A stretch of DNA of 64,000 nucleotides from Trueperaceae bacterium (GTDB lineage Bacteria; Deinococcota; Deinococci; Deinococcales; Trueperaceae), in contig CBDCDZ010000004.1 in assembly GCA_965215565.1 (NCBI GenBank), positions 2,752,001-2,816,000 of the forward strand. The letters run 5' to 3'. Numbering within the stretch: position 1 is the first letter of the stretch; each line of letters begins with the position of its first letter. This document shows, in pieces, positions 1 to 64,000 of this stretch. Both the position numbers and the translations under genes were made by a program. Below the pieces are notes generated by a model, which did not search any database, had not been told where the DNA came from, and was given only the letters and a program-made list of their open reading frames with translations.

Positions 1-1
1 C

Positions 2-2554
2 CGCTCCATTGACGCTCTCAACGACCTCGTTGCGCTTCTCAACGAAGAAATTGTGGGTTTGCAAGCGGGCGGCGATATCGACCCGAGCTTCTTGGAGGAC
101 ATCCAGCGCAACACCGACGACATCGCCAACATCCGCGAGTTCGTCATCCTTTTACGCCGCGATCAGGTTGCCTTGCGCGACCAACTCGCCGTGCTCGAGG
201 AGAGCGACGCGCAGCAAAACGAGCGCATCAGTGGGCTCGAGGAGCGCGTCTCGACCTTAGAAGACCAAGCCATCACCTTTAACGGTAGCATCGGCGTAGA
301 GTACGAAGTTGGACGTTTGAGCGGTGACGCTAACGTCTGTCCCGTTCCGCTTGTTGATACGGACCTGAGCGATACAGGAGAGAACTTCCAGTGCGGTACT
401 TTCGGCGACGATGGTACGTTTACGCCTATCGACACGGTCATCACACCTTTCGACGTAGACCGCATCTTCGGCATCGGCTTCGAGCGCGAAGTGCCCGCCT
501 CGGTTTTCAGCACCGGAACCGATGACTACGACGACGACGACAGCGAAGACGACGACGGTGAAGTTGCTCAGGACCGTGAAGACATCGAAAATGAAAAAGG
601 TGACGTTGAGCCTACCTTCGAGATTTCGTTTGGCTTCTCGAGCGAGCGCGGCGTAGCTGGCGCGTTCAACGACTTCGAAGCGACTGTTACATTAGAACTC
701 GTCGAAGTCACCGTACTTGACGCTGACGAAGTTAATAGCGACGACGACCTCACCAACGACGAACTCACTGACAGCGACAACTACCTCAGCGACGCTTACG
801 TGTTTAGCTTTAGCGAGTTAGAGACGACCTTCACCCCCATTGGCGCGGAGCCCCTTACCTTCACCTTCGGTGAAGACCCCGACGCCGAATTCACACCTTA
901 CGTCTTCGAGAGCTTGGGTGCCGGTTTTGTTGCGCGCCTTGGTACGCCCGACGTGCTCGCGTTCTTACAGCCCGAGCTAGTCATTGCCTATGGTGTCTAT
1001 CAAGAAGAGGGCAACGACAAGCCCGAAGATGACGCTGTCGAGCTACCCGACGATAATGGGGACTTGGTCGTCGACGGTGGAGAGAATCCCTTCGCTGACG
1101 CTTATTACCGTGCCCTCCGCGGTACGCTCAGCCCCTTAGAGGGTATTTCGGGCGGCTTCTCGGTTGCGCAGCTTACCGGTAATGCGGATGAAGAAGGTGA
1201 CGCGACTGGCGACAACCAAACCATCACTGTTTACGGTTTGGACGGCGAAGCCAACATCAGCATCTTGACGGTTAGAGGCGAGTTTGCGGCGAACAGCGTC
1301 AACGCGGACATCAACTTCCCCGTTGATGACGTTGAAGATGCAACGTATGAAGTGCCTGCGCCTACTCCAGACGACCCCGAGGCAACGAACGACGTAGACT
1401 GTATCGTCGATAACGTCATTGCTGAAGAGTGTATTGTCGACGTGCCCGAGTCCGAAACGCTCTTCTTTGTAGAGGCTGAAGTGGACGTCGAAGATGTTCC
1501 TATCGTCGACAGTTTCTCGGCAAACTACCGCTCCATCCCGCAGTTCTGGGTGGGTCTTAGAGAAGACGACGATGGTTATCCTTACGATCTCGATCAAACC
1601 GGCTTCGGTGCGAACGCGGGTCTAGGGTTTTTCATCTTTAACTTAGACGCTTACGTCGATTCTTACTCGACCACGGATGATGGCAACGTCTTAACCTACG
1701 GTGCAGAGCTCGGTGTTGAGGTCTTCCGCGCCATTGAGCCCTTCGCCTTCTACAATGAAGCGAGAATCGACGGCGACCTCGTTTCAGACCTCGGTGACGC
1801 CGAGCGTGACACCGCCCGTGACACGGGCTTTGGTGTCGGTCTCCGCCACGATGGTTCGGCTGACAACGCTCTCGTCCCTGGACTAACCTTCAGCGTCGGC
1901 TACAACCTCGCCACAAACGACGTATCGACTGAAGGTCTCGCGGCGAGTGCAAACGCTGACCTTACTTTCGGCTTCCTTACCGTCAACCCTTACGTCAACT
2001 ACGAAACTGAGAATAATCCAGTGGATTCGGACGATGATGACCTTGCCACGCTCGAAGCGGGTACGGGTTTAGAGACCGAGCCGCTCGACTTCTTCTTAGC
2101 GCCTAGCCTCGTAGCGAACGTCAACTACCGTAATACGGCGCATACGGAAACGAACCCTGACGAGGATGCGAACGAGTTAGAGGGCAACTACGACGCGACT
2201 GAGCTTCAGTTCAGCGCAGGTCTCAGCCTCAACGAGTTCCTCTTCGAAAACAGCGTTCTGAGCGTCCGTTACGGTTACTATCAAGGTACTAACATCAGCA
2301 CGGACATCGATCCAAACAACAGCGACGACGATCCCGATGACGGTGACGACCTCGCAACCAACATCTCTGAAGGTGACTTCAATAACGGCGTCACGCAGAC
2401 GACGCAAGGTTACGAAGTTGCCTGGACGTACTACGGTCTCGAGTTCGGTTACGGCAGATACAACCTTAACCGTACTGCAAACTCTGCACTTGGTACCGAC
2501 GCCACCTCCGTAAACGGTCAAGCCTTCTCAGTCGCCTACGAAGTAACCTTCTAA
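2..2554 (+). CDS. slpA: S-layer protein (SlpA-like; coiled coil plus large beta-barrel), 5'-truncated by window edge
   Basis: Frame is open from position 2 (RSIDALNDLVALLNEE...). N-terminal coiled coil is followed by amphipathic beta-strands and a C-terminal YEVTF OMP signature. Very acidic. Layout matches Deinococcus-Thermus SlpA. Confidence 0.8.
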   Translation, partial: RSIDALNDLVALLNEEIVGLQAGGDIDPSFLEDIQRNTDDIANIREFVILLRRDQVALRDQLAVLEESDAQQNERISGLEERVSTLEDQAITFNGSIGVEYEVGRLSGDANVCPVPLVDTDLSDTGENFQCGTFGDDGTFTPIDTVITPFDVDRIFGIGFEREVPASVFSTGTDDYDDDDSEDDDGEVAQDREDIENEKGDVEPTFEISFGFSSERGVAGAFNDFEATVTLELVEVTVLDADEVNSDDDLTNDELTDSDNYLSDAYVFSFSELETTFTPIGAEPLTFTFGEDPDAEFTPYVFESLGAGFVARLGTPDVLAFLQPELVIAYGVYQEEGNDKPEDDAVELPDDNGDLVVDGGENPFADAYYRALRGTLSPLEGISGGFSVAQLTGNADEEGDATGDNQTITVYGLDGEANISILTVRGEFAANSVNADINFPVDDVEDATYEVPAPTPDDPEATNDVDCIVDNVIAEECIVDVPESETLFFVEAEVDVEDVPIVDSFSANYRSIPQFWVGLREDDDGYPYDLDQTGFGANAGLGFFIFNLDAYVDSYSTTDDGNVLTYGAELGVEVFRAIEPFAFYNEARIDGDLVSDLGDAERDTARDTGFGVGLRHDGSADNALVPGLTFSVGYNLATNDVSTEGLAASANADLTFGFLTVNPYVNYETENNPVDSDDDDLATLEAGTGLETEPLDFFLAPSLVANVNYRNTAHTETNPDEDANELEGNYDATELQFSAGLSLNEFLFENSVLSVRYGYYQGTNISTDIDPNNSDDDPDDGDDLATNISEGDFNNGVTQTTQGYEVAWTYYGLEFGYGRYNLNRTANSALGTDATSVNGQAFSVAYEVTF

Positions 2555-2578
2555 ACTACTTCGTACCCACAAAGAGCC

Positions 2579-2609
2579 CAGAACCCCGCCCCGCGCGGGG
2601 TTCTTTTTT
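2579..2609 (+). terminator. Rho-independent terminator
   Basis: gaaccccgc-ccc-gcggggttc-type GC stem followed by a T-run, right after the slpA stop. Confidence 0.85.
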
Positions 2610-2615
2610 GCTCGG

Positions 2616-3494
2616 TCACTTAGCTGTGCGCAACACCCTGAGCGAGCGCGGCACCACCTCCACCTCAAACCACCTGCGCGCCTCCAAAAGCTGCCCCTCC
2701 ATATGCGCTAGCATCGCCTCTTCCCACTCGATCACGATATGTTCGCCCTGCGTCTGATGTACGTGAGGATGGTTGATGTGCGCACCGCGCAGCACGTTGG
2801 GCAAGAGGTTGAACACATCTCTTACGCCAATACGCCCGGCCGCGACGACGTCGAGGCGTCCGTCCGTGAGGCTGGCGTGGGGTGCGAACGTGAAGCTGCC
2901 GCCGGTGCGCGGACCGTTCTGAACCGAGGTGAGTAGAGCGGGACCGCTGTAGAAGGGTGAACCGTCCACCGTGACGTTGACCTGCTGGCGCTCCAGGGTG
3001 CGCAACGTGGCGGCGACGGTGTAGAGATAGGCAGCGCGCTCCCTCAAAAACTCGGGTGCGCGCCCAAAGTTGTGCGCGACTTGCGCGTCGAAACCGGTGC
3101 CGAGCGCGTTGATGAAGGGTGTTCCGTTGACGGTGGCGGTGTCCACCTCGAGGGCGCATCCCGAAAGCACGTGCGCCAACGCCTCGTCAGGAGAGCGCCG
3201 CCCCAGCCCCAACGCCCGAGCAAAGTCATCCCCGGAACCCCCCGGTATCACGCCCAAAGTGCGCTCCGTGCGGATGCACGCCGAGGCGACTTCGTGCAGG
3301 GTGCCGTCGCCACCTAAGACGAGGAGCGTCGCGCGCTCGGGTAGGGCGGCGGCGATATGTGCGGCGTCTCCTGGCGCTTGGGTGAGGTGGACGCTATACG
3401 CTAGCTTCTTTTGCTCTAGGGTAGTTTGTACGTACCTGAGCCTCTGCAAGCTGCGTCCGCGCCCCGCGACTGGATTGACGATGAGGTGCATCAT
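2616..3494 (-). CDS. Diacylglycerol/lipid kinase family protein (YegS/BmrU-like)
   Basis: IVNPVAGRG, GGDGTLHEV, IPGGSGDDFAR and DGRLD motifs; start placed at MMHLIV. Confidence 0.9.
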   Translation of the reverse strand: MMHLIVNPVAGRGRSLQRLRYVQTTLEQKKLAYSVHLTQAPGDAAHIAAALPERATLLVLGGDGTLHEVASACIRTERTLGVIPGGSGDDFARALGLGRRSPDEALAHVLSGCALEVDTATVNGTPFINALGTGFDAQVAHNFGRAPEFLRERAAYLYTVAATLRTLERQQVNVTVDGSPFYSGPALLTSVQNGPRTGGSFTFAPHASLTDGRLDVVAAGRIGVRDVFNLLPNVLRGAHINHPHVHQTQGEHIVIEWEEAMLAHMEGQLLEARRWFEVEVVPRSLRVLRTAK

Positions 3495-3716
3495 GATGGT
3501 GCTTCGATTATATCTTGGTAGGTGACCCGGCTCATAGCTCAACCTCTTCGAATGTCGTACCACCGTTCTCTTCCGCAAAGGAGTACGCGACATCAATGAA
3601 ACGGGTTTGAGACCCGCCCTGCACTTGCCTCTTAACCAGCTTTTTCAGCCACTACCTCTTTCAAATTGTGCCGTGCAACCTCTCAGTGGAGGGTACGCCG
3701 CGCGGTAGACTACCTC

Positions 3717-4379
3717 ATGCTGAAAACTGCCGAGCTTTTCGATCTCTCTCATATTGACGCGCCTCTCCGTGAGCTTTTGGAGGTCGAGCACCCGTGGGAG
3801 GTCTTGGCGCGGCTGGGGGCGTTTACAGATGAGATGCGTCACGGCGTACGCGGCGAGGTGCACCCTACAGCGGTTTTGGAGGGCGCGGTCTATCTGGCTG
3901 AGGGCGCGGTAGTCGGCCCGCACGCTTACGTCAAAGGTCCGGTTTGGATAGGGGAGGGCGCGGAGGTGGGGCACGGCGCATATGTGAGGGACGGCGCGGT
4001 CATCGGTCCACGCGCCAAAGTTGGGCACGCCTCTGAGGTGAAGCGTTCGCTCCTCCTAGCGGGGGCGAAAGCGCCGCACTTCAACTACGTTGGGGACGCA
4101 GTGCTCGGTCACAACGTCAATCTAGGTGCGGGCGTCAAGCTCGCCAACCTTAAAGCTATCGGTAGAAATGTCAGCGTCGGCGAGGTGGACACAGGTCTGC
4201 GCAAGTTCAGCGCCGCTGTGGGCGATGAGGTGTCCATCGGCTGTAACGCGGTCCTTTCGCCCGGCACGCTCGTCGGTCCGCGCACGACGGTCTATAACGG
4301 CGCGATGCTGCGCGGGGTCTATCCAGCGGACAGCGTCGTTAAGCTGCGGCAGACCCTAGAGCAAGCCTCACGTCACTGA
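3717..4379 (+). CDS. Left-handed beta-helix acyltransferase, GlmU C-terminal-like
   Basis: Hexapeptide repeats, PHFNYVGD and NLGAG motifs; TAGACT -10 lies 5 nt before the ATG. Confidence 0.8.
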   Translation: MLKTAELFDLSHIDAPLRELLEVEHPWEVLARLGAFTDEMRHGVRGEVHPTAVLEGAVYLAEGAVVGPHAYVKGPVWIGEGAEVGHGAYVRDGAVIGPRAKVGHASEVKRSLLLAGAKAPHFNYVGDAVLGHNVNLGAGVKLANLKAIGRNVSVGEVDTGLRKFSAAVGDEVSIGCNAVLSPGTLVGPRTTVYNGAMLRGVYPADSVVKLRQTLEQASRH

Positions 4380-4395
4380 GCCGCTACGGACTCTA

Positions 4396-4698
4396 TAGCA
4401 AGTATCATTTGGTTTGAGTGTACGTAAGTTTTTCCCGGTTACACCGTTTTCGCGTCTGCGAAAGGGAAACTTCGTAAGCGAAGCAACGCTCTCACGATGT
4501 AGAACACCGTTGCCTAACGGCAAACTACGTCATTCGCTTTGCAAAAACTTCGTCCCTACGGGCTTTCAGAAAGCAGCACGCACATTTGAGAATGAAATCC
4601 CGCTCTCAGGCGAAGCCGTCCCGCTAGGCTTTGCCTGAGAGCGGGATGGCTGCGGCTGAGATTTGCGCTACTCCAATCAGCACTTATGTTAATTGCTA
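4396..4698 (+). repeat. MITE-like dispersed repeat, copy 1 (expanded by nested hairpin insertions)
   Basis: TAGCAAGTATCATTTGGTTTGAG...GCACGCACATT...GATTTGCG...TTGCTA aligns with the core copies at 7881 and 58885. Confidence 0.75.
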
Positions 4699-4827
4699 TA
4701 GACCTCTTGCCTATTGTGGTATTTTACTGAGGGCTTCCACTCATACTCGTTCCACTCGGCGCAAGCGAAAGCCGGACATGCGTCCGCCTCCCACTTTCGC
4801 AGGAGACCTCTTCTGTTAGCCTGAACT

Positions 4828-5490
4828 ATGTTCCCGCTCCGCGACGCCAACCCCAGACACCGCACGCCTTACGTCGGCTACACGCTGCTGCTCATCAACA
4901 TCCTCGTTTTTTTGTACGGTCTCACCTTCACTCAGAACGAGGCGCGGGCGTTCGTGTTCGCATACGGCTTTATCCCCGACCTCTTCTTTAGCAACCCGGT
5001 AGGCGAGAGCTACCGCCTCTTGACCAGCCTCTTCTTGCACGGCGGTTTTGCGCACATCTTAGGCAATATGTTCTTCCTCTACGTCTTCGGCGACAACATC
5101 GAAGACCGCATGGGCCACGTGACCTTTTTAGTCTTTTATCTCTTGGGCGGCGTCACCGCGACGCTCGCGCACGGGCTTTTTATGACCACGTCGGAGGTGC
5201 CGATGATCGGCGCGTCGGGGGCGATTAGCGCGGTTTTGGGGGCGTACATCATCCTCTTTCCGCGTATGCGCGTGCTGACCTTTATCCCGCCCTTTTTCAT
5301 CTTTTGGCTCCCGGCGTGGCTCTATCTGGGGTACTGGGCGGCGATTCAGGTGGTGCAAGCGGTGGGCGGCGCGCTCGTGTCCACCTCGGCGGTGGACGGC
5401 GTCGCGTGGTGGGCGCATGTGGGCGGTTTTGTCTTCGGGGCGCTGCTGGTGCGCTATCTGGTAGACTCGAGGGCACGTCAGGCGGCGTGA
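4828..5490 (+). CDS. Rhomboid family intramembrane serine protease
   Basis: FLHGGFAHILGNM, GASGA and AHVGGF motifs; multiple TM segments. Confidence 0.95.
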   Translation: MFPLRDANPRHRTPYVGYTLLLINILVFLYGLTFTQNEARAFVFAYGFIPDLFFSNPVGESYRLLTSLFLHGGFAHILGNMFFLYVFGDNIEDRMGHVTFLVFYLLGGVTATLAHGLFMTTSEVPMIGASGAISAVLGAYIILFPRMRVLTFIPPFFIFWLPAWLYLGYWAAIQVVQAVGGALVSTSAVDGVAWWAHVGGFVFGALLVRYLVDSRARQAA

Positions 5491-5585
5491 ACGGTCTTGG
5501 CTCGATGGTCCGCTCACTTCTCTCACCTACGCCCGTTACACTGGGAAACTCTTTGAGGTGGGCTGAGCCTTAGGCTGAGCTGCAA

Positions 5586-6203
5586 ATGGTGGTGGAGGGC
5601 GTGAGATCAATCATAAAAATCATCTTAGCTACACTTTTGCTGCTGGGGCACGCGGCTTGGGCTCAAACGGAAACGTATCTAAGCGAAAATGGCACGAACC
5701 CCGAGACGACGCGGGGCGAGTCGCGGCTTTTGCGCTACGAGCGGGAGGATTTTCCCGTAGAGGTTTATATCCCACCTGCCGCCTGGCTGGACGCTGAGAG
5801 GCAGGCTAGAATCACCGTGCGCCGCGCCTTTGAAGCGTGGGCGGACGCCGCGCCAGAGCTGGTGAGCTTCACCTTTTTAGAGGAGCCGAGCGAGAGTGCG
5901 CTGACCGTCGATTGGGAGCCCTTGGAGGGGCTCGCCGGGTCCTACCGCTACAGCTTTAGTGTGGAGTCGGATGGACGCTACGACTACCGCGCCACGAGTA
6001 TCATCTTGGACCCAGCGACGGAGCCGGACGCGCTCTACCGCTTCGCTGTACTGCAAGTCGGACACGCACTCGGGCTCTTCGGGCGCAGCCCCTTCGAGGG
6101 TGACGCGCTGAGCGCAATCCCGAGCGGCGAGATAACGGAGCGCGACGCCGCGACGCTGCGGGCGCTCTATGCGCTGCCGAGCGGTACAGTGCTGAGAGAA
6201 TAG
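5586..6203 (+). CDS. Secreted matrixin-like protein with degenerate zinc motif
   Basis: Signal peptide; AFEAW motif; LQVGHALGLFGRS in place of HExxHxxGxxH; ITERDAATLRALY C-terminus. Confidence 0.65.
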   Translation: MVVEGVRSIIKIILATLLLLGHAAWAQTETYLSENGTNPETTRGESRLLRYEREDFPVEVYIPPAAWLDAERQARITVRRAFEAWADAAPELVSFTFLEEPSESALTVDWEPLEGLAGSYRYSFSVESDGRYDYRATSIILDPATEPDALYRFAVLQVGHALGLFGRSPFEGDALSAIPSGEITERDAATLRALYALPSGTVLRE

Positions 6204-6224
6204 GGGCGACTCATGAGTCGCCCC
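6203..6224. repeat. Perfect 22-bp palindrome (REP-like or bidirectional terminator)
   Basis: ggggcgactcatgagtcgcccc between convergent genes. Confidence 0.7.
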
Positions 6225-6232
6225 CGCTCAGT

Positions 6233-6793
6233 TTAATTGCCTGGTTCGATCAAGCCGTAGTCACCGTCGTGCCGCAGATAGATCACGTTGATCTCTTCGG
6301 TTTCCATGTTGCGAAACATGAAGAAGGTGTGACCAAGCGCCTCCATCTGCATGGCGGCGTCTTCGGGTGACATAGGGCGGAGCACGTGACGCTTGACGCG
6401 GGCGATGGCGGGACCGTCGTCCTCGGACTCATCCTCGTCTAAAGGGGGCAAGTCGGTGACGGGCGGGGGGGGCGGCGTGTCGTGGGTACGGCGGGCGAGT
6501 TTGCGCTCTTTGAAGCGGCGGAGCTGCCGCTCGAGTTTATGCACCACCTTGTCCACCGCCGCATAGGCGTCTTGCCCGCTCTCCTCGGCGCGCACGATGC
6601 CGTGCGGCACGTTGAGCTGCACCTCGACTTTGGCGGGTTGCGCCGCGTCGCCGTCCGCCGCGTAAGAGATGACGACTTTGGCGTCCACCACGCGCTCGGA
6701 GAAGTGCTCGAGCTTCTGCAGCTTCTCCTCGGTGTAGCTGCGCATGGCGTCGGTTACGTCGATATTGCGCCCAATCATTCTGTAGATGTCCAT
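6233..6793 (-). CDS. hpf: Ribosome hibernation promoting factor (long HPF)
   Basis: GRNIDVTDAMRSY, YAAVD..KLERQLRRFK and C-terminal PMSPEDAAMQMEALGH domain; GGAGG RBS. Confidence 0.95.
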   Translation of the reverse strand: MDIYRMIGRNIDVTDAMRSYTEEKLQKLEHFSERVVDAKVVISYAADGDAAQPAKVEVQLNVPHGIVRAEESGQDAYAAVDKVVHKLERQLRRFKERKLARRTHDTPPPPPVTDLPPLDEDESEDDGPAIARVKRHVLRPMSPEDAAMQMEALGHTFFMFRNMETEEINVIYLRHDGDYGLIEPGN

Positions 6794-6914
6794 GTCTCCT
6801 CCACATCATCCTAGGCTTGCGTTTTGAGGTGTCACCCTCTGTATGTGCACGCAGTGTAACACTCTGACTCTGTCAGAAACGTGTCAGGAGTGGGGTGAGA
6901 AAATTACTTGACAA

Positions 6915-7070
6915 TAACGGGTATCGTCTGGTCAGAAACACGCTTACTGTAGAAAACACTGTTTCCTTTTGCTGCGCAAAAACTACGTAATCGGAAAACT
7001 CCGTAATTAGCACGCACATTCGGTGATGATATCTGCGGCACTTCGTCTCAATATGTTTTGGAAGCGCCAA
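6915..7070 (+). repeat. MITE-like dispersed repeat, copy 2
   Basis: GGTATCGTCTGG...GCACGCACATTCGG.GATGATATCTGCGG...GTCTCAATATGTTTTGGAA, with one internal insertion. Confidence 0.85.
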
Positions 7071-7140
7071 CAAGAAAGAACGTCGGGTTATGACCTCTCG
7101 TATAGTAGAGTCTCATTCCGATCAGGACTATCCCAGACGT

Positions 7141-7851
7141 TTAGGTGAGCCAGCGGCGCAAGCGCGAAGGCTCCTTATGCTCTTCACGCTGTTTTTCGCA
7201 CTGTGCCAAACGCACCCCTAACTCTCGTTGCTGCGCCTCGAGTACCTCGATTTGCGCCTCTTGCACTTCGACGAGGGCGCGGAGCTTCTTCATCTCTTTG
7301 GGTTCTTGGCTGCGGTCCGTGGGCAAGAGCGCAGCGTGCAGACGCTGGCGCTCCTTATTCAAAGTTTGAAGTTTTTCGGCAAAGTCGTTTGCGCGCGCAC
7401 GAAGGGGTTGTGCATTGGGCGTAGGTTCTGTGGGCGTAGGTTCTGCGGGCTCACGTTCGGCTGCGTGCGGTGTGCGCCCCGCTAAAAGACTTCTGATTCG
7501 CTCGCGCAAGTTTTTGTCGCCCAAGGGCTTAGGGATGATGAGGTCAGCCTTGACGATCTTAGCGACGCCCTTAATTTCGTCGGTCAGTGTGGCGTGGCGC
7601 GACGTGACTAAAACGATAGGCACCTCTCTAAGTCGCTTGACGCTCTTCATCTTGCGGCAGAGGTCGAAGCCGTCCACCGAAGGTAAATCGGTTTCTAAAA
7701 TCGCCACGTCGGGCGTGTGTTCGCGCAGGTAAGCGAGCACGTCTTGACCGTCGGTAAAGGTTTGCAGCGCGTAGCCGTCGCCGTGAAAGATGAGGTCAAA
7801 CAGTTCGAATTGTAAAGGGTCGCGGTCGGCGACGAGTAGAGTGTAGGGCAT
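7141..7851 (-). CDS. Response regulator receiver protein with C-terminal coiled coil (atypical receiver)
   Basis: LLVADRD, PDVAILETDLP, DGFDLC and KP motifs; start at MPYTLL behind a GAGG RBS. Confidence 0.85.
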   Translation of the reverse strand: MPYTLLVADRDPLQFELFDLIFHGDGYALQTFTDGQDVLAYLREHTPDVAILETDLPSVDGFDLCRKMKSVKRLREVPIVLVTSRHATLTDEIKGVAKIVKADLIIPKPLGDKNLRERIRSLLAGRTPHAAEREPAEPTPTEPTPNAQPLRARANDFAEKLQTLNKERQRLHAALLPTDRSQEPKEMKKLRALVEVQEAQIEVLEAQQRELGVRLAQCEKQREEHKEPSRLRRWLT

Positions 7852-7880
7852 AACGTGACCTCTTCTCAAGCTGTCCCTGA

Positions 7881-7991
7881 TAGCAGGTATCATCTGGTTT
7901 GAGACGCTCTCACTGTAGAAAGCATTGATGAGCACCCACTTTCAGAGATGATATCTGCGGCAATCTGTCTCAGTAAGTTCTGGAAGTGCTA
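7881..7991 (+). repeat. MITE-like dispersed repeat, copy 3 (111-bp core)
   Basis: TAGCAGGTATCATCTGGTTTGAG...AGATGATATCTGCGG...TGGAAGTGCTA. Confidence 0.9.
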
Positions 7992-8125
7992 CGAGTACCA
8001 AGATAGACCCAAGGTCACGCCACACGAGTGGAAGACCTCACACTCGCTATAGGGTTGAACAAGGGGTTGAAACCCCTTGTTTCAGTGAGGTGCTCTCTAC
8101 TCGAGCCGTTTTATGCCAGCTGTAG

Positions 8126-8383
8126 CTACTGAGCCCGCTTCTCCTGTCCACCTTTCGCGGGCAAATTCGCCACCAACACCATCCGGTCTCCTTGCTGGTC
8201 GATGTTCACATCGTAGCCGCTCTCATCCGCCGGGAAATACTTGCTGATGACCTGCACCAACTCCGCTTTGAGTTCGTCCATCTTGGCGGGCGAGAGCTTA
8301 GCGCGGTCGTACTGCAAGACTAACTTGAGGCGGTCTTTGACGGTGTCTTTGCTCTTCTTTCTACCGAAGAGTCCATTAAACAT
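8126..8383 (-). CDS. minE: Cell division topological specificity factor MinE
   Basis: KDRLKLVLQYDR and VISKYF motifs; overlaps the minD stop. Confidence 0.95.
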   Translation of the reverse strand: MFNGLFGRKKSKDTVKDRLKLVLQYDRAKLSPAKMDELKAELVQVISKYFPADESGYDVNIDQQGDRMVLVANLPAKGGQEKRAQ

Positions 8384-9191
8384 TGCTCGCTCCAAACAGG
8401 CGGCGGATATACGCCATGAAGCCGCCACTACTCTCTAATGCCGCGTGTGGCACCTCTTCGCCGCGCAACCGCTTAGCGATGCTCCTAAAGGCGTCCCCCG
8501 CCCCGTTCTTGCTCGCTTCGCTCAAGCTAATCGGGCTGCCGATGTTCGTCGAGATGATGATTTTCTCGTCCTCGGGCACGATGCCGATGAGCTTGATGCC
8601 TAAAATCTCTAAAACGTCATCCACTTCCAACATATCGCCGCGCTTGACCATGTCAGGACGCAAGCGGTTGATGATGCACTTGACCTCAGTGATCTCCCTC
8701 GCCTCTAAGAGCCCGATGATGCGGTCCGCGTCGCGCACCGAGGAAACCTCGGGATTCACGACGACCAACGCGCCTTGCGCCGCCGACGCCGCCGTCTGAA
8801 AACCCGACTCGATGCCCGCAGGCGAGTCGATCAGGATACGGTCAAAGCCCTCTTCTTCCAAGAGCTTATTCACAGTCTCTTTCATGTGGTCTTCGGACAA
8901 CGCGCTCTTGTCGCGCGTCTGCGACGCCGCCAAGAGGTACAAATTCTCCACGCGCTTGTCTCTTATGAGCGCCTGCTTGAGCTTACAGTTGCCCTCGAAC
9001 ACGTCGATAAGGTCAAAGACGACGCGCCCTTCAAGTCCCATGACGACATCTAAGTTGCGAAGCCCCACGTCCGTGTCGATAACGACGACTTTTTCCCCTT
9101 GTTGCGCGAGCGCAGCCCCCACGTTGGCGGTGGTGGTGGTCTTGCCGACGCCACCCTTACCCGAGGTTACGACGATTGCTTTGGCGTCCAC
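8376..9191 (-). CDS. minD: Septum site-determining protein MinD
   Basis: SGKGGVGKTT, GLRNLD, DSPAGIE and PEVSSVRDADRIIG motifs. Confidence 0.97.
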   Translation of the reverse strand: MDAKAIVVTSGKGGVGKTTTTANVGAALAQQGEKVVVIDTDVGLRNLDVVMGLEGRVVFDLIDVFEGNCKLKQALIRDKRVENLYLLAASQTRDKSALSEDHMKETVNKLLEEEGFDRILIDSPAGIESGFQTAASAAQGALVVVNPEVSSVRDADRIIGLLEAREITEVKCIINRLRPDMVKRGDMLEVDDVLEILGIKLIGIVPEDEKIIISTNIGSPISLSEASKNGAGDAFRSIAKRLRGEEVPHAALESSGGFMAYIRRLFGASNV

Positions 9192-9297
9192 TGATGTTCC
9201 TCCTACCTGCTTTTGGCGCGTAATTCCCTACCTGACACACTTTGTCGTGTGGTCAAGATGTTGACGTTAGAATTGTAACAAGCGAGTATATCAAGTA

Positions 9298-9406
9298 CAG
9301 CAAGTAGCATCTGGTTACGAACGCTCTCACGAGTTAGAACATTGACGAGCACACATGATGAGATGCTACTTGCGTTGCTCAATATCCCTCAGCTTCAGGA
9401 TAGCTA
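9298..9406 (+). repeat. MITE-like dispersed repeat, copy 4 (diverged, with compensatory stem changes)
   Basis: GCAAGTAGCATCTGGTT..AACGCTCTCAC...GAGCACACAT..AGATGCTACTTGCG. Confidence 0.75.
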
Positions 9407-9468
9407 GTCAACGTGTCAGCATTGAAAATGCTTCGGCTTTCAGCCTTAACTTGTGCTGACTAGCTGCT

Positions 9469-11761
9469 CTAAGCCTTGCTCAGATTCGCATACTTCACCA
9501 AGAGCCGCTTGAGTCCCGCACTTTTGAACGATACGGTGATTTCCGCTCTCGCGCCCTCACCCGATACACCGACGACAGTTCCCTCGCCAAACTTGGGATG
9601 CGTGACCTTTTCGCCGCCTCGGTAACTGGTCTCTTCACCTTGATTGGAGGTGCTTTCAACTTTGGGTGGGCTCCAAGTTGGGCGGCTGTATTTGCTAAGC
9701 CTCTTGGCGTCATGCATCTCCTGACCCAACACGTCGATTTCCATCAGCATACTTTTGGGTACGTCCTCCAAAAACCGACTCGGGCGGCTGAACTCGGTGC
9801 GCCCAAAGGTCATGCGCGACTCGCAATTGACCAGGTACAAGGCTTCTTGCGCTCTGGTAATGCCCACGTACAAAAGGCGGCGCTCCTCTTCAATCTCTTG
9901 CAAGCTCCCCGTCGAGTTGCGGTGTGGGATGAGGTTCTCCTCCATGCCGACTAAGAAAACGACGGGGAACTCCAAGCCCTTCGCGTTGTGCAGCGTCATA
10001 AGCGTGACGGCTTCTTCGGGTACATCGCCCTGGTTGACCGCTTTCACCGCGCGGTCGTCCAAACTCGCCATCAGCGAGGCTTCGTCCAAAAACTCGGCAA
10101 TCGAGCCGCCCGCCTCCTCTTGCCACTCGGCAACCGCGTTAATGAGTTCGTCCAGGTTTTCGATGCGCCCTTGCGCCTCGAAGGACTTTTCATCTTTTAG
10201 AGACTGTAAGTAGTTCGACTGGTCGAGCACGGCTTTTAAGAACTGTGCGGCGGGTAAAGTCTCGGCGGCTTCCTTGAGGTCGTCCATCAATTCGACAAAC
10301 TCAGCGATGCGCTTCACAGCGGGCGTACCGCGCAAAATCTCTTCGGCGTTTCGAAGAGCATCGGAGAACCGCTCGCGCCGCCGCGCTGCCCACGCGGTGA
10401 GGTTGTCCTCGCTCGTCTTGCCGATACCGCGTTTAGGACGGTTTAACACGCGCTTCCAGGCGATGTCGTCGGCAGGGTTTAAGGCGGCGCGGGCATAACT
10501 CAAAATATCCTTGACCTCGCGCCGCTCATAGAAGCCCACCCCGCCGACAATTTTAGCGGGGATGCTGGCGCGGCGCAGGGCTTCCTCCAGAACTCGCGAT
10601 TGCGAATTCATCCGGTACAAAATGGCGAAGTCGTTAGGGGTGAAGTCCTTTTCGGCCTGTAAAATCTCAATCTGCCGCGCCACGAAGTCCGCCTCGGCGC
10701 GGTGGTCTACGGCTCTATAGAGCTTGACCTTTTCCCCTTCGCCCTTGACGGGTTTGAGGTCTTTTTCTAAACGCCCTTCGTTGTGCAAGATGATGGCGTT
10801 GGCGAGTTGTAAAACGCTGTTGACGGAGCGGTAGTTGAGTTCTAAGCGGTAGACCTCTGCGTCTTCATAATCGTTACGAAAGTCTAAAATATTGCGAACA
10901 TCCGCGCCACGAAAGGCGTAAATCGACTGGTCGGGGTCCCCGACAGCCATCAAGTTGCGATATTTAGACGCCAACTGCCTCGTAAGCTGATACTGCGCCG
11001 TGTTCGTATCCTGGTACTCGTCCACGTGGATAAAAACCGCGCGTTGCTGCACCTTGTCGAGCACATCAGGGTAGCCCTCGAAAAGCTCCACGGTGCGCCC
11101 TAAGATGTCGTTGAAGTCTACGGCGTTGGCGCGGCGGAGCCTCGAGCCGTACCTTTCAAACCCCTCCACGATGAGTTCTAAAGGCATCCCCGAAATCATC
11201 GCCCCGAAGAAGCGCTCCCCCTCTTGCGCCAAATCTTGCGGCGTCCACAGGTTTGATTTCGCCCTGTCAATCAACGCTCGCAAAACTCGAGGGTTCGCCT
11301 CTCCCAACCCCTGTACCGACTCCAAAATCTCCTTTAAGACCTCCAACTGGTCCGTGTCGTCATAGATGGCAAAGCCCGGCTGGAGGTCAATCAACTCGCC
11401 GTAATGCCGCAAAATCCGCAAGCACGCCGAGTGAAAGGTGCTGACCCAGAGGTCTTTTGCTTTAGGTCCCATGAGGTGCGCCACGCGCTCTTTAAGCTCG
11501 CCCGCCGCCTTGTTGGTAAACGTCACTGCCAAAATTTCTTGTCGGGTAGACCTCTTGCGCCTCCATCAAGTAGGCGATGCGGTGCACGACGGTGCGCGTC
11601 TTGCCCGAGCCCGCGCCCGCGATGACCAGCGCGGGTCCTTGAAAGTGGCGGGCGGCGGCGCGTTGCTCCTCGTTGAGAACGTCTAGGAGGGGGTGCTCAG
11701 TCTCGGCGTGAGTTTCTAATCGGGTTGCTGGCGTAACTGGGTTTGGAGCAGTATCAGACAC
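9469..11761 (-). pseudogene. pcrA: UvrD/PcrA ATP-dependent DNA helicase, interrupted by a 1-nt frameshift near 11542
   Basis: ORF 11492..11761 has LNEEQ and [11 protein letters not shown] 9469..11532 continues with [36 protein letters not shown] and a C-terminal Tudor-like tail. May be a sequencing error. Confidence 0.85.
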
Positions 11762-11830
11762 TGAGCCATCATAACGTTTGTAAAGAGGTGGGGCGGTTGA
11801 TGGGGGAGAGGTGCGTGTGAGAGGGTGAAA

Positions 11831-12286
11831 CTAGGGCTCGAGCCCCTCTTCTCTCGAATGAGCCCGCCGCAGTAGAAAGAAATAGACCGCACCTATGTAG
11901 GCTACGAGGACGCTTATGGCCTGTGACTGTTCATCTAATGAAGCCCACCGAACCCTCAAGAGGTCATAACTGAAAATTAGGAAATATAAGCTCATGATGA
12001 TGACGAACTTCGCAAAATATCTTTGCCACCTCAAAGACGATAGGCGTTGTTCAACGTTGCTGTTTTCCTCATCCGTTGCTAAGTAGCCGGCGAGACCAGC
12101 AAAGAACATCGAACAGATTAGAAAGAACGAATGATTCTCGCGTACAAACGCAATATCGACACGTGGACCGCCAGCGAGGTAAACGGCGAATCCTACGAAA
12201 GCGGCTGCGTAAAACCACCTAGAACCTGCCTCCGTGAGTAAAAGGATAGTGGCGATAACGCAAATGGAGCTAGCAAGCAGAAGCAT
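11831..12286 (-). CDS. Hypothetical membrane protein
   Basis: 151-aa ORF with several hydrophobic segments; lower GC. Confidence 0.55.
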   Translation of the reverse strand: MLLLASSICVIATILLLTEAGSRWFYAAAFVGFAVYLAGGPRVDIAFVRENHSFFLICSMFFAGLAGYLATDEENSNVEQRLSSLRWQRYFAKFVIIMSLYFLIFSYDLLRVRWASLDEQSQAISVLVAYIGAVYFFLLRRAHSREEGLEP

Positions 12287-12364
12287 TACATAAAAAAGTT
12301 TAGCAAGAGGTTTACTTTACCTCGGTGACAGTTTCTGCCTCACAGAGATACTGTAAAATACCCC

Positions 12365-12904
12365 ATGACCCAAGCGGTGCGCTTCACCTACGAAGACTTG
12401 CAGCATTTCCCTGAGGACAACAAGCGGCGGGAGTTAATTGATGGAGAGGTCTACGTGACGCCAGCCCCTAATATTCGACATCAGCGCGTCGTTGGCAATC
12501 TTTATCGCTTAGTTGGCAACTTCTTAGAGGAGAACCCATTGGGTGAAGTTTTTGTTTCACCTGCGGACGTTATATTTTCTGAGGAAGACGACGATGTCAC
12601 CGAACCCGATATTATCTATCTCTCTAAAGAGAAAGCGGATAAGGTTAGTCAGCGGAGCATCGAAGGCGCACCCGACTGGCTCATCGAAGTGACCTCACCC
12701 TCCACGCGCAAGCGTGATTTCACATTAAAACTCAAGCTTTATCAGAAGTACGGCGTGCGCCTCTACTGGATTATCGACTTAGACGCGGAGATGATTCACG
12801 TGTGGGACGAGGGAGAGCATGAGGTCTATGAGGCGGACGATGTGGTTCAAGGCAAGATGTTGCCGGGCCTCGAGCTAAACGTCTCCACCCTCCTCATGCT
12901 CTAA
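12365..12904 (+). CDS. Uma2 family endonuclease (DUF820)
   Basis: ELIDGE, PAP..HQ, EPDI, APDWLIEVTSPS, K..LY...GV..YWI motifs. Confidence 0.93.
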   Translation: MTQAVRFTYEDLQHFPEDNKRRELIDGEVYVTPAPNIRHQRVVGNLYRLVGNFLEENPLGEVFVSPADVIFSEEDDDVTEPDIIYLSKEKADKVSQRSIEGAPDWLIEVTSPSTRKRDFTLKLKLYQKYGVRLYWIIDLDAEMIHVWDEGEHEVYEADDVVQGKMLPGLELNVSTLLML

Positions 12905-12915
12905 GTGACCTCTTT

Positions 12916-13572
12916 GTGATTCGCACTGTTTGCTTCGACTTTGACGGAACTTTGGCGCATTTTACTGGAAATTTCGATGACCTCTTGAACAAAAGCTACA
13001 CCAAACTAGGTTTAGACCCTCGAAAACGCGACATTGTGCTAACTGAGTACGCCAAGCAGCTTCGCAGAGACGGCGCGGTGACCTCTTTAAGTGCACTTGA
13101 GGCAACACTCGAGCGCTTAGATTTACATTCTAGCGCTGATTTGAAAGCTGTTCATACGGAATTTGTTCAGGCTTACCGTGAGCAAATGGAACTTTTGCCG
13201 AGAGCGAAAGAGGTGTTGGAATTCTGTTCAGAGCGCGTTCCTTGTGCGCTCATTACCAACGGCCCTGAAAACATGCAACGCGCTGCGACCCAAGAGGTCG
13301 GGGTTGCCGATTACTTCCAGACCATCCTCATTTCAGGAGCGCAAGAGGTCGCGGTGCGCAAACCTAGTGCGCGGATTTTCAGACTGGCGTGCGAGCGTTT
13401 GGAGGTTTCGCCAGAAGAGGTGTTGATGGTGGGGGACGATCTCAAGGCGGACGTGCGGGGTGCGCTCAATGTCGGCATGAAAGCGGTTTATGTCGGGTCG
13501 GAAGAGGTGAAGGGCCCCCAACACGCCGCTGACCTCTTCACACTCAAAGACTACTTGCGCGACCTCTTATAA
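12916..13572 (+). CDS. HAD family hydrolase
   Basis: DFDGTL, ITNG, RKP and GDD..AD motifs. Confidence 0.92.
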   Translation: MIRTVCFDFDGTLAHFTGNFDDLLNKSYTKLGLDPRKRDIVLTEYAKQLRRDGAVTSLSALEATLERLDLHSSADLKAVHTEFVQAYREQMELLPRAKEVLEFCSERVPCALITNGPENMQRAATQEVGVADYFQTILISGAQEVAVRKPSARIFRLACERLEVSPEEVLMVGDDLKADVRGALNVGMKAVYVGSEEVKGPQHAADLFTLKDYLRDLL

Positions 13573-13614
13573 AAAAGCCTCAGCGTGCTGCTGAGGCGGT
13601 GAATCACTCGTCGT

Positions 13615-13761
13615 TTAGTGCTCGCCCTCTTGTTCGCTCATGTCCTGCGTGCCGTCTTCGCCCGGCTCGCCTTGAATGCGGTCGTAGGGGTCGTCACAAG
13701 CGATGAGTGTGAGGCTCGAGAGGATGAGTAATAAGGAGAGGATACGTTTGATTCGTTTCAT
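13615..13761 (-). CDS. Small acidic lipoprotein (48 aa), absent from ORF track
   Basis: MKRIKRILSLLLILSSLTLIAC-DDPYDRIQGEPGEDGTQDMSEQEGEH; TAGAAT -10 lies 6 nt upstream; terminator at 13571-13597. Confidence 0.75.
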   Translation of the reverse strand: MKRIKRILSLLLILSSLTLIACDDPYDRIQGEPGEDGTQDMSEQEGEH

Positions 13762-13820
13762 GGGGTTATTCTAACGCGAAAAGCGCAGCCGCGAAGCTGC
13801 GCTCACTCTGCGTGTAAAGC

Positions 13821-13961
13821 TCAGAGAAGGTTGAAAACAGCGGGTACGGCGGCGTAGCTCTGCGACGCAGGTACGTTGCCTTCGTCCTCGTCTTCGCCGC
13901 CCTCACACGCTGCCAAACCTAAAACCAAAATGAGTAAAAGTGGAAATAAAACTTTTTTCAT
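13821..13961 (-). CDS. Small lipoprotein (46 aa), absent from ORF track
   Basis: MKKVLFPLLLILVLGLAAC-EGGEDEDEGNVPASQSYAAVPAVFNLL; AGGGG RBS; terminator at 13779-13803. Confidence 0.75.
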   Translation of the reverse strand: MKKVLFPLLLILVLGLAACEGGEDEDEGNVPASQSYAAVPAVFNLL

Positions 13962-14084
13962 ATCCGCCCCTTTCGACTCTTAGTGTAGAGGTAAGGTAGA
14001 TGAGCCTAATGAATACTTTCTTACAATCCGCGCCCGGAAAAGCGTAGAGGTTACGGCAGGCGAAACTAGGGGTAAACTAACCTC

Positions 14085-14504
14085 ATGACTGACCAGCAGA
14101 CCGATAAGAAAACCGAGCGTGACAAGGCGTTTTACGCCGCGTGGCAAGAGGTGCTGACGTGGATGCGCGAGTACGCCGAGTCGCGTGAGGAAGCCATCTT
14201 CGAAAAAGAGGCGGACTTCCCCGACTACATCTACCGCATGGAGCGCCCTTACGACTTGCCCACCACGACCATGAGCGCGAGCTTGTCGCGCCCCGACGGG
14301 CATCCCGTTTTGATGGTGAACGCGAGTCCGCGTCATACCGTGTTCAAAGAGGTCGTGGTGCATCCTTTCGAGTCGCACACGTACCGCAAGCTCTCCTATC
14401 TGCCGAGCAAAAAGGCGCTGGCTGAGGGGAAGCGTCCTTTTGACAAGGCGCGACTTTTCGACCTGGCGGATTCGCTCTTCGAGGTGGAAGCCGACGCGGA
14501 GTGA
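14085..14504 (+). CDS. nqo15: NADH-quinone oxidoreductase subunit 15
   Basis: WMREYA...FEKEADFPDYIYRMERPYDLPTT closely matches Thermus Nqo15 as recalled. Confidence 0.92.
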   Translation: MTDQQTDKKTERDKAFYAAWQEVLTWMREYAESREEAIFEKEADFPDYIYRMERPYDLPTTTMSASLSRPDGHPVLMVNASPRHTVFKEVVVHPFESHTYRKLSYLPSKKALAEGKRPFDKARLFDLADSLFEVEADAE

Positions 14505-14689
14505 GCGAGGCTTCGCAAGCCAAGCTCCTCAAAGCGGCGCAGGGTGGGCGCTGCGGCGCGTGCACCTATGCCAAGCTCATCCAAAGCAGTAGGGCGAGCC
14601 TCTTTTTGCTGTGCACGCACCCTGACTTGCCCAAATATCCGAATGTGCCGGTTTTGCAGTGTGCGGGATTTGTAAAAGCTACACGTTAA
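14501..14689 (+). CDS. Small Cys-rich hypothetical protein
   Basis: GTGA overlap with nqo15; CGAC...LC...PKYP..PVLQC pattern suggests metal binding. Confidence 0.65.
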   Translation: MSEASQAKLLKAAQGGRCGACTYAKLIQSSRASLFLLCTHPDLPKYPNVPVLQCAGFVKATR

Positions 14690-14772
14690 GACGCGCCTTT
14701 GACGTATACCCTTAGGGTCCGCGTTATGCAATTTTCCATAAACTCACGCGCCGCCGTGTCATATCTTCGGGC

Positions 14773-16098
14773 ATGAGGTGGAGAGTGCAAAGCTCAATCG
14801 CGGGCGTATTTCTAACGGCTCTACTGGCGAGTGCGCTACTCGCCAGTTGCGGCGGCGCTGGAAATTCTGATCAACCGGGTGGGCAACCTGAGCCCGGTAC
14901 TACGGACCTCACGGTTGGGGCGAGCGGGGCGGCGTGGGCGGCATATAGGGATGGGGACGGCGCGTGGCAAGTCTTAGAGGGTGAGGCGCGCTACGTGTTG
15001 GCGCTGGAGCACCCCGCAGGACGCTACAGCGTCGCGCACGTCTGCGCTTCTGAATTGGATGCGGGTGAAGAGGTAGAGGCTGCGCGTGAGGTCACGGTGT
15101 CGCTCCTCTACGCGACGTTAGCCGCGCGCCCTGAGGTTGCGACGCCTTGCGCTGACGAGACCGAGAGCGACTTCTACACGCTTTCAGGAACAGTGAACGG
15201 GCTCGAGGCGGGCGAAACGGGTCTTGTGTACGGTCAGTTTTTGGCGGACGCGGTCACAGCGGACGCGCGCGAGTACAGCTTAGCGGGCTTTACGGCGGGC
15301 GAGTATGACCTCTTGGTCACGGTGCAAACCACGGTGCAAGATACGCCCGACGCCCCCGCGTCGGTCCTAACGCCGCCGAACGAAGTGCTCGTTCGGCAGG
15401 GCATCGCGGTACAGGGCGACGAAACCCTGAATTTAGACCTCGGTCAAGCCGCCCCGACGACGCTCAAGAACGTGCGCGTCGAGGGCGCTCCCCCGGACGG
15501 CGAGGTCAGCTCGAGCCTCTCGCTGACCACCGAGCGCGGCACGAGCGCTCAGCTAGGGGGGTTCGCCGCGTCGGGCGCGGAGGCGGCTTCGTTCGACTAC
15601 GCCGCGCTGCCCACCTTGCCCGAGGGGACGGCTTACCGCGTGTCGGTGGAGAGCTTCTCTGAAGATGAGCGGGGCGAGCGGCTCGCAACCTCTTTCCAGC
15701 GCACCTTCACCGCGCCCGAAGACCTCACGCTGAGCGTGCCAGATACGTTAGGGGCGGCGGCGCTAAGCTCAGACGAAGGGCGTCCGACCTTGACCTGGAG
15801 CGCCTACCGAGAGGGTGCAGACTACCACGCCATATTTGAGGATTCGAACGACGACGCAGGCGAGACGCGCTACCTCGTCGCTCTAGACGCGGCGTGGTTG
15901 CCTTCAAGCGCGAGCGAGTTGAGCTACACCGTGCCCGACTTTCGCGAGTTGCCTGGCTGGAACAACGCCTGGACGCTCGGCTCAGACCTCTTCTGGACGC
16001 TGGAGGCTCGCACCGAAAGTGAGCGCGAAGAGGTGGTGGTGAGCCGCTCGAGCGCGGTCTCCGCTGCAACCTCTGAGCCCAGTACAACCGGGCCCTGA
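14773..16098 (+). CDS. Hypothetical acidic lipoprotein, beta-rich
   Basis: Lipobox LLASC; 441-aa ORF. Confidence 0.75.
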   Translation: MRWRVQSSIAGVFLTALLASALLASCGGAGNSDQPGGQPEPGTTDLTVGASGAAWAAYRDGDGAWQVLEGEARYVLALEHPAGRYSVAHVCASELDAGEEVEAAREVTVSLLYATLAARPEVATPCADETESDFYTLSGTVNGLEAGETGLVYGQFLADAVTADAREYSLAGFTAGEYDLLVTVQTTVQDTPDAPASVLTPPNEVLVRQGIAVQGDETLNLDLGQAAPTTLKNVRVEGAPPDGEVSSSLSLTTERGTSAQLGGFAASGAEAASFDYAALPTLPEGTAYRVSVESFSEDERGERLATSFQRTFTAPEDLTLSVPDTLGAAALSSDEGRPTLTWSAYREGADYHAIFEDSNDDAGETRYLVALDAAWLPSSASELSYTVPDFRELPGWNNAWTLGSDLFWTLEARTESEREEVVVSRSSAVSAATSEPSTTGP

Positions 16099-16122
16099 CC
16101 CCGCTGCGGCGCGTAAGATGAA

Positions 16123-16297
16123 TAGCAGCGCAACGTGCTGAGATGCAATGTCGCAGGTCTCATCCTGCAATGTGAGAGCTAGTCGGTACTTTATCGGGTG
16201 AGAGCGTTTATGACCACCGCTGCTACGCAGAGACTTCGTGAACCGAACGCAGTGAGACAGACTTTGATTGAGCGAAGCTATACGAAGTAACCTGCTA
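16123..16297 (-). repeat. MITE-like dispersed repeat, copy 5 (degenerate, with insertions)
   Basis: Reverse complement reads TAGCAGGT[TACTTCGTATAGCTTCGCTCA]ATCA...AACGCTCTCAC...GATGAGACCTGCG...GCTGCTA. Confidence 0.75.
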
Positions 16298-16307
16298 AGA
16301 TAGCGCT

Positions 16308-16910
16308 ATGGACAAACTGAGCTGGTTAAGCGTACCCGAACGAGACGCCTTGCCCGAGGACGTGCAGTCGCTCTTCGGCAAAGCGGAGGAGAAGATGGGG
16401 CTCATCCCCAACGTCTTCAAGGTCTTCGCGCTCACGCCGCAACACTTCATGAAGTGGTTTAAGTACTACGACTTTTTGATGAGGAGCGAGGAGAGCGAAC
16501 TCTCGAGGGCTGAACGCGAGATGATCGCCCTAACCGTGTCCGCCGAGAACCGCTGCGAATACTGCTTAGGCTCGCACAGCGCCTACTTGCGTGAACTCGC
16601 AGACGACCACATCAAAGCCGACGTGATAACCCACAACTACCGCCGCGCTGAGCTTTCAGAGCGCGAACGCGCCCTTTTAGACTTCGCCGTTAAACTCACC
16701 AACAACTCCTTCGAGATGTCACCTGATGACCTCGCCCCGCTTCGTGAGATAGGTCTGTCGGACGAGACCATCTTCGAGGCGGCGCAGGTGGCGGCGATGT
16801 TCAACTTCACCAACCGCCTCGCCAACGCGCTCGGCTGGAAACCCAATGACGAATACTACAGCCAACACCGTCAAGTTGAGCCTCTTAAAGAACCCGTCAG
16901 TACCGACTAA
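16308..16910 (+). CDS. Peroxidase-related enzyme (AhpD/CMD family)
   Basis: PNVF, EREMIA..VS..NRCEYC..SH and FNFTNR motifs. Confidence 0.92.
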   Translation: MDKLSWLSVPERDALPEDVQSLFGKAEEKMGLIPNVFKVFALTPQHFMKWFKYYDFLMRSEESELSRAEREMIALTVSAENRCEYCLGSHSAYLRELADDHIKADVITHNYRRAELSERERALLDFAVKLTNNSFEMSPDDLAPLREIGLSDETIFEAAQVAAMFNFTNRLANALGWKPNDEYYSQHRQVEPLKEPVSTD

Positions 16911-17968
16911 GCGACCTGGCGCGTCAGTCGTTCGGCTAAGCCTTCTGCGAGGTGCGCCGCGCATAAGAAACCGCGCCCCGCTAACGCGCCAAAAAACCAT
17001 ACGCCGCGACGCACCTCTTTGACCACGGGCAGGTTATCCGCCGTCTTCGCGCGGACGCCCGTCCACACGGAGCTAAGCTCCGCCTCTTTAAGCGCAGGAA
17101 CAAACCAACTTCCGGCTCGCTGAAGCTGCGCGGGCGCGGTCTCGTCCGTTTGCTCGGCGGCGCGGTGATTGCCGCCGAGGTAGACCTCGCTGCCGACTCG
17201 CGCGCCGTAAATTGCGCCCGCCAAGGCGTGCGGCAACTCGGCGTTCGTCTCTAAGCGGATGACCTCGCCTGCGACGTGCTCGAGCCTTCCCACTCCCAAA
17301 GTGTGTTCGACCTCCGAGTTCGCGCCGACGCAGTAGATGACGGTTCTGGCGCTAAAGGTTTCGCTCGAGGTTTTGACCTTTTGAATAAGACTGCCCTGAA
17401 AAAACCTGTCCTGACAAAAATTGTCTTGACGCACCTCTTGAACGTCGCAGTGTTCAATGACATTCGCGCCCTTATACTTGGCTGCTGCGATTAGGGAAGA
17501 GAGGAATTTGTGAGGCTCTAACCAGCCTCCTTGTTCTACTAAAAACCCACCAAACGGTGCGTGATAGCCCTTTGGCACCTCTTCACTCTCCAACCACCTC
17601 ACGCCCTCACGCTTACTCCAGGTCTTCGCTTGCTTGTTATTCGACGCGATTCGCAATACGCCGTTTTGGTGAATACCGTGCTCTAAACCCACCGCTTCAA
17701 GCTCTCGGGCGAGCCGCCCCATCGCCGCCAAACCCGCTAAATCGAGGTCATTCGCGCGCGCGCTCCGCCCCCGGTATGGATTTAAGAGCGCCACCGGCAC
17801 CGACGACGCGCCCGCCAGACCGATTTCATCTCTTTCGGCGAGCATCACGCTTGCGCCGCGCTTGCTGAGCGCGTAGGTAAGCGCGCAGCCCGCCACACCC
17901 CCGCCGATGATGAGATAATCAGTGGTGTCGGGCGAAGCGGGATATTTGTCCGTTTTCAGAGCAGGCAC
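16907..17968 (-). CDS. FAD-dependent oxidoreductase (DAO / MnmC C-terminal-like)
   Basis: IIGGGVAG, GAS, WTGVRA...D.LP and GRG motifs. Confidence 0.85.
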   Translation of the reverse strand: MPALKTDKYPASPDTTDYLIIGGGVAGCALTYALSKRGASVMLAERDEIGLAGASSVPVALLNPYRGRSARANDLDLAGLAAMGRLARELEAVGLEHGIHQNGVLRIASNNKQAKTWSKREGVRWLESEEVPKGYHAPFGGFLVEQGGWLEPHKFLSSLIAAAKYKGANVIEHCDVQEVRQDNFCQDRFFQGSLIQKVKTSSETFSARTVIYCVGANSEVEHTLGVGRLEHVAGEVIRLETNAELPHALAGAIYGARVGSEVYLGGNHRAAEQTDETAPAQLQRAGSWFVPALKEAELSSVWTGVRAKTADNLPVVKEVRRGVWFFGALAGRGFLCAAHLAEGLAERLTRQVA

Positions 17969-17993
17969 GAAACCAGTATAAATTTATTAGGAG

Positions 17994-18461
17994 ATGTCTA
18001 TGTACCCTTTACTTTTATGGCTTCACAGCGTCACGCGCTGGATCGTGCTGTTGGGCGGCGTGGCGGCGCTCGGTACTGCGTATTCAGGGCTTTTCAGCAA
18101 GCGTGCCTACAGCGGCGTAGACAAGGCGACGGGCGTCTTTTTCACGGCGTCGTTCGGGTTGCAAGTGGTGCTTGGGCTCATCCTCTACTTCATCAGCCCC
18201 TGGGGGCTACAAGCGCTCTTTGCGCTCGATACGGCGGGCGACAACCGCGCCCTACTCATCTTTTTCGGCGTCTACCACATCACCATGATGCTCATCGCGC
18301 TCGTGGTGGCGCAGCTCGGGTACTCCCGCGCCAAACGCGCCGCGACAGACCGCTTAGCCTTTCGCAACGCGGCGATAGGCTACACGGTGGGTTTGCTGCT
18401 CGTCTTTTTGGCGATTCCTTGGGGTATTCGCGAGTTGTGGCCGACGGTGCAGCCTTTTTAA
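17994..18461 (+). CDS. Conserved 4-TM membrane protein
   Basis: LHS..RW, Q..LGLILY, H...MLIA and AIPW motifs; AGGAG RBS. Confidence 0.8.
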   Translation: MSMYPLLLWLHSVTRWIVLLGGVAALGTAYSGLFSKRAYSGVDKATGVFFTASFGLQVVLGLILYFISPWGLQALFALDTAGDNRALLIFFGVYHITMMLIALVVAQLGYSRAKRAATDRLAFRNAAIGYTVGLLLVFLAIPWGIRELWPTVQPF

Positions 18462-18583
18462 TTCTTTCGAACCTCTCGAGTGCTCACCCTGCGGTGCTAT
18501 CAACCCTCTGTGAAGAGGCGAGGCAGCTTTACGGTATAATTCTTTTCTGTCAACAAACTGTCAATATAGTGTAAACTTGTGTT

Positions 18584-18955
18584 ATGAGCGACACTGCGAC
18601 CAATTTGATGTTCGGTGTGCCAACCATTCACGACGAGACGGGTGACATCCAAGTTGCTGAATTAGCGAGCCTGTTCGAGGTCAGTCAAGCGCAGCTTGCC
18701 CGCATGTCGGGTCTAAGCCGGCAACTCCTCCACCAATCTCCACGCTCGGTCAAGGTGCAGCGTGCACTAAGGCGTTTAGAATATCTCTTCGCAAGAACCC
18801 GCAACCTCACCGGCTCGCCCGTCAACGCCCGCATCTGGCTCAAAATGGGGCATCCTGACCTAGAGGGGGTCGCGCCCATTGAACTGTTAGAAGAGGGGCA
18901 TACCGGCGCGATCGAGGACTTTCTTCTCGCCACCGAGATGGGCTTGCCTCGTTGA
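18584..18955 (+). CDS. Xre/MbcA/ParS-type antitoxin
   Basis: N-terminal HTH (SQAQLARMSGLSRQ) and C-terminal ARIWL...HPDLEG..PIELL. Confidence 0.85.
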   Translation: MSDTATNLMFGVPTIHDETGDIQVAELASLFEVSQAQLARMSGLSRQLLHQSPRSVKVQRALRRLEYLFARTRNLTGSPVNARIWLKMGHPDLEGVAPIELLEEGHTGAIEDFLLATEMGLPR

Positions 18956-19506
18956 GCGATTTAGCGCGTTTGGCTTCGCTCGAGCCTTTCGTCCTGACAG
19001 GTACAGCCTTCCGCGCTGTGAACCTGCGCTATGTCGAGACGCCACTCTCCGCTATAGGCTCGATTCTTGCGGGTGGGCGTTACAACCCCAAGGGCGCGTT
19101 TGAGGTGCTCTATCTAGCGGAGAATGCGACGACGACGCTGCTCGAGGTGCAGTTTGCTGCAAGCAGCGGCGGACGCTTCCAGGCTGAGCCTAAAGACCCT
19201 TACGTTATTTTCAGTATCGCCTTTCGCCTTCAGCAACTTGTCGATTTGCAAGGTTCCCAAAATCTCACCGACCTAGCGCTATCACCGGAAGACCTCCAGA
19301 AGCCCTGGCGCTTAAAGCAGGCGCGTGGTGAGCCCGTACTCACACAGGAGATAGGTCAGATGCTATTTGAGTTCGGTCTCGAGGGCTTCAAGTATCCGTC
19401 GGCAACCGACGGCTCAGCGAACTTGGCGGTGTTCCCTGACAACCTTAAACCGGGGAGCTATCTGGAGATCAGTTGGGACGAACGTACTCTCGCGAGGGTG
19501 TCGTAG
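18952..19506 (+). CDS. RES domain toxin
   Basis: GGRYNP, LYLA, LLE, TQEIG, YPS and NLAVFP; overlaps the antitoxin stop. Confidence 0.9.
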   Translation: MSDLARLASLEPFVLTGTAFRAVNLRYVETPLSAIGSILAGGRYNPKGAFEVLYLAENATTTLLEVQFAASSGGRFQAEPKDPYVIFSIAFRLQQLVDLQGSQNLTDLALSPEDLQKPWRLKQARGEPVLTQEIGQMLFEFGLEGFKYPSATDGSANLAVFPDNLKPGSYLEISWDERTLARVS

Positions 19507-19569
19507 TGCAGCATCTCTATCAGAAAACTGGCTGTACCGAGATAAAGCGCAAGTTGAGCGGGCTCGAGC

Positions 19570-20256
19570 TTATCTTGCTCGAGAAGCGTCTCTAGCCACC
19601 ATCATCTCCCGCTTTCCCCCAGGCGGCCCCGACCTCTTCTCCACTTCGAACCCGAGCGCCTGCATCCGCCGCCGCACCTCGCCCTTGACGCAGTAGGTAC
19701 TTAAAATCCCACCATCTGCCAGAGATTGGCGTAGTTTGTTCAGAAAGGTCTCTGACCAGAGTTCGGGGTTGGTTGCGGGGCTAAAAGCGTCTTGATAGAC
19801 AGCGTGAAAGTGGTTTTCCGGTAGAGGTTGCAGGGTGGCGTCGCCTAAAAGAAGCTTCAACCTCACCCCCTCGAATTCGAAAGAGGTGGTTTTGGCGCGT
19901 CGCCACGCCAGGAAGTGCTCGAGAAGTTCAGGGTGCTCTAAGTGCGTTTCATATCTAAGAGAGGTGAAGTCGTCTGCGCTCAAGAGGTCTTGCTCTAAGG
20001 CGGTGTAGTGAAGGTCCGTCCCGCACTTTAGAGCAATATCAGCCGTCAAAAAGAAGTTTAGGCCCGTGCCGAAGCCGACTTCTAAGAGGTTGGCGGAGTG
20101 TTGCTCGAGCCTCTGGGCCACGCCCGTCCCCTGCAAAAAAACGTGCTTCGATTCGGTGAGTGCGCCCCTATGTGAGTGAAAGCTCTCCGCATAACGCGCG
20201 CTGTAGAGGGTGCGGCTGCCGTCGGCTGTGGTGCGCGGCGTAACGGGTGGCGTCAT
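19570..20256 (-). CDS. mnmD: tRNA mnm5s2U34 methyltransferase (MnmC N-terminal-like, MnmD)
   Basis: TADGS.TL, HS..GA..ES.HVF, EVGFGTGLN, DAFSP..NPELW and GKREM motifs. Confidence 0.92.
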   Translation of the reverse strand: MTPPVTPRTTADGSRTLYSARYAESFHSHRGALTESKHVFLQGTGVAQRLEQHSANLLEVGFGTGLNFFLTADIALKCGTDLHYTALEQDLLSADDFTSLRYETHLEHPELLEHFLAWRRAKTTSFEFEGVRLKLLLGDATLQPLPENHFHAVYQDAFSPATNPELWSETFLNKLRQSLADGGILSTYCVKGEVRRRMQALGFEVEKRSGPPGGKREMMVARDASRAR

Positions 20257-20804
20257 GTCCTCTCCAGATATTCTCGCTGCAACACGTCCATGATGATTTC
20301 GTCATGCCATTCACCAGCGCGGAAGATGACCTCTCGACGCCTTCCCACCTCTCTAAATCCCGCCTTAGTATAGGTGCGAATACCGCGCTCATTGAAGGCG
20401 GTGACCTCTAACTGGACACGGTGATAGTTGAGTTCGCTGAAGGCGTAATGAAGGAGGAGTTTAACGCTCTCCGTGCCGAAGCCCTTGTTCCAGTGCGGCT
20501 TGGCGATAATGATACCCAGGTGGGCCGAGCGGTTCTTGACATCTGCGCCCCACAGATTGCAGCAGCCGATCAGCTCGCTCGTCTCTTTGAGGGTGATAGC
20601 GAAACCGACGCCTACTTCGCTGTCACTGAACCAGCGCTCGAACATAGTGACGTTTGTCTCTTCTTGGTTCAAACGAATCGCGCTGTTGATCTGATAGTGT
20701 GCGACTTCGGGGTCGGACCACCAAACGTGAAAGATAGAGAAATCTTCCGCCTTAGCCGCGCGTAAGCGTAAGCGTTCCGATTCGAAGAGGTTGAGCATAA
20801 GCAA
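20253..20804 (-). CDS. GNAT N-acetyltransferase (RimJ/RimL family)
   Basis: WNKGFGTE, N.R.IR.Y.K.GF..VG..RE motifs. Confidence 0.9.
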   Translation of the reverse strand: MLMLNLFESERLRLRAAKAEDFSIFHVWWSDPEVAHYQINSAIRLNQEETNVTMFERWFSDSEVGVGFAITLKETSELIGCCNLWGADVKNRSAHLGIIIAKPHWNKGFGTESVKLLLHYAFSELNYHRVQLEVTAFNERGIRTYTKAGFREVGRRREVIFRAGEWHDEIIMDVLQREYLERT

Positions 20805-20805
20805 T

Positions 20806-21951
20806 CTATTTCGTCAAGAGCGCCGTCAGGAGTGCCAAGCGGTCTAAGGTCTCTGTCACGCGGATGTGTTCGTAGCGGGCGTGCGGACCTCTGCCCGAGG
20901 AGCCTAAACCGTCCAGCGTCGGAACGCCCAACGCCGAGGTGAGGTTGCCGTCGGAGCCGCCGCCGACGACGGCGCTGTCCAAGCTAAACCCCAAGCCTTC
21001 CATCTTCTTTTTCGCCTCTTCAAAGAGCACCATATTTTGCTCCGTGGGCTCCATCGGCGGGCGGTTGAGCCCGCCTTCGATGTGGAGTTTGACGCGGCTG
21101 TCTTTGGGCTCGTAGCCGTAGACCGCCCTCTCGACGCGCTTGCCCTCGCCATCCTCGAGCGCCCTTAAATCTACCTCTGCAAACGCCTCCTCGGGGATGA
21201 CGTTGCCGACGCTGCCGCCACGCGCCACCGTGAGGTTGACGCTCGTTTGCGCTTCGTCGTCGTTTAAGGATTCCACAAAGAGGAGAAAATGGGCTAACTC
21301 GCGCAGCGCGGACGCGCCGTCTTCGGGGTTATTACCCGCGTGGGCGCTCTGCCCCTCAAAGGTGACGAAGAACGCGCCGACGCCCTTGCGCCCGACTTTG
21401 AGCGCGCCGTCGTCGCGTCCGGGCTCTAAGACGAGGGCGCGGTCGTGCGTTTGGGCGAGGGACTCGATGATGGTTCTCGAGTGCTTGCTCCCCACCTCTT
21501 CGTCCGAGGTGATGAGCAGCGTGACCGGACCTTTAGGTTCCAAATCTAGCTCTTCTAGCATCGCAACGGCGTGGATGCCCGCCGCGATGCCCGCTTTCAT
21601 GTCGAGCGTACCGGGACCGTAGAAGAGGTCGCCCTCGCGCTTGACAGGCATCTTCTCCAGCGTGCCGACGGACCAAACGGTGTCGGCGTGGGTCAAGAGG
21701 AGCGTGGAGGTCTCCCCAGGGAAGTCTTTGCGGGCGACGAGCTGATCGCCTACCTCTTCCTTGGCGACGCGCTCGACGCGCCAACCTCTTGCGCTAAGGT
21801 CATCTTCCAGATGGCCGATAAGCGCGTCCACTGCCGCTTTCTGTCCGGTGGGAGATTCGAAGCTTGCCAAAGTTTTCAGGGTTTCTAAATAGGCGTCTTC
21901 TCGCGCGTGCGCGGCGTTTCTCAGGTTGGACTCGCTATGTTCAGAAGTCAT
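20806..21951 (-). CDS. M20 metallopeptidase (glutamate carboxypeptidase-like)
   Basis: HADTV, GPG..DMKAG, DEE, EPG, GGSDGN and H...E motifs; start at MTSEH after a TATGGT -10. Confidence 0.92.
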   Translation of the reverse strand: MTSEHSESNLRNAAHAREDAYLETLKTLASFESPTGQKAAVDALIGHLEDDLSARGWRVERVAKEEVGDQLVARKDFPGETSTLLLTHADTVWSVGTLEKMPVKREGDLFYGPGTLDMKAGIAAGIHAVAMLEELDLEPKGPVTLLITSDEEVGSKHSRTIIESLAQTHDRALVLEPGRDDGALKVGRKGVGAFFVTFEGQSAHAGNNPEDGASALRELAHFLLFVESLNDDEAQTSVNLTVARGGSVGNVIPEEAFAEVDLRALEDGEGKRVERAVYGYEPKDSRVKLHIEGGLNRPPMEPTEQNMVLFEEAKKKMEGLGFSLDSAVVGGGSDGNLTSALGVPTLDGLGSSGRGPHARYEHIRVTETLDRLALLTALLTK

Positions 21952-22061
21952 TGGAGTACCATAACAGGGAAGAGGTGCGGCTTGGGTTTGGTAGCTAGGG
22001 GAGTGGGAAGTCAAAAGCAATGGGTGAAAAGCTTTTGCCGATACCTACTAAACGCTCGCTC

Positions 22062-22412
22062 TCAGTCCGTCCCTACCTTGTTTTCTTCCTCACGCTTCGC
22101 GCGCTCTGCTAAATACTCGCGCCAGAGCGTCTCAGCAAGTACGCGCACGGCGGGCTCACGGGTGGTGCGGGCGTAGGAATAGCCCATGCGCAAGTCGCCC
22201 TCTGCCGACGCCGCGCCCAAGCGTTTAGCAACTCTATAGCGCGACAAGTAGACCTGTGACAAGAGCGCGTTGCGCATCCGCTGCGGCTTGACCGCGTGGA
22301 GGTCGCGCAGGGCGGCGCTAAAGGCGTCCATCGCGCCCTCTGAATTCCCCTCGTTCACCAGCGCCTCGCCGCGCTTAAAGTGCTTCGCCGCGTTGTAGAG
22401 CAGTTCACGCAT
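22062..22412 (-). CDS. Hypothetical helical (TPR-like) protein
   Basis: 116-aa ORF with RBS-like GAAAGG. Confidence 0.6.
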   Translation of the reverse strand: MRELLYNAAKHFKRGEALVNEGNSEGAMDAFSAALRDLHAVKPQRMRNALLSQVYLSRYRVAKRLGAASAEGDLRMGYSYARTTREPAVRVLAETLWREYLAERAKREEENKVGTD

Positions 22413-22541
22413 CAGACCTTTCTAACATGCTACCCCAAGGCGAGTATACCGCCCTCTCCTCACCTGCCACGTCGTTGTGGCGTTTCGGAGAATGTGGAGA
22501 GCAGAATACAGAAAGCAGAATAAAAACCTTTAATCTTCTTT

Positions 22542-22725
22542 TAGCAGGCATCATCTGGTTTGAGTGCGCGAAGCGATGCGAAGCAACACTCTCACTATGC
22601 AAAGCGGTGTTCAACACGCACATTCGGAGATGAAATCCCGCAACGGCAGGGCGGCCTGCCCGTAACGCTAGTCCTTGCGGACAGAGATCTGCGCTCATCC
22701 GTCTCAGTATGTCTTGGAACTGCTA
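22542..22725 (+). repeat. MITE-like dispersed repeat, copy 6
   Basis: TAGCAGGCATCATCTGGTTTGAG[21 nt]ACACTCTCAC...GAGATGA[insert]ATCTGCG...TGGAACTGCTA. Confidence 0.9.
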
Positions 22726-22726
22726 T

Positions 22727-24094
22727 TTATTCTCCCTTCTGTATTTTATCCTTTCGCTCCAGCATCTCTCTCACCGCGTCGTGGTCCGCCTTGCGAATGG
22801 GGTAGCGCCAAGCGAGTAGGAGGGCGACGAGAAAAGCGAGCGCGGCGGCGGGTCCTACCGTCCAGGTGATGGCGCTTTGTGCGGACAAGGGAACGTCCGC
22901 GTCGTAGTTGGCAAGCTCGAGCACCCCCGCGTTCAGCGCCGCCCCGAGCGCAAACGCCGACTTCTGCGCGAAGGTGAATACGGCGTAGAGCAGCCCCTCG
23001 CGCCGCGCCCCATGCGCCAAGAGGTCGAACTCCGCCACGTCGGGCAGCATCGCCCAGGGAAAGAGCAGCGCCGCGCCGGTGCCGACGCCCGCTAGCGTCA
23101 CTGAGGCGAGAAGAGAAGGTGAAAGCCCCACCGAAGGAACGAGGACGATGAGTAGAAGTCCGACGATAAGAACGGCTAGCCCGAGCGCCAAAGCGCCGGA
23201 TTTACCCGCTCGCCCCGCTGTGATGTTCCAGAGGGGCAGCGCCAGAATCGCCACGGTAAAGAGGAGCCCCAAGATGAGGGTCTGCTCGCCCGGACTAAGC
23301 TGCAAACTCGCCAGGTAAAAGGGCAGCATCGACGACACAATGCCGAGCCCGAGCGTTACGCTGACGAAAAGGGCGATGAGGGCTAGATAACCTCTTGTTT
23401 CTAGTACTGAACGAAGGGGTGGCGGCTCGCTGGCTTGCGGGTTGAGGGAGGCTCGAGGCTCTCTCACGCTAAGCGCCATCAGCAGGTACGACGCGCTCAT
23501 CACTGCGCCAAATATCACGCCCATGCCGATCCAGCCGAATTGATCCGTTTGAGAACGTCCCATAGAACTGTTGATTAGCGCCACCAGTAAAGGCGGCGCG
23601 GCGGCAGCGATGAGCGACGCCAGCGTGCCGAAGCCGATGCGGTAGCTGCTCAGCGCGGTGCGCGCCTCGTAGCCCGGCGCGAGTTCGGGCGTGAGCGCCA
23701 TATACGGTACCTGCACGACGGTGAAGATGACGGCGTGAAGCGCGAGCGCGAGCGCGGCGAGGGCGAACACAAAACCTTGCGACGCGCCTTGCGAGACGTT
23801 AGGAATCGTCCAGAGGAGCGCGAACGAGACGCCGAAGGGGACCAGCCCTGCCCAGATGTAGGGTTTGCGCCGCCCGTAGCGGCTGCGCGTGCGGTCACTG
23901 AGCGTTCCCATGAGTGGGTCCGTTACCGCGTCGATGAGCCGCCCGGAAAGGAGCGCCGCGCCCGCTAAGCCTGGACGCAACCCGGCGACGTCCACCAAAA
24001 AGAAGAGAAAAAAGAAGTTCACCGCGTTGTACGAGAGCGACGCGCCCACGTCCGCGACGCCGTAGCCGAGCTTGGTGCGTAGGGAGAGGGGCAC
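22727..24094 (-). CDS. MFS glycoside-pentoside-hexuronide (MelB-like) transporter
   Basis: KLGYG, DAVTDP.MG..SDRTRSRYGRRKPY, VPY.AL.PEL and RREG motifs. Confidence 0.92.
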   Translation of the reverse strand: MPLSLRTKLGYGVADVGASLSYNAVNFFFLFFLVDVAGLRPGLAGAALLSGRLIDAVTDPLMGTLSDRTRSRYGRRKPYIWAGLVPFGVSFALLWTIPNVSQGASQGFVFALAALALALHAVIFTVVQVPYMALTPELAPGYEARTALSSYRIGFGTLASLIAAAAPPLLVALINSSMGRSQTDQFGWIGMGVIFGAVMSASYLLMALSVREPRASLNPQASEPPPLRSVLETRGYLALIALFVSVTLGLGIVSSMLPFYLASLQLSPGEQTLILGLLFTVAILALPLWNITAGRAGKSGALALGLAVLIVGLLLIVLVPSVGLSPSLLASVTLAGVGTGAALLFPWAMLPDVAEFDLLAHGARREGLLYAVFTFAQKSAFALGAALNAGVLELANYDADVPLSAQSAITWTVGPAAALAFLVALLLAWRYPIRKADHDAVREMLERKDKIQKGE

Positions 24095-24574
24095 GGCGTA
24101 AGGGTATCATGCAAAATAGACCCTTCTAAGGTTCACCGCGTTGTACGAGAGCGACGCGCCCACGTCCGCGAGCGAAAAAGTAGACCCTTCTAAGGGCGAG
24201 CGAAAAAGTAGCTAAAAGGGGAGAGGGGAAATACTAAGTTCCGTTGACGGTTTGTGGGCTCTCGAGTTGAGACTCGCAGCGCTGAAGACGAGAAGCAAGA
24301 AGCGAGGAGCAGGGAGGCTCAACTGAGCCGCGCAAAAATCCGTACTCTACGGGCATTTCTACTGGTCTTCTCGAGATGTCAACGCCGAGTAAAGACGCCT
24401 GAATTTTCCCTTCCCTATTCTATAAGCAGCGCTCGAGCACAGCTCAAGTTTGTTCTGCGAGGAACCTCCACCCAGCCTTAATGAAGCGTTGACCCCCAAA
24501 GTGTGAAGTGTTTTGCCTCACAAACGGTTACTCGGTTACAATTTCCTAAATCAAATGCTTGTTACCGTACCTCT

Positions 24575-24772
24575 ATGAAATATTTACTGATTCTTTTACT
24601 TACATTGACCTTTGGGCTCGCAGCATGTGGAGACGGCGAAAGCGACGCCGAAGCGGGCGCTGAGCAAGCCGCCGAAGAGGTACAACAGGGCGCAGAAGAA
24701 GCGGGCGAAGCCGTTAGCGGCGCTGCAGAAGAAGCGGGTGACGCTGCTGAAGACGCCACTGACGGGAACTAG
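24575..24772 (+). CDS. Small Ala/Glu-rich lipoprotein (65 aa)
   Basis: MKYLLILLLTLTFGLAAC followed by AEEAG repeats; TACCGT -10 lies 6 nt upstream. Confidence 0.8.
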   Translation: MKYLLILLLTLTFGLAACGDGESDAEAGAEQAAEEVQQGAEEAGEAVSGAAEEAGDAAEDATDGN

Positions 24773-25500
24773 TCTTTCTTGACTGTATACCGGGTTGCTT
24801 CGTAAAGGGCGATCCCTACCGCTACCGCGAGGTTTAAGGACTCGATAAGCGCCTCTTGAGGAATGACGACGCTTTCGCCTACCTCGCGGTACGCTTTTGG
24901 CAAGCCCGGTCCTTCGGGTCCGAAGACGAGCGTGAAGGGAGAGGTGAACTCAACTTCTTGTAATTCGCGCTTAGCGTCCAGCATAAAGGGGTAAAGCTGG
25001 CGTGAAGAGTTCATCTGGTACGCCTCCAAGTCATCAAAATAGCGCGCGTTGAGCGCGAAGACCGCGCCCATCGAGGCGCGGACGACGTGTGGGTTGAAGA
25101 GGTCGGCGGCGGGGCGCAGCAGCGCTAAGTCGCGCACGCCAAAGCCCAACATCGTCCTGATGATGGTGCCCAAGTTGCCCATATCGCTCGGGTTGACCAG
25201 CAAGAGGTGGTTCGCTTCCTTTTGCAGCGTCATCTCATATTTTTCAAACACCGCGAACACGTAAACGTTGCCTTTGTGCGCGAGCTTGTTGACGAGCTTG
25301 TCGTTGACTTCGAGCGGAATACCGTGGGCGTCGCACCGAGCGCGAATCTCCGCGACGCCCTCGCTTACTTCTCCTCTGGAATGCGCGACGACGCGCAGCA
25401 CCTTATCGGGGCGGTGGGTCAAAAGCTCCAGCGTTGGAAAGATGCCGAAGCTGTAGGAGTGCGCGAAGTCCTTTTTGTAGCGTTTGAACTGCACCTTCAA
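24769..25500 (-). CDS. TrmH/SpoU family RNA methyltransferase
   Basis: D.GNLGTIIRT, RASMGA, FGPEG.GL and ESLNLAVA motifs. Confidence 0.92.
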   Translation of the reverse strand: MKVQFKRYKKDFAHSYSFGIFPTLELLTHRPDKVLRVVAHSRGEVSEGVAEIRARCDAHGIPLEVNDKLVNKLAHKGNVYVFAVFEKYEMTLQKEANHLLLVNPSDMGNLGTIIRTMLGFGVRDLALLRPAADLFNPHVVRASMGAVFALNARYFDDLEAYQMNSSRQLYPFMLDAKRELQEVEFTSPFTLVFGPEGPGLPKAYREVGESVVIPQEALIESLNLAVAVGIALYEATRYTVKKD

Positions 25501-26495
25501 ACCTTTTCTTGAAATCCTTCGAAGGGCGCGGCTAAACCCGCTTCGGCGGCGTCCAAGGCTTCACGCGGAGCCCACGCCAACGCCCGCACGCCCCTATAGG
25601 CGCGGAGCGCTCCGCCCCGTTCCCCTGCCAAATCACGAAGTTGACCCAAACGCGACAAGAGGTAGCCGGGCAGGTAGTAGGGCTCACTGAAGTCACCTCG
25701 GCTCGCCGCTTCTAAGAGGTTTAGGGCTTCTGCAGTATGGCCGTTCGCGAGGAGTAGGTTCGCCTCGTGGAAGCGGGCTTCAGCGAGTTCCACAGACCTG
25801 AGTTGCGCAATCACGTTGCCGGGCTCGGGCACGTCGCCACGAAAGGCGAAGTCTAGGAGGCTGCGCGTTCTCACCTCCTCTGTGGGTTCGCTCTCGCTCG
25901 GAAGGGTTAGCTCAGCTTCATCTCGGAGGGCGTCCTCTAAAAAGGGTACGTGGTCGATGCTCGCTAAAACCGCTACGCGCTCGTGCGGCAATGCTAAAAT
26001 CCGCGCCGCCATCACGCCGACACGCTCCCGCAACCAATCCGTCCCCGGACCGTCGCCGAACGCCTCCTCCTTGACCTCTCCCTGTTCGCGTACGATCGGC
26101 ACCACCTCTTCGCGGATGCGCTGTAAAGTCAATCCTTCTTGCAGAAGTGCGTTAAGCGGTCTCAGCAGTGCGCCCAGTTGCGCTACGGTGCCGCGCGTCT
26201 TTTCGTACTGTGACAAGTAGCGCTGAAAGTCGGCTTCGGCGTCCGAGTCGGGGCTGGGCTCGAGCACACCGTAAACCTCTTTGCCGCTGCGCCCCGCCCA
26301 CGGCACCACACTAAGAGGTAACGGAATCTCGGGCGTATCTTGCCAATTCAAGATGTCGAACGCACCGGACTCCAAAGCCGTCGTCGCCACCGCGTCCGGC
26401 TGAACGTCGCGCACGATATCTTTCACGCTCACCGCGTTGTAGAGCGGAAAGCGCAGGTGAAACGGTCCCATGAGCGGGATGAGAAACAGCTTCAC
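25497..26495 (-). CDS. Conserved hypothetical protein with C-terminal TPR-like helices
   Basis: 332-aa ORF coupled to both neighbours. Confidence 0.75.
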   Translation of the reverse strand: MKLFLIPLMGPFHLRFPLYNAVSVKDIVRDVQPDAVATTALESGAFDILNWQDTPEIPLPLSVVPWAGRSGKEVYGVLEPSPDSDAEADFQRYLSQYEKTRGTVAQLGALLRPLNALLQEGLTLQRIREEVVPIVREQGEVKEEAFGDGPGTDWLRERVGVMAARILALPHERVAVLASIDHVPFLEDALRDEAELTLPSESEPTEEVRTRSLLDFAFRGDVPEPGNVIAQLRSVELAEARFHEANLLLANGHTAEALNLLEAASRGDFSEPYYLPGYLLSRLGQLRDLAGERGGALRAYRGVRALAWAPREALDAAEAGLAAPFEGFQEKV

Positions 26496-26818
26496 GCCTC
26501 GTCGTCCCAGTTGTCCAACTCTAGGTCATCTAACTCTAGGTCATCTAACTCTAGGTCATCTAAGTCTAAGTCGTCCAAGTCTAGGTCATTTAAACCCAGG
26601 TCGTCCAAACCTCTTGCACGCCGAAGTTGCTCGGCGCGCCACGCTCTTTCTTCCTCAAGCCTTAGTAAATACGCATTTTTGTCACGCCTCGCCTGCGCCT
26701 CGCGCTGGATGCGGGCTAAAAGCCTCTCTCCCGCTGGTCTCTCGACTTCCTCTTTGACGGCGCGTCTTTCCGCTCGCCGCTTCGCCTGTTTGGTGCGTCT
26801 TTTGCTCTTCTTCGCCAC
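26492..26818 (-). CDS. Hypothetical protein, basic N-terminus and (DDLxL)n acidic tail
   Basis: TACTAT -10 lies 6 nt before the GTG; stop overlaps the next start. Confidence 0.65.
   Translation of the reverse strand: MAKKSKRRTKQAKRRAERRAVKEEVERPAGERLLARIQREAQARRDKNAYLLRLEEERAWRAEQLRRARGLDDLGLNDLDLDDLDLDDLELDDLELDDLELDNWDDEA
26510..26610. repeat. 15-bp tandem repeat (TCTAGGTCATCTAAC-like)
   Basis: About six in-frame units encoding DDLEL/DDLDL. Confidence 0.85.
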
Positions 26819-27044
26819 ACCTTATAGTACGGCGCGGCGCGTGAAGGGAAGGTAGGCTCGAGAGGGTAAAAAGTTCGGAATAAAAGCTCGTTACTTCTTA
26901 ATGCTCGCTCTTTGACCTTCCTACTGTAGAGAGCGCTACTGATATCGCGCGCTAGTGCGCCTATGGTGAACTGTTAGTAAGTTCACTGTTCAGTTGTGGG
27001 GGTCAGCCTCTCAACGAAGTCGCCAGAGACACCAAGGGGGTTAG

Positions 27045-27593
27045 ATGGATAACTCGAGAGACACTACAAGCACCATACCTAAGGGCAGCGCGTCCAGCAC
27101 AGGGCACGACGATCCGAGCGCGCAAGAGGCGGCGCAAGACGTCGCTAAAGACGCTCAGGCTAGAGCGAAAGAGGTCGGGCGCGCCGTCTCTGAACAGACC
27201 AAAGAGGCTGCTGAGGAGCTGCGCCAGAGCGCGGTGGCGTCCTTTTCGGACAGCAAAGGGCAGCTCGCCAAGCAGATCGCGGGGCTCGCCAAAGCCTTTC
27301 GGCGCGGTAGCGACACCTTGCGCGACGAGGAGCTAGGCGACTTCGCTCGCTTGAGCGACGGGGCGGCGGAGCGGCTCGAGGACCTCAGCGATCAGCTAGA
27401 CCGCAACACGGACGACCTCTTGAGCGATTTACAAGATGTCGCGCAGGAGCGCCCAGTGCTCTTTGTGGGCGGGCTGCTCACCATCGGCGTCCTGTCAGCG
27501 CGCTTCTTGAGGAGTTCGCAAGGTTCACCGAGTTATGATGATGACTACGACACCGACTTTGGCTATCAGGGTTACGAGCGGGGGAACGAGTGA
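27045..27593 (+). CDS. Hydrophilic helical protein with C-terminal membrane anchor (stress cluster)
   Basis: RP.LF.GG...G...ARFLRSS anchor; AAGGGG RBS. Confidence 0.75.
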   Translation: MDNSRDTTSTIPKGSASSTGHDDPSAQEAAQDVAKDAQARAKEVGRAVSEQTKEAAEELRQSAVASFSDSKGQLAKQIAGLAKAFRRGSDTLRDEELGDFARLSDGAAERLEDLSDQLDRNTDDLLSDLQDVAQERPVLFVGGLLTIGVLSARFLRSSQGSPSYDDDYDTDFGYQGYERGNE

Positions 27594-28438
27594 GCGACAC
27601 GAGAGACAGAAATTTAGAAAACAAGAGCCCAGACGAGTTAGAGCAGGACATCGAAGAAACCCGGGCGCGCATCAGAGGAGAGATGGGCGCGCTGGGCTAC
27701 AAGCTTGGACCCGAAGGACTGCGTGACAGCGCTGAAGACGCCCTAGACGACACGCAAGAAACCGTTATCAGCGTCACGGAGCAGCTCAAAAAGGGCGTCA
27801 TTGAAAGCTCGGACAGCATCGGCGGTAGATTGTCGGCGTTCATCAAGCAGAACCCCGTGCCCGCGACGCTCTTCGGCGTCGGACTGGCTTGGCTCCTCAA
27901 ACAAGGGCAGGAGAGCCGGAGTTATACTAGGGATAGCAGCGCCGCCCAGAGAGGTGGCAGCAGAGGCGGCAGCGCGAAGAGTGTGAGCCGCGGACGCAGC
28001 GGGAGCCGATCACGCCCCGAAGGGAACGACAGCAGCCGCAGCGTGAGTCGTTCGCGTTCCACAGGAGCGGCTAGTGGCGATACGGATGACACCACGGGCG
28101 ACACCATCGTCGCCAACAAGCCCGGCGGTTCTAGCAGCTCGGGGCGCAGCGTAGGAAGTCACGGACGCGCGAGCGCGGACGCCGCGTCCCAAGGCGAGGA
28201 CGAAACGTTCCGCTCGCACTATGAGTCGAACTTCAGCGCGAACGGTGACTTCGAGGACTACGAGCCCGCCTACCGCTACGGCTTTGACTTGGCGTCCGAA
28301 AGCGAATTTCAGGGCAAGCCCTGGAACGACGCGAGGGGCGACATCAAACGCCGCTGGGACGAAGAGCGCAACGAGCCTTGGTATAAGTTTGACGGAGCAG
28401 TTGAGCACGGCTACACCACTGCGCAGTCGCGCCGCTGA
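27590..28438 (+). CDS. DUF3618-like protein
   Basis: SPDELEQDIEETRARI...L..KL.P, NPVPA.L.G.G.AW, and C-terminal YEPAYRYG...W motif. Confidence 0.75.
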   Translation: MSDTRDRNLENKSPDELEQDIEETRARIRGEMGALGYKLGPEGLRDSAEDALDDTQETVISVTEQLKKGVIESSDSIGGRLSAFIKQNPVPATLFGVGLAWLLKQGQESRSYTRDSSAAQRGGSRGGSAKSVSRGRSGSRSRPEGNDSSRSVSRSRSTGAASGDTDDTTGDTIVANKPGGSSSSGRSVGSHGRASADAASQGEDETFRSHYESNFSANGDFEDYEPAYRYGFDLASESEFQGKPWNDARGDIKRRWDEERNEPWYKFDGAVEHGYTTAQSRR

Positions 28439-28451
28439 GCTTCGCCATGTC

Positions 28452-28562
28452 CGTGACTATCTGAAGTTACTAAAATTGTATTACGCAGATATCATCTCCA
28501 AGAGTGCGTGCTCAACAACGTTTCTCTTAATAAGAGCGTTCACAACCAGATGACACCTGCTA
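28452..28562 (-). repeat. MITE-like dispersed repeat, copy 7
   Basis: Reverse complement reads TAGCAGGTGTCATCTGGTT...GAGCACGCAC...GAGATGATATCTGCG. Confidence 0.85.
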
Positions 28563-28574
28563 CAGGAGGCAGCC

Positions 28575-28988
28575 GTGGCTGACACTAATTCCAAAAAGGA
28601 GCAGAGTCTAGGCGCGCTTTTCGCCGACCTCTCCGACAAAACAACCTTACTCATCCGCCAAGAGATCGACCTCGCCAAGCAGGAGATGACCGACAAGGTC
28701 AAACGTGCCGTAATGGACGTAGTGTCTTTTCTCGTCGGCGCGTTCATCGCCTACATCGGGCTTCTGGCGCTTATCGCCGCCGCCGCCATCGCCCTCGCGT
28801 TGGTCTTACCTGACTGGGTGGCGACGCTCATCGTCGGTCTCGTCGTGATCGCGGTAGGTGGCATTATGGTGGTAGTAGGCATCAACAGCCTCAAAGACAT
28901 TAACCTCAAGCCGGAGCGCACGATCAGTACCCTTAAAGACAACCAAGCGCTTGCAGACGACGCGAAAGCCGTGAAGGAGCAGTCATGA
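28575..28988 (+). CDS. Phage-holin-family / DUF1469-like membrane protein
   Basis: SLGALFADL....LIRQEIDLAKQEM, two TM segments, PERTI.TLK; AGGAGG RBS. Confidence 0.85.
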   Translation: MADTNSKKEQSLGALFADLSDKTTLLIRQEIDLAKQEMTDKVKRAVMDVVSFLVGAFIAYIGLLALIAAAAIALALVLPDWVATLIVGLVVIAVGGIMVVVGINSLKDINLKPERTISTLKDNQALADDAKAVKEQS

Positions 28989-29869
28989 GCGATAAGAATA
29001 AAAACAAGAAATCCCCGCTGGTTACAGGCAAAGACCGAAAGTCCGCCGATTCTTTAGCGAACAACGACGGCACCCTCGAGACCGGGTCCAACCTGCCGCA
29101 AGAGAGTGACCCTACAACCGCGCCCATTATTACGGGCGTAGATACGAACGAGCCCGTCGATCCGAACCCCACCTCGCTCGGCGAGACGCCCTCGCCCACC
29201 GAGCGCTCACTAAACACCGAGGACAAGCTGAGGGACTCGTACGGGCGTCCGATCGGCAGCACGGACATAGGGAGTACGGGCAGCCCAGGCTACCCCCGTC
29301 CGTCGGACCGCACGACAGATATAGACACCTCAGGTATGGGCACCTCCAACACGGGGAGCAGCTTCGGTAGCCAGGGTCAGTCCAGCAGCCAGTCGGGACA
29401 AGACACCACCGAGCAAGCCAAGCGCGAAGCGCAGCAGCGCGGCGAGCAAGCGAAGCAGAAAACGCAAGAGGCGCGGCGCGAAGCAGAGCAGGGGGCGCAG
29501 AGAGCGAAGCGCGAAGCGCAGCAACGCGCCAAACAAGCCAAGCGCGGCTTCTCCAAAATGATGGACGAGCAACCCCTTGTCATCGGTTTAGCTGCGGCTC
29601 TAGTCGGCATCTTGGTCGGACTCGCCTTCCCCAGCACCCGCCGCGAAAACGAAATGATGGGCGACGTGAGCGACAGCGCCATTCAACGCGCCAAAGAGGT
29701 GGCGCAAAAGACTCTGGAAACCGCCAAAGAGACCGTGAAAGAAGAGGCGCGGAACCAAGGTCTGACGCCCGAGAGCCTCAAGCAAGAGGTGCAGGATGTA
29801 GCGCAGAAGACGGCAGATGAGGCGCAGAAGACCGCTAAAGAAGAGGCGAAGAAGAAGTCGAATAACTGA
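28985..29869 (+). CDS. LEA-like hydrophilic protein with membrane anchor
   Basis: Disordered N-terminus, AKREAQQR repeats, PL..G.....G...G..FP.TRRE motif. Confidence 0.75.
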   Translation: MSDKNKNKKSPLVTGKDRKSADSLANNDGTLETGSNLPQESDPTTAPIITGVDTNEPVDPNPTSLGETPSPTERSLNTEDKLRDSYGRPIGSTDIGSTGSPGYPRPSDRTTDIDTSGMGTSNTGSSFGSQGQSSSQSGQDTTEQAKREAQQRGEQAKQKTQEARREAEQGAQRAKREAQQRAKQAKRGFSKMMDEQPLVIGLAAALVGILVGLAFPSTRRENEMMGDVSDSAIQRAKEVAQKTLETAKETVKEEARNQGLTPESLKQEVQDVAQKTADEAQKTAKEEAKKKSNN

Positions 29870-29900
29870 AGTCTGTTGCTGCTTTATTTGGGCTCCATTT

Positions 29901-29926
29901 GGGCTCCTCGAGAGGGGAGCCTTTTT
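29901..29926 (+). terminator. Rho-independent terminator
   Basis: ggctcc...ggagcc stem plus T-run. Confidence 0.7.
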
Positions 29927-29975
29927 GTTGGATGCAAACGTCTACGATTGCTCAATCTATAGATGAGCGAAAAAA

Positions 29976-30509
29976 CTAGAACGGGTCGTAGTCGTACTCG
30001 TATAAAAACCAACCGTTGCCTAACTCTTTGCGAGAAGACTTCACAATATAGCCATCCTCAAATATCTCGAGAGCACCCCCACCGCTAACCCACGAGTAAC
30101 CAAAATGTTTGGAGCCGAAGATACCCTCCTGAAAACCTGTCATGAGGTTAACTTTTACACCTTCATCACCCTTATAAACCTCAACCTCTTGCACTTTAGC
30201 GCGTCCCATAGCTCGGTGTAGCGGTCTCTGCTCTTTTGGTGGAGGGTCGAAAATTCTCTGCCACCATGCACGGTGATTTACCGCTTCCACATTAGCAGCA
30301 AGAGCTTCGTGGACAACAGCCTCGAGTTCCCCCTGGTTACGCGCAAAGTGTGGCATTCTGGCGCTTTCGTCAGCTATACCTATAGGTCTGGCAAGTAGTG
30401 AAAAGAATAAGACTGGCGCAATGAGTAGAAGGACTAAAACAAGTTTCACCATAACTATCGCCACTTCGATGTAGCGGTTTGTCGTGCTGCTTCCCTCTTC
30501 AACTGACAT
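29976..30509 (-). CDS. Hypothetical membrane-anchored protein
   Basis: TATACT -10 lies 6 nt before the ATG at 30509; one TM segment; lower GC. Confidence 0.6.
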   Translation of the reverse strand: MSVEEGSSTTNRYIEVAIVMVKLVLVLLLIAPVLFFSLLARPIGIADESARMPHFARNQGELEAVVHEALAANVEAVNHRAWWQRIFDPPPKEQRPLHRAMGRAKVQEVEVYKGDEGVKVNLMTGFQEGIFGSKHFGYSWVSGGGALEIFEDGYIVKSSRKELGNGWFLYEYDYDPF

Positions 30510-30579
30510 TACCAAAGTATAGGTGCCATCTGAGTTGGCTCGCTCAGAAGCGTCACACCTTCTAACCTCTTCTAAACCC

Positions 30580-31482
30580 TCAAAACACCACCGTCTTATT
30601 CCCAAATACGAGCACCCTATCCTCCAAATGCGCCGCCACCGCCTTCGCAAGTACAGCACGCTCAATTTCCCGCCCCACTCTCACAAGGTCTTTCGCCGAC
30701 TCCTTGTGCGACACCCGCGCCACATCCTGCTCGATGATGGGACCTTCGTCCAAATCATCCGTGACGTAGTGCGCGGTCGCGCCGATGAGCTTCACGCCGC
30801 GCTCGTAAGCGTGTTTATAGGGGTTCGCGCCGACGAAGGCGGGCAAGAAGGAGTGGTGGATGTTGAGGATGCGCTGCGGGTAGTGCGCGACGAACTCCGA
30901 GGAGAGAATCTGCATGTAGCGGGCTAAAACGATGAAGTCCACCTCTCCGTCTAAAAGCGCCAACACCTGCGCCTCTTGTTCGGCTTTGGTCTCCTTTGTA
31001 ACGGGTAAGTGGTGAAAGGTCAAGCCAAACGATTCCACCATCTCGCGCAGGTCTTCGTGGTTGGACACGACGAAGGGGATGTCCACGTCGAACTCGCCGC
31101 TGCGGACGCGCCAAAGGAGTTCTAACAAGCAGTGGTCGTACTTGGAAACCATGACGGCCATGCGCTTGGTGTTGTCGGCGTAGGAGATGCGCCAGTTCAT
31201 CGCAAAAGGTTTGGCGACGACGTCAGCGAAGGCGCGCTCGAGCTGCGGGCGCGTCACGTCTAAGTCTTCTAGGTAAAAGACCATGCGCATGAAGAACTCG
31301 CCGCCGGTAGGGTCCGTAGAGTGTTGGGCAGCGTCCAGGACGTTCGCGCCGTGCGCGTAGAGAAACTGCGAGACGGCGGCGACGATGCCGGGGCGGTCCG
31401 GGCAGGAGATGAGGAGTTTGGCGCTCTGACCTTTGGCGTTGTTAGAAGGTTGAGGGTTGGGCGAGAGGGCGTCTGGAGACAT
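30580..31482 (-). CDS. purU: Formyltetrahydrofolate deformylase
   Basis: ACT domain [26 protein letters not shown] and [15 protein letters not shown] motifs. Confidence 0.97.
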
Positions 31483-31617
31483 ACCGAAACTCTATCAGGT
31501 GGGCTTATTTTGTGTGCGAACCGTGTAGGGTTGAATATCCCTACGATGAACAGGTGGTTTGGGGATGAAGCTAGCTCGAGCCCGGCGCTGCCCAAACCGA
31601 GCAACCTACGGGCGCGT

Positions 31618-33924
31618 TCACGAGTTACCCCTACTGCGACGAGGTGCGCTGTCCAGCACCGAGCGTCCCAAATATAGCGCAAACGCCGCTGCCGAGACCG
31701 AACGCCCTAGATAATAGCCCTGCGCGTGGTCACAGCCTTGCTCCAATAAGAAATCGGCTTGCGCCTTTGTCTCTACCCCTTCGGCAGTGACGTTGAGCCC
31801 CAGCGCGTCCGCCATGAAGAGGATGGTCTCGACGATAGCGACGTCGCCCGCGTCGCCGGGCACGCCTTGAAGGAAGGAGCGGTCTATTTTAAGGGTTTGA
31901 ATAGGCAGGTTCTTGAGGTACGAGAGTGAGGAGTAGCCCGTCCCGAAGTCGTCAACCGAAACCTCTACGCCGCGTTCATTAAGCTGGCGTAGCAGCGCAA
32001 TTGTATCCTCCAACGGTTCCAAAAAGAGGCTTTCGGTGACCTCTAAGCACACGTGTTCGGATGCCAAACCGCTCTCCTCTAAAACCTCGTCCAGCATGTG
32101 CGTCAGACCCGCCCTTATCTGCGCCGCCGAGACGTTGACGGCGATGGTGAAGGGATGCCCCTCGCTGCGCCACATTTTCGCCTGCCTAAAGGCGGTGCGC
32201 ATGAGCCAGCGGCTCAGGGGTTCGATGAGCCCGGTCTCTTCGGCGAGCGGGATAAAAGTGGCGGGCGCGATCATGCCGCGTTCGGGGTGGGGCCAGCGTA
32301 AGAGCGCCTCCGCCCTGACGACGTGACCCGTTTGTAGGGACCAGATGGGCTGATAGTGGACGACGAACTCGCTGTATTCCAAGGCGCGGCGCAGGTCATT
32401 TTCCAACTCCAAGCGTTCGACTGCTTGCGCGTGCATCGTCTCTTCGAACAGCGCGGTATGCGCCTTGCCACGTTTTTTCGCCTGGTGCAGCGCGGTGTGG
32501 GCGCGGCGCAGCATCTCGGTGGGCGCAATCTCCTCGCCGCTACTGGCGAGCGGCTCGTCCACTAGCGCGACGCCGATGCCGACGCTGAGCCGCTGCTCGC
32601 GCCCTTGAATGTAGAAGGGCTGCGCGAACGCCTCGCGTATCCCCTGGCTCACCCGCATGGCGTCTCTTTGAGCGTCCACGCGCGTAAGCAAGGCGAATTC
32701 GTCGCCGCTCAGGTGCGCTAAGGTGTCCTCCGGCGGTAGTCCTCCTTTTAAGCGCTGCGCTACCCTTCGCAGGAGTTCGTCGCCGAAGTCGTGACCTAGA
32801 CTGTCGTTGATGTTTTGAAAATTGTCGAGGTTGAGCATCAGTAAAGCTTGATTTGCTTGCGCCTCCTCCAAACGCTCCAAGAGGTGCTCGCGGTTGGGGA
32901 GCCCCGTTAGGGAGTCGTGAAGCGTGCGGTAACGCAGCTTCGTCTCGGTCTCCTGCCGCGCCGACGTGACCGCGCCCAGTACCAAGCTAATGAGCGTTAG
33001 TGTCATGAGACCGAACTGCAAAGCTAGACCGCCGCTCCCACCGAAAGAAGGTCCGACGACCGCTGCGATAAAGATGTTCGCTAGCAGCACGGCGAACGCG
33101 ACCACTTCGAAGCCGTACCACACCGCCACAGCGATAAGCGGCACGAAGGCGAAGTAGTCGCGGTTGAGGTTGAGCCCCCGCTGACCCTGGTACGCAAGCG
33201 CAACCCCGAGCACGAGAAAGGCGAACAGCAGCACTCCTAGCCACCATTCACGGCGCGTGGGTAGGCGCAGTTCGACCTTGGAATGGGGCGCGTCGTCCGT
33301 CCATAACCACGGGGTTAGCCGTAAGGAGATGAGGAGGGGCGGCGCGAGTAAGCCTATACCCGTGGCGTCGCCCGCCCAAAACTGCATCGTCCTGAGCAAC
33401 CATTCCCGCCACACTTCTGCGCCCGCTAGCGCCAACGTCGTCACGCTGAAAGCGGCGATGACGAGCGGAAAGAGCGTCGCCGAGAAGAGAAACCAGCTCA
33501 CGTCACGCAGGGTGTAGAGGCGTGGGTTGACCTCCAATCTTTTGAGGAAGAGGACCAAAGCGCCGTAGCCTAACGCTTGAACAAAGGCGTAGAGCATGAT
33601 AAGGGCGTAGACGGCCGCGAGAGGCAGCCCAGATTCGGAGACGAGTGAACCTTTAGCGATGAAAGCGGCGAGGGCGACAGCGGGCAGGTAGCGTAGTCCG
33701 AACACCCACAAAATCACGACGTTCAAAGACGCCGCCGGGAACCAAACTGCCACTTCTGCAGCGGGAACAAAAGCGGAAGAAGCCCAGTCGAGAAGCTGAT
33801 AGCTAAGGACGTAGGCGAGGGTGATAACGGCGGCGCGTGCCCACGCAGGTAGTGCGAGCCAGCGGCGTTCTGCCCAGCTTTGAGGTTCCTTGTTTTGTGG
33901 ACGCACTTGAGTCATCTGATTCAC
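31618..33924 (-). CDS. MASE1-GGDEF-EAL c-di-GMP signalling protein
   Basis: N-terminal TM domain; HDSLTGLPNR, SGDEF, EALLR and DDFGTGYSS motifs. Confidence 0.92.
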   Translation of the reverse strand: MNQMTQVRPQNKEPQSWAERRWLALPAWARAAVITLAYVLSYQLLDWASSAFVPAAEVAVWFPAASLNVVILWVFGLRYLPAVALAAFIAKGSLVSESGLPLAAVYALIMLYAFVQALGYGALVLFLKRLEVNPRLYTLRDVSWFLFSATLFPLVIAAFSVTTLALAGAEVWREWLLRTMQFWAGDATGIGLLAPPLLISLRLTPWLWTDDAPHSKVELRLPTRREWWLGVLLFAFLVLGVALAYQGQRGLNLNRDYFAFVPLIAVAVWYGFEVVAFAVLLANIFIAAVVGPSFGGSGGLALQFGLMTLTLISLVLGAVTSARQETETKLRYRTLHDSLTGLPNREHLLERLEEAQANQALLMLNLDNFQNINDSLGHDFGDELLRRVAQRLKGGLPPEDTLAHLSGDEFALLTRVDAQRDAMRVSQGIREAFAQPFYIQGREQRLSVGIGVALVDEPLASSGEEIAPTEMLRRAHTALHQAKKRGKAHTALFEETMHAQAVERLELENDLRRALEYSEFVVHYQPIWSLQTGHVVRAEALLRWPHPERGMIAPATFIPLAEETGLIEPLSRWLMRTAFRQAKMWRSEGHPFTIAVNVSAAQIRAGLTHMLDEVLEESGLASEHVCLEVTESLFLEPLEDTIALLRQLNERGVEVSVDDFGTGYSSLSYLKNLPIQTLKIDRSFLQGVPGDAGDVAIVETILFMADALGLNVTAEGVETKAQADFLLEQGCDHAQGYYLGRSVSAAAFALYLGRSVLDSAPRRSRGNS

Positions 33925-34054
33925 GTTGCTGCCCTCATACAAACTCCGTATAAATCCGCTGCACCTCAACCATACCCTAAAATTACGCCACACTGAATTC
34001 GGTATTTCAATTTCGAATCTAGCATTTCCAGCCGCGAACGGGTACGCTCGGGCT

Positions 34055-34933
34055 ATGTCTTTTACACTCCGAGGCGTCATTCCTCCCGTCCCCACGCCTT
34101 TTACTAAGTCGGGTGAGCTTGACGTGTCCGCGCTGCAGAGTTTAATCGCGGCGTTAGGGCCCTTTGTAGACGGCTTTCTCATCTTAGGCAGCAACGGCGA
34201 AGCGGTCTTCCTAAGTGAAGAGGAGCGCCGCACCGTGCTGGCGGCGGCGCGAGAGGTCATCCCGAAGGGTAAGCCGCTGATCGCGGGCACGGGCGGCGAA
34301 ACGACGCGGCTCGTGATGGAGCGCAATGAAGTGGCGGCGGAAGTCGGCGCGGATTACGCGCTCGTGTTAGCGCCGCACTACTACAAAGGTGGAATGACGG
34401 AAGAGGTCTTGCGAACCCACTTTGGGCGTGTGGCGGACGAGAGCCCGCTACCGCTCATGCTCTATAACATCCCTGCCGCCACGACGCTCAACCTCTCGCC
34501 TGCGCTTATCGCTACGCTCGCCAAACATAAGAACATCGTCGGGCTCAAAGACTCCTCGGGCAACGTCGGCGCGCTCACCGAGATCATGCGGCTCGTCCCG
34601 GAGGACTTCACGGTCTTTACAGGCAACGCGCCCACCCTCTTAGCGGCACTCTCGCTCGGCGCGAAGGGCGGCATCTTGGCGGTAGCGAACGTCGCGGCGG
34701 AAGAATACGGGCAGATAGTAGCGCACTTTGAAAGAGGTGAGATGGAGCAGGCTCGAGCCCTACAACTCAACATGAACCCGCTCGCCCTAGCCGTCACCTC
34801 TCGCTACGGCGTGCCGGGCTTAAAAGCGGTCTTGAGGCTGCAGGGACACGGGGCGGGCTATCCGCGAGCGCCCCTTCTGGATGTGAGCGAAGAGGTTGTG
34901 AGGGAACTCGAGGGGTTGATCTCGAGCCTCTGA
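34055..34933 (+). CDS. Dihydrodipicolinate synthase family aldolase
   Basis: TPF, GSNGE, LYNIP and GLKDS motifs; leaderless TACGCT -10. Confidence 0.92.
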   Translation: MSFTLRGVIPPVPTPFTKSGELDVSALQSLIAALGPFVDGFLILGSNGEAVFLSEEERRTVLAAAREVIPKGKPLIAGTGGETTRLVMERNEVAAEVGADYALVLAPHYYKGGMTEEVLRTHFGRVADESPLPLMLYNIPAATTLNLSPALIATLAKHKNIVGLKDSSGNVGALTEIMRLVPEDFTVFTGNAPTLLAALSLGAKGGILAVANVAAEEYGQIVAHFERGEMEQARALQLNMNPLALAVTSRYGVPGLKAVLRLQGHGAGYPRAPLLDVSEEVVRELEGLISSL

Positions 34934-34949
34934 GAGCCCGCTCAGATTC

Positions 34950-35052
34950 ATGAATCCCCCCTACGAAGCAGCGCTGTATTCGAATTGAGGTGAGACGGCG
35001 CTGTGTAGGGGCAGGTTTCAAACCTTACCCTACGCCGTCCGCGTTGACGGAC
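34950..35052 (+). repeat. GTAG-type REP-containing repeat, left of ggt
   Basis: GTAGGGGCAGGTTTCAAACCTTACCCTAC at 35005-35033. Confidence 0.75.
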
Positions 35053-35184
35053 CCATGCGTGACGATACGCGGGAGATTTTTGGTGCCCTTACGCTCCTTT
35101 TTCTCATGAGGTAAACTGCGCCATCGCATTCATGAGAGGAGAGTCTATCCGCTTCGGACGAACATCTTTTGAGAGAGGAGCTTC

Positions 35185-36915
35185 ATGAGGTACTTCTGTT
35201 TGGTTTTACTGGTTGTTTTTATGGCGAGTGCCGCCGCGCAGAGCACGCAAACGGGCACGGGCGGCGCAGTCGCCACCGTGGACGAACTCGCCACGCAAGT
35301 TGGCATCCGAGTGTTGGAGGAGGGCGGCAACGCCGTAGACGCGGCGATTGCGGCAGCCGCCGTCATCAACGTCACGCAACCTTTTAGCGCGGGCATCGGC
35401 GGGGGCGGCTTCATGCTGGTATACCTAGCCGAAGAGGACCGTGTGGTCACCATTGATTCGCGCGAGATGGCTCCTCTAGCGGCGACGCCCGACATGTTCA
35501 TCGACGAAGAGACGGGCGAGTCCATCCCTTTTCGTCCAGAGAGAATCTCGAGCGGTCTCTCCGTCGGCGTACCCGGTACCTTGGCGGGCTGGCAAGTTGC
35601 CTTGGAACGCTACGGCACGATCAGCTTGGCGGACGCCCTAGAACCTGCGATTGAGATTGCTGAAGAAGGTTTCGAGGTCAATCAGGTTTTTCATGACCAG
35701 GTAGAGGGAAACTTGGAGAGGTTCGAGGCGTTCACCTCGACGAGTGACCTCTTTTTGGAGGACGGCGCGCCGCCCGAAGTCGGCAGCACCTTCACGAACC
35801 CCGAACTCGCGGAGACCTTTCGCCTGATCGCGGAAGAGGGCACGGATGTTTTGTACCGGGGCGAGCTTGGCGAGGACCTCGTCGCCGCTGTGCAGAGTCC
35901 ACCGACGGTGGATAATCCCCCCTTCGAGGTGCGCCCGCAAGAGATGACGATGGCAGACCTCGACCTCTACGACGCCTTGGTGCGCGAACCCGTGAGCGCC
36001 GAGTATCGCGGCTACACGGTCTACGGCATGGCTCCGCCAACGAGTGGCGGTCTTACCATCGGGCTTATTCTCAACCTCTTGGAATCGCCCGAACTAAGTG
36101 ACTTGCCCGAGGCGGAGGCGCTCCACAGGATGCTCGAGGCGAGCCGCTTGGCCTACTCGGATAGGGGCGCGTATATGGGCGACGCAGACTTCGTGAACGT
36201 CCCCGTGGAGGGGCTTCTCTCCCAAGACTACGCGGACATGAGGAGCGGAGAGATCACGCTCGAGGCGGGCAGCGACCCCGCGCCAGGCAACCCGTTCGAA
36301 TTTCAAGACGACCCGAGCCCGCCCCTCGGACCACCTGATGAAGCCGACACCGAAAGCGAGAGCACCACGCACCTCGTGACGGCGGACGAAGCGGGCAACG
36401 CGGTCAGCTTCACGACGACGATCGAGCAGATTGGTGGCAGCGCCATCGTCGTGCCGGGGCGCGGCTTCTTGCTGAACAACGAACTCACCGATTTCAGCAG
36501 CGATCCGGTAGGACCGAACGCGCCCGAACCGCTCAAACGTCCGCGTTCGTCCATGTCGCCGACGATTGTGCTCGAGGACGGCGACTTGCGCATCGCACTC
36601 GGCACGCCGGGCGGCAGCACCATCATCACAACGGTGACGCAAGTGCTTCTCAACGTGATCGACTTCGAGATGAGCCTGCCCGAAGCCATCAACGCGCCGA
36701 GGCTGTCGCAGCGCAACGGCGACGACACGACGGTTGAGGAGAGCGTGCCCGAGGAACTGCTGACCGAGCTAGGCGTGTTTGGGCACACCTTCAGTGAAAC
36801 GGACGAGCTTGGCGCGTCGGTTGGGCTCTTCTTTACCGAAGAGGGCACGATAGTCGCCGCTGCCGAGGCGGAGCGGCGGGGTGGGGGAACGGCTCGAGTC
36901 GTTTCACCTGAATGA
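35185..36915 (+). CDS. ggt: Gamma-glutamyltransferase
   Basis: GGNAVDAA, GIGGGGF, TTH nucleophile, NNELTDF, PRSSMSP and GTPGG motifs; signal peptide. Confidence 0.96.
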   Translation: MRYFCLVLLVVFMASAAAQSTQTGTGGAVATVDELATQVGIRVLEEGGNAVDAAIAAAAVINVTQPFSAGIGGGGFMLVYLAEEDRVVTIDSREMAPLAATPDMFIDEETGESIPFRPERISSGLSVGVPGTLAGWQVALERYGTISLADALEPAIEIAEEGFEVNQVFHDQVEGNLERFEAFTSTSDLFLEDGAPPEVGSTFTNPELAETFRLIAEEGTDVLYRGELGEDLVAAVQSPPTVDNPPFEVRPQEMTMADLDLYDALVREPVSAEYRGYTVYGMAPPTSGGLTIGLILNLLESPELSDLPEAEALHRMLEASRLAYSDRGAYMGDADFVNVPVEGLLSQDYADMRSGEITLEAGSDPAPGNPFEFQDDPSPPLGPPDEADTESESTTHLVTADEAGNAVSFTTTIEQIGGSAIVVPGRGFLLNNELTDFSSDPVGPNAPEPLKRPRSSMSPTIVLEDGDLRIALGTPGGSTIITTVTQVLLNVIDFEMSLPEAINAPRLSQRNGDDTTVEESVPEELLTELGVFGHTFSETDELGASVGLFFTEEGTIVAAAEAERRGGGTARVVSPE

Positions 36916-36929
36916 TTTGCTGACGCGGC

Positions 36930-37052
36930 GTAGGGGCACATATTTGTCACTGTATGAATCTTCCCTACGGGGTAGCGTTACATTCGGCTACACGTGGTGC
37001 TGATGTAGGGGCAGGTTTGCAACCTTCTCCTACGCCGTTTGCGCCAGCGGAC
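36930..37052 (+). repeat. GTAG-type REP-containing repeat, right of ggt
   Basis: GTAGGGGCAGGTTTGCAACCTTCTCCTAC at 37005-37033, plus a degenerate REP at 36930-36968. Confidence 0.75.
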
Positions 37053-37133
37053 GAATGTTTGAGGCTCGAGAGTCAAAAACCTAACGCCTCATGGCTCACA
37101 TCGCGATTTATATAGCGGCGTTAGGGTCAATCT

Positions 37134-38768
37134 ATGTTCCTGCCCACCTCTTTCCAACGCTACTTGCCGATCGTCAACCAGGTGTGGCGACTTTCCTTGC
37201 CCGTCATCCTGACCTTTTTATTGCAGAGCTTAGTCAACATCGTAGACGTCTTTATGGCGGGGCGGCTCGGTCCTGTTTCAGTGGCTGCGGTGGGCATGGC
37301 GACGACGTTGCGGATGCTCGTCTTCATCGGGATTTTGTCGGTGACTGCGGGCGCGATGGCGCTCGCGGCGCAGGCGAAAGGCTCTCGTGACCCCGCCCAA
37401 CTCTCTTTCGTCGCGAAGCAGTCGCTCTTACTCACCACAATTCTCGCGCTGACATTGAGCGTTCTCGGCTACGTCGCCGCCGAGCCGCTGCTGACCTTTT
37501 TGAACAGCGGCGGCAACCCCGAAGCGGTGGCGCTCGGGACGAGCTATCTACAAATCCTCTTCGTCGGCACGGTTTTTCTCACGGGCAACTTCGCCATCAA
37601 CAGCCTTATGCAAGGCGCGGGTGACACGGTGACGCCGCTTTACCTAAGCGGCGGTACGAACCTGTTCAACATTTTGCTCAGCTACGGGTTGATGTTCGGT
37701 CCTGGTCCGCTGCCTGCTTTTGGACTCGACGGGGCGGCGTTGGGGACGATTCTCGCGAGGATGTTAGCCGTGGGCGTCGGTCTCTACCTCTTGTATTCAG
37801 GTAAGAACGTCGTCAAGATTTTGCCGGGCTCGTACCTGCCTGACCTCTCGATGTTTAGAGACATCCTCGCTATCGGCATTCCGTCAGGATTGCAGGGCGT
37901 AGCGCGCAACGCGGCGCAGCTCTTCGTGATGCGCATCGTGACCTCGACCGCGGCGGGGACGTACGGCGCGGCGGCGCTAGCCATCGGCCTGCAAGTGGAG
38001 TCGTTCGCGTTTATGCCGGGCATCGCTTTGAGCGTCGCGGCGACGAGCCTGGTGGGGCAGTCTTTAGGCGCGTGGCAGCTTGGAGACGCAAGATTGAGGG
38101 GCAATCTGGCGCTCCTCCTCGGCGCGTTGGTCATGTCGGGAATGGCGGTGCCGCTCTTTTTGTTCGCGCCGCAACTCGTCGTGCTGTTCGAGCCGAGCGC
38201 GCATCCGACGGTAGTCTCGGCGGGCGCGTCGTACATCCGTATCAACGCGCTCTTCCAGCCTGTACTAGCAGTTGCGATGGTCATCAACGGCGCGTTACGC
38301 GGTGCAGGCGATACGCGCCCCGGTCTCGTCGGGACGATCATCGGACGGTGGCTCGTGGTTGTGCCGCTCGCTTACGTGCTCGCGATTGTGCTCGGGTTCG
38401 GCGTGCAGGGCGTGTGGTGGTCACTCGTCATCGGCACGTCGGTGCAGGCGCTTTACGTGCTCGTCCGGTGGCGCAGCCGCGTCTGGGTGGACGTGGCGCT
38501 CCACAAGACGAAGCTCTACCGTGACGTGTTGCAACCGCTCCCCGAAAAGGTGCAGTGGCGCTACCTGAACGAAGTGCGCACCCCCTTTATGGCGACGCCC
38601 GATGCGACGGAGCATGTGGACGCGGGCGGCGTGAGGTACGACTTGGGACACAAGACTGTCTACGTCCGCTTTTTCAAAGATGGCTACGAAGTTTTGGATA
38701 GAGAAGAAAATATCAAAGCTAGCGTGAAGGCTTATCCCAGGGTCCAAGTCGCCCCCGCTTACGATTAG
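37134..38768 (+). CDS. MATE family efflux transporter
   Basis: About 12 TM segments; VD..MAGRLG, GAGDT (twice) and LVGQSLGA motifs. Confidence 0.93.
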   Translation: MFLPTSFQRYLPIVNQVWRLSLPVILTFLLQSLVNIVDVFMAGRLGPVSVAAVGMATTLRMLVFIGILSVTAGAMALAAQAKGSRDPAQLSFVAKQSLLLTTILALTLSVLGYVAAEPLLTFLNSGGNPEAVALGTSYLQILFVGTVFLTGNFAINSLMQGAGDTVTPLYLSGGTNLFNILLSYGLMFGPGPLPAFGLDGAALGTILARMLAVGVGLYLLYSGKNVVKILPGSYLPDLSMFRDILAIGIPSGLQGVARNAAQLFVMRIVTSTAAGTYGAAALAIGLQVESFAFMPGIALSVAATSLVGQSLGAWQLGDARLRGNLALLLGALVMSGMAVPLFLFAPQLVVLFEPSAHPTVVSAGASYIRINALFQPVLAVAMVINGALRGAGDTRPGLVGTIIGRWLVVVPLAYVLAIVLGFGVQGVWWSLVIGTSVQALYVLVRWRSRVWVDVALHKTKLYRDVLQPLPEKVQWRYLNEVRTPFMATPDATEHVDAGGVRYDLGHKTVYVRFFKDGYEVLDREENIKASVKAYPRVQVAPAYD

Positions 38769-38934
38769 TCCTCGTTCGCGTAACCTCTTCACAGTGGGTT
38801 GACGGTGGTTCGCCAATGTCCAGCTCGGACCTCTTATCGGAAGCTGTGCTTGGAGCAACAATTTAAGGTAAATTTAAGGTATTTTGGTCATTCGAACATC
38901 CAGAGATTTGTGTGACTCGTGGTAATCTAATCCC

Positions 38935-39969
38935 ATGAGCATGGACGGCGACGGCGCGAATAGACCCCGTAAGTTGGCGGATTACGTGGGGCAAGACAAA
39001 CTCAAAGAGAAGCTGAAGGTGTACCTCGAGGCGACCAAAAATCGCGGCGAAGCCCTCGACCACGTCTTGCTCTACGGTCCCCCCGGACTCGGTAAAACGA
39101 CCTTGGCGCACATCATCGCCTACGAACTCGGCGTGGGCATCCGCACGACGAGCGGTCCTGCGATTGAGAAACCCGGCGACTTGGCCGCCATCTTGACGAA
39201 CGCCATTGACGAAAACGACGTTCTTTTCATCGACGAGATTCACCGCTTAGGGCGCGTCGCCGAGGAGCATCTCTACCCCGCGATGGAAGACTTCAAGGTG
39301 GATATTATCTTAGGACAAGGTCCCGCCGCCCGCACCATCCGCCTCGACTTACCGCGCTTCACGCTTGTAGGCGCAACCACGCGCCCCGGGCTCATCACGG
39401 GACCGATGCGCAGCCGCTTCGGGATTTTGGAGCACCTGGAGTACTACACCACCGAGGAACTCGCGCAAGGGGTGACGAGGGACGCGGAAATCATGGGCTT
39501 TGTTTTAGAACCCGCCGCCGCACTAGAGATAGGACGCCGCGCACGCGGCACCATGCGCATCGCGAAGCGGCTTCTGCGCCGTGTTCGTGACTTCGCGCAA
39601 GTGGCGGGCGAAGAGACCGTCGCGTTAGCGAGAGCGCAGCACGCGCTCAATGAACTCGGCATTGACGGCCTTGGTTTGGACGCAAGGGACCGCCTCATCT
39701 TAGAGACGATGATTTGCAAATTTGCAGGCGGACCCGTGGGTTTAGGCACACTCGCTACGGCAATTGGCGAAGACCAAGCGACGCTAGAAGAGGTCTATGA
39801 GCCCTTTTTGATTCAGCTTGGCTTTATCAAGCGCACGCCGAGAGGTAGGGTTGCCACGGAAAACGCTTACAAGCATCTCGGCTACGCCTACACCCGGAGT
39901 GACCAGCGTGATTTGTTCGAGTTTGACGCGCCCGTAGACGAAGACGACCTCATCAAAGAGGAGAATTGA
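38935..39969 (+). CDS. ruvB: Holliday junction branch migration helicase RuvB
   Basis: [26 protein letters not shown] and RTPRGR motifs. Confidence 0.98.
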
Positions 39970-40020
39970 CGTCGAAGCAGCCTAGCGGCGTTTCCGTAAA
40001 AGTCTGAGCCGACGCACTTC

Positions 40021-40054
40021 CTGGGTAGATAAAAACGAAGTTTTATCTACCCAG
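40021..40054. terminator. Inverted repeat between convergent genes
   Basis: ctgggtagataaaa / ttttatctacccag 14-bp stem. Confidence 0.65.
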
Positions 40055-40105
40055 TCTCGTATCTACCCTATTGAAGACATTTGCGAAGTCGTTAGCGGGC
40101 TTTTA

Positions 40106-41950
40106 TCACTCGAGTAGATCGGCGAGGTATACGAGCGCCGCCGAACTCCAGGCCTGTGGGCGGCAGGCGGTCGGGTAGGGGATGGGCGGCGCGTCGGTGC
40201 GCGCGTAGCCTGCAACCAGTTCGGGCGGGCGCAAGTCGGGTTGGCTTGTGCTCAGGTCGAACATTGCTCTGGCAATTCTGAGCGCGTCCGCTTGGAAGCC
40301 GTAACGTCGCAGACCGCCCGCTACGAGCGCGGTGTCGTGCGGCCAGACCGAGCCGTTGTGGTAGGAAACAGGGTTATAGCGTCCTGCGCTTTTACCAAGG
40401 GTGCGCACGCCCCAACCCGTCCAGGTCTCTGGACCCATCAGGCTCTTAATGAGTGCGGGCGCAGTCTCTTCGGGTACGATGCCCGTCCAGAGCAGATGTC
40501 CCGCTCCCGAACTGTGAACCTCGAGGGGGCGCTTCTCGCTGTCCAAGGCCATCGCGTAGGTCTGCAAGTCCTCGAGCCAAAACGCTTCGTGGAAACGCCT
40601 CTTGAGTCTGCTCGCCCGCTCTTGCCAAGTTTGAGCTTGTTTGGTCTCTCCGAGATCGCGGTAAAAGCCCGCCGCCGCCCGATACGCTGCGTAGGCGTAA
40701 CCCTGCACCTCGCACACCGCTAGCTTGCCCCAAGCCAGCGTTCCATCCGCGTGACTCACCGAATCCTCCGAGTCCTTCCAGGACTGAAAGAACAACCCCT
40801 GGTCTCGGCTAGCGCCGGTAAACTCCAAGAAGCCGTCGCCGTCCGCGTCCCCATAGTTGGTTAGCCAAGTAAGCGCAGCTTCCCAGCAGGGACGCAGTTC
40901 TCGTACAAAATCGAGGTCTTTATTCGTTTCATAAAGCTTGCCTAGCACCATAACGAAGAGCGGCGTGGCGTCCACAGTGCCGTAGTAAGGTCCGAAAGGG
41001 ACCTCGCCCGTACGTGTCAGCTCACCCGCGCGCAGTTCGTGCATAATTTTGCCGGGTTGCGCAACGCGGAAGTCGTCTGTTTCCGTAGCCTGATGACGCG
41101 CTAAGTAGCGCAACGTACCCTCAGCCACTTCTGGTGCGCGGGGCAGCAGCATATGCGCAGTTAGAAGTGAGTCGCGCCCGAAAGCGGCTGCGAACCAAGG
41201 GATGCCCGCAGCGGGGATGGTGCCCGCCTCGTTGAAGAGAAGGAGCGCGCGCAAGTCGTTGACCGCGCGCGCTAGCACGCCAGCGTCCGGTGGGTGAGTC
41301 ATCTCTAGGTCAGCGAACTGCTCACGCCAAGCGTCGTAACTTACCGGGTTCATTGCGCCGGTCTCCAGCGGGTTATTAGTGTGAATGTTGACCTCTAGTG
41401 ATCGCTCGCTTTTAGGAGGTAGCTCGAGCCTAAAGACCAGCGCCTCTCCCTCCACCTCGAAAGGCTCGGAGAAGCTGACCTCCACCGCTAGCTCTAGGTC
41501 GTCGGCGGTAGTGTAGGTGAAGCGCACGCGCCCATCTTCAACGTGCTTAGCGGCTGAGCGTGACCGCTTCGGCCAGCCACGCACCTCGAATAAGTCGGCG
41601 AAGTCGTTGTCTAAGGACAGCTCGAGCCTGAGCACCTTTGCGTCAAGTAGGGGATTCTCGAGGGTCAGACGGTCGCTCAGCCAACCATCTCCGATAGCGA
41701 GCTGGCGCTTCACGGCGGCAACCTGGCGGTGGTGGTCAAGCTCTGCGTGGTGCAGCTCGAGCGTGTCTGGGCGTGGGCTATGAACTGAAAGCGTCTGTGT
41801 CTGGCCTGGAAGACGCCATTCGTAGTGACTCAAAAAGCGCGTGTCGCGGTTGTAGAGCCCATGTTCGCCTCCCGCGACGCGCCCTCCAGCGTCACCCACG
41901 AAAAAGGTGTAGTTCTCACTTAAGACTGTGTTTTCGATAACGTTTTTCAC
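40106..41950 (-). CDS. Amylo-alpha-1,6-glucosidase / glycogen debranching family protein
   Basis: DTRFLS, AGIPWF...FGRD, PGKIMHE, WKDS, YHNGSVWPHD and PQAW motifs. Confidence 0.9.
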   Translation of the reverse strand: MKNVIENTVLSENYTFFVGDAGGRVAGGEHGLYNRDTRFLSHYEWRLPGQTQTLSVHSPRPDTLELHHAELDHHRQVAAVKRQLAIGDGWLSDRLTLENPLLDAKVLRLELSLDNDFADLFEVRGWPKRSRSAAKHVEDGRVRFTYTTADDLELAVEVSFSEPFEVEGEALVFRLELPPKSERSLEVNIHTNNPLETGAMNPVSYDAWREQFADLEMTHPPDAGVLARAVNDLRALLLFNEAGTIPAAGIPWFAAAFGRDSLLTAHMLLPRAPEVAEGTLRYLARHQATETDDFRVAQPGKIMHELRAGELTRTGEVPFGPYYGTVDATPLFVMVLGKLYETNKDLDFVRELRPCWEAALTWLTNYGDADGDGFLEFTGASRDQGLFFQSWKDSEDSVSHADGTLAWGKLAVCEVQGYAYAAYRAAAGFYRDLGETKQAQTWQERASRLKRRFHEAFWLEDLQTYAMALDSEKRPLEVHSSGAGHLLWTGIVPEETAPALIKSLMGPETWTGWGVRTLGKSAGRYNPVSYHNGSVWPHDTALVAGGLRRYGFQADALRIARAMFDLSTSQPDLRPPELVAGYARTDAPPIPYPTACRPQAWSSAALVYLADLLE

Positions 41951-42192
41951 GGTTGATTCTAACCTCCTAAGCGCCGCTCGCTTGGGTTTCTGCTCTTCGG
42001 GTTTGACTCGAGCCCTGACAGCAGATATGAGTACGAAGAGAGAAATCTCGCCTAGTCTTACTCACTTCCCTACTAAACTAAACCCTACTGTGATAGAAGG
42101 TCTTTTAAGTCACTAAGCCTGTATCACGCAAGTCTCATCACCGAAAGTGCGTGCTAAACTATGTCTTCTCTCTTCAGATTGGCCCAAACTAG

Positions 42193-43311
42193 ATGAAAGT
42201 GCCCCGCGAAGCGGGTATACCTGCTATAAAAGGCGAACTGACTAAAGGTTCTGTCATGGATGTCTGCCAGCTTATCGCGACGGGGCAGAAGTCCGGCATC
42301 TTAACAGTTAAACAGCCTTACGCTAGAGCGAGGGTGCATTTCGAGATGGGGCGCGTGCAGTTTGCCCACCTCGTCCCCGGCGTGCACTTGGGTGAAGTCT
42401 TAGTGCGCATGAACCTCTTAACGGTGCAAGAGGTTCAGCGTGCGGCGCGGTGCGAAGGTTACGAGGGCGATATTAATAGCAGTAGCTTAGGGCTCAACGC
42501 CTTGCGGCTGAGACTTTTAGACGACGCCGAACTGCAACGCGCCCTAGCAGCGCAGATGATCGAGGTCTTCATCGAACTCATCACCTGGAAGTCGTGCACC
42601 TTCTCCTTCGAGGAGCGCTCACTCTTAGCCTCGCAGGTGCTGACCACCGACTCCACCGACATTATGCAGCTCTTTATGGAGATCACCGGGCGACTCGGCG
42701 ACTGGACTACGGAGCGCGTGAGCGAGAAAGCTGTTTTTGATAAGGCGAGCGATCCGACGAAGCTGGGGCTCTCCGAGTGGGATTGGGAGGTGCTCGGTTA
42801 TGTGGACGGTTCTCGGAGCGCGGCGAGCATTGCCGCCGAGGTGGAGCTACCCGAGCGGCAGGTGTACCATCTGCTCTATAAGTTGGAAAAAGCTGGCGCG
42901 GTCCGTCCCGACGAAGCCGAGGCGCAGCCGCCCTCTGTACTGCTCTTTTCAGCGGACAACCTCACGGGGCGCTTGATGCGCTTAGCGTTGCGCCGCGTCG
43001 CGCTCAAAACCTATTTTGTTCAGTCGACGAGCCCTGAGCGTGGTCTCGTAGCGGTGCAAGAGCGCCGCCCTAAAGCGCTCGTTCTGTATGACGGGGGCGA
43101 CGCCAAGGGTGGGGCGGCGAGTGCGTGGCCGCTCGTGCGTGCGCTCCGTCAGCACCCTGGCCTAAAGCATCTACCCGCTGTGGTGCTGAGCGGCGATGAC
43201 AACGGATTCATGCAGCGTCTACGCCGCCCTAAAGCGACGGTATTAGAGAATCCTTTTACCGAACTCGAGCTGCAACAAACCGTTATGCGTCTGCTCGGAC
43301 GTTCACTATAG
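42193..43311 (+). CDS. DUF4388 (PatA-N-like) domain protein with wHTH and receiver-like C-terminus
   Basis: KGEL....V.D..QLI....KSG.L, LGEVLV, W....F.F motifs. Confidence 0.8.
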   Translation: MKVPREAGIPAIKGELTKGSVMDVCQLIATGQKSGILTVKQPYARARVHFEMGRVQFAHLVPGVHLGEVLVRMNLLTVQEVQRAARCEGYEGDINSSSLGLNALRLRLLDDAELQRALAAQMIEVFIELITWKSCTFSFEERSLLASQVLTTDSTDIMQLFMEITGRLGDWTTERVSEKAVFDKASDPTKLGLSEWDWEVLGYVDGSRSAASIAAEVELPERQVYHLLYKLEKAGAVRPDEAEAQPPSVLLFSADNLTGRLMRLALRRVALKTYFVQSTSPERGLVAVQERRPKALVLYDGGDAKGGAASAWPLVRALRQHPGLKHLPAVVLSGDDNGFMQRLRRPKATVLENPFTELELQQTVMRLLGRSL

Positions 43312-43317
43312 CTTTGG

Positions 43318-43494
43318 TAGCAGGTTACTTCGTATAGCTTCGCTCAATCATCTGGTTTGAGTGAACGAAGTTATGCGAAGCAACACGCTCACTGTAGGAA
43401 ACGCCGCTCAGCACGTACGTTCAGAGATGAAATTCTGTTACAGCGAAGCTGTGAAATCTGCGTTCATTTGTCTCAGTATGTTGTGGAACTGCTC
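43318..43494 (+). repeat. MITE-like dispersed repeat, copy 8 (three insertions)
   Basis: TAGCAGGT[21]ATCATCTGGTTTGAG[21]ACACGCTCAC...GAGATGA[ins]ATCTGCG...TGGAACTGCT. Confidence 0.9.
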
Positions 43495-44069
43495 TGGGAT
43501 GGACCCCAAGCCGCTTTTATACCAATTCAGCCAGAGAATGTCGCAGTCTGGCACTCGAGAAGCGGACTGGTGTCAGCAGTGCAATACTTCACATGCTTCC
43601 GTCACCCTTTTTCGGGAAGGGGAAGGGCACTCTCCTCGAACAGCTAACTTAGTTGTCCCAACAGTAACCCAACCTGAAGTAATGAGGTGGAGCGGGGTTA
43701 GGGGCGTCGTTGCGAACCTTTAGCCAAACACTTACATATGGTGGAGAGGTGGACGCAATCTCTCCAACCTCGCAATTTTTGCCCCTCTTTAGCTTTCTCA
43801 TTCATACCTATATACCTTACAGTTCGCATGAAATTCCCTTAACCGTCACCTTTTGCAGCTTGCAAGGGCTATGAGAAAAGTGTTACGCTCATGTCATCAA
43901 ACGACGATAAGCAGGCGTGCGCCCTGCTCAAAACTCAATGACCAGCTAAGTTGAACGCTGCCAACAGCTCAGCGGTTCAACACGTCCAACGCTGTACCTG
44001 AGCACGCTTTAGTTAAGCACCGAGGGCTGTCTGCTATAGTCGCTTTGAAGTCAAAGAAAGAGGTGAACG

Positions 44070-45365
44070 ATGAAGAAAGTTTTGTTAGCCCTTCTCTCGC
44101 TAGGTCTGCTTTTCGGCACGGCCCAAGCGCAAACCATCCGCGTGGCGGGTGGCTCGGTAGGTCAAGAGCTAGAACTCAGTCGTCAGCTCGCGCAGATGTA
44201 CATGGAGCAAAACCCGGACGTCACCGTAGAGATCATTCAGACGCCGGACTCCACCGACGACCGCTTTGCGCAGTACTTGCAGATTTTCGAAGCGCAGTCG
44301 CCCGACATTGACGTGATGCAGCTCGACATCATCTGGCCCGGTCAGCTTGCAGAACACCTCGTCAACCTCTACGACTACGAGGGCGTACAAGAAATCGCCG
44401 ACCAGCACTTCCCCGCTATTGTCGAGGCGAACACGGTAAACGATCAACTCGTCGCCATTCCTTGGTTTACAGACGCGGGCATCCTCTACTACCGCACGGA
44501 CCTCTTGGAGGAGTACGGCTTCGACGGTCCGCCCCAAACCTGGACCGAGTTAGAGGAGATGTCGAATACCATTCAAGAGGGCGAGCGCCAAGATAATCCC
44601 GACTTCAGCGCCTTTGTGTGGCAGGGCAATTCGTACGAGGGCCTCACCTGCGACGCTTTAGAGTGGGTCTACTCAGTCGGTGGCGGCAGCATCATCAGCC
44701 CCGACCAGGTTATCACCATCGATAACCCCGCTGCGGCAGACATTATTAGCCGCGCCTCCGAGTGGGTCGGCACCATCTCGCCAACAGGTGTCACCGGCTT
44801 CGCCGAGGAAGACGCGCGCAACTTCTTCCAGGCTGGCAACGCCGCCTTTATGCGCAACTGGCCCTACGCTTACAGCATTATGAACGCCGACGACAGCCCC
44901 ATCGCAGGTAACTTCGACGTGGCTACTTTACCCGCAGGTGAGAACGGTCAGTCTGCCGCGACCTTAGGCGGCTGGAACTTGGGCGTTTCGCGCTACAGCA
45001 CCAATGTTGAAGCCGCTGTAGACGTCGCCAAGTTCTTCACTTCAGAAGACGCGCAAAAGCTTCGTGCGATTGAGGGTTCGTTCAACCCCACAATTCCTAC
45101 GCTCTACGAAGACCAAGAGGTCTTAGAAGCCGTACCTTTCTTCGGTAGCCTCTTAGACGTCTTCACGAACGCCGTGGCGCGTCCTTCGGCTCCTACGGGC
45201 GACCAATACAACGAAGTCTCCCGCCAGTTCTTCACCGCTGTCCACAACGTTTTAACCGGCAACGAAGAGGCGGATGTGGCGTTGGAACTCCTCGCGCTCG
45301 ACCTGCAAGACCTGACAGGGTTTGAGACGGGCGATCCGCAGACTGAAACTAGCTCAGCGCAGTAA
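44070..45365 (+). CDS. Sugar ABC transporter substrate-binding protein (trehalose/maltose-like)
   Basis: Signal peptide; DIIWPG, PWFTDAG.LYYR.DLL, YEGLTCD, FMRNWPY and LGGW motifs. Confidence 0.92.
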   Translation: MKKVLLALLSLGLLFGTAQAQTIRVAGGSVGQELELSRQLAQMYMEQNPDVTVEIIQTPDSTDDRFAQYLQIFEAQSPDIDVMQLDIIWPGQLAEHLVNLYDYEGVQEIADQHFPAIVEANTVNDQLVAIPWFTDAGILYYRTDLLEEYGFDGPPQTWTELEEMSNTIQEGERQDNPDFSAFVWQGNSYEGLTCDALEWVYSVGGGSIISPDQVITIDNPAAADIISRASEWVGTISPTGVTGFAEEDARNFFQAGNAAFMRNWPYAYSIMNADDSPIAGNFDVATLPAGENGQSAATLGGWNLGVSRYSTNVEAAVDVAKFFTSEDAQKLRAIEGSFNPTIPTLYEDQEVLEAVPFFGSLLDVFTNAVARPSAPTGDQYNEVSRQFFTAVHNVLTGNEEADVALELLALDLQDLTGFETGDPQTETSSAQ

Positions 45366-45401
45366 AGGCGTATACAGCGTGGTGAATTAAACGCTTTTGA
45401 G

Positions 45402-45433
45402 AACCGAACTGAGTGCAACGCTCAGTTCGGTTT
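45402..45433 (+). terminator. Intercistronic stem-loop after the SBP gene
   Basis: aaccgaactgag / ctcagttcggtt stem. Confidence 0.7.
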
Positions 45434-45480
45434 GTTTTTAGAGATAAGATGAGCTTTATCTAAATCAAGGAGGTATTTTC

Positions 45481-46590
45481 GTGGCTGAACAAGTAACGGT
45501 TGTAAAGCAGCCTAAGTCCAAGGACGGAACTTCGGAGTTAGCCAAGCGTGAAGAGCGCACGGCGTTCTGGCTGCTCGTCCCGACCTTTATCGTGTTGCTT
45601 TTAATCGGCATTTATCCGCTAGGTCAGGTGTTCGTCTCGAGCTTCACCAATCAGCGCTTCGCCGCGGGGGATAGCGCCCAGGGCGAGTTCGTCGGGTTTC
45701 AGAATTACAGCGATCTGCTCTCCGTGACCTTTCGCCAAGTTCCCGCTGAGACAAACGATGCGGGCGAGGTTGTAACGGATGAAGACGGCAACACGGAATT
45801 TGTCAATGAGCGTATCTATCTGCGCCGCCTTGACACCAACCGCCGCTACGACGCAGTAGGCGCGTTCAACCTCTTCGGCAACCGCTACGTGCTGGGTGCC
45901 ACGAACGCCGCCTTTATCCGCGCGACGTGGGACACGATCGTGTTCACGGTAGGCTCAGTTTTCTTCGAGACGGTACTAGGGATGATCATTGCGCTCGCGC
46001 TGTCGGTAAAGTTTATCGGACAGGGCATCATGAGAGCGGCGATGCTCGTGCCTTGGGCGGTTATTACCGTCGTTTCGGCGCGCATCTGGGAATGGATGCT
46101 CCAGTCCACGCGGGCAGGCTTTTTCAACGCCTTCTTTCAAGATATGGGTTGGACAGAGCGCAACATCGGCTTTTTCCAGGACGCCACCTGGCAAATTCCC
46201 AGCATGATCGCGATGGATGTGTGGAAAACAACGCCTTTTATGGCGCTTCTGCTCTTGGCGGGTCTCGCCACTATCCCCAAAGAACTCTACGAAGCGGCTA
46301 AAGTGGACGGCGCAAGCCCGATTCGACAGTTTTTCTCCATTACACTGCCACTTGTAGCGCCGACGCTCGCCGTTGCGCTTATCTTCCGCACGCTAGACGC
46401 CCTCCGGGTCTTCGACGCCTTCCAGGTGGTGCTCGGGCGGCAGCGCTACTCGATGGCGAGTTACGCTCAGGATGTGCTTATCAATCAGCAGCAAGTCGGG
46501 CTTTCGTCGGCGGCGAGCGTGGTGATCTTCGTTATCATCTTCGGGTTTGCCATTGCCTACACCCGCGCGTTTGGAGTTGAAGACTCATGA
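45481..46590 (+). CDS. Carbohydrate ABC transporter permease (MalF-like)
   Basis: WKTTPF..LLLLAGL and EAAKVDGA motifs. Confidence 0.95.
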   Translation: MAEQVTVVKQPKSKDGTSELAKREERTAFWLLVPTFIVLLLIGIYPLGQVFVSSFTNQRFAAGDSAQGEFVGFQNYSDLLSVTFRQVPAETNDAGEVVTDEDGNTEFVNERIYLRRLDTNRRYDAVGAFNLFGNRYVLGATNAAFIRATWDTIVFTVGSVFFETVLGMIIALALSVKFIGQGIMRAAMLVPWAVITVVSARIWEWMLQSTRAGFFNAFFQDMGWTERNIGFFQDATWQIPSMIAMDVWKTTPFMALLLLAGLATIPKELYEAAKVDGASPIRQFFSITLPLVAPTLAVALIFRTLDALRVFDAFQVVLGRQRYSMASYAQDVLINQQQVGLSSAASVVIFVIIFGFAIAYTRAFGVEDS

Positions 46591-47432
46591 GTAAGGAAAC
46601 CCGCAAAGTCATCGGTAGCATCTTTTTCTGGCTGCTCATCTTGATCATCTTCGTCTACCTGATGTTCCCCTTCTATTGGGCTACGATTTCGGCTCTAAAA
46701 CCGGAGAGCGAACTGATTCGCACCCCTACGACGTACTACCCACACAACCCGACCTTGCAAAACTTTCAGGCGGTCTTACAGAGTGGCGACTTTTTACGTG
46801 GGCTCCTCAACAGCACGATTGTCGCCTTCTCCGTTACCGTTCTAAGTCTTCTTGTCGGCTCCTTTGCGGGCTACGCTTTGGGCAAGATGCGCTTTCGCGG
46901 TAAGTCGCCCTCCTTGTACATCATCTTGGCGATGACCATGTTTCCGCAGATCGCGGTATTAGCGGGGCTTTACGCGGTGATTCGCCTCCTTTCGCTGCCA
47001 CCAATTTTCAGTATGATCTTGTCTTATATGCTCTTTACGCTGCCCTTCACGGTCTGGGTTTTGACCTCGTTCTTTAGGGGGCTACCTGACTCGCTCCTGC
47101 AAGCGGCGCAGGTCGACGGGGCGAATATGATGCAGACCTTCTGGCGCGTGCTCTTGCCGCTGACGGCTCCTGCGCTCGTCACGACGGGGCTCTTAGCCTT
47201 TATCCAGGCGTGGAACGAGTACCTCTTTGCACTGACGTTCACGGTGACGTCGCCCGAGTCACGAACGGTGCCCGTCGCCATCGCACTCTTTTCAGGGGAG
47301 GTCTCGCGTCAGGAGCCCTTCGGTGAGATCATGGCAGCGGCGGTGATCGTAACCATTCCGCTCGTCGCCTTGGTGCTCATCTTCCAGGGACGCATCGTGG
47401 ATGGGCTTACGGCGGGGGCGGTTAAAGGCTGA
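46587..47432 (+). CDS. Carbohydrate ABC transporter permease (MalG-like)
   Basis: AAQVDGA, AWNEYLFA and GLTAGAVKG motifs. Confidence 0.95.
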   Translation: MSKETRKVIGSIFFWLLILIIFVYLMFPFYWATISALKPESELIRTPTTYYPHNPTLQNFQAVLQSGDFLRGLLNSTIVAFSVTVLSLLVGSFAGYALGKMRFRGKSPSLYIILAMTMFPQIAVLAGLYAVIRLLSLPPIFSMILSYMLFTLPFTVWVLTSFFRGLPDSLLQAAQVDGANMMQTFWRVLLPLTAPALVTTGLLAFIQAWNEYLFALTFTVTSPESRTVPVAIALFSGEVSRQEPFGEIMAAAVIVTIPLVALVLIFQGRIVDGLTAGAVKG

Positions 47433-47463
47433 GCATCTGCTTGCTCGAGTCTAAACAGTTTAG

Positions 47464-47495
47464 AAAAGGAGAGGTGCGTCACCTCTCCTTTTTTT
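47464..47495 (+). terminator. Rho-independent terminator
   Basis: aaaaggagaggtg / cacctctcctttt stem with T-run. Confidence 0.85.
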
Positions 47496-47508
47496 GGTAC
47501 AAAAAGGG

Positions 47509-49140
47509 ATGTCTCATTCAACCTATCACCGCTGGTGGCAGACCGGCATCATCTACCAAATCTACCCGCGCTCCTTTCAAGACAGCAATGACGACGGCGT
47601 CGGCGACTTGAAGGGCATTCAGAAGAGGTTGGACTACCTTCAGTCTTTGGGCGTCGACGCCATCTGGCTCTCGCCCATCTATCCTTCGCCCATGTACGAT
47701 TTTGGCTACGATGTGGCGGACTACGTGGGCATCCACCCGCTTTTCGGCACGATGGAGGACTTCGACGCGCTCTTGGGCGAGGTGCATGAGCGCGGGCTCA
47801 AGCTGATCTTAGACCTGGTTCCGAACCACACCTCGACCGAACACGCTTGGTTTCAGGAGTCGCGGCAAAGTCGGGATAACGCTCGGTCCGACTGGTACAT
47901 CTGGCGCGACGCGGCTCCCGGCGGCGGACCCCCTAACAACTGGTTATCTTGCTTCGGCGGGCCCGCTTGGACCTTCGATGAGGCGAGAGGACAGTACTAC
48001 CTCCACAGCTTCGAAACCAGGCAGCCCGACCTCAACTACCACAACCCCGAGGTGGAGAGCGCCCTCTTCGAGACGATGCAGTTCTGGCTCGGTAAGGGTG
48101 TGGACGGCTTTCGGGTGGACGTCATCGAGTTCATGCTGCAAGACCCGCATCTGCGCGATGAGCCCGAAAACAAGATATGGGACGGCGTCGAGCCTTACGG
48201 TAAGCTCAACCACATCTATTCGCGCAACCAACCCGAAGTGCACACGCTCATCAAAAAAATGCGGCGCGTGGTGGACAGCTATAGCGCGCCGGGGCGGGAG
48301 CGCGTGCTGATCGGCGAGATGTTCATCTTCGACGAGACGCTGATGGCGTACTACGGTCTTGCCGACGAATGTCACCTCCCCTTCAACTTCAACTTCATCT
48401 ATAACGACTGGAGCGCGCCCACTGCGCGCCGCATTGTAGAGCGCTACGAGGCGTATCTGCCGCCCGGCGCGTGGCCCAACTACGTGCTGGGCAACCACGA
48501 TCAGCACCGCGTGGCGACGCGAATCGGGTGCGAGCAGGCGAGGGTGGCGCAAACTCTGCTGCTCACGCTGCACGGCACGCCCTTCGTCTACTACGGCGAA
48601 GAGATCGGGATGCACGACGTGGACATCCCCGCTGACAAGGTCAAAGACCCGCCCGCCGTAAATCAGCCCGAAGTGGCGCACCTCTTGGGGCGCGACCCCG
48701 AGCGCACGCCGATGCAGTGGGACGCTTCGCCGAACGCGGGCTTTACGGGCGAAGAGGTGGAGCCGTGGCTGCCGCTCGCGGATGACTTTGTGGAGAACAA
48801 CGTTCAAGCGCAGGCGGATGATGACACGTCGATGCTCTCGCTTTTTAAGAAGTTGACCCAACTTCGAAAGCGTGAACCTGCCCTTAGCATCGGCAGTTAC
48901 GAAGAGGTCGCAGTAGGTGAAGCGGACGGTGACGTGTTTGCCTACCTGCGCTCTGCAAAGGATGCCGATAGCTTTTTAGTGGTGCTGAATCTGAGCGGCA
49001 ACGCGCATACGCTCGAGCTACCCCACTTTCCCCCAAAAGCTGAGATTGCCGTCTCGAGCCACATGACCCGCGCCAAAGAGATTAATTTAAGCAACTTAGA
49101 GCTTGCCGCCCATGAAGGGTTGGTTGTGCGCCTGCGGTAG
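47509..49140 (+). CDS. GH13 alpha-glucosidase / oligo-1,6-glucosidase
   Basis: YQIYPRSF.D.N.DG.GD, DLVPNH, QPDLN, GFRVD, IGE and NHD motifs. Confidence 0.95.
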   Translation: MSHSTYHRWWQTGIIYQIYPRSFQDSNDDGVGDLKGIQKRLDYLQSLGVDAIWLSPIYPSPMYDFGYDVADYVGIHPLFGTMEDFDALLGEVHERGLKLILDLVPNHTSTEHAWFQESRQSRDNARSDWYIWRDAAPGGGPPNNWLSCFGGPAWTFDEARGQYYLHSFETRQPDLNYHNPEVESALFETMQFWLGKGVDGFRVDVIEFMLQDPHLRDEPENKIWDGVEPYGKLNHIYSRNQPEVHTLIKKMRRVVDSYSAPGRERVLIGEMFIFDETLMAYYGLADECHLPFNFNFIYNDWSAPTARRIVERYEAYLPPGAWPNYVLGNHDQHRVATRIGCEQARVAQTLLLTLHGTPFVYYGEEIGMHDVDIPADKVKDPPAVNQPEVAHLLGRDPERTPMQWDASPNAGFTGEEVEPWLPLADDFVENNVQAQADDDTSMLSLFKKLTQLRKREPALSIGSYEEVAVGEADGDVFAYLRSAKDADSFLVVLNLSGNAHTLELPHFPPKAEIAVSSHMTRAKEINLSNLELAAHEGLVVRLR

Positions 49141-49195
49141 ACGTAAAAAGGACTCGAGGATTGACTCGAGCCCTTCTCTTTTAGCGGTAAGAGAT

Positions 49196-50863
49196 TTAAG
49201 ACGGACCCGCGATGCGCCAGAAGGTATTGGGGTTATCAATATCTGCGCTGACACTGCCCTTACCGTGGAAGTAGTCGTCGTAGTTAGCGTATCTGCTGTT
49301 CGAAACTGGACCCATCACTGCCCATATAACGGAGCTTGGTTGCACCTCTGTTGCAGTTGCCACCCACGCTTGGCGTACCTTCTGGGGCTTTTTGTCTGGG
49401 AACCAACTTATTTTCTTGCCCAACATCTTTTCAGCCAACAGACGCCCTTCGGTTTGATTGTCGAAGCTAACGTTAGCGTAGGCGAGCATCTGGTGGAGTC
49501 CCTTGAACGCGGGCCCCCAACGTTGCGCGAAATTCTTGCCGCCGGAGGTGTGTTGGAGGGGTCCGCAAGCTGCCACGACGAGCCACTCTAAGTCGCGGTT
49601 GCCCCATTTTGCGTCGTTGTAGTGCAAGAAGCCGTCGTCGTTAGTGCCTTCAAAGGTAAAGCCGTCGCCGTCTGCGTGACCCGTGTAGAAGACCATGTCC
49701 ACATCGTCTACATAGGCGTTGTCGGCACCTCCCTTACTTGGGTCTTTGAAATCGCGTTCCCAAGCGGCAGCGTCGCCAAAGTGAAACTGGACCGGGATGC
49801 CCGCGCCGCTCATCGTGTCGCGGAAGCCGCCTGCGTTGTTCTGGGAGCCGCCGAGTCCTTGCGATACGCCGATATATTCGACGCCAACATCCACACGTCC
49901 TAAGCGCTGGGTGCTGAGTGTTGGCGCTTGGCTGACCTCTCTACTATCGGCTGATTGTGCCGCTAACTCAGACTCGCCACGCGTCTCGCCTGTGCTGGCG
50001 TCGAGCATGACCGCCCTAAGTTGCGCGCCGTTTTTGAGCGTATAGTCTTCGCAGACGTAAGAGGGGGTGAGTTCTTCGCCGCTTTGGTCGGGTGAATCCA
50101 CATAGTAGGTGAGTTTCGGTGTACCTGGCAGCACGCCTTCGTTACTTGCATACGCCTCTTCACAAGCTTGCGCCGCTTCACTTGCGGACAAAACAGAGGT
50201 TTCACCGATGGGCTCGAGCCCATAAAGTCCGTAGTAAAGCTGCGTGACCTGACCTTCGGGGTTAAAAACCGCTTTGACCTTGCCGCCGGGTCCGCTCAGC
50301 GAAACGCCGCCTGCTTGCTCCAACCTCAGGTTAAAAAGCACATGCGTATCTACTTCGGTGTCAACGAGCGTTTTGCCTCCGGTGGTCTCTAAACTGAAGG
50401 TGCTTACGTCTGTATAAGGTTCTGCGTTTAAGCCCTCAACGATGGATTCGGGCAGCATCTCCGCGCTGTCTAACGCGCCGAGCACACGCTCCACTGCTTC
50501 GCCTGCATCAAAGGGTTTCACCTCTTGTAGCGCCTCAAAGTCAAACGCTTCAGTGACTACGCTGCCGCCATCTTCTGCGGACTCTTCCTGACCAACAACC
50601 TTGCTCGGCACCGCCATAAAGTTCTCTGTGTCAAGGTAGCTGATTGGCGCAAAGGGATCGGGTTCACCAATGTCTGCTTTGATGCCGAGTTCGTTCATAA
50701 GATGCTGAACTTGCTCGCTCTTGACGCCGTTCTCAGTGAGGCGAAAGACGGGGAGTTGCTCTAAGTCTTGCGTCGAGACTTCGCTCGGGGTTTGATTCAT
50801 GTCGGTGCAAGCCGCTAAGAGCAGGAAAGAGGTTGAGATTAAGCCGATATGTTTGCATTTCAT
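49196..50863 (-). CDS. Lipoprotein with C-terminal DUF6345-like (putative clan CD cysteine protease) domain
   Basis: AAGGAG RBS; lipobox LLAAC; WERDF, DMVFYTGHA and WG..DLEWLVVAAC motifs. Confidence 0.75.
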   Translation of the reverse strand: MKCKHIGLISTSFLLLAACTDMNQTPSEVSTQDLEQLPVFRLTENGVKSEQVQHLMNELGIKADIGEPDPFAPISYLDTENFMAVPSKVVGQEESAEDGGSVVTEAFDFEALQEVKPFDAGEAVERVLGALDSAEMLPESIVEGLNAEPYTDVSTFSLETTGGKTLVDTEVDTHVLFNLRLEQAGGVSLSGPGGKVKAVFNPEGQVTQLYYGLYGLEPIGETSVLSASEAAQACEEAYASNEGVLPGTPKLTYYVDSPDQSGEELTPSYVCEDYTLKNGAQLRAVMLDASTGETRGESELAAQSADSREVSQAPTLSTQRLGRVDVGVEYIGVSQGLGGSQNNAGGFRDTMSGAGIPVQFHFGDAAAWERDFKDPSKGGADNAYVDDVDMVFYTGHADGDGFTFEGTNDDGFLHYNDAKWGNRDLEWLVVAACGPLQHTSGGKNFAQRWGPAFKGLHQMLAYANVSFDNQTEGRLLAEKMLGKKISWFPDKKPQKVRQAWVATATEVQPSSVIWAVMGPVSNSRYANYDDYFHGKGSVSADIDNPNTFWRIAGPS

Positions 50864-50968
50864 GGTCGTTCTCCTTGAATATTTGCGAGAGTTTTGGACG
50901 GGTGCCCACCTCGAGGCGTAGTAGAGGTGACGCAGTGGGCACATTCGGATATAAAGAGATTTTAGAGA

Positions 50969-51982
50969 TTAGTTGACAGGGATGGGAGTGGGACGAGCGT
51001 CAACGGGAACGGGGGTGGGTCTCGCCCTAAAGAAGACGGGCTGAGGGTCTTCGCTAAGGGTGCCGTGCTTTAACGCACCCTCGATATGCTCATTCATCAC
51101 TTCGTCTAAGAGGTCAGCGTGGACGGGTAAGACGCCAGCGTGCTCGAAGAGGGAAACCTGTACCTCTTCGCTAAAGAGAGATTCGGCGAGCATGGTGCCC
51201 ATCTCTTCACCAACTTTGGTATGAACGGCAACGTTAAGCCCTTGGATAACCGGCGCAACGCCTTCGCCTTGAAGCTGGGTGAGGTTGCCGAGACCCGCTT
51301 CTACTCTGTTGAGACCTGCGTTACCAGTGAAGATAACATCGACTTCGTGGAGATGCTGGATGGCTATATAGCGGTCAATATTCTCTTTTGCTCGCTGTAA
51401 GTGATAGCCCATGCAAGACCTGGAAGCAAAGCAGATAGGACTAACTGAAATGGTTGTTCCTTGACATCCTGCGGGATCACACGTCACTGAGCCTATTCGA
51501 ATGCTCGTATCGACTTCAAAAACTTCCGTAAATACATTGCCCAACTCCTGCTGACTCAACTCGCTCACTTCCTGTAGTGCTAAGTCGTAGCTCATAAGTG
51601 TTTCCGCAAACTCAGGTGTGATGTACGCGCCTTCAAAGTCCCAACCGACGACAGGGGAGAAGTCAACGGGGTCACACCAGCGCGGGTCGCACCAAGGGAT
51701 GGGCCAAGGGCGCGGGTTCCAGGGCCAAGGGTCAATCTCCGGGGGTAGCGGCGTGTAGGAAACTAAACCACCTCCCACTTCGTTATGAACTTCCAAGAGA
51801 TTATCCGGCTCGGTCAGGATAGTCTCGAAGCCCGCTGCACCTAGTCCTTCGGCAATCTGCTCGTTATCCGTGACGATGGGAACGTCTGAAAAACCGGCGG
51901 TGCTGAGTTCCGTCTCTGTGAGGTCGGTGCCGCACGCGCTCAAGAGGGCGATGAGACAGCCAATAAAAATGGTGCGTTTCAT
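50969..51982 (-). CDS. Lipoprotein with Pro/Trp-rich segment and SBP-like C-terminal half
   Basis: AAGGAG RBS; lipobox LLSAC. Confidence 0.75.
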   Translation of the reverse strand: MKRTIFIGCLIALLSACGTDLTETELSTAGFSDVPIVTDNEQIAEGLGAAGFETILTEPDNLLEVHNEVGGGLVSYTPLPPEIDPWPWNPRPWPIPWCDPRWCDPVDFSPVVGWDFEGAYITPEFAETLMSYDLALQEVSELSQQELGNVFTEVFEVDTSIRIGSVTCDPAGCQGTTISVSPICFASRSCMGYHLQRAKENIDRYIAIQHLHEVDVIFTGNAGLNRVEAGLGNLTQLQGEGVAPVIQGLNVAVHTKVGEEMGTMLAESLFSEEVQVSLFEHAGVLPVHADLLDEVMNEHIEGALKHGTLSEDPQPVFFRARPTPVPVDARPTPIPVN

Positions 51983-52120
51983 GGGGTTGCTCCTTTGTCA
52001 AAGCTGAGTGTGTTTCGGGTGTAGGGCTGACGGGTCTGTTTAGTAGGCGTACGCTGGGCTGTTCACCTCACCCCTCCTCTCTTTCGTCCTGGTCGTTTGC
52101 TTGATTAGAACGATGAAAGG

Positions 52121-52152
52121 ATGGTAGGCTGAGCGCGTCAACTTTTCGTCAA
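52121..52152 (-). promoter_or_regulatory. Putative SARP-activated promoter
   Basis: Minus strand reads TTGACGA-N4-TTGACGC-N8-TACCAT(-10). Confidence 0.6.
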
Positions 52153-52337
52153 AAAACTCGAGAAAGCGTGTCCTAAACAAATAAAAACACCATGAATTTG
52201 TTTTCTTGCCTCTACGTCGGCGTACCCTTTCGAACGTTTGAGGACGGTTTGGGGGGTTCGTTGGGTCGCTTGCCCCTTCCTAAAGCCGCGCCTCACCTCT
52301 TCCGGTCAGGCTCTGGTCATGGCTGGTCAGGCACACT

Positions 52338-54947
52338 ATGGACGTGCTTAATCTCACTCTTTTAGGAACGCCGCGCCTGACCTACAAAGGCGCAGACGTA
52401 GGGCTACAAAAAAAGAACTTGGCGCTCGTGTGTTATTTGGCGCTGCAAGGAACGTGTACCCGCGCGGACCTCACCGAACTGCTTTGGGGTGCGGGGCGCG
52501 GCGGCAGTTTGCGCACGGCGCTCTACAAGGTGCGGCAGTTGCCGGGCGCAGAAGACTGGCTCACGGACGGGGAACTCGTCAAGCTAGCCGTGCAGAGCGA
52601 TGTGGCAATGTTGCAGCGCGACAAGGACGCCCCCAATCTCTCCGAAGCGACGTTTGCCCACCTGGATAGTTACTTAGAAAATGACGCGCAAGGGCTTTTG
52701 TTCGGTTTCAAAGCGCCGACGCCCGCCTACAGCGAATGGTTAGAAGAGCAGCGCCAAGCGGTTGCGCTCTTGCTCGAGACCCTCCTCAGACGCGCTGCCC
52801 AAGAGGTATTTGAACGCGGCGAACTGGAGCGGGCAAAGCGCTACGCCGAAGCCCTCATCACCCGCGACCCCTTAGACGAGCCTGCGTATAGGCTGCTGAT
52901 GCGGCTCGAGTTGGGGCGCGGCTATCCCGAAAACACACACCGCACTTTTGGGCGTTTAGTCTCAACACTCGAAGAGGTCGGCGGCGAACCCGACCCGGAT
53001 ACACTCGCGCTGCACCGTCAACTGTTGGGCACGGGGAGCGGCGCACAGGGCGCACGCCTGCACGAAGGAGACGACGTGCCAGGGCGTGCCCCGCGGCTTA
53101 TCGGGCGCGACTCTCTGTTACAAAGTCTCGAGGCAAACCTCACCGGACACCGCTCTGAGCGCCCGGTGTTGCTGCACGGTTTAGGCGGCGTCGGTAAAAC
53201 GGCCTTAGCCGCGGAGTTGGCGTTCAGGTTCCTCCCCAAAGATGAAGTGCTCTGGCTCCAAGCCGGTCTCAGCAGCGCCGCCGAACTCCTCGGCGCAACT
53301 CGTGGGCTATTGGGACTCTCAGGCGCGGCGCAACCCAGTGCGCTAACCCAAGCACTCGGGCGCGTTTCCCTCGTCATTGTTGACGACGTTTGGAACGAGG
53401 GCGCGGTGGCAGCGTTGCGTCACCATCTACCCGAGACTTGTCCGCTGGTCGTAACCTCGAGGCAGCGCATGAGCGGCTTTAAGCGACTCGACGTGAGGCG
53501 GCTCGTGAGAGAGGATGCGCGGCAACTTTTGCGGCTCGAGGCGGGCACTGACCTCTGTAACGCGCAGCTAGAGCCCATCTGTGACCTCTTGGGCGACCAT
53601 CCCTTCGCCCTGCGTGTGGCAGGTGCGAAGCTCAAGCACGACGGGCTCACGCCGCTGCAACTCCTCACGCAGCTCGCCAGCGCGCCCCACACGCTCAGAG
53701 TCCAGGGAAGCAGGGGCGACGCGAACAGCGTCAGCGCCCTCTTGCAAACGAGCTTAGATACCCTCAGTGACGATGCCTATGACGCCTTTTTAGCGGTGGG
53801 CGCACTCGCGTCTAGCACGGTGAGTGCGCCGCTCCTAGCCCGCGCCTTACGCCGCGACGAAGAGGTTGCCGAAGCCGCGCTTATCGAACTGCAAACCCGC
53901 GCCTTAGCCACCCGCACTGCTAGCCCCGGCAGTGACCTCGTGCGCTACACGCTCCACGACCTCTCACACAGCTTTGCGCGGCAAAAAACCACCTTACGCC
54001 CGCAGAGCGTTCTTCGTGCCTGTAGCGATTTGGTACACGCGCATCCTAAAGACTTCGACATTTTAGACGCTGAAATCACCAACGTCATCGGGGCGCTCAG
54101 CCCCTTGCAAGACGCGCAAGAGGTGAAAGGGCAACGTTCGGTGCTTTCGGTCATGGCGAAACTCGTCATCGGTGACGCCTACTTTGCAGCGAGAGGTCAC
54201 ACGCCGCGTTCCTTGAAGCTTTTGGAGGTGGCAGCGAAGTGGGCGGAGGCGCTTGAAGAACTCGTGTGGGCGCATCATTTTGTGACGAAGCTCGGGGACG
54301 CTTACCGCGTGCAATATCACCAGTTTGAAAGGGCGCTCACCTCTTATCAAACGGGGGCGAAGTTGGCGCAGCTAACTGGGGATAAGGCGAGAGAGGCCAT
54401 ATTGACGAGTCTCTGCGGTATTGCTCAGCATCATTTGGCGCGTTCACCTAATGAGACATTTGAGCGAGCCTATCAACTTGCTCGAGAGGCAGATAACCTT
54501 ACGGCTATTGGTCAAGTGCTACAGCATCGCGGTTTTGTTGCTGGGTTCTACGATAACTGGAAGCTAGTGGAAAGCTTGAACATAGAAGCGGGCAGAGTTG
54601 CACGCTCGTTCTCAAATACAACGGATGAAGAACGCACCCGTGCTGACGACCTTCTTTACTTTTCACTTCTCAACTTGGGCGAAGCCAAACGTAAGCTTGG
54701 AAATTTTGAAGAAGCTGTAACCATCCGAAAAGAGGCTTTGGACATTGCAGTTACGCACAAGAATCAAATGTGGCAAGCCTACGCATTGCACGAACTTGGT
54801 GAGATGTACCTCGAGGTGCCTGAGTACGAGACAGCCGAGGGGTACTTGCGAAAGGCTCTCAAGCTTTACAAAACTAATCACGCCGCCGCCGAAGTTACAG
54901 AGGTGCAACAGCTTATTGACAAAAATTCACGCCGAGTTGACGCCTAG
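52338..54947 (+). CDS. AfsR-like STAND regulator: SARP wHTH, BTAD, NB-ARC, TPR
   Basis: LLG.P.L, LALVCYLAL, DPLDE.AYR.LM, GLGGVGKT, VDDVW, VTSR, HPFAL, LHDL and C-terminal TPRs. Confidence 0.92.
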   Translation: MDVLNLTLLGTPRLTYKGADVGLQKKNLALVCYLALQGTCTRADLTELLWGAGRGGSLRTALYKVRQLPGAEDWLTDGELVKLAVQSDVAMLQRDKDAPNLSEATFAHLDSYLENDAQGLLFGFKAPTPAYSEWLEEQRQAVALLLETLLRRAAQEVFERGELERAKRYAEALITRDPLDEPAYRLLMRLELGRGYPENTHRTFGRLVSTLEEVGGEPDPDTLALHRQLLGTGSGAQGARLHEGDDVPGRAPRLIGRDSLLQSLEANLTGHRSERPVLLHGLGGVGKTALAAELAFRFLPKDEVLWLQAGLSSAAELLGATRGLLGLSGAAQPSALTQALGRVSLVIVDDVWNEGAVAALRHHLPETCPLVVTSRQRMSGFKRLDVRRLVREDARQLLRLEAGTDLCNAQLEPICDLLGDHPFALRVAGAKLKHDGLTPLQLLTQLASAPHTLRVQGSRGDANSVSALLQTSLDTLSDDAYDAFLAVGALASSTVSAPLLARALRRDEEVAEAALIELQTRALATRTASPGSDLVRYTLHDLSHSFARQKTTLRPQSVLRACSDLVHAHPKDFDILDAEITNVIGALSPLQDAQEVKGQRSVLSVMAKLVIGDAYFAARGHTPRSLKLLEVAAKWAEALEELVWAHHFVTKLGDAYRVQYHQFERALTSYQTGAKLAQLTGDKAREAILTSLCGIAQHHLARSPNETFERAYQLAREADNLTAIGQVLQHRGFVAGFYDNWKLVESLNIEAGRVARSFSNTTDEERTRADDLLYFSLLNLGEAKRKLGNFEEAVTIRKEALDIAVTHKNQMWQAYALHELGEMYLEVPEYETAEGYLRKALKLYKTNHAAAEVTEVQQLIDKNSRRVDA

Positions 54948-54976
54948 CTCGTATTGTTACTTGTGGAGGAAAACAG

Positions 54977-56377
54977 ATGAAATACATTGCAAGCAGCCTT
55001 CTTTTGACCCTCTTTTTAAGTGCATGTTCGATTAGCGATCCTTCCAACCTCGAGCAGCAGGCTTTCGAAACTATCGACCCAAGCAATCTCATCGGTTTAA
55101 GCGGCGAAGAATTCAGACTCATAAACGAAGATACGGGCAACTGTTCGATTGATGAGATCAAAATACCGGGAGAAGGATTGCGCGCTATGGGTGGTAGTGG
55201 CGGTCTCTTCACCCAACCCTTCTCTATCAGCACCGTACCCGATGACATCAACATCATCAGCCAAGAGGTTCTCAACTTAGCGTCACCCCACTTCGACCAG
55301 CCCACCGCGCTTCTTGTTGTAGATGACTTTGATGGGCAAGGGCTTAATCAACCTGGCGTTTACTTTCCCGATATTAGAGGTCAAGGTCCCCACGGGTCAC
55401 TTGTTTACAACCATACTTTGGCACTTCTCGCAAAAATCGACCAAAGCATGGGAAAAAATCCAAAGTTGAAGCTAAGCCCGGCTGTAAAGATGGACAGCTT
55501 TGAGATACACAAGCCTGCGCGTATCGATCTATTTAATGAGCCTCCTTTCAACTTCGAGCCGTTCTCAGGGCATGTTACGCAGTTTCCCAACCTCAACCTT
55601 ACCGTTATTGCTATTGATACCGAAGATTTCGATACGAGCATCATCGCCGGCCGCATCGCCGCGACGATTCAACGTGCGGCGGACCATTGGAATATCTCGC
55701 GCTTCGCTGCCAATATGAGCTTTGGACTGGTGCCGTGCAGCGTACTCGAGGATTTCACGGCAGTGAAGCAAATGTATCCAACGTTTGAATCTTACCGAGA
55801 TGCGCTTCTCGCTAAGAATAAGCTCAGCGTGACTCAGTTTCATAAAGAACTCACAGAAATCCTCACGACACCTGTAGGTAACGACCCGCTGCAACTCCTC
55901 GCGCAGTTCAATCCAGAAGCGATCTCTGGAAATGTTGACGCCGTGGCATACCTCGCCTCAGCGGGCAACTACGGTATGAACTACTCGCTCTTTCCCGCCC
56001 ACTGGCCCGAATTTGCGAGCGTGAGCGCCTCAGACCTGAGCGTGGACCCAAGCAGACCGCTCGAGATTTCGCATAAAGACGCCGCGTATTCAAATTCGGG
56101 TGAAATCCTCTTGCCGGGTGGCTACTACCAGCTTAACCTCTACTACCCTGGTGGCGGCTGGCAGCCCATCCCTGACATTGCTTTCGCAGGCACCTCATTC
56201 GCTGCACCTGTTTTGAGCGTCTTCACCGCGTTGGACTTTACGAGCAGAGCGCCGCAGTGCCCCGTTACACACGAGCACAGCACGTCGCTCGCACACAACT
56301 ATAGGTACGGTTTAGGACAAGATGAGATGTTGGAGAACGTCATCAACGGGTCGTGCGCTCGTCACTATCGTCCCTGA
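54977..56377 (+). CDS. S8 subtilisin-like serine protease, lipoprotein
   Basis: GGAGG RBS; lipobox FLSAC; VVDD, HGSLV, SAGN and GTSFAAP motifs. Confidence 0.85.
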   Translation: MKYIASSLLLTLFLSACSISDPSNLEQQAFETIDPSNLIGLSGEEFRLINEDTGNCSIDEIKIPGEGLRAMGGSGGLFTQPFSISTVPDDINIISQEVLNLASPHFDQPTALLVVDDFDGQGLNQPGVYFPDIRGQGPHGSLVYNHTLALLAKIDQSMGKNPKLKLSPAVKMDSFEIHKPARIDLFNEPPFNFEPFSGHVTQFPNLNLTVIAIDTEDFDTSIIAGRIAATIQRAADHWNISRFAANMSFGLVPCSVLEDFTAVKQMYPTFESYRDALLAKNKLSVTQFHKELTEILTTPVGNDPLQLLAQFNPEAISGNVDAVAYLASAGNYGMNYSLFPAHWPEFASVSASDLSVDPSRPLEISHKDAAYSNSGEILLPGGYYQLNLYYPGGGWQPIPDIAFAGTSFAAPVLSVFTALDFTSRAPQCPVTHEHSTSLAHNYRYGLGQDEMLENVINGSCARHYRP

Positions 56378-56487
56378 GAGGTGAAGCGGGTCAGCATAAG
56401 ATTTGTTCCGATAGACTGACCTGCTCATTCACTTTCTCGTACGTTCTTCTACAATTGAAAGCAATATCAATGCGGAAGGAGGAAACC

Positions 56488-56586
56488 ATGAAGCAGAAAC
56501 TTCGTCACATCTTTGTGCTGGCGCTCATCACCTTACCGTTCTGGAGTAGCGTAGCATTTGCTGGATTGCGCGTTAGGGGCGGCTAA
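56488..56586 (+). CDS. 32-aa secreted peptide precursor (signal peptide + GLRVRGG)
   Basis: AAGGAGG RBS; MKQKLRHIFVLALITLPFWSSVAFA-GLRVRGG; downstream terminator. Confidence 0.8.
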   Translation: MKQKLRHIFVLALITLPFWSSVAFAGLRVRGG

Positions 56587-56610
56587 TCTCCAAAACTTTC
56601 TATGCCTACG

Positions 56611-56640
56611 AAGAGAGGTGAAGCTTTCACCTCTCTTTTT
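56611..56640 (+). terminator. Rho-independent terminator
   Basis: aagagaggtgaa-gct-ttcacctctctt plus T-run. Confidence 0.9.
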
Positions 56641-56727
56641 CTTTTTTGTGTTGAGCAAACTGTTTTTATACACCAAACAACCTAGCCTCACGGGACAGCT
56701 TCTGCGGGTAAATTGGGGAAGCAGCGG

Positions 56728-58659
<1,932 letters not shown>

Positions 58660-58837
58660 GTTTAGCCCTCCAGTACGGTTTCAGTTTACCGTGAGGTGCG
58701 CAGAGGTAGAGGAAGAGGGCGAGAGAAAAAAGACAAACGTGGTGGGTTGCGGCGTCGCGAGAGGTCATACCGTTTCCGGATTCCAGGATTTTCCCCAAGG
58801 CGAGATGAAAAAGCGTGGATTAGATCGGCGTATGAAG

Positions 58838-58863
58838 AAAAAAGCACCGCCGTAACGGTGCTT
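58838..58863 (-). terminator. Rho-independent terminator of the OMP-like gene
   Basis: aagcaccg / cggtgctt stem with a T-run on the minus strand. Confidence 0.7.
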
Positions 58864-58884
58864 AGCGTGGGTTTAACTTAACCT

Positions 58885-58995
58885 TGGCAGTTCCAAAACA
58901 TATTGAGACGGATAAGCGTAGATATCATCTCAGAACGTGCGTGCTACATGGTGTTCTCAACAGTGAGAGTGTTTCTAACCAGATGATACCTGCTA
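58885..58995 (-). repeat. MITE-like dispersed repeat, copy 9 (111-bp core)
   Basis: Reverse complement reads TAGCAGGTATCATCTGGTTAG...AGATGATATCTACG...TGGAACTGCCA. Confidence 0.9.
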
Positions 58996-59001
58996 CCTCA
59001 A

Positions 59002-59478
59002 TCAGAAGTGCAGGTTCACCCCAGCCCGCGCCCGCACGTAGGGGTCAAAGCCACTCACGAGCAGCCCCGGCTGCACCTCGCCGAACACGCCTAAGCGCCC
59101 GATGCGAAGCTCGCCGCCGCCCACCGCGTGAGCGCCGAAAGGACCGTTGCGCACGTCCGCAAGCTCGTCGGGCTGCTCCTGGAAAAAAACGTCCGCGCCC
59201 GCGCCTAAGTAAACTTTGACACCTGTCAGCGGCACGCCGATGTTATAGAGCAGGTCAGCGCTCGCGACTCTGAAGCGTGAAAAGCCCAGGTTCGTCTCCG
59301 CCGCGCCGCGTACGGTGAAACCTGGTAGCAGCCCGATACCCACTTGCGCGCCCACCCCCAAAGTTGTGTCGTCGGTATTCGTGGGCGGCGCTCCGGTGAG
59401 CCCGACGTAAAGTTCTTGCGCCAGGGCGGATGAGCCTAGAAGCGCGGCGCACATCACTGCAAATATGAATTTTTTCAT
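59002..59478 (-). CDS. Small outer-membrane beta-barrel-like protein
   Basis: AGGAGG RBS; signal peptide ALA-Q; amphipathic strands; C-terminal Phe. Confidence 0.8.
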   Translation of the reverse strand: MKKFIFAVMCAALLGSSALAQELYVGLTGAPPTNTDDTTLGVGAQVGIGLLPGFTVRGAAETNLGFSRFRVASADLLYNIGVPLTGVKVYLGAGADVFFQEQPDELADVRNGPFGAHAVGGGELRIGRLGVFGEVQPGLLVSGFDPYVRARAGVNLHF

Positions 59479-59779
59479 TGACAACCTCCTCGAGTTGTAG
59501 AGAACATAGCCTGAGCCTAATCGTACCTCATGAGTGAACGCTGTGCCTGACGCAGTTTTGCTTCATTAAAGAGATGAAGAAAAAGGCTCATGATTATGTG
59601 GAGTGGGTTTGGCTAGCCCACTAGCGACTCCGTGAACGTATCCGCTCGGACCGAATACAAAATAAAGTTTCGTCATTCAACCGGACATGGAACCACCCGG
59701 AAGCGGTATGAGTCTTTTGCCGACTCTAAAAAATTGCTCACTACCGCTAGATGCTGGGCTAGGGCGTAGACTGTGAGGT

Positions 59780-61633
59780 ATGGCTCAGGCAACGCAACCG
59801 TCCACGAAGCGAACCGATCAGCGGGAGAAGACGCCATCCTCCGGGCGCTCCACGGACTTGTCTCAACTCAGGCGGCTTTTTACCTACACGCGCCCTTACC
59901 GAACCCCGCTTGTTACCGGCATCCTCGCCGTCATCGTGGCGAGCGTGCTGGGCTTCGCCTTCCCGCTCATGGCGAGAGAGCTGTTCGACACGGCGTTCTC
60001 GGGCGAAGGAGGGGCGGGTCTCGGGCTCAACACGATCACCCTAGTCTTGGTGGGCATCTTCGTCGTGCAAGCCCTGTTTAACTACCTTCGCGTCTACTTC
60101 TTAGCGCTCGTCGGGGAGGGCGTCGTCGCGGACCTGCGCCGCGCCTTGTACAGTCACCTCATCGGGCTCTCGGTGCGCTTTTTCGAGGAGCGCAAAACGG
60201 GCGAGATCACCTCGCGCCTCACCTCGGACATCGCCACCGTGCAGGGCGTCGTCTCGCAGGCGTTGGCGCAGTTCGTCAATCAGCTCATCACCCTAGTCGG
60301 CGGCGTCGCCATCCTCTTCTACCTGGACGTAAAACTCACGCTCGTAATGCTCTCCGTCGTACCCGCCGTCGTCTTAGCAGGTGCGTACTTCGGGCGCAAG
60401 CTCAGGCGCATCAGCACCGAGTTTCAAGACCGCGTGGCGAGCGCGAACGCCTCGGCGGAAGAAGCCATTACGGGCATCCGCGTGGTCAAGTCGTTCACGG
60501 CCGAGGGCTTGGAGCGCGAGCGCTACGGCAGCCTCATCCGCGATTCTTACGCCGTTGCACTGCGCCGCGCACGTGTCAGGGCGGTCTTCATCCCGAGCAT
60601 CATCTTCGCTACCTTTAGCGCCATCGCCGTGGTGTTTTGGTACGGCGGACGCTTGGTCCTAAACAGCCAACTGCCCGCGGGCGACCTCATCGCCTTCTTG
60701 CTGCTGACGCTCTTCGTCGCGGGCTCGATTGCCACCTTTCCGGCGCTCTACAGCCAGTTTCAGGAGGCTTTGGGCGCGTCGAAGCGAATTTTCGACCTCT
60801 TGGACGAAGCGAGCGACTTGCCGGAGCCGGCTAAGCCCCGGACCCTAGAGACCGTCCAGGGGCACCTCGCCTTCGAAGGGGTCTCCTTTCGCTACGGGGA
60901 CGCCGAGGATACCTCAAAGGGTAGAGGTAGCGCGCTCGTCTTGAAAAACCTCTCGCTCAGCGCGAACCCTGGCGAGATAGTCGCACTTGTAGGGCCGAGC
61001 GGCGCGGGCAAGAGCACGCTCGTCACGCTCATCCCGAGGTTCTACGACCCGAGTCAGGGCCGCGTGACGTTAGACGGTGTGGACCTGCGCGAGCTGGACA
61101 CGCACGCCCTGAGAGCGCACATCGGCATCGTGCCGCAGGAGACGCAGCTCTTTTCGGGCACGGTGGCGCAGAACATCCGCTACGGCAAACCAGAGGCGTC
61201 GGACGAGGAGCTGAGGGGCGCGGCGAAAGCTGCCAATGCCCACGACTTCATCGAAGAATTCCCGGACGGGTACGAGACCATCGTGGGCGAGCGCGGCGTC
61301 AAGCTCTCGGGCGGGCAGCGCCAGCGCGTCGCCATCGCCCGCGCGCTGCTCAAAAACCCCAAAATCCTCATTTTGGACGAAGCCACCTCGAGCCTCGACT
61401 CCGAGTCCGAAGCCCTCGTTCAAGCGGCTTTAGACACGCTCATGCGGGGGCGCACCGTCTTCGTCATCGCGCACCGCTTATCCACCATCAGAAACGCAGA
61501 CCGCATCCTCGTTTTAGAACGAGGTCAGATCGTACAGAGCGGCACGCACGGCGCGCTCATGGCGCAAGGCGGGCTCTACCGCGACCTCTACGAGACGCAG
61601 TTCCGGGACGAGGACGAGGTGGCGACTGCCTGA
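59780..61633 (+). CDS. ABC exporter, fused TMD-NBD (MsbA-like)
   Basis: GPSGAGKS, LSGGQRQR and DEATSSLD motifs. Confidence 0.96.
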   Translation: MAQATQPSTKRTDQREKTPSSGRSTDLSQLRRLFTYTRPYRTPLVTGILAVIVASVLGFAFPLMARELFDTAFSGEGGAGLGLNTITLVLVGIFVVQALFNYLRVYFLALVGEGVVADLRRALYSHLIGLSVRFFEERKTGEITSRLTSDIATVQGVVSQALAQFVNQLITLVGGVAILFYLDVKLTLVMLSVVPAVVLAGAYFGRKLRRISTEFQDRVASANASAEEAITGIRVVKSFTAEGLERERYGSLIRDSYAVALRRARVRAVFIPSIIFATFSAIAVVFWYGGRLVLNSQLPAGDLIAFLLLTLFVAGSIATFPALYSQFQEALGASKRIFDLLDEASDLPEPAKPRTLETVQGHLAFEGVSFRYGDAEDTSKGRGSALVLKNLSLSANPGEIVALVGPSGAGKSTLVTLIPRFYDPSQGRVTLDGVDLRELDTHALRAHIGIVPQETQLFSGTVAQNIRYGKPEASDEELRGAAKAANAHDFIEEFPDGYETIVGERGVKLSGGQRQRVAIARALLKNPKILILDEATSSLDSESEALVQAALDTLMRGRTVFVIAHRLSTIRNADRILVLERGQIVQSGTHGALMAQGGLYRDLYETQFRDEDEVATA

Positions 61634-61684
61634 CTTGATAAGTGAGTAGACGCGGCTAAAGCCTACGCTGTTAGAGGTGCAACT

Positions 61685-62944
61685 GTGACAACGAAATCTA
61701 CGGAAACCGGACCAAGAGGTGACGCAGCAGCGTCCGCGCAGGGTTGTCCTCACAACTCGGAACAATCCGCGCGCAAAACAACCCCACCGGCTGAGAAGCG
61801 CCCTTCAACGTCTCGTTTAGAGCGAGACACGGCGGGTGTGTGGCACGTGCGCGGCTTCGCTGAGGCTAAGACGCTACTGCGCTCAGGTCACACCCGTCAG
61901 GCTGGCTTCATGGCGGAGCAAGTCGCCCTGCTGCCCGACACGATGCGGCCGCCCGTCCTGTTTCAAGAGGGCAAGACGCACCATGAGCAGCGCACGAAGA
62001 CGGCTCGCTTCTTCACGCCCAAAGTGACTGACGAAAACTACCGCGCGTTCATGAACGCCTACGCGGACGACCTCATCGCCGAACTATCAGCACGAGGACG
62101 CGCCGACGTGAGCGAGCTGAGCATGAGGTTGGCGGTGCAGGTTGCCGCTCGAGTCGTCGGACTCACCGACAGCCGCGCGCCCGGCATGGCGGGGCGCATC
62201 GACGCCTTTTTCCAGCAGCGGCAGACGCGAAGCAGAGCCGGACGCTTGCTCCAAGAGGTGCTGGGTCAGTGGCGCACCGCCAAGTTTTTCTTCTTAGACG
62301 TGCAGAGCGCGGTTCGCGTGCGGCGGCGCAACCCCCGAGAAGACCTCATCACGCATCTGATTGAAGAGGGCTACAGCGGCTCCGAAATCTTAACCGAGTG
62401 CGTCACCTTCGCCGCCGCTGGCATGGTGACGACGCGCGAATTCATCGGCGCGGCGGCGTGGCACCTCCTGGAGCACCCCGAGCTTAAAACGCGCTACTTG
62501 AACGCGGAACAAGCGGAGCGCTACGCCTTGCTGCACGAACTCTTGCGGCTCGAGCCCGTCGTCGGTCATATCTTGCGCCGCGCTCAACAGGACATCGAGG
62601 TGGAGAGCGGCGCTCAGCACGTTACGATTCCCGCGGGCGACCTCATCGACGTGCACGTCTACGGCGTCAACGCGGACGAAACGGCGGTGGGGGGCGCGCC
62701 CTTCACCCTGTGCCCCGAGCGCGAGAGGGCGGCGGGTGTGCAGCCTTACGCCATGAGCTTCGGCGACGGTCATCACCGCTGTCCGGGCACGTTCATCGCG
62801 GTTCAGGAGACGGACATCTTCTTGACACGCCTTTTAAAGCTGGAGGGGCTGACGCTCGAGCGCGCCCCTGAACTGAGTTGGAACGACGTGGTGCGCGGCT
62901 ATGAGCTGCGGGAGTTCTGGGTGCGGCTTGAGGGTGAAGATTAG
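61685..62944 (+). CDS. Cytochrome P450
   Basis: AAGMVTT I-helix, ELLR (ExxR) and FGDGHHRCPG heme motif. Confidence 0.95.
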   Translation: MTTKSTETGPRGDAAASAQGCPHNSEQSARKTTPPAEKRPSTSRLERDTAGVWHVRGFAEAKTLLRSGHTRQAGFMAEQVALLPDTMRPPVLFQEGKTHHEQRTKTARFFTPKVTDENYRAFMNAYADDLIAELSARGRADVSELSMRLAVQVAARVVGLTDSRAPGMAGRIDAFFQQRQTRSRAGRLLQEVLGQWRTAKFFFLDVQSAVRVRRRNPREDLITHLIEEGYSGSEILTECVTFAAAGMVTTREFIGAAAWHLLEHPELKTRYLNAEQAERYALLHELLRLEPVVGHILRRAQQDIEVESGAQHVTIPAGDLIDVHVYGVNADETAVGGAPFTLCPERERAAGVQPYAMSFGDGHHRCPGTFIAVQETDIFLTRLLKLEGLTLERAPELSWNDVVRGYELREFWVRLEGED

Positions 62945-63085
62945 ATTCTGCTGGGGTTTCATGCTCCTTGCTGAGATACGCCGTACTGAGTAAAGAAGTA
63001 GGGGTAGGAACGTATAGAATCCACACCACGTGGACGTTTCTAGCACACTTCTCGAAGTCACAGGTTTACAGGACCGAGAGGTTCG

Positions 63086-64000
63086 TCATTTTACTCGAGC
63101 CGTAAAAAACGTAAGCATCGCCCGCGTTGCGTCCGGTCCTTTCGGGTCCGTGAACGTTCCCGCTGGGCTACCCCCCGCCCAAGCGTGTCCGGCACCGTGA
63201 ACGCGCCAGTCCTCGAGCATCATTCGTCCCTCCGCGTTCAGATAGCGCGTGCGCGTGTAGGGGCGTCCGCCTTTCGCTTGTCCCTTCTCAACCTCTTTCT
63301 TGTAGCGCTTATTGGCGGAGAGTCCCTTAACGATCTCTTCACCGTTGCGCGGACTCACCGTGCTGTCGCGGTCGCCGTGGAAGACAATCGTCGGCACCGA
63401 ATTCCGTGCCGCGATACCTGCGCCGCAGCCCTGCCGCATCGCCATAAGCGCCGAAGGTAAATCCTTGGCTGCGCCGTGCGGCAGACCGGAATGCACACAG
63501 GCGGCGGCGAACAGCTCGGGATACGTCGCGCCTAAAATCGCCGCCATCGCACCGCCCGCCGAAAGCCCCGCCACGTAAACGCGCTTTAGATCAACAGGAT
63601 AGCGGCGCATCACCTCGCGCGTCATCCCTGCGATGATCGAAGGCTCGCCCGCGTCACAACGTTGGTCGGACTCCTGAAACCAGTTCCAGCATCCGTTCGC
63701 GTTCGCGCCCCTCGTCTGCGCCGGATAGAGCACCAAGCACGGCTCCTCGTCGGCACGAAGGTTCATCTGCGTGCCCGCCGCGAAATCGTCGGGGTCTTGG
63801 GTGCAGCCGTGGAGCATGACGACGAGAGGTAGAGGTTGACCCTCTTTTGCACCCTTAGGGATATAAAGTTTATAGGGGCGCGTGCCTGCGCTATTCGAGT
63901 AGGTATCGGTGAGAAATTGACCCTGGCCTAGCGCGGCGGATGAAACGTTCCTAGTCTGCGGCTGAAACCCGCCCAGGTCGGGCATGAAGTCGCCGAAAGA
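63086..64000 (-). CDS. PHB depolymerase family esterase, probably 5'-truncated by window edge
   Basis: MLHGCTQ, CWNWF, GLSAGG, HGDRD and GHAW motifs. Confidence 0.92.
   Translation of the reverse strand, partial: SFGDFMPDLGGFQPQTRNVSSAALGQGQFLTDTYSNSAGTRPYKLYIPKGAKEGQPLPLVVMLHGCTQDPDDFAAGTQMNLRADEEPCLVLYPAQTRGANANGCWNWFQESDQRCDAGEPSIIAGMTREVMRRYPVDLKRVYVAGLSAGGAMAAILGATYPELFAAACVHSGLPHGAAKDLPSALMAMRQGCGAGIAARNSVPTIVFHGDRDSTVSPRNGEEIVKGLSANKRYKKEVEKGQAKGGRPYTRTRYLNAEGRMMLEDWRVHGAGHAWAGGSPAGTFTDPKGPDATRAMLTFFTARVK

Follow-up and report, generated by a model that had tools for sequence, protein, structure and literature searches.

How is a large STAND regulator switched when its gene lies directly ahead of that of a secreted subtilase, and can the neighbouring genes supply its ligand? 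The window analysed here, a 64,000-nucleotide stretch of a Trueperaceae bacterium contig, carries such a gene pair, and a sequence-only reading of it had proposed a peptide circuit in which the regulator senses a secreted heptapeptide encoded by a 32-aa ORF behind the S8 gene. Comparison with related loci supported the logic of that circuit (an exported heptapeptide, a TPR-containing STAND/SARP receptor, an S8 maturase and SARP-type boxes) but not the adjacency of a micro-ORF. We put at roughly 60% the probability that the locus is a two-gene module in which the S8 protein would release its own heptapeptide, which would be imported and would switch the neighbouring STAND receptor. The features of the locus are collected in Table 1.

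Table 1. Features of the regulator-S8 locus and its divergent operon (positions are those of the window)
Feature	Position	Strand	Details
Terminator-like hairpin	49153-49170	no strand	consensus scan alone; A-run before, T-rich run after
Divergent lipoprotein, output gene 2	49196-50863	-	555 aa; DUF6345 by Pfam
Divergent lipoprotein, output gene 1	50969-51982	-	337 aa
Putative SARP-type promoter, divergent operon	52121-52152	-	repeats 52152-52135, 8-nt gap, TACCAT 52126-52121
Regulator gene	52338-54947	+	869 aa; BTAD, NB-ARC, TPR by Pfam
TPR Gly736 codon	54543-54545	+	candidate contact; size inverse to unit residue 2
TPR Glu852 codon	54891-54893	+	candidate contact; acidic at loci with Arg as unit residue 3
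Putative SARP-type promoter, S8 gene	54926-54957	+	repeats 54926-54943, -10-like 54952-54957
S8 lipoprotein gene	54977-56377	+	466 aa; Pfam, AlphaFold2/Foldseek, motif conservation
Embedded heptapeptide unit GLRAMGG	55175-55195	+	S8 residues 67-73
Sigma70-like promoter of small ORF	56428-56455	+	consensus scan at chance level
Small ORF	56488-56586	+	32 aa; Sec-type leader and GLRVRGG at 56563-56583
Intrinsic terminator	56610-56638	+	13-pair stem, T run

Genes and SARP-type boxes of the locus

The gene order described by the sequence-only reading was borne out. In the regulator, Pfam placed BTAD (residues 132-230), AAA_16/NB-ARC (253-348) and, above cut-off, TPR_12 (777-845), which is the BTAD, NOD, TPR order of large SARPs, and the Walker A (GLGGVGKT) and Walker B motifs were intact. 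A winged-helix DNA-binding domain gave no Pfam match at E 0.1; by analogy with the AfsR-type architecture, an OmpR-type winged helix may occupy the first ~100 residues. The regulator TPR profile matched AfsR at E 4e-10, TPR entries of the PDB and, weakly, RapH and RapI, and the NB-ARC part reached 93 of 300 bits against NCBIfam FxSxx_TPR, below the cut-off. GC3 of the gene was ~0.7, falling to 0.47 across residues 701-869. We propose this protein as the candidate receptor for the heptapeptide.

The S8 protein encoded 3' of the regulator matched Pfam S8 at E 0.0085 with 15.9 bits, under the cut-off of 21.8, and therefore belongs to a divergent S8 subfamily. Its subtilisin fold was recovered by AlphaFold2/Foldseek, with a conserved triad (D116/H139/S407) and oxyanion residue (N331), and the family motifs were present in 158-174 of 176 full-length relatives. 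A lipobox-like motif was found in 113 of these 176, the leaders being judged lipoprotein or signal type by pattern. Matches under 100 bits were excluded from all S8 counts, and the duplicate loci L081, L083, L085 and L125 were removed ahead of counting. The small ORF has the Shine-Dalgarno sequence AGGAGG and a basic, hydrophobic leader ending in A-F-A, directly followed by GLRVRGG and the stop codon; the terminator behind it also serves a convergent acyl-CoA ligase gene. Taken alone, the consensus scans were at chance level, both for promoters (3 against 2.9 expected) and for terminators (8 against 9.5), and this applies to the hairpin between the divergent operon and a convergent glucosidase-like gene.

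The two divergent lipoprotein genes were likewise found as described. The product of the distal gene, whose start was set by its lipobox in an open frame reaching 50944, has a C-terminal DUF6345 domain (Pfam E 1e-74) in which a His396/Cys433 dyad was invariant in 18/18 aligned domains. An AlphaFold2 model (pLDDT 93) gave SAVED-CHAT and caspases as its top Foldseek matches (E 1e-5 to 1e-4, TM ~0.47), and the protein is predicted to be a secreted cysteine peptidase with a CHAT/caspase fold (clan CD). The 337-aa lipoprotein has an insert rich in Trp, Pro and Cys and no match in Pfam, NCBIfam, Atlas or PDB; a likeness to solute-binding proteins was unsupported (MalE1 at E 1.3). Its relatives also lie divergent from the regulator at locus L034 and at a paralogous locus, L001.

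SARP targets carry, according to PMC10936776, direct repeats with an 11-bp period, and 8 bp separate the end of the repeats from the -10 element. Both boxes in the window fit this geometry and are putative binding sites. The one named by the sequence-only reading, ahead of the divergent operon, consists of two 7-bp direct repeats at an 11-bp period with a -10-like hexamer 8 nt off. Scored with a matrix from whose training set the window was withheld, it came third on the chromosome at 20.7 bits; it is weak alone because the best shuffled score was 21.5. Equivalent boxes lie at the divergent promoter of L034, L035, L036, L041, L044, L093 and L162. The second box, which had been overlooked, precedes the S8 gene, overlaps the 3' end of the regulator gene and is the top matrix site of the chromosome (28.8 bits). 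Such an element preceded the S8 gene in 19/128 loci and in 0/24 cyclase-type loci, and the box pattern was seen in only 13/37 full BTAD-type loci. The boxed genes mostly encode hydrolases and secreted lipoproteins; no matrix site lay ahead of the small ORF.

The heptapeptide unit and its precursors

The S8 protein itself carries a heptapeptide unit closely resembling that of the small ORF, at a site where variable positions are flanked by near-invariant ones. Relatives carry 1-5 copies in tandem: exact period-7 repeats occurred in 64/185 S8 proteins, in 61 of them at the unit site, while other periods occurred in at most 4 of 185. The last unit took 113 different forms among 140 parsed proteins, and in a very close relative (P0004, 77% BLAST identity) three of the seven unit positions differed, with the nearest changes outside the unit at positions 57 and 77. 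The cyclase-type subfamily has nearly a single unit throughout, so the unit is not diversifying there. A hydrophobic-x-Gly-x pattern is common to both unit borders, and cut sites in the S8 protein were predicted from the cleavage preferences of subtilisins. Residues 54-75 had an AlphaFold2 pLDDT under 50, so the model cannot place the unit in the active site. On these sequence features we propose that the S8 protein is a self-processing propeptide of the heptapeptide. A metagenome scan queried with a single S8 sequence gave no matches.

The last seven residues of the small ORF were scored with a profile built from S8-internal units only, and reached 13.5 bits. Genome-wide, 1 of the 58,327 ends of small ORFs attained this score; among 569 candidates possessing both a ribosome site and a hydrophobic stretch, the next best scored 4.9 bits. 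The small ORF does carry such a unit. The conserved precursor, which the sequence-only reading overlooked, is the S8 protein. Micropeptide genes, expected beside homologous regulators, were missing at most loci: clear free-standing precursors were found at 4 of 140 loci scanned (the window, L036, L086 and L093) and at none of 20 additional loci. A downstream-only scan found no small ORFs 3' of S8 on the same strand at other loci; the precursors at L036, L086 and L093 lie upstream, between genes or on the opposite strand. A search of 128 family genomes with a profile of the four precursors yielded no clear free-standing precursors beyond these; its 18 additional matches (E 0.004-0.05) lay mostly within long frames. 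The conserved core is the regulator with S8, not the micro-ORF.

All four precursors have a basic, hydrophobic leader with A-x-A, judged by pattern, and carry the unit up against the stop codon, right behind the point of signal-peptidase cleavage, or both; the unit therefore exists apart from the protease. In 4/4 cases the precursor unit was nearest to the one in the S8 protein encoded at the same locus (4x4 diagonal; combined p ~0.003). The other three have strong ribosome sites, with terminator-like hairpins behind two, and adjoin the receptor gene, while in the window S8 lies between. The small-ORF region was identical in two contig runs of one sample, possibly the source data. A predicted complex between the TPR region (alignment A4) and the 32-aa precursor scored 0.02 (mark 0.32) and was counted neither for nor against binding. 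A candidate at L037 was dropped as antisense within a long ORF with a weak ribosome site, as were those at L048, L076, L082 and L096, which were neither after a leader cleavage site nor at the stop. We also dropped the idea that the small ORF encodes a type I toxin, its leader ending in a peptidase site followed by the family unit.

Pairing of the unit with the candidate STAND-TPR receptors

A STAND-TPR gene lay beside S8 at 85/104 informative loci (16 of the 85 having been retrieved via the regulator) and at 18/20 further loci chosen by S8 alone; S8 lacked an adjacent receptor at 19/104 loci, and the regulator an adjacent S8 at 6/22. The outputs of the STAND-TPR partners vary between SARP, cyclase, kinase and DUF4062, a point missed earlier; transcription activators and class III cyclases are the most frequent among them. 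The S8 family occurred in 68/127 other genomes of the window's family, in 12/125 of a second family and 1/68 of a third, and also in Chloroflexota records.

Co-variation of TPR and peptide, a check that the sequence-only reading had put forward, was run on 32 of 81 pairs, after exclusion of regulator scores under 300, unit scores under 10 and truncated N-terminal parts. The top pair, TPR residue 852 and unit residue 3, was charge-complementary at 31/32 loci with 5 changes on the tree: residue 852 was acidic at 13/14 loci with Arg at unit residue 3 and at 0/18 without. The second-best pair involved TPR residue 736, whose 30/32 split was tied with an NB-ARC column and is weak. In held-out loci the 852 rule applied in only 24/35 (6/11 vs 6/24, one-sided p 0.09), best-column permutation within a 20-row clade gave p 0.06, and unit and TPR distances showed no significant partial Mantel correlation with NB-ARC and S8 held (r 0.07, p 0.16). 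The held-out set excluded seven Chloroflexota-type rows with ambiguous units, the truncated L120, L162 without a unit, orphans and the cyclase-type L231.

Close relatives allowed a further contrast, with n=1 same-unit pair and n=4 different-unit pairs. The same-unit pair L043/L132 shared 94% identity in NB-ARC and 97% in TPR; the different-unit pair L042/L110 shared 93% in NB-ARC, 91% in the S8 core and 54% in TPR, and the different-unit loci L054/L084/L086 87-89% in NB-ARC and 75-77% in TPR. L114 and L123, with one unit in common, had 56% TPR identity at 69% in NB-ARC.

A competing explanation is that the unit is only an autoprocessing site or inhibitory propeptide tail of S8, with the free peptide inhibiting or tuning the protease and the TPR sensing something else. 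The last four unit residues match the P4-P1 pattern of subtilases, the unit lies N-terminal to the catalytic domain, like propeptides, and it follows the S8 core better than the TPR, the partial Mantel correlation with the core remaining (r 0.16, p 0.003). Up to five exact tandem copies and 113 variants are hard to square with a cleavage site, the TPR of L042/L110 has diverged far beyond the S8 core as the unit changed, residue 852 outperforms every S8 column for unit residue 3 (the best reaching 27/32), and a cytoplasmic STAND-TPR gene adjoins S8 across outputs and two phyla. We consider this explanation unlikely, though deserving to be kept in view.

Proposed circuit and its relation to known systems

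In the two-gene module favoured here, S8 is, on its sequence, exported as a lipoprotein with the seven-residue unit in a flexible N-terminal segment, and would cleave itself at both unit borders to yield one heptapeptide per copy. An oligopeptide ABC transporter may import the peptide (six family-5, peptide-type solute-binding proteins are encoded in the genome). The peptide would then dock, as the co-variation hints, in the TPR groove at the C-terminus of the STAND protein encoded alongside, lifting the auto-inhibition of that protein. The SARP domain may then activate the S8 gene itself, giving a positive feedback consistent with the conserved box, and the divergent secreted-lipoprotein operon with its predicted caspase-like peptidase, to which the conserved divergent boxes point. 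The 32-aa ORF could be an accessory precursor for whose release signal peptidase alone would suffice; as it has no SARP box, it is probably a basal source of peptide, more likely priming the loop than opposing it. In other family members the same input may feed a cyclase, kinase or DUF4062 output.

Signalling might instead remain within one cell, an outside cue triggering the tethered S8 and the periplasmic peptide being imported by its own producer, with no sensing of density. The lipobox-like motif would tether the precursor, and most loci have no separately secreted one; Deinococcota, moreover, possess an outer membrane. On the other side, the diversity of the unit in close relatives and the fast change of the TPR resemble private strain channels, precursors with cleavable leaders arose at four different positions around the pair, and quorum loops typically feed back on the gene of the precursor. 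We give this possibility odds of about one in seven.

A role in biological conflict, in which the peptide would raise an alarm or mark self from non-self while the STAND protein served as a defence effector, seems to us a long shot. The scaffold is NLR-like, kinase and DUF4062 are among the outputs, a target gene product has a predicted caspase fold, and a toxin or signal role of the peptide was proposed for an analogous coupling by Kaur et al. 2020 (PMC7159879); against this, no other output is as common as the transcription activator and the class III cyclase, the genes with boxes mostly encode secreted lipoproteins or hydrolases, the caspase-like protein has a lipoprotein leader, and ternary-system genes were absent from the loci examined. 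We can practically dismiss a reading in which the 32-aa ORF arose by chance or decay and has nothing to do with the regulator and S8: its sequence relatives are detectable only at three other loci, but it tops the 58,327 small-ORF ends and the same design recurs at those three independent loci with locus-matched units.

The two-gene module would work like the RRNPP systems, as the sequence-only reading had supposed, but is not a member of them. It has in common with RRNPP(A) systems (Rap-Phr, PlcR-PapR, NprR-NprX, AimR-AimP, PrgX, Rgg/ComR) a Sec-exported precursor, a 5-10-residue peptide, tandem copies, an intracellular receptor with C-terminal TPRs and, probably, Opp-type import. RRNPP pheromones occur as 1-4 tandem copies (PMC11343458), the RRNPP signature specifies a receptor of 250-500 aa lacking an ATPase domain, and intracellular peptide quorum sensing has been described mainly from such systems in Bacillota (PMC10075063). 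The present family departs from RRNPP in having an 869-aa STAND ATPase as its candidate receptor, in usually embedding the unit in a protease of 420-900 aa, in its hosts, Deinococcota and Chloroflexota, and in its swappable outputs. The four free-standing precursors fit the RRNPP small-propeptide range (10-100 aa), the unit at most loci lying only inside S8, and receptor and propeptide are adjacent in the window if S8 counts as the propeptide.

Enterococcal PrgX, a TPR receptor without an ATPase, responds to cCF10, released from a lipoprotein signal sequence by another protease, and to iCF10 from a small ORF. The present locus likewise combines a heptapeptide in a lipoprotein, a second from a small ORF and one TPR receptor, and differs in the ATPase of the receptor and in a unit that lies outside the signal sequence and would be cut by its own protein. 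With AfsR and other large SARPs (SARP-NOD-TPR) it shares domain order and box geometry, and unlike there an encoded candidate ligand and its protease adjoin the receptor; whether an inducer binds the AfsR TPR was given as an open question in a 2024 structural paper (PMC10936776). The same paper describes MalT and GutR as STAND proteins switched by ligand and ATP. Both differ from the present regulator in that their inducers are sugars or sugar alcohols rather than a candidate self-made peptide. The peptide-processing systems of actinobacteria in which AP-ATPase-TPR proteins take part (FxSxx-COOH, RxD and acidic types; PMC7159879) also join a peptidase, a short peptide and a STAND-TPR protein in one locus, but are described with a zincin peptidase, a separate small precursor, often radical-SAM modified, and ties to ternary conflict systems. 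In our locus the secreted S8 contains the peptide and no modifying enzyme was seen, none of the region's ORFs encoding a zincin peptidase, an FxSxx, RxD or acidic precursor or a radical SAM enzyme. The literature searched held no description of a module of an S8-embedded peptide with a STAND-TPR protein, and our results point to a kind of peptide signalling in bacteria not yet described. The fuller claim is of a widespread, undescribed form of cell-to-cell signalling, with a secreted subtilase serving as precursor and also as maturase of a heptapeptide pheromone particular to the strain; NLR-like STAND-TPR receptors with interchangeable outputs would read it inside the cell, and free-standing micro-precursors would add priming or antagonist signals. 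This claim falls just short of an even bet.

If true, this would identify a peptide acting as ligand of an AfsR-type TPR sensor, and the matching of peptides to receptors could be read as a code. For STAND-TPR proteins the family supplies candidate ligands and receptors by name (>100 naturally occurring units, each with its receptor), including near-identical pairs differing almost solely in TPR and unit, together with a predicted contact residue, and the models assign a caspase-like fold to DUF6345. The switching of a bacterial NLR-like protein by a self-made peptide becomes directly testable, and the family may yield orthogonal switches that are induced by peptides and can be fitted with different outputs.

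Anatomy and spread of the regulator and S8 pair

All parts listed by the sequence-only reading (regulator, S8 lipoprotein, 32-aa ORF, terminator and two divergent lipoprotein genes) were present in the region. Comparison of the S8 with its relatives found D116, H139, N331 and S407 conserved, and the GC3 of the module's secreted genes (0.58-0.62) lay below that of the flanks (0.77-0.78), which suggests that the module was acquired.

Features of the module and of compared loci (L-numbers denote homologous loci; bare coordinates are those of the window)
Feature	Location	Remarks
Sugar ABC transporter with glucosidase-like gene	44070-49140	ordinary flank
Two divergent lipoprotein genes	upstream of regulator	products of 555 and 337 aa
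Regulator	52338-54947	BTAD, NB-ARC/AAA and TPR matches
Regulator 3' end	54922-54947	final residues conserved in several loci, because a SARP box overlaps the gene end
S8 lipoprotein	54977-56377	score under Pfam cut-off; models as subtilisin
Small ORF, 32 aa	56488-56586	strong ribosome site; leader ending A-F-A; tail GLRVRGG
Terminator	56610-56638	3' of small ORF
Acyl-CoA ligase	56728-58659	ordinary flank
Cytochrome P450	61685-62944	ordinary flank
Weak box-like sites	37188 (-), 38788 (+)	15.7 and 16.4 bits, inside shuffled range
L036 precursor	between regulator and S8	opposite strand
L086 precursor	5' of regulator	
L093 precursor	between regulator and S8	same strand
L093 box cluster	L093:366-12345	seven SARP boxes in 13 kb, 5' of many lipoprotein genes; larger local regulon
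Paralogous regulator	L001:7038-9848 (G000:C4:1631037-1633847)	51% identity; no partner S8; Glu852 kept
Beta-lactamase-family (serine hydrolase) gene	L001:9954-11081; also L034, 3' of S8	after module
Closest same-genus regulator	L035:8103-10736 (genome G001)	stop and apparent frame disturbance in last TPRs
Small lipoprotein	L104:8775-8948	1.5 kb 3' of S8; ends HASGG; same-locus S8 repeats RASGG twice
37-aa ORF with leader	L129:6624-6737	regulator-S8 gap, opposite strand as in L036; unit-like segment after leader

The conserved core was the regulator plus the S8. Among 22 loci picked by regulator (the window, L001 and L034-L053), the S8 lay directly downstream in 15 and divergent in one, with none adjacent in six. 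Counted from non-duplicate loci only, 128 S8 genes had a regulator-type STAND-TPR gene directly upstream in 57 cases and divergent in one, and a cyclase-type STAND-TPR partner in 27; 24 were uninformative and 19 had no receptor neighbour despite at least 1.5 kb visible, so that a STAND-TPR neighbour stood at 85 of 104 informative loci. A further 20 loci picked by S8 alone held a receptor in 18, the contig edge being reached in two. The N-terminal outputs of the partners were BTAD, class III cyclase (L116, L154), Ser/Thr kinase (L080, L156) or DUF4062 (L071, and L087 from Anaerolineaceae). Within the phylum, 82 of 364 genomes carried the S8 family, and 318 clusters (50% identity) matched it at E < 1e-30; an unpublished genome, G035, enters the tallies only and no claim is built on its sequence.

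In a long-form S8 subfamily (L055-L064, L096-L109 and similar) the N-terminus bore an additional domain, and the unit, nearly fixed, was present in 2-4 copies. One copy type lay 3' of a cyclase-STAND-TPR gene; another, which had no adjacent receptor, may share it. In a divergent clade (L225, L226, L230) the Gly-flanked repeats were longer, and the S8 was followed directly by a second TPR gene. The regulator of L035 is an apparent pseudogene or assembly error.

A variable heptapeptide unit and its free-standing copies

In S8 relatives a seven-residue unit lay between a conserved Cys-x(7)-Pro-Gly-Glu/Gln and x-Gly-Gly; in the window S8 it was GLRAMGG (residues 67-73), within residues 54-75 that were unresolved in the AlphaFold2 model. 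Its flanking glycines were near-invariant across 34 close relatives while positions 2 and 5 were highly variable, and the closest relative (P0004) differed from the window at positions 2, 4 and 5, residues 58-76 being otherwise unchanged. Exact period-7 tandem repeats occurred in 64 of 185 S8 proteins, 61 of them at the unit site, and no other tandem period occurred in more than 4 of the 185. The 140 pattern-parsed proteins of the 185 held one (81), two (36), three (18), four (4) or five (1) copies, with 113 distinct last units, positions 6 and 7 being preset by the parsing pattern. Both unit borders were hydrophobic-x-Gly-x, a pattern matched by the P4 and P2 preferences of subtilisin, and the S8 may cleave itself at both unit ends. 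In a second family (L213-L223) units started with Ala or Ser, had Trp at position 2 and lacked Gly6, and all receptors had Gln782; at L037 and L162 the S8 unit was degenerate or missing, and the boxed genes included a PAP2/haloperoxidase-like gene.

Against a profile built from 121 distinct S8 units, including the window S8 unit and excluding the small ORF, the tail GLRVRGG scored 13.5 bits, equal to the median of real units. This score was attained by one of the genome's 58,327 small-ORF ends, and the runner-up among 569 candidates with a ribosome site and hydrophobic stretch reached 4.9 bits; the small ORF thus reads as a free-standing copy of the S8 unit. Precursors of the same design (AGGAGG, A-x-A leader end, unit immediately next, second unit at the stop) were found at L036, L086 and L093. 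Each of the four free units resembled the S8 unit of its own locus more than the S8 unit of any of the other loci, with tail fractions of 0.088, 0.073, 0.022 and 0.058 among 138 units and a combined p of about 0.003. A micropeptide gene beside homologous regulators had been predicted, its absence counting against the circuit. It was borne out at four of 140 scanned loci, with none in 20 further loci and none added when 128 genomes of the family were searched, so that to the letter the prediction fails at most loci, where the peptide was found inside the S8 instead.

The small lipoprotein of L104 is a possible fifth precursor. Under the SARP box of the paralogous regulator lay an ORF of 56 aa that lacks a Sec leader and ends in VPRARTG, a sequence that is unit-like at positions 3-5 and scored -1.5 bits; this regulator could be an orphan receptor or the user of a variant precursor.

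Promoter boxes and output genes

The S8 was preceded by a direct repeat (consensus TT[CGA]ACGC, 11-bp period, 8 nt 5' of a TAnnnT hexamer) at 13 of 37 full BTAD-type loci, at six loci that were split, partial or receptor-less and at none of 24 cyclase-type loci, making 19 of the 128 loci overall. The repeat has the geometry described for SARP targets in PMC10936776. With a matrix trained on 13 other loci, the first-ranked site of the chromosome was that 5' of the window S8 (28.8 bits); second came a site 3' of the regulator paralogue, at 20.8 bits, and third, at 20.7 bits, the divergent promoter at 52152, where the sequence-only reading had seen a SARP-type box. As the best shuffled score was 21.5 bits, the latter two rest on position and conservation, equivalent sites being conserved at L034, L035, L036, L041, L044, L093 and L162. 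These boxes make it likely that the regulator controls expression of both its own precursor-protease and the divergent genes. No box lay 5' of any of the four free precursors, and the small ORF is likely outside the regulatory loop.

The 555-aa product, with a DUF6345 domain, invariant His and Cys, and a confident structure model whose top matches were CHAT/caspase, is a predicted secreted cysteine peptidase; no description of DUF6345 was found in the openly licensed literature, and searches with the 337-aa product gave no assignment. Boxed or divergent genes elsewhere encoded a trypsin-like lipoprotein (L035), a DUF6345 product together with a beta-propeller lipoprotein (L036), a protein with trypsin and FG-GAP parts (L043), PAP2-like and amidase products (L162) and a canonical S8 (L001), their common theme being secreted hydrolases.

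Possible reading of the unit by the receptor

TPR identity was 97% (NB-ARC 94%) between L043 and L132, which share a unit, 54% between L042 and L110, which differ in unit (NB-ARC 93%, S8 core 91%), and 75-77% among L054, L084 and L086, also with different units (NB-ARC 87-89%). GC3 in the window regulator fell to 0.47 across residues 701-869 from about 0.7 upstream, as if this segment had been exchanged. Across 32 receptor-unit pairs the top covarying pair was TPR column 852 (window-regulator numbering) with unit residue 3, the column being acidic with 13 of 14 Arg3 units and none of 18 others (five changes on the NB-ARC tree); the best S8 column tracked this residue in 27 of the 32, and the best column of the N-terminal part in 28. 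Size at column 736 was inverse to unit residue 2, and Gln782 occurred only with a non-Gly first residue. However, in a partial Mantel test the unit showed no correlation with the TPR (r 0.07, p 0.16) but correlated with the core of the S8 (r 0.16, p 0.003). Best-column permutation gave p = 0.06 in a 20-row clade, and of 35 held-out loci, tallied by hand, 24 conformed to the column 852 pairing (Arg 6/11, non-Arg 18/24; p 0.09; first set alone 14/18, p 0.03). These data are suggestive, rather than proof, that the TPR reads the unit.

Both window peptides had Arg3, matching Glu852. At L036 and L086 the receptor had Arg852, yet Arg3 occurred in some free units, as would suit an antagonist or a unit meant for a different receptor. 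GLRVRGG may either prime the loop or oppose it. PrgX with cCF10 and iCF10 offers a parallel to the window system.

The sequence establishes the anatomy, the pairing of the genes, the unit with its repeats, the free precursors and the boxes. On this basis the S8 would cleave itself and free the peptide, which would be imported, bind the TPR of the STAND receptor and activate it, the activated regulator feeding back on the loop. We put at roughly 0.6 the probability that the freed peptide acts between cells, or at least via import, on this receptor. Six family-5 solute-binding proteins in the genome could serve import, and such genes were common (11 of 14 control genomes). A relay strictly within the same cell is unlikely. 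About equally doubtful is action of the unit on the protease alone, which the partial Mantel result would favour and the column 852 pairing would not. A defence role is improbable beside the secreted hydrolases, and a small ORF unrelated to the module is scarcely credible given its tail score.

The imported-peptide reading would work like RRNPP systems, but the receptor falls outside their definition in PMC10075063, as does the precursor in most cases, where it is not a small propeptide. RRNPP propeptides can carry their pheromone in tandem copies (PMC11343458). The words Deinococcus and Chloroflexi are absent from the portions available of PMC10075063 and PMC9765709. In its scaffold the system resembles AfsR, whose inducer PMC10936776 gives as unknown. 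The nearest precedent for a peptide with STAND-TPR, zincin/FxSxx coupling (Kaur et al. 2020, PMC7159879), differs in peptidase, precursor and context. No prior description was found in the openly licensed literature searched. The proposed peptide circuit survives in altered form, its peptide lying inside the S8 at most loci, and the apparently undescribed regulator-S8 system is real and widespread.

Follow-up and report, generated by a model that had tools for sequence, protein, structure and literature searches.

Why would a bacterium carry a gene whose predicted product, once exported, amounts to only seven residues? A micro-gene of this kind was found in the window, a stretch of 64,000 nucleotides of Trueperaceae DNA, directly behind the gene of a subtilase-like lipoprotein that itself follows the gene of a large regulator (Table 1). 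As detailed below, the cassette points to an undescribed peptide-signalling circuit in Deinococcota. A search of the open-access literature, comprising main texts and few subscription journals, found no paper describing it.

Table 1 Features of the cassette (positions refer to the 64,000-nucleotide window)
Feature	Position	Strand	Remarks
DUF6345 lipoprotein gene	49196..50944	-	in L044 likewise next to the cassette; in L054 next to a related regulator
Divergent lipoprotein gene	50969..51982	-	weak operator copy upstream (52131-52152, score 11.4, not significant alone)
Large SARP-type STAND regulator	52338..54947	+	869 aa; BTAD, NB-ARC-like ATPase, C-terminal TPR
afs-box-like 22-bp operator	54926..54947	+	two 11-bp direct repeats; just before the subtilase gene
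S8 subtilase-like lipoprotein	54977..56377	+	466 aa; Asp116, His139, Asn331, Ser407; model matches subtilisins
Heptamer slot in the subtilase	55175..55195	+	residues 67-73; 5/7 identical to the micro-gene tail; low-confidence model loop
Hairpin behind the subtilase stop	56376..56438	+	without U run; its first 12 bp recur exactly at 56613-56624
Sigma-70-like promoter candidate	56428..56455	+	at chance level; best operator-box score here 5.2
Ribosome-binding site of the micro-gene	56476..56482	+	five bases 5' of the ATG; read from the sequence
Micro-gene ORF	56488..56586	+	32 codons; leader of 25 residues (Sec/SPase I type), then a mature tail of 7
Tail codons of the micro-gene	56563-56583	+	7 residues
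Intrinsic terminator behind the micro-gene	56610..56648	+	13-pair stem plus T run

The elements listed in a preliminary description of the locus were all recognizable: a strong ribosome-binding site, a leader (assigned by eye) whose n-region is basic and whose h-region is hydrophobic, with an Ala-X-Ala site (residues 23-25), and a product of seven residues. The clean terminator that it reported also stood up to folding (stem and T run at 56610-56638; z = -4.0, none of 200 shuffles folding equally well). The proposed promoter exists as a sequence, but it is the one such site found in 3 kb, against 1.1 expected by chance, and is therefore no evidence taken alone. A hairpin separates the subtilase stop from this promoter-like site (z = -3.4, 2 of 200 shuffles as good); since it has no U run, read-through from the protease gene is possible. 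The gene caller placed the start six codons further 5' (P0154, 38 residues), at an ATG without ribosome-binding site. A 12-bp direct repeat stands on both sides of the micro-gene (at 56376 and 56613, 237 bp apart), as if a 237-bp unit had been inserted into the terminator of the protease gene.

That repeat, suggestive of insertion, and the patchy distribution of the micro-gene, present in only 4 of 48 regulator-subtilase pairs, could indicate a non-functional remnant, either of a truncated secreted protein or of a deleted second protease copy. We consider this highly improbable. It is largely refuted already by P0155, a homolog of the same length (32 residues) that is identical to the window's peptide at 24 of 25 leader positions and at 3 of 7 tail positions, in line with the conserved length and variable tail that the preliminary description proposed to look for in relatives. 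The long secreted orthologs that would have spoken for a nonsense truncation did not appear among 5863 candidates of 87-2000 residues searched with the family profile (none at E <= 1, which is weak evidence). Because P0155 keeps the length with a swapped tail and no longer homolog scored, the micro-gene is, judging by its sequence, a real gene and not a truncated one, as first claimed. In addition, its leader is of the SPase I type, against the lipobox of the protease, and a contig of another population (run X3) spans 56099-56750 with 35 substitutions and no gap.

A changed tail on a kept leader, as in P0155, is the pattern expected of pherotypes. The remaining homologs are longer (43-49 residues) and contain the heptamer in two copies. 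A profile of four family members matched 5 proteins among 20 candidates of 17-86 residues; three were seeds or the window's own ORF, the others being P0155 and P0153, a 43-residue form with two heptamer copies. The functional product could also be the uncleaved 32-residue membrane peptide or an RNA, the tail being incidental: cleavage is predicted by eye only, and strong hairpins stand on both sides of the gene. This is quite improbable since all four family members keep the heptamer glycines and the Ala-X-Ala-Gly junction unchanged although their leaders are very dissimilar, and since the two-copy forms duplicate the heptamer and keep a single leader.

In its own genome, tblastn with the micro-gene peptide found no paralog. 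A degenerate DNA pattern produced as many matches in 128 genomes as in the control; among 30 of these loci and 2 own-genome matches that we inspected, the only real one was the known gene of L056. Likewise, a profile of the peptide family recovered the 4 seeds and no further convincing member from 128 family and 364 phylum genomes. Weak profile matches (L194, L207, L208, L216, L220, L221, L224 and L226) were not members upon inspection, and an ORF close to the L048 regulator was discarded as a candidate, since it had neither a ribosome-binding site nor a match to the protease slot described below. Pfam contains no family for the peptide, and the ESM Atlas at 0.9 returned nothing for that of L044.

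The neighbouring protein has the Asp-His-Ser triad and oxyanion Asn of S8 subtilases, all four residues being invariant across the family alignment (18 rows), and a model with subtilisin fold, for which the best Foldseek matches were subtilisins (E 6e-7); its Pfam S8 score was 15.9, below the 21.8 cut-off. The subtilase family has matches in 44 of 301 genomes of the order. Among the 150 best relatives, 111 possess the heptamer slot, either as one copy (54) or as two to five copies in tandem (57). Position 1 is Gly in 89 of the 111, position 6 is Gly by construction of the search pattern, and the middle positions are variable. The slot is consequently hypervariable between fixed glycines and often tandemly repeated. 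In runs X2 and X3, two substitutions turn slot position 5 into the residue found there in the window's tail (among the 40 listed of 815 differences). The subtilases of the more distant, Chloroflexota-type pairs L106, L109 and L110 have no slot at all. Where the slot would lie, the large distant subtilases in L114, L116, L119, L120 and L122 have at least four heptamers in tandem; a regulator was not found in their vicinity. In L059 (10564-13059), three near-identical lipoprotein ORFs of 52-57 residues follow the subtilase gene, two of them ending in five residues that resemble a pentamer repeated twice in their own protease.

Micro-genes matching the slot occur in four cassettes (the window, L044, L046 and L056), at four different positions and orientations around the regulator-subtilase pair. 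In the three relatives the peptide has two heptamers joined by a linker, and the gene lies between regulator and protease on the opposite strand (L044), upstream of the regulator (L046) or between regulator and protease on the same strand (L056). The best identity of each tail to its own slot is, in the same order, 5, 5, 5 and 4 of 7. Compared by eye with all four slots, the peptides gave the rows 5-3-2-2, 5-5-4-2, 4-3-5-2 and 3-3-3-4, so that within these cassettes the own protease is the best or joint best match of every tail. The own pairing is also the single best of the 24 possible ones (19 matches, the next having 17), a count made by eye on four cassettes that are kin, two of them from one genus. 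Nevertheless, two of the seven residues of the window's tail deviate from the own slot, and the tail is closer to the slots of the close relatives L042 and L092 (6/7), which speaks against a strict lock-and-key relation. The count of micro-genes is again four among the 35 pairs with at least 3.3 kb of upstream and 1 kb of downstream DNA. Given their presence in 4 of 48 pairs and the lack of additions from the searches of 128 and 364 genomes, the micro-gene is optional and the protease slot is the rule.

Since the only sequence match of the tail is the slot, the peptide might act outside the cytoplasm on the subtilase itself. By mimicking the internal heptamer and taking up its site, it would inhibit competitively, serve as a decoy substrate or activate the pro-enzyme in trans, while the regulator controls the protease and senses something else. 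Both products are predicted to be exported, and the slot is located where the junctions of subtilisin pro-regions lie. This role is the main rival of the reading favoured below; because the match points to the protease, we hold it to be unlikely rather than negligible. One to five tandem, lineage-variable copies exceed what an autoprocessing junction needs, and unstructured heptapeptides are usually poor subtilisin inhibitors. Moreover, two unrelated S8 families, the second of which is presented further below, both link a repeat-bearing protease with a cytoplasmic TPR sensor. Like the autoprocessing junction of subtilisin pro-peptides, the slot immediately precedes the catalytic domain and falls in a flexible part of a protein modelled with a subtilisin fold. 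It differs in that its unit is short, hypervariable and tandemly repeated and is found a second time in a secreted gene of its own, whereas known subtilisin pro-domains are folded inhibitors.

The regulator encoded upstream has the architecture of large SARPs of the AfsR type, namely a SARP/BTAD region, a NOD with Walker motifs and HD latch, and TPR. Pfam detected BTAD and TPR_12 above the cut-off and NB-ARC and AAA_16 just below it, with no match for the N-terminal winged helix; Walker A, Walker B and HD are visible in the translation and alignment. Its matches occur in 26 of 128 family genomes, and it is encoded within 3.5 kb of 48 of the 66 distinct subtilase genes examined. The regulator genes of L043 (G001:C1:1730605-1733232) and L052 each have one in-frame stop; their neighbours look intact.

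A motif for its putative operator was trained on 53 upstream regions of subtilase genes (information 5.95, versus 3.6 for two shuffles). Scores of at least 17 were reached in 20 of these 53 regions, which constitute the training set. The window's operator has the best score in its genome, though it also belongs to that set; a copy at the end of the paralogous regulator gene, outside the set, scored 19.0. Genome-wide, scores of at least 18 were barely above chance (4 real sites versus 3 shuffled). As in AfsR-type target promoters, the site before the subtilase gene and those of homologous loci consist of two 11-bp direct repeats over a candidate -35 region. Relatives have the box in front of further secreted lipoprotein genes as well. 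In the window, the divergent lipoprotein gene is a probable target and the DUF6345 lipoprotein gene a possible one. No operator box was found upstream of the four micro-genes (scores 5.2, 6.1, 2.4 and -1.1).

Around this regulator we made several further observations. In L056, nine high-scoring operator matches (seven separate sites, some with three repeats) lie within 15 kb, mostly before secreted lipoprotein genes, and form a predicted local regulon. At G000:C4:1633625-1633850, the 3' end of the paralogous regulator gene has an operator that would drive a 56-residue ORF that lacks a leader and contains a short acidic repeat, much as in the case of AfsS. The divergent lipoprotein of the window gave no Pfam match; it carries short proline-rich repeats towards either end, and a paralog of it adjoins the paralogous regulator. 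Near a regulator-subtilase pair, L103 (1225-1670) contains two tandem leader-bearing ORFs of 48-57 residues with a common C-terminal motif that does not match the slot.

The presence of several secreted lipoproteins under the same operator, and of many other leader-plus-tail micro-genes beside other regulators in the genome, might suggest that the peptide, as signal or effector, is directed elsewhere: at a receptor in the membrane or periplasm, at a lipoprotein encoded nearby or, the peptide being cationic, at competing cells. This appears improbable. No conserved membrane kinase was seen at the examined loci (weak evidence, as the search covered the window's neighbours), the tails of some relatives are not cationic, and an antimicrobial role would leave the match with the own protease unexplained.

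We favour, with moderate confidence, the reading that the heptapeptide serves as a signal. Micro-gene and protease would both release it, and after import the TPR region of the regulator would read it. Sec export and signal peptidase I would free the 7-mer directly; the two-copy peptides of the relatives would need one further cut before a Gly, probably made by the subtilase, which would in turn shed its own loop heptamer(s) during self-processing. The peptide may then re-enter the cell through an Opp/Dpp-type transporter (the genome encodes six family-5 solute-binding proteins) and lift the autoinhibition of the STAND protein by binding to its TPR sensor. The SARP module would subsequently bind the 22-bp operator and, if its effect is positive, switch on the subtilase and the neighbouring secreted lipoproteins. 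The loop would be positive, the protease serving at once as output and as source of the signal, with the optional micro-gene, devoid of an operator of its own, supplying signal independently of the protease. Against this signalling role counts the fact that the tail matches the protease and not the regulator, a match that a protease-directed role explains equally well. A complex prediction for L044, made with the TPR region and propeptide residues 18-47, scored 0.02, which speaks neither for nor against binding.

The closest known counterpart of the regulator belongs to the AfsR-AfsS system of Streptomyces. In two publications, AfsR is a SARP of the large type containing NOD and TPR (PMC10832544, PMC10936776) that is held inhibited by these two regions and whose afs box, 22 bp made up of two 11-bp direct repeats, is situated in the promoter of the next gene downstream (PMC10936776); AfsR binds AfsS through the AfsS repeats with a Kd of 4.7 uM (PMC10832544). 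As far as these texts describe the system, the cassette resembles it in regulator architecture, in the box before the downstream gene, and in a small adjacent gene whose function probably resides in a short motif, variable and at times repeated. By the same texts, it differs in that the box of the window precedes the subtilase gene, whereas the AfsS gene is itself directly downstream and box-driven, and in that the micro-gene has an export leader, AfsS not being described there as secreted. The motif is shared with a protease, and the phylum is Deinococcota. Two to five internal repeats typify AfsS, against one heptamer in the window and two in three relatives and P0153. We know of no export leader in AfsS. 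Identity with AfsS was rejected: the micro-gene peptide is predicted to be exported, is single-copy in the window and is not under the box.

The cassette also shares traits with the RRNPP systems of Bacillota (Rap-Phr, PlcR-PapR, NprR-NprX, arbitrium). According to PMC10075063, these combine a Sec-exported propeptide of 21-50 residues, a C-terminal product of 5-10 residues, internal duplication, a variable tail on a conserved leader and a cytoplasmic TPR partner. The same source delimits propeptides as 10-100 residues with a Sec signal, which accommodates the 32-residue peptide and its leader assigned by eye. However, it gives 250-500 residues for the TPR receptor, where the window has an 869-residue STAND ATPase, and an adjacency of -60 to 400 bp, where the window has 1540 bp with the subtilase gene in between (PMC10075063). 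Receptor and propeptide genes are adjacent in L044, L046 and L056. The putative signal motif of the window is, in addition, embedded in a protease. Membership in RRNPP was rejected because of receptor size and adjacency.

A parallel design was found in a second protease family of the genome, and it recurs across the order. A census of leader-plus-tail micro-genes in the genome found one at C4:1216112-1216240, beside a classical S8 protease; its last eight residues are the unit repeated four times 5' of the catalytic domain of that protease, which is followed by a TPR-HD protein. This cassette (L233, G000:C4:1212000-1219000) thus comprises a TPR-HD protein, a classical S8 protease and a divergent micro-gene of 42 residues. 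In a set of 41 loci, this one and 40 others picked mostly from the top of the match list, tandem units of 7-8 residues precede the catalytic domain, and a TPR/HD-like neighbour is present in 37. At five of the 41, three of them from one genus, a signal-peptide micro-gene contains an exact word of the repeat of its own protease (8, 6, 8, 8 and 5 residues), a length reached in 0, 1, 1, 0 and 0 of the other 40 loci; in the remaining 36, the shared word has at most 4 residues. As the output is SARP in one family and HD-GYP-like in the other, TPR is the constant partner. Comparison of the sequences indicates that the two unrelated proteases have in common a Gly-initial embedded oligopeptide repeat, an optional gene that encodes the oligopeptide in free form, and a TPR protein of the cytoplasm.

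We tentatively propose, with some doubt, that this reflects a general Deinococcota design, in which secreted subtilases carry their own pheromone as tandem repeats, accompanied by optional micro-genes for the same oligopeptide, and in which it is read by cytoplasmic TPR sensors whose outputs can be exchanged, being an NLR-like SARP activator in one family and an HD-GYP-type enzyme in the other. If so, the micro-gene would be its minimal form, one leader and one ligand, and the tandem oligopeptide repeats 5' of the catalytic domain in two unrelated Deinococcota subtilase families would be explained. Re-imported peptide signalling, according to PMC10075063 known mainly from Bacillota, would extend to a diderm phylum. 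A preprint describes the signal that naturally switches on AfsR-type NLR-like activators as still unidentified (bioRxiv 10.64898/2026.09.02.748808). The cassette predicts a specific 7-residue ligand for one such activator, with natural variants for specificity, and would, if the reading is right, name the natural ligand of the TPR sensor of an AfsR-type NLR-like regulator.

Other micro-genes of the genome show comparable arrangements. At G000:C4:982404, 1236684, 3312936 and 3831278, leader-plus-tail micro-genes of 41-43 residues, with tails alike near the C-terminus, each lie directly behind an HD_5 (HD-GYP-like) paralog of 305-336 residues, together forming a candidate further family of peptide and sensor. 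Micro-genes of 38-39 residues with the same leader and different tails occur in two genomes of the genus (G000:C4:1578082-1578198 and L216), convergent with the gene of a large protein without Pfam match. Finally, a 59-residue leader-bearing ORF (G000:C4:1422816-1422995) is convergent with the gene of a 972-residue NB-ARC/TPR protein.
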